Source: a virus (taxonomy: Duplodnaviria > Heunggongvirae > Uroviricota > Caudoviricetes). Taken from it: a stretch of 13,283 nucleotides of DNA. Shown piece by piece: positions 1-13,283 of the stretch. Numbering within the stretch: position 1 is the first letter of the stretch; each line of letters begins with the position of its first letter. Location of the stretch: IMG/VR virus record IMGVR_UViG_2695420646_000004; one strand, 5' to 3'. The translations under genes were made by a program, and so were the position numbers. The notes under the pieces are model-generated. The model was not told where the DNA came from, did not search any database, and was given only the letters and a program-made list of their open reading frames with translations.

Positions 1-870
1 CCGGCAGAAGATCCGGATATTCCGGCATCAGGATATTACGGTGCGGCATCGAGAACGAATGGAAACCAGGTATCATCAAACCGCCCGACACATTTCAGTT
101 CATGGGCGCGCAGGAGCATTATTCCGGATCGTATGGCAACCGCTATTCTGAACGCAGCCGGGCGCACCTCAGCTTTCATCAGTGGTAAGGCACCGGAAAT
201 CAAACCCTCGCCCGGCGGCAACACGCCATCGGGGCCGTCTGAAGATGCATCCGTACGCACAATCTCCCTGTTGCCGACAGCCGGAGAGGCTGCTGCGCAG
301 GGCTGGACCATTAAGGACGGCGGAATTCAGTTGTCGGGTGGTGTATTTAAGATCGCCAAGCAGAGCAATAAAACCTGGTCCCTGATGCATCCGGTGGATG
401 ACGCAGTCTCCCTGCTGACACGGGGTGGCAGACTGAGCTGTAAGTTTCGACTGTCAGGCGCACTGGCCAACAACCAGTTCGGCCTGGGAATTTATCTGTA
501 TACCGATGTAGCGTTACCTGACGTCGTGGCGATGACCGGGACTGGTAACCCGTTCCTGATGTCGTTCTTCACCCAGACCACAGACGGCAAACTGAATCTG
601 ATGCATCACAAGAAAGCAGGAAACACAAAGTTGGGCGAGTTCGGGAATTACAGTAATGACTGGCAGACGCTGGAACTGGTGTTCACCGCCGGCAGTGCCA
701 CGGTTACTCCGAAACTGAATGGAGTGGCTGGCCCGGCATTCCAGGTCATAAAAGACAGTCTGACACTGGGGCTGAATGCGCTGACGCTGACGGATATTAC
801 CAAAAATGCAGCGTATGGCGTTGAGATAGAAAGTCTGGTGCTGGAGATAAATGCACCGGCATCATCATAA
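1..870 (+). CDS. 5'-truncated CDS, C-terminal part of a larger late-operon protein of unknown function; beta-rich, lectin-like composition. Cargo such as NanS-p-type esterases sits at this position upstream of the holin in lambdoid prophages, but identity is not established
   Basis: Frame 1 is open from base 1 to the TAA at 868-870. The first in-frame ATG (133) lies 16 nt from the nearest AGGAG, so the gene most likely starts upstream of the window. Protein-like composition. Confidence 0.55.
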
Positions 871-1019
871 AAAGTGAGCCAGTCAAATGGAAGGTATCGT
901 TAAACTCACCGGTAGTGTCAGTGGGTCGTCTGAGATGCCTGCATGAGTTATCAGAGCCATCAGTACTTAACTGGTGGCTTTTTTATTGTTGTCAGCTTCC
1001 GGATAACGGGAGACGGGGT

Positions 1020-1235
1020 ATGTACCAGATGGAAAAAATCACAACAGGTGTGTCATACACCACGTCAGCGGTGGGAACGGGCTACTGGTTCCTGCAGTTG
1101 CTGGACAGGGTTTCCCCGTCTCAGTGGGCGGCAATAGGCGTGCTGGGGAGTCTGCTGTTTGGGCTGCTGACATATCTGACTAACCTGTATTTCAAAATCA
1201 GAGAGGACCGTCGTAAGGCTGCACGGGGAGAGTAA
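1020..1235 (+). CDS. Pinholin, phage 21 S21-like class II holin
   Basis: Translation [71 protein letters not shown] closely matches the remembered S21 pinholin, including the C-terminal [22 protein letters not shown]. Two in-frame ATGs (1020, 1029) mirror the S21 dual-start motif; GGGAGA/GGGG Shine-Dalgarno upstream. The ORF-track start at 915 is probably too far upstream. Confidence 0.85.
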
Positions 1236-1239
1236 TTCA

Positions 1240-1590
1240 ATGACTCAAAACTATGAACTGATTGTGAAAGGGATCCGCAATTTTGAGAATAAAGTTACGG
1301 TAACTTTAGCGTTACGGGACAAAAAACGCTTTGACGGTGAAATTTTTGACCTGGACATCTCGCTGGACCGTGTTGAAGGTGCCACGCTGGAGTTTTATGA
1401 GGCAGCAGCCAGAAGGAGCATCAGACAGGTCTTCCTGGATGTTGCTGCCGGGTTATGTGAAGGGGATGAGCAGTCGCCGGAAAAGCGCCCCGTAATTTTA
1501 GAGGCGCAGAATGTATGGATAACCTACAAAGGAAAGCTACCGGGAATAATTACTGGTTCTCTGAAGACTCCTCCGGAATCACAACCTTAA
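1240..1590 (+). CDS. Small protein of unknown function, YdfR-like (DUF1327-type as recalled from the Qin prophage), inserted between holin and endolysin
   Basis: 116-aa ORF with GGAGAG Shine-Dalgarno 8 nt upstream of the ATG; begins 5 nt after the pinholin stop. The holin - small ORF - lysozyme arrangement matches essQ-ydfR-rrrQ as remembered; family name from memory, not searched. Confidence 0.6.
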   Translation: MTQNYELIVKGIRNFENKVTVTLALRDKKRFDGEIFDLDISLDRVEGATLEFYEAAARRSIRQVFLDVAAGLCEGDEQSPEKRPVILEAQNVWITYKGKLPGIITGSLKTPPESQP

Positions 1591-1653
1591 GTCACTGACC
1601 GGAACAGATAAACCTGTCCGTGGGCAGAAACCGATAAATCCTGATAAATATCC

Positions 1654-2187
1654 ATGAACACCAAAATCAAATACGGCCTGTCGGCTGCCGTTCTGGCGCT
1701 GATTGCCGCTGGTGCGCCTGCGCCTGACATTCTCGACCAGTTTCTGGATGAAAAGGAAGGTAACCACACCACGGCATACCGTGATGGCGCGGGTATCTGG
1801 ACCATCTGCCGCGGTGCCATCCTGGTGGATGGCAAACCTGTCGTTCCTGGCATGAAGTTGTCGAAGGAAAAATGCGACCGGGTTAACGCCATTGAGCGTG
1901 ATAAGGCGCTGGCATGGGTGGAGAAAAACATCAGAGTGCCATTGAGTGAACCCCAGAAAGCGGGGATCGCGTCATTCTGTCCGTACAACATTGGCCCCGG
2001 TAAGTGTTTTCCGTCGACGTTTTATAAACGAATTAATGCAGGTGATCGCAGGGGAGCGTGTGAGGCGATTCGCTGGTGGATTAAGGACGGTGGCAGGGAC
2101 TGCCGTATTCGCTCAAATAACTGTTACGGTCAGGTATCCCGTCGTGACCAGGAGAGCGCGCTGGCGTGCTGGGGAATCGACAGATAA
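1654..2187 (+). CDS. SAR endolysin (phage lysozyme, T4/P1/phage-21 R21 type, glycoside hydrolase family 24)
   Basis: N-terminal weakly hydrophobic Gly/Ala-rich signal-anchor-release segment (YGLSAAVLALIAAGAPA) followed by the catalytic E-x8-D-x5-T motif (EGNHTTAYRDGAGIWT). Lies downstream of a pinholin, as expected for SAR endolysins. Confidence 0.9.
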   Translation: MNTKIKYGLSAAVLALIAAGAPAPDILDQFLDEKEGNHTTAYRDGAGIWTICRGAILVDGKPVVPGMKLSKEKCDRVNAIERDKALAWVEKNIRVPLSEPQKAGIASFCPYNIGPGKCFPSTFYKRINAGDRRGACEAIRWWIKDGGRDCRIRSNNCYGQVSRRDQESALACWGIDR

Positions 2188-2281
2188 GCAGAATATTTTG
2201 CTAATAAATGACGTTGGCCAAGGCGGATGGATAACACGAAATCCTGCGAACTGGCAAAATGTAAGTGAATAAAAGTAAAAA

Positions 2282-2316
2282 CCCCGTTTGTTGGCAGCAA
2301 GCGGGGTTTTGTTTTT
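2282..2316 (+). terminator. Rho-independent terminator-like hairpin downstream of the endolysin gene
   Basis: CCCCGTTTG (2282-2290) and CAAGCGGGG (2298-2306) form a 9-bp stem with one G-U pair and a 7-nt loop, followed by TTTTGTTTTT. An A-tract precedes it, so it could act in both directions. Confidence 0.55.
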
Positions 2317-2381
2317 ATGGCAGTAAGCTATGGGAGGCTGCCTTGATTGATTTTAGCAAACTGATTAGGGAGTTGCGACTC

Positions 2382-2477
2382 ATGATTAGTCAATTACCAA
2401 ACTGGAAATTTTTGCTGGTCTGGAGCATCCCTTTTTTATGGGTAGTATCCCAGTTAATTGTGGCAATTAAGGGGTAG
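2382..2477 (+). CDS. Candidate micro-ORF A, 31-aa hydrophobic single-TM peptide (MISQLPNWKFLLVWSIPFLWVVSQLIVAIKG)
   Basis: ATG with AGGGAG about 9 nt upstream; below the ORF-track size cut-off; one predicted transmembrane segment. Coding status unproven. Confidence 0.25.
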   Translation: MISQLPNWKFLLVWSIPFLWVVSQLIVAIKG

Positions 2478-2479
2478 CT

Positions 2480-2611
2480 ATGTCAGACAAACTCATAACG
2501 CCGGCAAAGGTCCTGTGTGTGATTGTCGGTATTTCATTTTCACTAATGCTGGTTGCTCTTTTTCTGTCCTTCGCCTGGGTGATGTTGTCTTCGTCGGGGC
2601 TGCTGGGGTGA
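2480..2611 (+). CDS. Candidate micro-ORF B, 43-aa hydrophobic peptide (MSDKLITPAKVLCVIVGISFSLMLVALFLSFAWVMLSSSGLLG)
   Basis: ATG 2 nt after the stop of ORF A, with AAGGGG Shine-Dalgarno 5 nt upstream; strongly hydrophobic core. Confidence 0.35.
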   Translation: MSDKLITPAKVLCVIVGISFSLMLVALFLSFAWVMLSSSGLLG

Positions 2612-2730
2612 CAGTGACTGATGACATCAGCAGAGCGCTGGCTTTTGCTATTAAGTGGGTGGCTGTTGGTATTGCTGTGTCTCCGATGCTGTATGGGCTG
2701 GCAAAACTGGTCATTGCGCTGAAATCGTGA
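2608..2730 (+). CDS. Candidate micro-ORF C, 40-aa hydrophobic peptide (VTVTDDISRALAFAIKWVAVGIAVSPMLYGLAKLVIALKS), GTG start
   Basis: GTG at 2608 overlaps the TGA of ORF B (GTGA coupling). It is the C-terminal part of the 90-aa ORF-track entry 2458-2730, whose N-terminal part overlaps ORF B out of frame and looks non-coding. Confidence 0.3.
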   Translation: MTVTDDISRALAFAIKWVAVGIAVSPMLYGLAKLVIALKS

Positions 2731-2741
2731 ACTTTAAAAAG

Positions 2742-2828
2742 ATGAGTGCTGAACTTATTCGGGCAATGGCATTTGCCATTCGTATTGTGGCCATTGCTGT
2801 TCTGGTCTGGGCAATCCGTTGGTGGTGA
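2742..2828 (+). CDS. Candidate micro-ORF D, 28-aa hydrophobic peptide ([28 protein letters not shown])
   Basis: ATG at 2742, stop TGA 2826-2828 one base before the Rz ATG; weak Shine-Dalgarno (AAAAAG). Confidence 0.25.
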
Positions 2829-2829
2829 T

Positions 2830-3324
2830 ATGAACCGTGTTCTGTGTGTGGTGATTATTGTCCTGCTGGTAGCCTGTGGTGTGCTTAGTCTGGGGCTGAA
2901 TCATTACCGCGATAACGCCATCACCTACAAAGCGCAGCGCGATAAAAAAGTCAGTGAGCTGAAACTGGCGAATGCCACTATTACTGACATGCAGCAGCGC
3001 CAGCGAGATGTCGCTGCGCTTGATGCCAGATACACGAAGGAATTAGCCGATGCGAGAGCTGAAAATGAAACTCTGCGCGCTGATGTTGCCGCTGGTCGTA
3101 AGCGCCTGCGGGTCAACGCCACCTGCCCCGGTACCGTGCGTGAAGCCACCGACACCTCCAGCGTGGATAATGCAACCGGCCCCCGACTGGCAGACACCGC
3201 TGAACGGGATTATTTCATCCTCAGAGAACGGTTGATGACAATGCAGAAGCAGCTGGAAGGGGCGCAGGAATATATCCGCACTCAGTGCACTAAGCTGGCT
3301 TTTTATTATCCGGAGGATACATGA
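2830..3324 (+). CDS. Rz: Rz i-spanin (inner-membrane spanin subunit)
   Basis: Translation from ATG 2830 ([40 protein letters not shown]...[34 protein letters not shown]) aligns along its length with remembered lambda Rz: N-terminal TM, coiled-coil, C-terminal Cys. The ORF-track start at 2746 is an upstream GTG extension judged not real. Confidence 0.9.
3050..3235 (+). CDS. Rz1: Rz1 o-spanin (outer-membrane lipoprotein spanin subunit), embedded in Rz in the +1 frame
   Basis: [61 protein letters not shown] has a lipobox (VSAC) and proline-rich mature region closely resembling lambda Rz1; AAGGA Shine-Dalgarno 9 nt upstream. Confidence 0.85.
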
Positions 3325-3545
3325 AGAAATTACGGGTAACCGTAGAACCTTTTCAGGGAACAATTCCGTTCCGTATTTTGCAGCGTGGTCGTGTTCTTGT
3401 TGAAGGTTCGTTCAGTGGTAAATGTACGCAATTACACTCCCGGACCTTTCAGGTGAATGCCACGAATGAAGAGCTAACCGTGGAGTGTACGATGAATGCC
3501 GCTAAATGCCGCATGGTATCCGCTGCATTACAGCCAGTGTGTTGA
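3321..3545 (+). CDS. Hypothetical 74-aa protein, translationally coupled to Rz
   Basis: ATG overlaps the Rz stop (ATGA) with GGAGGA Shine-Dalgarno 5 nt upstream. Cysteine-containing, non-hydrophobic, no recognised motif. Confidence 0.5.
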
Positions 3546-3901
3546 GCGACCTTATTATCCATGCGCGGTATTGTCGCCGTATTCCTGCATTAACAGAGAC
3601 CGCAGCCCGACAGGGAGACTCCTCTGCGCGAGTGTGCGGGGATAATCAAAAACGATACACACCGGGGTTTACCGCGTTAACGGAGCGCGGCGTTGTCCCC
3701 TCATAGTCGCCTGTCCGGTGCGATGGTGGAAGAAGCCGGATGTTTATCACTATTAATTGATGACACAGAAATGGATTCATTGAATTTCAGCACGTTTTTG
3801 TATTCGTGTTATTGAACATCTGTTTATTTTACTTTTAACATATTGATAATAAAAAGAGCTGTAAATCTTTAGATGAGTCGATTTTGTCCGGGGAAGTTCA
3901 A

Positions 3902-4042
3902 ATGGATTTTATGCTGACGGTTTCTGGTGTGGTTATCCTGTCCATTGCTTATACTGCAGATAAATATGGCTGCCATTTGTTATCACGTATTGGCGCTTAT
4001 TGTTCGTTGATGCTGATTTTCTCGTCGCTTTTTTTTGAGTAA
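3902..4042 (+). CDS. Candidate 46-aa hydrophobic peptide ORF in an AT-rich island (MDFMLTVSGVVILSIAYTADKYGCHLLSRIGAYCSLMLIFSSLFFE)
   Basis: ATG at 3902 preceded by GGGGAAG 7-12 nt upstream; two hydrophobic segments. Lies in a markedly AT-rich stretch (about 3740-4100) with promoter-like TTGATA/TTGAAC hexamers upstream. Below the ORF-track size cut-off. Confidence 0.3.
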   Translation: MDFMLTVSGVVILSIAYTADKYGCHLLSRIGAYCSLMLIFSSLFFE

Positions 4043-4174
4043 GTTATATTAATTATAACAAATAATTTTCTGTGTTATTTTTTCAGGCTATCCCGTCAGA
4101 GGGGAAGCCTGTACTGCCGGGGAGCGAATGGAAAACTGATGTGTCCGGTAACTGCGTGTTCTGTGAACACCATG

Positions 4175-4360
4175 TTACTTAATTATGTAATTCATACCCG
4201 AACTCTCTGTTGACAGCCTTCTTCTGCAGGCTTCAATAACCCACGCTGAAAAGTTACTGGACCCTTTATGCTCAAGGGCGATGTTGATCTGTTCAATCAT
4301 GTGATTGGGGAAACGGATATTGCGGGTTGTGGTTCTGCGGGTCCGGTTTTTCGATGACAT
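4175..4360 (-). CDS. Small ribbon-helix-helix-like DNA-binding protein, YlcI/YnfO-like (DUF3950-type as recalled from DLP12/Qin prophages)
   Basis: Minus-strand ORF; preferred start is the internal Met (MSSKNRTRRTTTRNIRFPNHMIEQINIALEHKGSSNFSAWVIEACRRRLSTESSGMNYIIK) with AAGGAA Shine-Dalgarno 7 nt upstream. Basic N-terminus followed by an Arc/CopG-like strand-helix-helix pattern. Family assignment from memory, not searched. Confidence 0.55.
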   Translation of the reverse strand: MSSKNRTRRTTTRNIRFPNHMIEQINIALEHKGSSNFSAWVIEACRRRLSTESSGMNYIIK

Positions 4361-4401
4361 ATTTATTTCCTTTACTGATTGCCATATGACGGGGATTTTA
4401 C

Positions 4402-4767
4402 ATGGCTGAGCTTCGTACACTCCAGAGCAGAATCAAAACTCTGAACACCCGACGGGTGAATATTCTGAAGGGGGAACAGCGTCGTGTCAGTGGCAGTGCA
4501 CGTGTTTCCCTCAAGCGTCATATCTGGCTCAGGGATGCCGGGCAGTGCTGTCTCTGTGGTCGTGTGGTTGACCTCTGTGACAGTGAACTCGATCACCGCA
4601 TTGCACTTCAGTTCGGTGGTGGTAATGAGGAGACGAATCTCTGGACGCTCTGTACCGAATGCCATCGCCAGAAGTCAGTCAGTGAAACGGCGAGTGGTAT
4701 GCCGGACCCGACGCTGCCGGAGGTGTCCGGAGGTCATGGCAGGGCAGACGATATCATCGGACTGTGA
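4402..4767 (+). CDS. HNH endonuclease, phage packaging-associated
   Basis: HNH motif with zinc-binding cysteines (QCCLCGRVVDLCDSELDHRIALQFGGGNEETNLWTLCTECHRQKS). Position immediately upstream of the terminase small subunit is typical of HK97-like cos packaging modules. Confidence 0.85.
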   Translation: MAELRTLQSRIKTLNTRRVNILKGEQRRVSGSARVSLKRHIWLRDAGQCCLCGRVVDLCDSELDHRIALQFGGGNEETNLWTLCTECHRQKSVSETASGMPDPTLPEVSGGHGRADDIIGL

Positions 4768-4857
4768 TCCGCCCCGGGGGGGGGATCATCCGGCGAAAAA
4801 AACGATCGCCACGGACACCGCCCCCCGTCTCATGCAGAGAAAAAATTCCTGTTTCAG

Positions 4858-4987
4858 GCCAGTTAACATGTTAACTGGCTGCCCGGGCATTTTTTCGGTT
4901 TTTATCTTTATTATTCAGTTTGTTGTGCGAAAAAAATGTTAACTGGCTTTTTCAGCAAATGTTAACCAGGCAGCAGTTAACATTTGC
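4858..4987. repeat. Cluster of GTTAAC-centred palindromes and inverted repeats between the HNH and terminase small-subunit genes; candidate cos/terminase recognition or operator sites
   Basis: Perfect 22-bp palindrome GCCAGTTAACATGTTAACTGGC (4858-4879); half-site ATGTTAACTGGC (4936-4947); inverted repeat GCAAATGTTAAC (4955-4966) / GTTAACATTTGC (4976-4987) with a 9-bp spacer. Confidence 0.5.
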
Positions 4988-5057
4988 GGCATGAGACGCC
5001 GGGAAAAATGGGCTGAACCATACCCGGCTGAGTGCGTTATGGACCCGGGAGGAGGCT

Positions 5058-5621
5058 GTGCTGACAACGCAAAAACGAAAATTTGCGCTGGCGCTCATGT
5101 CCGGGAAAAACAAAACAGCGTCAGCCATTGCCGCCGGTTATTCGGCGAAGACCGCCAGGGTTAAAGGCTCGCAGCTGGCAAAAGATCCGGAGGTGCTCGC
5201 GTTTATAGCCCGTAAACAGTGCGAAACGGTGGAGATGGATGAGGTTCCTGTTTACCGGCAGAAAAAATCAGAGCAGGAGGATAAACCCCGTCGCCGTGAG
5301 GTGGCTGCAATACCACAGCCGGACGAAAACAATCCGGAGATGCCTCCGCCCGCGGTGATATCTCATGGTATTGAATATATGGAGGATGGTCTTCCCGATC
5401 CGGTGAAAGCTATGGGGCAGATCCTGGTGGAAAACCTGATAATTGACCCGAAACTGGCACTGGATGCGGCCTGGCGACTGGCGCAGTTCACACACCATAA
5501 AAAAGGCGATGCCGGTAAAAAATCGGCAAAAGGTGATGCCGCGAAAAAAGCGGCTAACCGTTTTGCGGTGCCACCACCTCCCCGACTGGTGGTGAATAAC
5601 CAGAATGAGGAAAGCGGATGA
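5058..5621 (+). CDS. Terminase small subunit (Terminase_2-type N-terminal HTH)
   Basis: N-terminal LTTQKRKFALALMSGKNKTASAIAAGYSAKTARVKGSQL matches the small-terminase DNA-binding motif (LTxKQxxF...AGYSxKTA); GTG start with GGGAGGAGG Shine-Dalgarno; 3' end overlaps the TerL start (ATGA). Confidence 0.8.
   Translation: MLTTQKRKFALALMSGKNKTASAIAAGYSAKTARVKGSQLAKDPEVLAFIARKQCETVEMDEVPVYRQKKSEQEDKPRRREVAAIPQPDENNPEMPPPAVISHGIEYMEDGLPDPVKAMGQILVENLIIDPKLALDAAWRLAQFTHHKKGDAGKKSAKGDAAKKAANRFAVPPPPRLVVNNQNEESG

Positions 5622-13283: not shown

Follow-up and report, generated by a model that had tools for sequence, protein, structure and literature searches.

A cargo slot between the endolysin and Rz genes of a phage-21-like prophage appears to carry shuffled micro-genes for single-helix membrane peptides

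Results and discussion

Comparison of related loci indicates that the interval between the endolysin gene R and the spanin gene Rz of this element is a cargo slot, in which micro-ORFs are shuffled like cassettes among relatives, and sequence conservation argues strongly that the four micro-ORFs found here (O1, O2, O3 and O4) are genuine protein-coding genes and not chance T-rich DNA. The window, that is, the whole stretch of 13,283 nucleotides analysed, comes from a phage-21/Stx-like lambdoid prophage of E. coli, and the interval is part of its Q-dependent late operon. We consider it about an even chance that the slot carries four genuine late micro-genes encoding dispensable accessory inner-membrane peptides, which would fine-tune processes in the envelope as infection ends.

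Organization of the R-Rz interval

The textbook account of phage lysis is based on the S-R-Rz/Rz1 cassette of lambdoid phages. In the window, an S21-type pinholin/holin gene matching PF04971 lies upstream (at about 1020-1235), and the slot is bordered by the following genes:

1654..2187, plus strand: R, SAR-type lysozyme (PF00959, E 1.3e-23), left border of the slot
2830..3324, plus strand: Rz i-spanin (PF03245, E 1.8e-50), right border of the slot
3050-3235: Rz1 o-spanin, embedded in Rz, with lipobox LVVSAC in its translation

The N-terminus of R (MNTKIKYGLSAAVLALIAAGAPAP) is SAR-like, with weak hydrophobicity. R ends at 2187 and Rz begins at 2830, which leaves 642 bp, in agreement with the roughly 640 bp of the original prediction, arranged as a spacer, a terminator and then O1, O2, O3 and O4. 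In the Qin prophage of E. coli K-12, the sole K-12 lysis cassette checked, R (rrrQ) and Rz (rzpQ) overlap and there is no insert, so that the direct succession of the two genes, originally described for phage 21 and lambda, was verified in Qin; K-12 is the strain in which small-protein screens were carried out. The phage-21-like Stx phage H-19B has an R-Rz gap of 298 bp with one unannotated micro-ORF.

The 5' part of the interval comprises two elements:

2188..2277, plus strand: conserved non-coding spacer after R, made up of an invariant block and some 20 nt of variable sequence
2278-2310 (hairpin), T-tract to 2318, unstranded: intrinsic terminator, a 15-pair stem followed by a T-run

The invariant block of the spacer (GGATAACACGAAATCCTGCGAACTG) occupies 2231-2255, and spacer identity is 84-100% in nearly all of the 80 R-anchored loci, irrespective of the downstream content. 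The terminator stem is followed by TTTTGTTTTT as U-tract; it was the top match of the terminator scan and, with its 15 pairs and folding energy of -22.6 kcal/mol, it is indeed the strong intrinsic hairpin that had been predicted. Both hallmarks of an intrinsic terminator, a G+C-rich hairpin and a U-tract, are present, and the structure is kept where the sequence differs: the stem is essentially invariant in E. coli loci (18 variants), and differently sequenced hairpins of -19 to -24 kcal/mol occupy the same position before homologous micro-ORFs in the Salmonella phage SPN3UB, a Salmonella prophage locus (L087), phage SEN34 and locus L091. A hairpin lies immediately 5' of micro-ORFs in five independent contexts, and the ORFs also follow one where they occur in other lysis cassettes and in clusters of baseplate or tail-fibre genes; the terminator travels together with the cassettes. 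With an A-tract on its left and a T-tract on its right, it looks bidirectional.

RNAalifold detected covariation nowhere in the spacer and terminator except in the terminator itself, and for this reason a structured sRNA is not claimed. The 3' part of the spacer plus the terminator shows 73% identity to K-12 OhsC over 63 nt; its Rfam score is 21.6 bits, where 50 is the gathering score, and the match lies mostly on the terminator. At gathering thresholds, Rfam returned nothing in the window, and two sub-threshold matches on the terminator, ohsC (plus strand, permissive cut-off) and the rimP leader (minus strand, homologous loci), were not accepted. The Pas sRNAs (bioRxiv 10.64898/2026.05.13.724894) are located between esterase and holin genes, not 3' of R, and are therefore irrelevant to the interval. 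The svsR paper shows no connection to the lysis region, and predicted RNA duplexes of the spacer with the start regions of the ORFs were uninformative.

The four micro-ORFs are predicted to encode membrane peptides

The remainder of the interval is occupied by four ORFs:

2343..2477, plus strand: O1, predicted single-pass peptide of 44 aa (MIDFSKLIRELRLMISQLPNWKFLLVWSIPFLWVVSQLIVAIKG), TTG start; phrog_6632
2480..2611, plus strand: O2, predicted single-pass peptide of 43 aa (MSDKLITPAKVLCVIVGISFSLMLVALFLSFAWVMLSSSGLLG); phrog_4906, E 5e-21
2608..2730, plus strand: O3, peptide of 40 aa (VTVTDDISRALAFAIKWVAVGIAVSPMLYGLAKLVIALKS), GTG start; phrog_1115, E 4e-25
2742..2828, plus strand: O4, peptide of 28 aa; phrog_4493, E 3.8e-6

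The region is rich in T (34% versus 22.5% for the whole window), and it might be non-coding DNA, or the decayed pieces of one larger membrane-protein gene, a reading with which the want of good Shine-Dalgarno (SD) sequences of their own for O3 and O4 in the window and the occasional frameshifted alleles would agree. Against it, T is enriched at codon position 2 in each of the four ORFs (0.42-0.53), and five open TM-like stretches were observed versus a mean of 1.17 in shuffled sequences, none of 2000 shuffles reaching five; TM-like windows are confined to plus-strand frames, with none in the three minus-strand frames. Across O1-O4, dN/dS is 0.10-0.6 in the proposed frames versus about 0.6-7 off-frame. 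Homologues in E. coli, Salmonella and Citrobacter keep length, start and SD, conserved lengths and starts are seen in hundreds of database proteins, and a PHROG family was found for each ORF; some alleles carry frameshifts or nonsense codons. The four ORFs as fragments of a single decayed multi-TM gene were rejected because elsewhere each of them stands by itself, begins at a start of its own and occurs in another order. We therefore see next to no probability in chance or decay, which so far as sequence analysis reaches appears already refuted.

The original prediction had proposed genes for small membrane peptides and kept non-coding T-rich DNA as the alternative; the codon-position bias, the purifying selection in frame, the conserved starts and lengths and the homologues in other genera uphold the former and reject the latter. 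The analysis of conservation and synonymous substitution that it had recommended gave low dN/dS in the proposed frames only. It had also assigned one TM helix to each ORF, consistent with our best 19-residue Kyte-Doolittle means of 1.9-2.9 (O1 2.19, O2 2.87, O3 1.90, O4 2.21), the hydrophobicity of O3 being weak, with two lysines within the stretch. Since each micro-gene encodes one hydrophobic helix, each product is probably a single-pass inner-membrane peptide.

O1 had been placed at 2382..2477 (31 aa, ATG start). The ORF exists, and its likeliest start is TTG 2343, ATG 2382 being most likely internal: the sequence GGGAGG at 2332-2337 is an SD 5' of the in-frame TTG, the phrog_6632 profile (45 positions) aligns from this codon (E 1.3e-12), and the equivalent start codon in homologues from SPN3UB, SEN34 and B-type loci of E. 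coli is a GTG preceded by AAGGGAGAA or AAAGGAG, with xIDFSKLIRExR retained as the N-terminus. For O1, dN/dS is 0.11-0.6 in frame versus 1.9-3.5 in the +2 frame. One B-type locus (L064) has a nonsense codon 5' of the internal ATG, so that the shorter form starting at ATG 2382 is possible. The NCBI PGAP call, a 70-aa GTG ORF at 2265..2477 that crosses the terminator, is unlikely to be correct.

O2 starts 2 nt past the O1 stop, behind the SD AGGGG at 2470-2474. Two good SDs had been predicted for the interval; the one before O2 stands, and GGGAGG precedes the upstream TTG 2343 and not ATG 2382. There are 101 database homologues of O2, nearly all of 43-49 aa and with 62-95% identity, and dN/dS is 0.25-0.5 (pairs at most 25% diverged) versus 0.7-1.9 off-frame. 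Depending on the phage, O2 is preceded by O1, by the long form of O3 (O3-long) or by an antirepressor gene, and in some alleles a T5 run within it, at 2559-2563, is especially prone to frameshifts.

Both remaining ORFs are 5'-truncated. O3, whose GTG overlaps the O2 stop (GTGA), is a shortened copy of a 48/60-aa gene of other prophages (forms of 48-60 aa), and the conserved core of its 121 homologues in E. coli, E. marmotae and Salmonella is exactly the portion kept in the window. Compared with Salmonella, differences at the three codon positions number 6/3/21, and dN/dS is 0.10-0.15, with off-frame values above 1.7. O3 is without its own SD and N-terminus, and its translation would therefore depend on coupling to O2. 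O4 aligns with O3 and with a longer form of itself (O4-long), which identifies it as a paralogue of O3 and as a truncated form of a 37/50-aa gene (37-50 aa elsewhere). Its dN/dS versus the long form is 0.25-0.35 over 28 codons, which are thin data, and at least 998 contigs have an annotated protein identical to its 28 aa. The final codons and stop of O4 (TGGTGGTGA) form the ribosome-binding site of Rz. O4 is the least secure of the four ORFs because its own SD is weak and, having lost their 5' ends and SDs, both O3 and O4 may be poorly translated. The tight packing originally described, with a 2-nt gap, a GTGA overlap and a 1-nt gap before Rz, is accurate for these junctions, the 11-nt gap between O3 and O4 having gone unmentioned.

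Exchange of cassettes among phages

In relatives the slot contains one to five micro-ORFs in varied combinations and orders, or an antirepressor gene and an O2 homologue. The architectures below come from 80 R-anchored and 80 O3-anchored loci:

Single: O1-like alone; O4-long alone
Double: O3-long then O2; O3-long then O4-short; O1 then O2
Four-ORF: O1-O2-O3-O4 (window); O3-long-O2-O3-O4
Mixed: antirepressor then O2

The spacer, the terminator and the Rz junction are common to all of them, and slot length is about 300 to 1000 bp in the sampled loci except L056, where R and Rz overlap as in Qin of K-12. We saw no linkage of slot content to holin type or to the presence of YdfR, all sampled loci having an S21-type pinholin. 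Among 5426 complete E. coli genomes, 587 carry at least 80% of the interval as exact sequence and 2078 (about 38%) carry part of it, the E. coli genomes having 5,116 matching places. Carriers of part of the insert include H-19B, the O104:H4 phage and other Stx phages, and strains WP7-S17-ESBL-04 and MLI121 have the arrangement of the window.

Similar genes also lie in other surroundings. O3-long is found between a different SAR lysozyme gene and Rz in Salmonella, and also in a cassette with a canonical holin and a soluble M15-peptidase endolysin, and O1 is found between the lysozyme gene and Rz in SPN3UB. Outside lysis cassettes, O1-like genes occur in the baseplate clusters of SEN34 and Rac-SA53 and an O3-like gene lies 3' of a tail-fibre assembly gene; the majority of occurrences are inside lysis cassettes. 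Cassette shuffling had been overlooked in the original prediction, as had the truncated paralogy of O3 and O4, the TTG of O1, the travelling terminator and the logic of a terminator upstream of the genes.

These arrangements suggest that the micro-genes move as gene-sized modules, which would recombine between phages at conserved linkers: upstream the terminator and a leader with an SD, downstream the ...RWW-stop-ATG of Rz. Through the 2-nt gap, the GTGA overlap and the O4 stop inside the Rz ribosome-binding site, O1-O4 would form a translational chain leading to Rz.

Expression and the antisense strand

On the plus strand, no promoter-like site was found in 15 slot variants by a crude consensus search, which could miss a real promoter. 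Because no upstream promoter was found, expression of O1-O4 is probably Q-dependent and late, and the position of the terminator 5' of the ORFs favours such expression over expression in the lysogen. Given a terminator with no intervening promoter, only Q-antiterminated RNA polymerase would reach the ORFs, and the peptides would then be made late in lytic growth, alongside the pinholin, the SAR endolysin and the spanins.

On the minus strand, 13 promoter-like sites were found in 12 of the 15 variants, about 0.3 being expected per region per strand; all lie inside a micro-ORF and are directed at the terminator. The site in the window is the following:

2457..2486, minus strand: candidate antisense promoter, CTGACA-18-CACAAT with TG before the -10 hexamer (speculative)

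It points through O1 to the terminator and is weak on its own, CACAAT being a poor -10 hexamer. Such sites raise the idea, improbable in our judgement, that the cassettes are units similar to type I toxin-antitoxin systems, in which membrane-damaging peptides would be held in check at translation by a small antisense RNA, transcribed from within the ORF as far as the bidirectional terminator that directly precedes it. The peptides are hydrophobic and shorter than 60 aa, the promoter-like sites are as strongly biased to the minus strand as described above, the terminator is flanked by an A-tract and a T-tract, and the spacer with the terminator resembles OhsC, which is the antitoxin sRNA of the hydrophobic toxin ShoB. 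In the long forms of O3 and O4, moreover, the -10 hexamer TATACT is the antisense of a conserved AAGTATA, and E. coli and Salmonella share a 48-nt 5' region without any difference, against 25% divergence in the TM-coding part; this nucleotide conservation may, however, equally reflect a recombination linker or recent exchange. The promoter matches reach only 9-10 of 12 positions, and their counts are not independent because the loci are related, about six independent groups giving roughly p = 0.04. No such site exists in SPN3UB, Rac-SA53 and some C-type loci, the poor hexamer of the window and the sub-threshold OhsC score, which falls mostly on the terminator, speak against it as well, and the toxin promoter typical of type I toxin mRNAs was not found.

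A broader version of this idea, to which we give an equally low probability, is that micro-cassettes without a promoter and headed by a terminator form a common pool, exchanged by lambdoid and further temperate phages of enterobacteria. Built into late operons, they would encode antisense-guarded, type I-toxin-like helices, and one to five of them, stacked between endolysin and spanin in phages with a pinholin and a SAR endolysin, would set the clock of membrane depolarisation and lysis combinatorially.

Possible functions

All databases label the O1-O4 proteins as hypothetical, and nothing on them was found in the literature by accession, PHROG id or topic. No similarity to holin, antiholin, releasin, defence or toxin families was detected in Pfam, NCBIfam, functionally annotated PHROGs or PADLOC, the latter returning no match for six peptides at E up to 1. 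Our best guess for the target of the peptides is the timing or sharpness of lysis by pinholin, SAR endolysin and spanins, which is the weakest step of our reading. In its favour, homologues of O1 and O3-long recur in lysis cassettes of varied endolysin and holin type; against it, the families are not confined to lysis cassettes and the slot can carry an unrelated antirepressor gene. Given the occurrences at baseplate and tail-fibre genes and the occupancy by an antirepressor, generic cargo fits as well as a role in lysis.

A form of such cargo, unlikely in our view, would be moron-type inner-membrane peptides with no lysis role, which protect the host or the infected cell through superinfection exclusion, keeping other phages from adsorbing or from injecting their DNA. 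The variable and dispensable content of the slot and the presence of cassettes at baseplate and tail-fibre regions, typical moron sites, agree with this, and HK97 gp15 and T4 Imm, small single-pass inner-membrane proteins that block other phages, are precedents. However, without their own promoter and with a terminator upstream, the genes are not expected to be expressed in a lysogen; PADLOC gave no match and the cassettes lie mostly within lysis cassettes. The ORFs might instead act mainly in cis, as a ribosome relay across the 640-bp gap that keeps the mRNA covered and Rz/Rz1 coupled, with peptides of little function, which we regard as very unlikely. The ORFs are tightly chained, the last stop lies within the Rz ribosome-binding site (GGTGGTGAxATG) in all architectures, and D-type and Salmonella loci have a GTGA-coupled upstream ORF of 8 codons in the leader, as a relay would have it; yet the amino-acid sequences are under purifying selection, the hydrophobic helices are kept across genera, the same ORFs are retained where Rz does not follow, and Q-modified polymerase is not known to depend on translation for escaping polarity.

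Comparison with known systems

Extra membrane proteins of lysis cassettes, such as P2 LysA and P1 LydB, LydC and LydD (PMC9025707), are among the closest known systems. Like the micro-genes as we read them, lysA encodes a small, non-essential membrane protein, sits between the genes for endolysin and spanins, is expressed along with these and may affect lysis timing. No sequence similarity of the window peptides to LysA or the P1 Lyd proteins was detected. LysA is larger, with several TM segments, whereas slots of the window type hold one to five single-helix peptides of 28-60 aa shuffled between phages. The phage Mu releasin gp25 (DUF2730) is a protein of 99 aa with an N-out/C-in topology and an acidic cytoplasmic domain of 73 aa (PMC9239132). 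Like the predicted slot products it is small and anchored in the membrane, and its gene lies close to that of a SAR endolysin, whose release gp25 controls; most micro-ORF carriers use SAR endolysins. In contrast, the window peptides are almost without an extramembrane domain, and O3-long also occurs with the soluble M15-peptidase endolysin. A releasin identity was rejected, the peptides being of 28-60 aa, with no DUF2730 match and different features.

Morons of lambdoid phages such as HK97 gp15 are likewise inserted between late genes, absent in close relatives, exchanged, and encode a small inner-membrane protein, and the window insert is, as in morons, extra DNA between genes that are adjacent in relatives. 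A classical moron is flanked by a promoter of its own on the 5' side and a terminator on the 3' side and is active in the lysogen, whereas the insert has no detected promoter and has its terminator upstream, and no autonomous unit with a promoter 5' and a terminator 3' was found in the 15 variants by the crude scan. The type I pairs ShoB/OhsC, Ibs/Sib and SymE/SymR share with the slot hydrophobic peptides of less than 60 aa and possibly a short antisense RNA that overlaps the 5' end and stops at a nearby terminator, with an OhsC-like terminator region as a further likeness to ShoB/OhsC; they differ in that the window has no toxin promoter, its ORFs are in tandem in a late operon and its antisense RNA is predicted from weak matches. 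Antiholins (lambda S107, S21-71, T4 RI), to which the original prediction had likened a possible timing role of the peptides, are also small membrane proteins of lysis cassettes, and the known ones set the lysis clock; they are alternative-start holin products or members of defined families, whereas the window peptides are unlike the S21 pinholin or any holin family.

Implications

Even in this textbook cassette, an insert of which about 38% of complete E. coli genomes have a part codes for proteins annotated only as hypothetical. Such genes are poorly served by annotation pipelines, which make over-long calls across the terminator, miss TTG and GTG starts and leave ORFs unannotated. The system is easily tested, given the short peptides, the naturally variable slot with its natural 'deletions' and combinations, and the inducible lysogens. 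If the cassettes encode antisense-controlled toxins or exclusion factors, they would be a new class of very small phage cargo, and if the peptides tune lysis timing or membrane energisation, they would be unrecognised players in phage release and in the release of toxin by Stx phages.

Gene order and the endolysin-spanin interval

The window covers the late region of an E. coli lambdoid prophage, with the following features:

133-870, sialate-esterase-like gene, C-terminal part
953-981 (+), strong terminator-like hairpin between the esterase-like and pinholin genes
about 1020-1235, phage-21-type pinholin (PF04971)
1240-1590, YdfR/DUF1327 gene, between pinholin and endolysin
1654-2187, lysozyme R, with SAR-like N-terminus
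2278-2310, intrinsic terminator hairpin, 15 pairs, then TTTTGTTTTT
2382..2477 (+), O1 as originally placed, 31 aa
2480..2611 (+), O2, 43 aa
2608..2730 (+), O3, 40 aa, GTG overlapping the O2 TGA
2742..2828 (+), O4, 28 aa
2830-3324, Rz (PF03245)
3050-3235, Rz1, embedded in Rz, lipobox LVVSAC
3' of Rz, YnfO-like gene, then HNH endonuclease, then terminase genes

Between the R stop (2187) and the Rz start (2830) there are 642 bp, in agreement with the insert of about 640 bp originally predicted. The strong terminator predicted there was also recovered: the 15-pair hairpin at 2278-2310 (-22.6 kcal/mol) is the top terminator-like site within the first 5 kb of the window in a terminator scan and, flanked by an A-tract to the left and a T-tract to the right, it could stop transcription in both directions. 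The packing of the four micro-ORFs is as tight as described in the original prediction at three junctions (2 nt between O1 and O2, -4 nt at the GTGA overlap of O2 and O3, and 1 nt before Rz), but O3 and O4 lie 11 nt apart. Each micro-ORF has a hydrophobic, TM-like stretch in keeping with the single predicted helix attributed to it, with Kyte-Doolittle means of 1.9-2.9 in the best 19-residue windows.

Most related loci have the YdfR/DUF1327 gene and some lack it, whatever the R-Rz slot contains. A 74-aa ORF (3321-3545) that overlaps the Rz stop matches only positions 100-172 of the 291-position phrog_2571, a PHROG family with no assigned function, and is probably a gene remnant. The prophage sRNAs PasA and PasC have been placed exactly between esterase and holin in such prophages (2026 preprint, 10.64898/2026.05.13.724894); Rfam at gathering thresholds gave no match in window positions 870-1020, and STnc100 matches were found upstream of the holin in homologous loci (67.8 bits in L087, a Salmonella prophage).

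Coding status of the micro-ORFs

The possibility that this region is T-rich non-coding DNA, hydrophobic by chance, is contradicted by composition, shuffling and substitution patterns. T content is 34% in the micro-ORF region versus 22.5% in the whole window, and T is enriched at codon position 2 in each of O1-O4 (0.42-0.53). TM-like windows are confined to plus-strand frames, and five open TM-like stretches were observed versus a mean of 1.17 in shuffled sequences, none of the 2000 shuffles reaching five. The reading frames are conserved, and dN/dS is low only in those proposed: 0.11-0.6 for O1 (0.6-0.8 in the +1 and 1.9-3.5 in the +2 frame), 0.25-0.5 for O2 (0.7-1.9 off-frame, in pairs at most 25% diverged), 0.10-0.15 for O3 against Salmonella (above 1.7 off-frame, with 6, 3 and 21 differences at codon positions 1, 2 and 3) and 0.25-0.35 for O4 (0.6-1.4 off-frame, over 28 codons only), indicating that purifying selection acts in exactly these frames. 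Database searches retrieved 101 homologues of O2, nearly all of 43-49 aa, 121 of O3, from E. coli, E. marmotae and Salmonella, and 43 of O4, Citrobacter among them; hundreds of contigs carry annotated sequences identical to O2 and O4 of the window, and PHROGs holds one family for each of O1-O4, all without assigned function. These data indicate that O1-O4 are genes, chance or decay being excluded as far as sequence analysis allows.

Revised gene models

The predicted positions of the four ORFs were retained, but not the ATG at 2382 as the start of O1. The most likely start is TTG 2343, giving a 44-aa product, since the PHROG profile begins there and homologues from Salmonella phages SPN3UB and SEN34 and from E. 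coli loci of the B-type slot class have an equivalent GTG start with a strong upstream Shine-Dalgarno sequence and keep the N-terminus xIDFSKLIRExR. In the window, a Shine-Dalgarno GGGAGG (2332-2337) lies five bases 5' of this TTG. The 70-aa ORF called by PGAP from GTG 2265 is implausible, as it reads across the terminator.

O3 and O4 are alike in sequence (...R-A-x-A-F-A-I-[KR]...), which indicates that they are paralogues. Longer versions in other loci, O3-long (48 or 60 aa) and O4-long (37 or 50 aa), have in common a 5' part whose translation is KYKRxxLRLxxMK, and an internal start behind the Shine-Dalgarno sequence GAGG; by this comparison the window copies are 5'-truncated, with the KYKRxxLRLxxMK-encoding part lost. 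The part of O3 retained is exactly the intergenus-conserved core. Initiation of O3 in the window would have to depend on its GTGA overlap with the end of O2, the Shine-Dalgarno sequence of O4 is weak, and expression appears least certain for these two.

Alleles with a one-nucleotide change in the T5 run of O2 (2559-2563) are known: in L075, L080 and P0075 the O2 C-terminus is swapped, and in P0192 O2 and O3 are joined into an 83-aa two-helix protein. The O3 frame in the window is open back to 2458. Long O4/O3 leaders (D-type slots L047, L060 and L006; L087 2969-3003) hold an 8-codon upstream ORF (MGREVLSL or MCREVYSL) with its own Shine-Dalgarno sequence, whose TGA overlaps the long-form GTG start (GTGA), the coupling motif of the O2/O3 junction in the window.

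Cassette exchange and other genomic contexts

In 80 IMG/VR loci with R at least 95% identical, the R-Rz intervals sort into discrete classes of length and content.

Table. Classes of R-Rz interval. The count for the 996-bp class includes O104:H4 phage P13374, which is not among the 80 R-anchored loci.
About 645 bp: O1-O2-O3-O4 (window type); 27 loci
About 301 bp: single O1-like ORF, C-terminal IRWW; 22 loci
About 490 bp: O3-long, then O2; 19 loci
About 338 bp: O4-long by itself; 4 loci
About 996 bp: antirepressor gene and 44-49-aa O2 homologue (Stx-phage type); 5 loci
Singletons, few: O3-long-O4; O1-O2; frameshifted variants

In a second sample, anchored on O3-long, 74 of 80 loci have R-O3-long-O2-Rz, and one (L168) has R-O3-long-O2-O3-O4-Rz, evidently an intermediate on the way to the window arrangement. 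Common to all classes are a spacer with an invariant block, a terminator, a CTGACCTTGAxxAAGGCAAGGGAGAA-type leader and the junction ...TGGTGGTGAxATG, in which the Rz ribosome-binding site is made up of the closing codons of whichever micro-ORF comes last. The common ends have the look of linkers for module exchange, and the comparison indicates that cassettes are shuffled within this interval, which is a cargo slot. Of 5426 complete E. coli genomes, 587 have at least 80% of the exact interval and 2078 have part of it; in K-12 Qin, R overlaps Rz with nothing between.

In Salmonella, O3-long lies between a different SAR-type lysozyme and Rz, and here too a spacer containing the GGATAACAC motif precedes it, followed by terminator and leader. 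In L115 it shares a cassette with an M15-peptidase endolysin and canonical holins and directly precedes a gene for a small lipoprotein. L104 has it, along with an O4-like ORF and a further TM ORF of 49 aa, some 1 kb 3' of a lysis cassette of the lambda-S type, and in L091 it follows a tail-fibre assembly gene, with terminators on both flanks. SPN3UB has an unannotated O1 between its lysozyme and Rz genes, and the classic Stx1 phage H-19B has one of the B-type, likewise unannotated, between R and Rz; in SEN34 and Rac-SA53, O1 lies within baseplate clusters. Taken together, these occurrences tie the families strongly, but not exclusively, to lysis cassettes. A hairpin of -19 to -24 kcal/mol lies 20-45 nt 5' of the micro-ORF in all five contexts folded, and the mobile unit seems to be terminator, leader and ORF.

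Small lipoprotein genes (MTRKHWTHRMPRTAAKWALVAILLPFLLVGC...) lie 3' of O3-long in two other phage types (L104 2718-2867 and 2952-3227; L115 2692-2874); neither their products nor the 49-aa TM ORF of L104 had a Pfam match, and these small products may be lipoproteins that are spanin-like or act in exclusion. Another micro-ORF, of 32-36 aa, conserved but unannotated, occurs in Salmonella lambdoid phages, e.g. MAAMICFVAAFMLACDGRSGWGWFLLVGLIVM (L087 2713-2811; SPN3UB about 1735-1845), with two short hydrophobic segments around a GWGW motif; the window lacks this ORF, which overlaps the 3' terminus of the SAR lysozyme gene.

Expression and possible function

A consensus scan of the window and 14 other slot variants found no plus-strand promoter between terminator and ORF. 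In lambdoid late transcription, Q-modified polymerase passes terminators; given the strong terminator directly upstream and no promoter between, O1-O4 would be reached only by this terminator-resistant polymerase. The layout is the reverse of that of a classical moron, which has a promoter upstream and a terminator downstream, and it argues for action late in lytic growth and not in the lysogen.

Every source annotates the peptides as hypothetical or putative transmembrane proteins; they had no match in Pfam, NCBIfam, PADLOC or functionally annotated PHROGs, and searching the literature for them by topic, accession and PHROG id retrieved nothing. Mu releasin gp25, with 99 aa and a large acidic cytoplasmic domain (PMC9239132), is not comparable. 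We rate the micro-ORFs among the small accessory phage membrane proteins or morons. By position, the closest analogue is P2 LysA, a dispensable membrane protein encoded between endolysin and spanins that affects timing; as a small inner-membrane cargo protein, it is HK97 gp15. The reading that we favour, at roughly even chances as a whole, is that O1-O4 are dispensable late proteins that would sit in the inner membrane and modulate the pinholin/SAR-endolysin/spanin pathway. It rests on the location of most copies within lysis cassettes, of more than one type, on the translational chaining to Rz, and on the predicted restriction of expression to the late phase and predicted membrane location. 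The lysis-tuning step itself is less likely than not. Generic cargo with an exclusion role, with which the occurrences outside lysis cassettes could be reconciled, is rather unlikely, and a mainly cis-acting translational relay, despite the Rz junction, is improbable.

Only slightly less improbable than such a relay is an antisense-controlled, toxin-like module, in which short antisense RNAs would control type I toxin-antitoxin-like hydrophobic peptides. The consensus scan that gave no plus-strand promoter showed an unexpected strand asymmetry, with thirteen minus-strand promoter-like sites in 12 of 15 slot variants (about 0.3 expected per region and strand), every one within a micro-ORF and directed at the potentially bidirectional terminator; the predicted RNAs of about 80-180 nt would cover leader and start, and hydrophobic peptides below 60 aa with antisense over the start have the type I layout. 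However, the matches cover 9-10 of 12 positions, the loci are related and the counts not independent (p about 0.04 if six independent groups are assumed), and the candidate at 2486 to 2457 (CTGACA-18-CACAAT) is a poor one in the window. The -10 hexamer of the long O3/O4 forms, TATACT, reads antisense to AAGTATA, which encodes Lys-Tyr, and the -35 hexamer is lineage-dependent (TAGTCA, TGGACA, TTGGCC), yet never missing. E. coli and Salmonella have the same sequence throughout the 48-nt 5' region, whereas the TM-coding part differs by 25%, but recombination linkers or recent exchange could explain this identity equally well. Over 63 nt, window positions 2254-2316 (spacer end and terminator) share 73% identity with the 3' two-thirds of K-12 OhsC (L175 1539-1599), the sRNA that acts as antitoxin to ShoB, a hydrophobic toxin; Rfam gives this match 21.6 bits, short of its threshold of 50, and the likeness could be shared ancestry or terminator convergence. 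The antisense reading is a lead only.

Matches to the Rfam rimP leader (27-36 bits, below the gathering score of 47) lie on the minus strand over terminator and leader in four independent slot variants (L087 2833-2974; L094, i.e. SPN3UB, 1856-1997; L065 3101-3190; L005 1567-1655); they would fit a structured RNA from the minus strand or just a terminator that works in both directions.

The existence of the ORFs is already known, as database hypothetical proteins. What appears undescribed so far is their status as real, selected genes, the shuffled set of terminator-headed cassettes in the endolysin-spanin slot, O3 and O4 as truncated paralogues, and the possible antisense layer. These cassettes occur in a sizeable share of the prophages of E. 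coli and Salmonella, among them Stx phages, and the micro-ORFs touch a textbook lysis system in a directly testable way.

Follow-up and report, generated by a model that had tools for sequence, protein, structure and literature searches.

The AT-rich segment at positions 3746-4174 of the window (the whole stretch of phage DNA analyzed, 13,283 nucleotides long) is an accessory cassette in a hypervariable cargo slot of a lambda-like E. coli prophage, and we consider it probable, with appreciable room for doubt, that this cassette is a moron whose cargo is a small inner-membrane hairpin protein with a role in lysogenic conversion. The moron-like character of the insert is evident from its deviant base composition and its patchy presence at the site. 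Its GC content is 0.366 (36.6%), compared with a mean of 0.553 (sd 0.040) for all other 429-nt windows, the lowest of which has 0.434; the sharp drop that an earlier note on this DNA had placed at about 3740-4100 is therefore real (z = -4.7). The earlier note had also read the region as horizontally acquired cargo between the lysis and packaging modules, and both parts of this reading hold. The Rz gene (2746-3324) lies to the left, and HNH, TerS, and TerL lie to the right; the HNH endonuclease gene (4402-4767, + strand; Pfam HNH, 2e-06; PHROG 589, 1.3e-42) is the first gene of an HK97-type packaging module and is followed by that for TerS (5058-5621). At the same site in related and sibling phages, the cassette is missing, the slot being empty or filled with unrelated inserts. 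We found the island (~430 bp) at 788 places in 734 of 5426 E. coli genomes, with an identity of at least 95% in all but one, and a search of IMG/VR with a profile of the encoded peptide returned 80 loci, which are all at least 98% identical and hence add no new alleles. The placement of the island is regular, with a conserved GC-rich block upstream in 76 of 80 loci and the ylcI gene downstream in 75 of 76.

The GC-rich block (3563-3745, + strand; GC 0.58) was recognized by sequence comparison as the left anchor of the slot. It is 95% identical to its counterpart in locus L003, whereas the adjoining island is just 61-82% identical there, and it was found in more than 120 IMG/VR contigs, in which its right end (GGTGGAAGAAnCnGGA) joins at least 10 unrelated downstream sequences. 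The block appears to be non-coding, as no reading frame is consistent across its variants. Its consensus fold is better on the + strand (z = -3.2 against column shuffles, SCI 0.69) than on the - strand (z = -1.1, SCI 0.41), covariation is limited to one double-sided pair, and an Rfam scan of the whole 13.3-kb window at E ≤1 gave no match, GC block and island included. The distance from the block to ylcI differs by phage and is 3 bp, 173 bp, ~430 bp (this island), ~610 bp, or 840-906 bp. The shortest of these is the empty slot of locus L019, in which the ylcI stop codon lies 3 bp from the block; the ~610-bp alternative cassette encodes a TonB_C lipoprotein, and in phages of the 2851 type, the corresponding AT-rich spacer contains no more than a minus-strand terminator that follows ylcI. 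In some phages, cos and terS follow the block directly. Judged from these comparisons, the island is genuine accessory cargo. The slot is hypervariable, with at least 10 alternative fillers (the empty state counted), of which the island is one, and its right bound is the conserved ylcI core or, where ylcI is absent, cos. Within lambdoid E. coli prophages, the slot sits at the right genome end and, depending on the phage, contains nothing, a terminator-only spacer, the present cassette, a gene for a TonB_C-type lipoprotein, or other inserts. It offers a defined place for cargo hunting. Two groups of RNAs that we considered as slot occupants were rejected: the enterohemorrhagic E. coli (EHEC) anti-sRNAs of Tree et al. 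are located at the PR'/Q moron site instead, and the Pas sRNAs in the Q/sialate-esterase/holin-lysozyme region.

The right anchor of the slot is a minus-strand gene of the ylcI/ynfO family (4175-4360). The gene that the earlier note had described here is real, but its product has 61 rather than 62 amino acids. The proposed YlcI/YnfO-like identity is borne out by matches above cutoff to Pfam PF13132 (DUF3950; 8.4e-20, 70.8 bits, cutoff 25) and to the NCBIfam model NF041551 (YlcI_YnfO_N; 35.1 bits, cutoff 30), and the gap to the divergent HNH gene, given before as ~40 bp, is 41 bp (ylcI ATG at 4360, HNH ATG at 4402). The AlphaFold2 monomer has an extended N terminus and helices at residues 19-32 and 34-56 (pLDDT 69), which is RHH-like in appearance. 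Foldseek comparison of this model with the PDB gave nothing significant (E ≥4), a PDB sequence search with a YlcI profile found no match, and none of the RHH families of Pfam matched at E ≤10; among PHROG profiles, there was a match to a HicB-like family (E = 0.003). Two candidate minus-strand promoters, TGGAGT-18-TAAAAT (4424-4395, 8/12) and CTGACA-17-CAGAAT (4490-4462, 9/12), lie within the HNH gene or at its 5' end and might serve ylcI. The ylcI gene occurs at 9568 places, spread over 4184 of the 5426 E. coli genomes; phage lambda has it too, and in lambda, DLP12, Qin, and phage 2851, no other gene stands between it and cos or the terminase. The core of YlcI is invariant whatever the cargo; its C-terminal tail varies by context, and the tail seen here (STESSGMNYIIK) is specific to the present cassette type. 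These comparisons show that most lambdoid prophages carry YlcI at this end of the genome, as a near-invariant small protein of RHH-like appearance. The literature on YlcI, YnfO, and DUF3950 holds incidental mentions only, namely a label in annotations and an entry for the pair ybcW-ylcI. As a side observation, the lambda ylcI is unannotated in NC_001416.

The candidate cargo gene is an ORF of 46 codons plus stop on the + strand (3902-4042; MDFMLTVSGVVILSIAYTADKYGCHLLSRIGAYCSLMLIFSSLFFE), which NCBI PGAP annotates in identical or near-identical loci as the hypothetical protein WP_000347013.1. The PGAP call and the hydropathy profile agree with the earlier description of a 46-aa ORF with two hydrophobic segments (GRAVY 1.1). 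AlphaFold2 predicts helices at residues 2-21 and 25-44 packed as a helical hairpin (pLDDT 85), although hydrophobic sequences yield confident helices whether or not the protein is real. The Shine-Dalgarno sequence that had been called good is present, but moderate in strength: it is a GGGG (3890-3893, + strand) 8 nt upstream of the ATG, kept in L003 and L012, and in one copy it reads GAGG. The peptide matched no family in Pfam, PHROG, or NCBIfam, toxin models included, nor any holin, antiholin, or spanin model of Pfam and PHROG. A word search of 5.8 billion proteins found near-identical E. coli clusters only, and a profile HMM search of 1.84 billion representatives found the peptide itself, fragments of it, and two spurious repeat proteins. 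Further, tblastn against phage records returned two records, a pattern search of GTDB species genomes returned none, and Foldseek comparison of the model with viral structures gave generic helical hairpins only (E ≥0.76). Among the databases searched, the peptide is an orphan confined to E. coli.

When the island is shuffled, 53% of the shuffles contain an ORF of 46 codons or more, so the length of the ORF is unremarkable by chance and only conservation argues for a gene. Homology between islands, proposed earlier as a check, does reveal a conserved ORF: there are three peptide alleles with 71-89% amino acid identity, and the ORF is intact in 30 of 33 copies. It is retained, with start codon and Shine-Dalgarno sequence, down to 71% amino acid and 77% nucleotide identity, and its nucleotide identity of 82% compares with 61-72% in the flanks. 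All three alleles keep this frame open and have stops in the two others, and indels within the ORF are confined to the terminal T-run, as against five gap columns in the spacer. This run, a T8 homopolymer (4026-4033, + strand), seems prone to slippage, and its T7, T8, and T9 variants give the C termini ...FLSKLY, ...FFE, and ...FF, respectively. Tested as an intrinsic terminator, the run proved to have no hairpin next to it in two alleles out of three. Against the divergent allele, dN/dS is 0.27-0.31 (permutation p ~0.03-0.13); 13% of permutations that preserve substitution types have at most 13 amino acid changes and no stop, and the substitutions conserve hydropathy (p = 0.034). Statistical support for purifying selection on the ORF is modest at this level of comparison, the power of which is low because there are only three alleles and the family does not extend beyond E. 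coli.

The region upstream of the ORF contains a 36-nt AT run (3821-3856, + strand) that is near-invariant, being 97-100% identical between alleles in an island that is otherwise 67-72% identical around it, and that may be a promoter or protein-binding region. When its 23-nt invariant portion was searched against GTDB species genomes, one chance match in a Flavobacteriales MAG was found. Two overlapping sigma-70 candidates, TTGAAC-18-TAACAT (3812-3841) and TTTATT-16-GATAAT (3823-3850), both on the + strand, are kept in the window, L003, and L012; both are weak (8/12, below the scan threshold of 9/12), and any promoter function would be read from their letters. The scan itself found three sites against 3.0 expected, none of them on the + strand at 9/12, so the promoter-like hexamers mentioned in the earlier note are present but do not exceed chance. 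Within the invariant run also lies the sole match in the 13.3-kb window to the IHF core consensus TATCAATATGTTA (WATCAANNNNTTR; 3836-3848, - strand), which is suggestive only, since 59 of 200 shuffles have at least one match per window. Downstream, an imperfect 14-bp inverted repeat spans the ylcI stop codon (4148-4178) and could, from its fold, act as a bidirectional terminator or stabilizer. It was flagged as terminator-like on the + strand (fold z of -2.5 for + and -3.2 for -); a clear T-tract is missing, and the repeat is not kept in L003. Terminator scans and fold tests identified no convincing terminator 3' of the ORF, and a search of the supplements to the Sakai RIBOseq paper for the island sequence was negative. 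We conclude that the ORF and the 36-nt run are the best-conserved parts of the island and that, by allele comparison, the ORF is the payload of the cassette.

The same data have to be weighed against the view that the ORF is not a gene and that the island is functional non-coding DNA, with the ORF a by-product of AT-rich sequence. The island would then serve ylcI as a 3' UTR or termination zone, or be an architectural or silencing element bound by IHF or H-NS, or an sRNA locus. The expected frequency of such ORFs in shuffles and the modest codon-level signal are consistent with this view, as is the fact that the 36-nt run, the best-conserved element, is untranslated and carries a perfect IHF core. 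The terminator-only spacer of the phage 2851 type and the listing of ybcW-ylcI in K-12 as convergent overlapping transcripts (PMC12288877) point the same way. However, an untranslated element does not account readily for an open frame, start codon, and Shine-Dalgarno sequence in all three alleles when the other frames carry stops, nor for amino acid replacements that conserve hydropathy and indels that spare all but the end of the ORF; further, nothing in the island matched Rfam, and the folds of the putative transcripts are unremarkable. We therefore regard a purely non-coding island as unlikely, while giving it serious weight.

The earlier note had likened the membrane peptide and the small regulator to a toxin/regulator or exclusion module. 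In its strongest form, this proposal holds that a toxic or excluding membrane peptide is controlled by the RHH protein or, as in an excludon, by convergent ylcI transcription. The two genes are indeed convergent, the 132 nt that separate them contain no strong terminator, the analogous ybcW-ylcI pair has been reported as a convergent excludon, the peptide gene adjoins ylcI in nearly all its loci, and YlcI resembles many antitoxins and repressors in its RHH-like appearance. The association is one-way, however. With 9568 ylcI places against 788 island places, ~92% of ylcI copies are without the peptide and only ~8% adjoin the island; ylcI also occurs with the empty slot, and it stands beside other neighbors in lambda, DLP12, Qin, and phage 2851, its core the same irrespective of cargo. 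A type II toxin-antitoxin system would be a co-oriented operon with consistent co-occurrence of its genes, and the genes here are convergent. We found no motif that the island shares with the ylcI upstream regions, no operator common to the HNH-type and lambda-type forms of these regions, and no antisense promoter against the ORF that is conserved across alleles. No PADLOC family matched the peptide, YlcI, or a 74-aa ORF at E ≤1, and the peptide belongs to none of the toxin families searched. The proposed pairing is thus not borne out, and we think it improbable. These distributions show that YlcI is a standard backbone gene rather than a dedicated partner of the peptide, so that the locus is most likely an ordinary moron and not a toxin/regulator module. 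It also follows that genes next to ylcI, which belongs to the backbone of lambdoid phages, are not to be taken for its functional partners.

We favor the reading of the cassette as a moron with a membrane-hairpin cargo, and it suggests the following course of events. The ORF would be translated into a two-helix hairpin microprotein that, if the structural model is right, inserts into the inner membrane. The ORF is sense to the Q-dependent late operon and lies between Rz and the packaging genes, so that the peptide would be made during late lytic transcription at the least, and probably also in lysogens from its own weak AT-rich promoter, perhaps modulated by IHF. In the lysogen, it may act as a lysogenic-conversion factor that binds or perturbs a membrane component, for example by blocking DNA entry of a superinfecting phage or by modulating a host membrane protein; this physiological role is proposed by analogy with other morons.

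A bolder extension, which we hold to be speculative and doubtful, is that the GC block, the variable + strand cargo, and the convergent ylcI form an insulated cargo dock directly ahead of cos and of the packaging genes. Leftward ylcI transcription in the lysogen, together with the RHH protein, would stop read-through from cargo promoters into the HNH and terminase genes, which could otherwise let cos be cut in the chromosome. Expression of the cargo and of YlcI would be mutually exclusive, as in an excludon, and the 46-aa hairpin might represent a new class of microprotein that excludes superinfecting phages at the inner membrane.

Two further explanations fare worse. The peptide could be a late-only lysis or packaging accessory, expressed solely by read-through of the late operon and without function in the lysogen; it would, for example, adjust when the holin or spanin acts. 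The ORF shares the orientation of the late genes and lies directly downstream of Rz/Rz1, and the evidence for a promoter of its own is weak. It is nevertheless dispensable, as close relatives with the same lysis and packaging genes do without it; it accompanies two packaging modules (HNH/HK97-type and, in L003, lambda Nu1-type), it is kept intact in a decayed prophage that is devoid of ylcI, HNH, cos, and half of terS, and it matches no holin or lysis family, all of which makes an exclusively late function highly improbable. Least probable of all is a type I toxin-antitoxin system, in which a small hydrophobic toxin is repressed by a cis-encoded antisense RNA: the peptide is shorter than 60 aa and strongly hydrophobic, sits in an AT-rich prophage island, and could be crossed by an antisense ylcI transcript, but the searches gave no conserved antisense promoter, no Rfam antitoxin RNA, and no match to a toxin model of Pfam, NCBIfam, or PHROG, the 5' UTR predicted for the ORF is short and lacks strong structure, and the modeled two helices without a charged tail are unlike Hok-, TisB-, or Ldr-type toxins.

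Carriers of the island make up ~13% of complete E. coli genomes and include O157:H7, O104:H4, O103, O26, and O111 strains. In O157:H7 86-24, for instance, it lies at 2379596-2380023 of NZ_CP038408.1, and in an O104:H4 genome at 1800080-1800510 of NZ_CP022086.2. If the peptide is made, it would be one more uncharacterized prophage microprotein and a lysogenic-conversion candidate in important pathogens.

Among known systems, the island most resembles the right-end morons of lambdoid phages, such as lambda bor and HK97 gp15. Morons are independent transcription units that are spread horizontally (PMC3594210), and like the island, those of lambdoid phages are extra DNA present at one site in some sibling phages, deviate in base composition, and consist of a small stand-alone gene with an envelope-associated product between functional modules. 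The promoter and terminator of a classical moron are not demonstrable for the island (hexamer pairs of 8/12 and a T-tract-poor hairpin), characterized moron products have no homology to the 46-aa peptide, and the bor product of 97 aa (294 nt) is far larger. Compared with type I toxins (Hok, TisB, Ldr, and ZorO) and small E. coli membrane proteins, the peptide is likewise short, very hydrophobic, prophage-encoded, and confined to one species. It differs from the type I toxins in its modeled two-helix hairpin without a charged tail, in that no antisense RNA gene was found, and in having no family match; Hok-, TisB-, and Ldr-type toxins are not known to be built as two helices without a charged tail. 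The ybcW/lambdap79-ylcI arrangement of lambda and DLP12 is identical in architecture, with a small + strand ORF convergent on ylcI before cos/terminase, and the pair is listed as convergent overlapping transcripts (PMC12288877). YbcW, a 68-aa soluble protein without a Pfam match, is by inspection, without alignment, unlike the 46-aa peptide, which shows that the + strand partner of ylcI is interchangeable. The neighbor of the island is itself a bona fide member of the YlcI/YnfO family (DUF3950, NF041551), and its placement and direction match those of the family members in lambda, DLP12, Qin, and phage 2851.

The window corresponds to the late region of a lambdoid E. coli prophage. In a megablast search with positions 3550-4450, three E. 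coli chromosomes matched at 100% identity, and many strains, among them O103, O26, and O111, matched at ~97%. Because the L002 locus matched this query at 100%, its RefSeq annotation was transferred to the window, giving the order sialate esterase, holin, lysozyme, small ORFs, Rz (2746-3324; Pfam Phage_lysis, 2.9e-50), a 74-aa ORF (3321-3545), a 46-aa "hypothetical protein" (3902-4042, plus strand), YlcI/YnfO (4175-4360, minus strand; DUF3950/YlcI_YnfO), HNH endonuclease (4402-4767), TerS (5058-5621), TerL, and capsid. The similarity of the 74-aa ORF, 3' of Rz, to PHROG 2571 (unknown function; 291 positions) is confined to positions 100-172 of that family, and the ORF may be a truncated remnant. 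We also note a C4-G10 run (ccccgggggggggg) at 4767-4790, immediately 3' of the HNH stop; the HNH-terS gap in which it lies is the expected place for an HK97-type cos site.

The island between the 74-aa ORF and ylcI (3746-4174) shows the sharp GC drop described in the earlier note, with 36.6% GC compared with a mean of 55.3% (sd 4.0, minimum 43.4) in all other 429-nt windows (z = -4.7). Directly to its left lies a GC-rich block of 183 nt (3563-3745), in which the window and L003, a locus with a divergent island allele, share 95% identity, whereas identity in the neighboring island is just 61-82%. When 120 IMG/VR contigs were retrieved via an invariant 19-mer of this GC block, its right end was GGTGGAAGAAnCnGGA in every case, and at least 10 unrelated sequences abutted it, indicating a hypervariable cargo slot that is filled in alternative ways, the island being one of them. 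The slot is empty, with the ylcI stop 3 bp from the block, in 12 loci (e.g. L019), and holds the present island (~430 bp) in 25 loci and its divergent allele in one. The commonest alternative, found in 30 of the 118 IMG/VR loci, is a ~610-bp cassette whose gene product, a lipoprotein of 113 aa, carries a TonB C-terminal domain (TonB_C; Pfam 1.3e-14; in L020, 135-476 nt past the block end). Other loci carry inserts of 840-906 bp or have cos and terS directly after the block, without ylcI. In the phage 2851/Stx1 type, the slot holds an AT-rich spacer of 173 bp; a good intrinsic terminator on its minus strand (L004, phage 2851, 2690-2730; ACTGCTGTG..CACGGCAGT followed by T7) would end the ylcI transcript and has no equivalent in the present island. 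Of 5426 complete E. coli genomes, 734 carry the island itself, at ≥95% identity in all but one, and always in this slot (GC block upstream in 76/80 loci, ylcI downstream in 75/76). We conclude that the island is a moron in the sense of an exchangeable filler of a hypervariable cargo slot, which bears out the view of it as cargo between the lysis and packaging modules, as the same slot is empty or otherwise filled in other phages.

The GC block is conserved but has no consistent reading frame, and it is widespread: over 120 IMG/VR contigs contain it, as do 933W-type Stx2 phages, in which terS follows it immediately. Its consensus fold scored z = -3.2 against column shuffles (2/200) with an SCI of 0.69 on the plus strand, compared with z = -1.1 and 0.41 on the minus strand; single-sequence folds were unremarkable. 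In 17 of the 46 predicted pairs, one partner alone varies and a standard pair is kept (C/U opposite G, or A/G opposite U; mostly G-U), whereas just one pair shows a double-sided change. In divergent variants, two different sequences, each self-complementary, take the place of a short hairpin near 3673-3695. These are hints of a late-transcript RNA element marking the cargo slot, and weak ones, in part because the alignment they come from also supplied the structure; the block may be such a structured element or a recombination anchor.

The 46-codon ORF within the island (3902-4042), with its two hydrophobic stretches, matches the description in the earlier note, and an AlphaFold2 model of the peptide (mean pLDDT 85) has two 20-residue helices with a YGC turn between them. 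An ORF of such length arises in 53% of island shuffles, so its presence alone means nothing, and the island could be a non-coding element with a spurious ORF. However, the frame is open in all three alleles, i.e. the window type, an 89% amino acid identity type (P0007; L011-L013), and a 71% amino acid/~77% nucleotide identity type (L003, L051), with the start codon, a GGGG Shine-Dalgarno, and the motif ADKYG..LLSRIGAYC..LIFSSLFF kept throughout. Compared with the divergent allele, Nei-Gojobori dN/dS is 0.27-0.31 in the peptide frame versus 0.59-0.79, with stops present, in the two alternative frames. When the same 24 substitutions were permuted, ≤13 amino acid changes and no stop resulted in 13% of trials, and 3.4% were also as hydropathy-conservative as observed. 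The ORF is intact in 30 of the 33 copies; an internal frameshift disrupts one more, and the other two are altered only by terminal T8 slippage or stop-codon loss. This T8 homopolymer (4026-4033), at the last codons, is T7, T8, or T9 among copies, giving the C-termini …FLSKLY, …FFE, and …FF. The ORF is 82% identical, the upstream 36-nt run (3821-3856) 97%, and the remaining island 61-72%; thus, the ORF and this run are the conserved parts of a composition-deviant, exchangeable cassette. These data suggest, rather than prove, purifying selection on the ORF, and we regard a purely non-coding island as unlikely. By its sequence, the peptide is an orphan that belongs to no described family: no match was found in Pfam, PHROG, NCBIfam, or PADLOC, and no relative outside E. 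coli in a word-indexed search of 5.8 billion protein clusters, an HMM search of 1.84 billion representatives, or GTDB species genomes, phage records, and IMG/VR. We also note that, in a decayed prophage (L011 3141-3500; L012 362-720), a deletion fuses the right part of the island to mid-terS, with loss of ylcI, HNH, and cos; the 89% allele ORF is still intact there.

The minus-strand neighbor is a clear DUF3950/YlcI_YnfO member, of 61 rather than the 62 residues originally given, and its ATG lies 41 bp from that of HNH, close to the earlier estimate of about 40. Its proposed ribbon-helix-helix fold is plausible but unproven: the protein matches the PHROG "HicB-like" at E = 0.003 and its AlphaFold2 model has an N-terminal arm and two helices, but Foldseek and sequence-profile searches gave no significant match. 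The suggestion that the peptide and YlcI are paired in a toxin/regulator or exclusion module did not hold. First, ylcI-like DNA occurs at 9568 places in 4184 of the 5426 genomes compared with 788 for the island, so only ~8% of ylcI copies adjoin it. Second, in lambda, DLP12 (ylcI), Qin (ynfO), and phage 2851, ylcI has the same position, with cos or terminase coming next, and the same antisense orientation relative to the late operon, and its neighbors there, YbcW/lambdap79 (soluble, 68-aa) or YdfO, are unrelated. The lambda reference (NC_001416) has an intact, unannotated 64-aa ylcI ORF at 48109-48303 on the minus strand (L008 2710-2904); situated ~200 bp short of the right cohesive end, this homologue encodes the same protein as DLP12 ylcI and is convergent with lambdap79 (= YbcW). 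Third, YlcI residues 1-49 are almost invariant across contexts, whereas the C-terminal tail (codons 50-61, 4175-4213) changes with the cassette and differs in every slot type, which places the slot recombination boundary inside ylcI, near codon 50. No motif was common to the ylcI upstream regions of the HNH type and the lambda type. The peptide ORF and ylcI form no operon; being convergent across a 132-nt gap with only an imperfect hairpin (4148-4178), they are likely transcribed toward each other, and the analogous ybcW-ylcI is given as a convergent overlapping pair (PMC12288877). Such transcription would then belong to the slot rather than to the island cargo. We conclude that YlcI is not the partner of the peptide, and a functional pair or excludon is improbable.

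The promoter-like hexamers reported for the island exist but are not above chance (3 sites versus 3.0 expected), and the hexamer scan found no plus-strand site at the 9/12 level. Two weak ς70 candidates, TTGAAC-18-TAACAT and TTTATT-16-GATAAT, are kept in all alleles, and the sole IHF core consensus (WATCAANNNNTTR) of the 13.3-kb window lies at 3836-3848 (minus strand), within the invariant 36-nt run, although at least one match per window occurs in ~30% of shuffles. Taken together, the hexamer and IHF candidates suggest an independent, possibly IHF-modulated promoter active in the lysogen. A 9/12 minus-strand site, TTTACA-17-TATGTT (3865-3837), overlaps the same run, is directed leftwards into the GC block, and is only partly conserved in L003. 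As the ORF runs in the same direction as the late operon, pR' read-through should express the peptide late in infection; that it serves solely then, as a lysis or packaging accessory, is more improbable still. Least probable of all is a type I toxin-antitoxin locus; the island has no conserved antisense promoter and no Rfam RNA, and the peptide lacks the single-helix, charged-tail design of known type I toxins. We favor a model in which the peptide would be made late by read-through, and probably also in the lysogen from its own promoter, and would insert into the inner membrane as a two-helix hairpin targeting a membrane component; other morons suggest, by analogy, that it might exclude superinfecting phage or modulate a host membrane protein.

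Among known systems, the closest are the classical lambdoid morons (bor; HK97 gp15), the concept of which is summarized in PMC3594210 and with which the island shares the features of an optional insert and deviant composition, and, for the island-ylcI layout, the lambdap79/ybcW-ylcI arrangement of lambda and DLP12.

Follow-up and report, generated by a model that had tools for sequence, protein, structure and literature searches.

Five copies of the half-site core ATGTTAAC lie between an HNH endonuclease gene and the small terminase subunit gene (terS) in the 13,283-nt stretch of phage DNA analysed here (the window), which belongs to an E. coli prophage of the Shiga-toxin type. Comparison of related loci indicates that these half-sites, which make up a palindrome (P1), a single site (site 3) and an inverted repeat (IR2), probably represent a cosB-like recognition array for the phage's own TerS. 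Small-terminase sites of this type had been suggested in an earlier note on this DNA, and the suggestion is favored by the cos layout, by a fixed distance from the predicted cut and by covariation with the TerS recognition helix. The note had described a 22-bp palindrome, an extra half-site and an inverted repeat with a 9-bp spacer between the HNH and terS genes, and all three are present at 4858–4987. The features of the region are listed below; distances are from the predicted cut, with position 4829 as +1.

4402–4767, plus strand: HNH endonuclease gene, an accessory nuclease of HK97-type cos packaging (Pfam HNH PF01844, E 2e-6).
4776–4818, plus strand: upstream cos block, a nine-G run (GGGGGGGGGATCA) and about 32 nt up to GGACAC.
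4819–4828: predicted 10-nt cohesive end (cosN equivalent) CGCCCCCCGT, from alignment with HK97 and Bcep176.
4829–4850, plus strand: conserved A-tract block CTCATGCAGAGAAAAAATTCC, +1 to +22, nearly invariant in at least 35 loci.
4858–4879: P1, a perfect 22-bp palindrome GCCAGTTAACATGTTAACTGGC of two inverted ATGTTAACTGGC half-sites (inverted repeat I6), +30 to +51.
4880–4935: T-rich spacer of 56 bp (TTTTTT, TTTTT, TTT and then AAAAAAA).
4936–4947, plus strand: site 3, a single ATGTTAACTGGC half-site, +108 to +119.
4955–4987: IR2, consisting of GCAAATGTTAAC (4955–4966), 9 nt and GTTAACATTTGC (4976–4987) (inverted repeat I5), +127 to +159.
5058–5621, plus strand: terS, GTG start, 187 aa (Pfam Terminase_2, E 1.2e-8, residues 2–59).
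5058–5225, plus strand: TerS helix-turn-helix DNA-binding domain, residues 1–56, with residues 33–41 as recognition helix.
5618–7279, plus strand: terL, HK97-type large terminase with ATPase and nuclease (Pfam TerL_ATPase, TerL_nuclease).

The half-sites are 8–12 bp in size and are built around GTTAAC. They are at positions 4858–4869 (minus strand), 4868–4879 (plus), 4936–4947 (plus), 4959–4970 (plus) and 4974–4985 (minus); the last two are inside IR2, whose arms GCAAATGTTAAC and GTTAACATTTGC are 100% complementary. The core common to all five is repeated five times within 122 bp. Five of the nine GTTAAC copies in the window are inside 4862–4981, compared with 1.8 expected for the whole 13.3 kb. 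All five window copies of ATGTTAAC are in the array, where 0.22 would be expected, and five were reached in none of 200 shuffles. No perfect palindrome in the window is longer than P1, whose arm is 11, and an arm of 11 was found in 0 of 300 shuffles. A search for the half-site elsewhere, proposed in the earlier note, reveals no further ATGTTAAC in the window. The related Stx1 phage LC567821, which is complete at 49.4 kb, also has five copies; these fall within the 122 bp preceding terS, and the rest of its genome has none.

P1 is the proposed primary TerS site. In E. coli its inner 20 bases (4860–4879) are invariant across 55 distinct intergenic sequences, and the single variable position is 4859 (C/G). 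Site 3 has a common E. coli variant, ATGTTAACAGGC. The T-rich spacer at 4880–4935 is proposed to be a bendable or looping segment, with a putative role in bending; the spacer has no match to the IHF consensus WATCAANNNNTTR with one mismatch or less.

The genes that flank the array are those of a cos packaging module. The HNH gene is annotated as a DNase or HNH endonuclease in related phage records. Its position relative to cos matches that of HK97 gp74 and Bcep176 gp1, and a gene order with HNH immediately upstream of cos and terS is common to HK97, SP-016 and Bcep176; in HK97 and the window the full order is HNH, cos, terS, terL. HK97 gp74 shows no useful similarity to the window HNH protein. 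The large terminases are homologous, as TerL matches HK97 gp2 with an E value of 9e-12 and 23% identity over 489 aligned columns (BLASTP). The terS start was set by homology (MLTTQKRKF, compared with MLTAQKRKY in relatives). An AlphaFold model of the TerS N-terminal domain has pLDDT values >92 for residues 1–56 and displays helices at 4–14, 19–25, 33–41 and 44–56. The best Foldseek matches in the PDB are to the SF6 TerS DNA-binding domain, 4zc3 and 2cmp (target TM-scores 0.84 and 0.81, rmsd 1.6–2.4 A); matches to the PDB by sequence only are weak (E 0.2–0.4). The window TerS is an SF6/SPP1-type helix-turn-helix protein and not an HK97-type TerS. HK97 gp1 has no significant similarity to it by BLASTP (E 1.1) and is without a Pfam Terminase_2 match. 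The earlier note's reading of the region as part of an HK97-like module is favored by the upstream HNH gene and by TerL, and is corrected here for TerS.

The earlier note had taken the repeats as a candidate cos/terminase recognition region. The recognition part of that description is kept; the cos cleavage site is probably outside 4858–4987, as it is predicted about 30 bp upstream, at 4819–4828. The packaged DNA would then have its left end at 4829, starting CTCATGCAG. The window sequence across the predicted cut is CAC-CGCCCCCCGT-CTCATGCAGAGAAAAAA. The Bcep176 record has the same 10 nt, CGCACGTTCC, at both ends and directly 5' of CTCACGCGCAGAAAA; this terminal repeat is presumed to be its cohesive end. 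The HK97 record ends in GAC-CGCCGCCAAA, and HK97 has a 10-nt 3' overhang (PMC11331095; PMC9410871). For the window phage we infer a 3' polarity of the overhang as well. A nine-G run, a spacing of about 30 nt to ACCGCC at the cut and an A/T-tract after the cut are common to HK97 and the window, but alignment of their cos cores gives only 45% identity over 114 columns. The likeness of Bcep176 to the window downstream of the cut is clearer than that of HK97.

The upstream cos block (4776–4818) would form the right-end side of virion DNA and may have a role in TerL/HNH recognition or in termination. It is retained in all relatives, from Enterobacterales to Burkholderia, with a G-run of 7 to 11 among E. 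coli loci. Downstream of the cut, the near-invariance of the A-tract block extends to Burkholderia phages and to satellites. The repeats (+30 to +159) are on the first-packaged side, i.e., that of terS, which begins at +230. The records and literature searched contain no mapped ends or TerS binding data for this phage group, and no phage record in INPHARED starts or ends at the cos region, except for arbitrary starts near terS. A cohesive-end remark in PV189401 was considered as cos evidence and was rejected, as it merely accounts for a split gene.

Comparison of lineages shows that the register of the first site is kept relative to the cos core. In 15 lineages the first motif element begins +33 to +36 from the predicted cut, with a terS start that ranges from +39 to +241. 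In most relatives a site GTAAACATGTTAAC overlaps the terS start codon (ATG TTA ACA). Conservation of ATGTTAAC in these start-codon-site relatives is partly accounted for by coding and translation initiation. Where the terS start has changed to ATGCTnAC or GTGCTGAC, GTTAAC-type motifs are present upstream of terS in all such lineages. Those with the motif at +33 to +36 are the window, the Proteus loci L020/L108, the Pantoea-type loci L022/L116/L117 and L123/124; L112–114 have ATTAAC at +36 and copies of GTTAAC/GTTAAT upstream of the G-run.

The copies within a locus change together. Each lineage has one half-site variant at every copy; half-sites that stand alone or in direct repeats agree with the arms of the palindrome. 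The GTTAAC core is replaced by GTTTAT/GTTTAC in L194–196 and L199 and by GTTACAC in L200–202. The flank of site 3 equals the flank of the P1 arm in each lineage (CTGGC in the window, CCACC in L193 and TATACC in L195). P1 remains palindromic despite changes in both arms in L193 (GGTGGTTAACATGTTAACCACC) and L195 (TATAAACATGTTTATA). The distance from P1 to site 3 (66–68 bp) and the T-rich composition of the spacer are retained in L193 and L195/196, with a diverged sequence, and IR2 of L195 has the same layout with an altered core (AAATGTTTAC-AGGGCAGCG-GTAAACATTT). A scan of IMG/VR with TATAAACATGTTTATA gave 91 unrelated AT-rich matches, none in a cos context.

These data bear on the possibility that the approximately 185 extra bp are a functionless leftover, either duplications of the 5' end of the ancestral terS or an inserted fragment by which terS was moved away from cos, and that the repeats are copies of ATG-TTA-AC. 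The motif does equal the context of the ancestral terS start codon, and the extra DNA is missing in short-form relatives. However, the order of P1, 66–68 bp, site 3, 23–24 bp and IR2 with its 9-bp spacer is kept although spacers have diverged and the core has changed, and the sequence downstream of the core is unlike terS coding sequence. In L199 the repeats are TGTTTATACC while the terS start is still ATGTTAAC, so these repeats are not copies of its terS start. Diversity is also very low in the region. As computed over 67 distinct sequences from E. coli, a single low-diversity block (pi ~0.02) with more diverse flanks spans the repeats together with the DNA-binding domain of TerS, which also counts in favor of recognition by TerS; because the block takes in synonymous sites of the TerS N-terminus, purifying selection is not provable from nucleotide diversity alone. 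A leftover origin without function is highly improbable.

A second possibility is that the palindromes are not protein-recognition sequences but form hairpins, acting downstream of the HNH gene as an intrinsic terminator or an RNA structure, or else give a cruciform. P1 can form a stem of 9–10 bp with T-runs within 10 nt, there is a weak terminator-like site at 4883–4898, and the two-arm changes described above maintain the palindrome. The folding energy of 4840–5075 is nevertheless ordinary (z -1.19; 23 of the 200 shuffled sequences were no less stable), the two terminator-like sites found compare with 1.5 expected, which is chance level, and no Rfam family matches. A hairpin also leaves unexplained the non-palindromic single half-sites and direct repeats that share the arm sequence (site 3; L199, L117 and L200), and the first position is not palindromic in several lineages. 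It is exceedingly unlikely that base pairing is the basis of these repeats.

The type of half-site tracks TerS residues 35, 38 and 39, which favors a reading by TerS. These residues fall in helix 33–41, within the N-terminal domain that AlphaFold models with confidence and that can be superposed on the DNA-binding domain of SF6 TerS. Helix KTARVKGSQL is found with GTTAAC and KTARVKG[W/C]QL with GTTACAC. KSARCKGSQL is found with GTTTAY, a pairing that occurs in two kinds of TerS, one 76% and the other 46% identical to that of the window. Among these three classes there are no helix/half-site mismatches in all loci compared. In the L112-113 pair, with helix KTAKVKGSQL, the DNA downstream of the cut lacks all three motifs and has ATTAAC at +36 instead. 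C35-type TerS is absent from IMG/VR, so that the C35 class consists of four loci from other sources (L194, L195, L196 and L199). The covariation is correlative: fewer than 300 bp separate the repeats from the sequence for the TerS N-terminus, so that the two are physically linked, and part of the covariation could reflect linkage in mosaic recombination rather than co-adaptation. Independent specificity switches are few, about 3–4.

The module is widespread and occurs in Stx1, Stx2a and Stx2c-converting prophages. Among 5,426 complete genomes of E. coli, 1,244 contain it, often in multiple copies and up to 7 per genome, and it occupies 2,948 places in E. coli genomes in all. PICI-like satellites of about 8.5 kb share this cos core and combine it with a TerS and repeats of their own; they are without TerL and HNH. 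They have no late operon, yet the array travels with terS.

The satellites and the helix data help to evaluate two other proposals. One is that the repeats are bound by HNH, TerL or a host factor (IHF, Fis or H-NS on the spacer), and that TerS instead reads the A-tract block at +10 to +22. Lambda cosB requires IHF. HK97 TerS has its minimal binding site, which includes an A-tract, at +15 to +29 and so to the terS side of the HK97 cut (PMC11331095), and the invariant AGAAAAAAT block is in the equivalent range. The HK97 TerS is unrelated in sequence to the window TerS, so its site geometry need not transfer. In addition, the A-tract block is constant between TerS specificity classes while the repeats vary, satellites without HNH and TerL keep private repeats beside a private TerS, and the spacer lacks the IHF consensus. 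Binding of the repeats by a protein other than TerS is thus unlikely, but the invariant A-tract block (+10 to +18) could be what TerS really contacts, in place of the repeats or besides them.

The other proposal, given as an alternative in the earlier note, is that the repeats are operators for a phage or host regulator of the late or packaging region, other than TerS, which controls terS/terL or a divergent promoter. Palindromic or inverted half-sites are typical of operators, a weak promoter-like match is on the minus strand at 4965–4936, and the ribosome-binding site and start codon of terS are within the site in short-form relatives. Promoter-like matches are not above shuffles, however (2, with 0.7 +/- 0.7 expected), the neighboring genes include no regulator, and a single Q-antiterminated transcript serves the late genes of lambdoid phages. 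The confinement of the motif to the array in LC567821, the register of the first site with the cos core and not with terS, the agreement of motif type with the TerS recognition helix, and the presence of the array beside terS in satellites also argue against operators, which are very unlikely here.

Recognition by TerS remains the preferred reading, and the array is likely a functional counterpart of lambda cosB, a known kind of element that is not of the lambda family by homology. Lambda cosB consists of R3-I1-R2-R1, in which the R elements are binding sites of gpNu1, the lambda TerS. In both systems several short TerS-binding repeats (putative in the window) are found in both orientations over ~130 bp between the nick site and terS, and a segment prone to bending (predicted as such in the window) separates the first site from the later ones. 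The packaging specificities of lambda and phage 21 are set by the TerS helix-turn-helix together with its sites. There are clear differences: the window TerS is of the Terminase_2/SF6 type, no IHF consensus (I1 in lambda) is present between the first and second sites, the motif is unrelated to the 16-bp R elements, the first site is a perfect palindrome, the ends are predicted to be 10-nt cohesive ends of the HK97 type and not the 12-nt 5' ends of lambda, and the module includes an HNH nuclease.

SPP1 pac also has several short repeated boxes (pacL/pacR) and bent DNA. SPP1/SF6 G1P and the window TerS share a fold family, an N-terminal helix-turn-helix and Pfam Terminase_2. SPP1 and SF6 package by the headful (pac) mechanism and have no HNH partner, whereas the window module has a cos-phage layout and a predicted cohesive end, and there is no sequence similarity between their sites. 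Bcep176 and its relatives (Stanholtvirus) have the same TerS family as the window, with 35–37% identity. In these phages the HNH gene is at the other end of the record and a conserved block CTCACGCGCAGAAAATTTTCCC follows the 10-nt terminal repeat. An inverted GTTAA...TTAAC over their terS start is one small element with no extended array, and their recognition helix, ATASAAGSRL, is unlike that of the window. HK97 has one 15-bp site, and its TerS threads DNA through a central tunnel (PMC11331095); in the window the first site is from about +33 and five half-sites extend to +159.

A mechanism can be proposed in which a TerS oligomer with SF6-type helix-turn-helix domains would read the half-sites on concatemeric DNA via helix 33–41. 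P1, at a fixed 30–50 bp from the cut, and the other sites, ~70 and ~100 bp downstream across the T-rich and probably bendable spacer, would together give a specific nucleoprotein complex. The complex would position the HK97-type TerL and the HNH nuclease at the G+C-rich cleavage site predicted at 4819–4828. Staggered nicks would produce the 10-nt cohesive end, and packaging would then proceed toward terS and the head genes. TerS binding to the array and the exact cut site are both deduced here from comparative data. Most relatives manage with a single start-codon site, which means that packaging in this family does not depend on an array of five sites.

A broader, tentative proposal, which we consider possible though not probable, is that packaging specificity resides in an exchangeable cassette, made up of the array and the TerS recognition helix, on a common cos core recognised by TerL and HNH. 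It would comprise at least three classes: GTTAAC with V35/S38, GTTTAY with C35 and GTTACAC with W/C38. If this is true, packaging would be re-targeted by changing as few as one or two helix residues, and co-resident lambdoid prophages and satellites with a private TerS would be able to partition or hijack the same cutting machinery.

In searches for structures of small terminase-DNA complexes only that of HK97 was found, and its TerS is unrelated. The natural matched pairs of TerS helix and half-site would be material for studying how an SF6-type TerS reads DNA, and defined cos cassettes would become available for transduction tools. A cos cut together with a TerS recognition code would allow prediction of cross-packaging and mobilisation of prophages, defective prophages and satellites, which bears on the spread of Shiga toxin and effector genes.

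The repeats are located in a 290-bp gap between the HNH endonuclease gene and terS, the small terminase gene. Lysis genes are upstream of the HNH gene. The genes from this point onward are:

4402–4767, HNH endonuclease gene
5058–5621, terS (Pfam Terminase_2)
5618–7279, terL, the large terminase gene, downstream of terS
7343–9280, prohead protease–major capsid fusion of 645 aa in one ORF (Pfam Peptidase_S78 and HK97-fold Phage_capsid)
9492–10856, portal gene
10853–12076, 407-aa ORF, a portal protein according to one related record

A credible Pfam match was not found for the 407-aa ORF. Positions 12474–12482, within the head-tail gene region, are nine N (masked or unknown bases). A large group of lambdoid E. 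coli prophages matches the window at 94–100% identity. Among them are 2851, BP-4795, YYZ-2008 and 1717 along with Stx1a, Stx2a and Stx2c-converting phages, and one of the matching records, vB_EcoS_phi330, is assigned to the genus Pankowvirus.

The palindrome P1, GCCAGTTAACATGTTAACTGGC, is at positions 4858–4879 and is perfect over 22 bp, as the earlier note had stated. It is the longest perfect palindrome of the window and was equalled in none of 300 shuffles. The further half-site claimed in that note, ATGTTAACTGGC, is indeed found again at 4936–4947 (site 3), and the claimed inverted repeat (IR2) consists of GCAAATGTTAAC (4955–4966) and GTTAACATTTGC (4976–4987), which are fully complementary and have a 9-nt spacer. 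The half-site ATGTTAAC is thus repeated five times within 122 bp, i.e., two inverted copies in the palindrome, one direct copy and two inverted copies in IR2. A search for it elsewhere, a check that the earlier note had named, gave no further copy in the whole 13.3-kb window, where 0.22 copies are expected and five are seen (at least five in 0 of 200 shuffles). The complete 49.4-kb Stx1a phage LC567821 likewise has all five of its copies at this single place. The restriction of the motif to one spot argues against an operator for a regulator, as do promoter-like matches that are at chance level. The repeats might also be read as a hairpin or terminator, but the folding is unremarkable (z of -1.2), terminator-like matches are at chance level, an Rfam search gave no match and the same sequence is present in non-palindromic copies. 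The single and direct-repeat half-sites are identical in type to the palindrome arms; this is what a protein-recognition site, and not a hairpin, predicts.

The order of HNH gene, gap, terS and terL is that of phage HK97, whose gp2 is a homologue of the window TerL (E 9e-12). HK97 has a 10-nt 3' overhang (PMC9410871; PMC11331095). Its mapped ends consist of ...GGGGGGGGGATCA-(27 nt)-GAC CGCCGCCAAA and, on the other side of the end, GTTTGAA...TTTTTTT.... The TerS of Burkholderia phage Bcep176 belongs to the window TerS family (37% identity). The Bcep176 record has the HNH gene at one end and terS at the opposite end; each end carries an identical 10 nt, CGCACGTTCC, and CTCACGCGCAGAAAATTTTCCC comes next on the terS side. 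This 10-nt terminal repeat is read as the cohesive end. The window has GGGGGGGGGATCA-(28 nt)-CAC CGCCCCCCGT CTCATGCAGAGAAAAAATTCC. Alignment with the HK97 and Bcep176 ends therefore predicts a cohesive end at 4819–4828 and a packaged left end at 4829 (+1). The predicted cut would be approximately 30 bp upstream of the repeats. No physical ends of these phages were found in the sequence records or literature searched. Relative to the predicted left end, the features are:

+30 to +51, palindrome P1
+108 to +119, site 3
+127 to +159, second inverted repeat (IR2)
+230, terS start

For non-coding DNA, the conservation of the cos block is striking: it can be recognised in Salmonella phage FSL SP-016 and more than 30 loci whose TerS is just 35–50% identical to that of the window; the genera are Atlantibacter, Kluyvera, Enterobacter, Phytobacter, Kosakonia, Rouxiella, Serratia, Citrobacter, Pantoea, Erwinia, Proteus, Buttiauxella, Hafnia and Burkholderia. 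Of 5,426 complete E. coli genomes, 1,244 have the 251-bp region of cos and repeats, at up to seven places per genome, and one packaging specificity would therefore be common to several co-resident prophages. The homopolymeric G-run at 4776–4784 precedes the predicted cut and varies in length (7–11 G in E. coli loci L024–L103); the HK97 G-run also has nine G. In PPompW prophages (L188, LC567822.1 1046–2504) the end of the IS110-family element ISEc20 is exactly at the cos G-run (about window 4780). Having lost the lysis and HNH genes, these prophages retain the cos core, repeats and terS without HNH.

Counted from the predicted cut, the first motif element starts at +33 to +36 in 15 lineages, while terS starts at +39 to +241 in the lineages compared. 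This register with cos, and not with terS, is a further argument against an operator. Most relatives have a gap of approximately 106 bp and a single, slightly imperfect palindrome, GTAAACATGTTAAC, over the terS start (ATG TTA ACA). In every lineage in which GTTAAC is lost from the start-codon context, GTTAAC-type elements are found upstream of terS, equally far from the cut in all except L112–L114. Such start contexts are GTG CTG ACA in the window, ATG CTA ACA in Proteus, and ATG CTG/CTT ACA in Pantoea-type and other lineages. In loci L112–L114, GTTAAC, GTTAAT (twice) and ATGTTAACTG precede the G-run and lie at the HNH gene's 3' end. These copies are about 130–60 nt upstream of the terS start, on the opposite side of the predicted cut, with ATTAAC alone at the usual +36 position. 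In short-form relatives (L003 2585–2610; L004–L019) the proposed TerS site covers the terS ribosome-binding site and start codon; ATGTTAACAGC does not vary in these relatives, while later codons differ at synonymous positions.

The half-sites change in concert. L193, whose TerS is 64% identical, has GGTGGTTAACATGTTAACCACC as its palindrome and ATGTTAACCACC as site 3, with the flank altered on all three half-sites. In L194 and L195/196, TATAAACATGTTTATA forms the palindrome, ATGTTTATACC stands at site 3 and AAATGTTTAC-N9-GTAAACATTT makes up the second repeat. Each of the five cores is altered but the spacing is retained, with half-sites at 34, 40, 106, 130 and 147 compared with 34, 40, 108, 131 and 148 in the window. 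The distant lineage L199 has six TGTTTATACC units of this same type, and L200–202 have AAAGTTACAC units. Repeats that were junk from a duplicated terS start would not explain L199, where terS still starts ATGTTAAC, nor an architecture conserved although the spacers have diverged.

The half-site type tracks the TerS sequence that follows the GYS motif:

KTARVKGSQL (or I/K variants), GTTAAC half-sites
KSARCKGSQL, GTTTAY half-sites, in TerS backgrounds 76%, 66% and 46% identical to the window
KTARVKG(W/C)QL, GTTACAC half-sites
KSARSKGSQL, hybrid GTAAAC.AT.GTTAAC

The three repeated-motif classes showed no mismatch of helix and half-site at any of the loci compared. Downstream of the cut, the L112–113 pair (KTAKVKGSQL) alone has none of the three motifs, and ATTAAC takes their place. 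In the AlphaFold TerS model, residues 33–41 form the third helix of a four-helix domain (pLDDT >92). The best structural match of this domain is the SF6 small terminase DNA-binding domain (4zc3/2cmp, target TM-score 0.84/0.81), followed by the PaP3 and NV1 small terminases. Residues 35, 38 and 39 are thus placed in a helix-turn-helix recognition helix. The main weakness of reading the repeats as TerS sites is linkage. The covariation may in part be co-inheritance because the repeats neighbour the DNA-binding domain within one low-diversity block, and the number of independent specificity switches is small. This block (4852–5300, the repeats and first ~80 terS codons) has a pi of ~0.01–0.03. 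Diversity outside it is much higher, 0.06–0.07 in the HNH gene and cos core and up to 0.18 in the middle and C-terminal parts of terS. The pattern is suggestive of mosaic exchange in which breakpoints flank a unit of site plus DNA-binding domain.

The repeats probably represent TerS recognition sites that are cosB-like. The cosB of lambda is on the same side of the cut, and in the same range, as the window repeats. The same holds for the HK97 TerS binding site, at +15 to +29 (PMC11331095). A TerS oligomer would bind the half-sites via helix 33–41, with P1 as a fixed anchor 30–50 bp from the cut. The T-rich spacer, in which an IHF consensus was looked for and not found, would allow the DNA to bend so that site 3 and IR2 touch further subunits. 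The complex would offer the G+C-rich site 4819–4828 to TerL and the HNH nuclease, a 10-nt cohesive end would form, and translocation would proceed towards terS. The HK97 HNH protein stimulates cleavage at cos (PMC9410871). Another protein could occupy the repeats, with an invariant A-tract block at +10 to +18 as the TerS or TerL/HNH contact, as in HK97; however, this block is constant between specificity classes while the repeats change. The proposed TerS sites would work similarly to lambda cosB and the HK97 TerS site, but are a homologue of neither: they have another TerS family and another motif, and they lack the IHF site. SF6/SPP1 share the TerS fold family with the window, yet the module here is an HK97-type, HNH-dependent cos.

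PICI-like islands of ~8.5 kb adjoin the E. coli ccm operon (L376, L377 gene 10001–10489; L200, L201, L204). They encode an integrase, an AAA_25 or D5_N primase (or helicase), small ORFs and a capsid-like 307-aa gene, and have the cos core, AAAGTTACAC (GTTACAC) repeats and their own Terminase_2 TerS of the W38 class. Both terL and the HNH gene are absent from these islands. The predicted cohesive end of L200, CGCCCCCCGT, is the same as that of the window. The islands look like satellites that use the TerL and HNH of a helper with a private pair of TerS and site. A common cutting site with private TerS/site pairs is what recognition of the repeats by TerS predicts. A packaging specialist might find a bench test worthwhile for the naturally occurring variants in which recognition helix and half-site are matched, and for the link to satellites.
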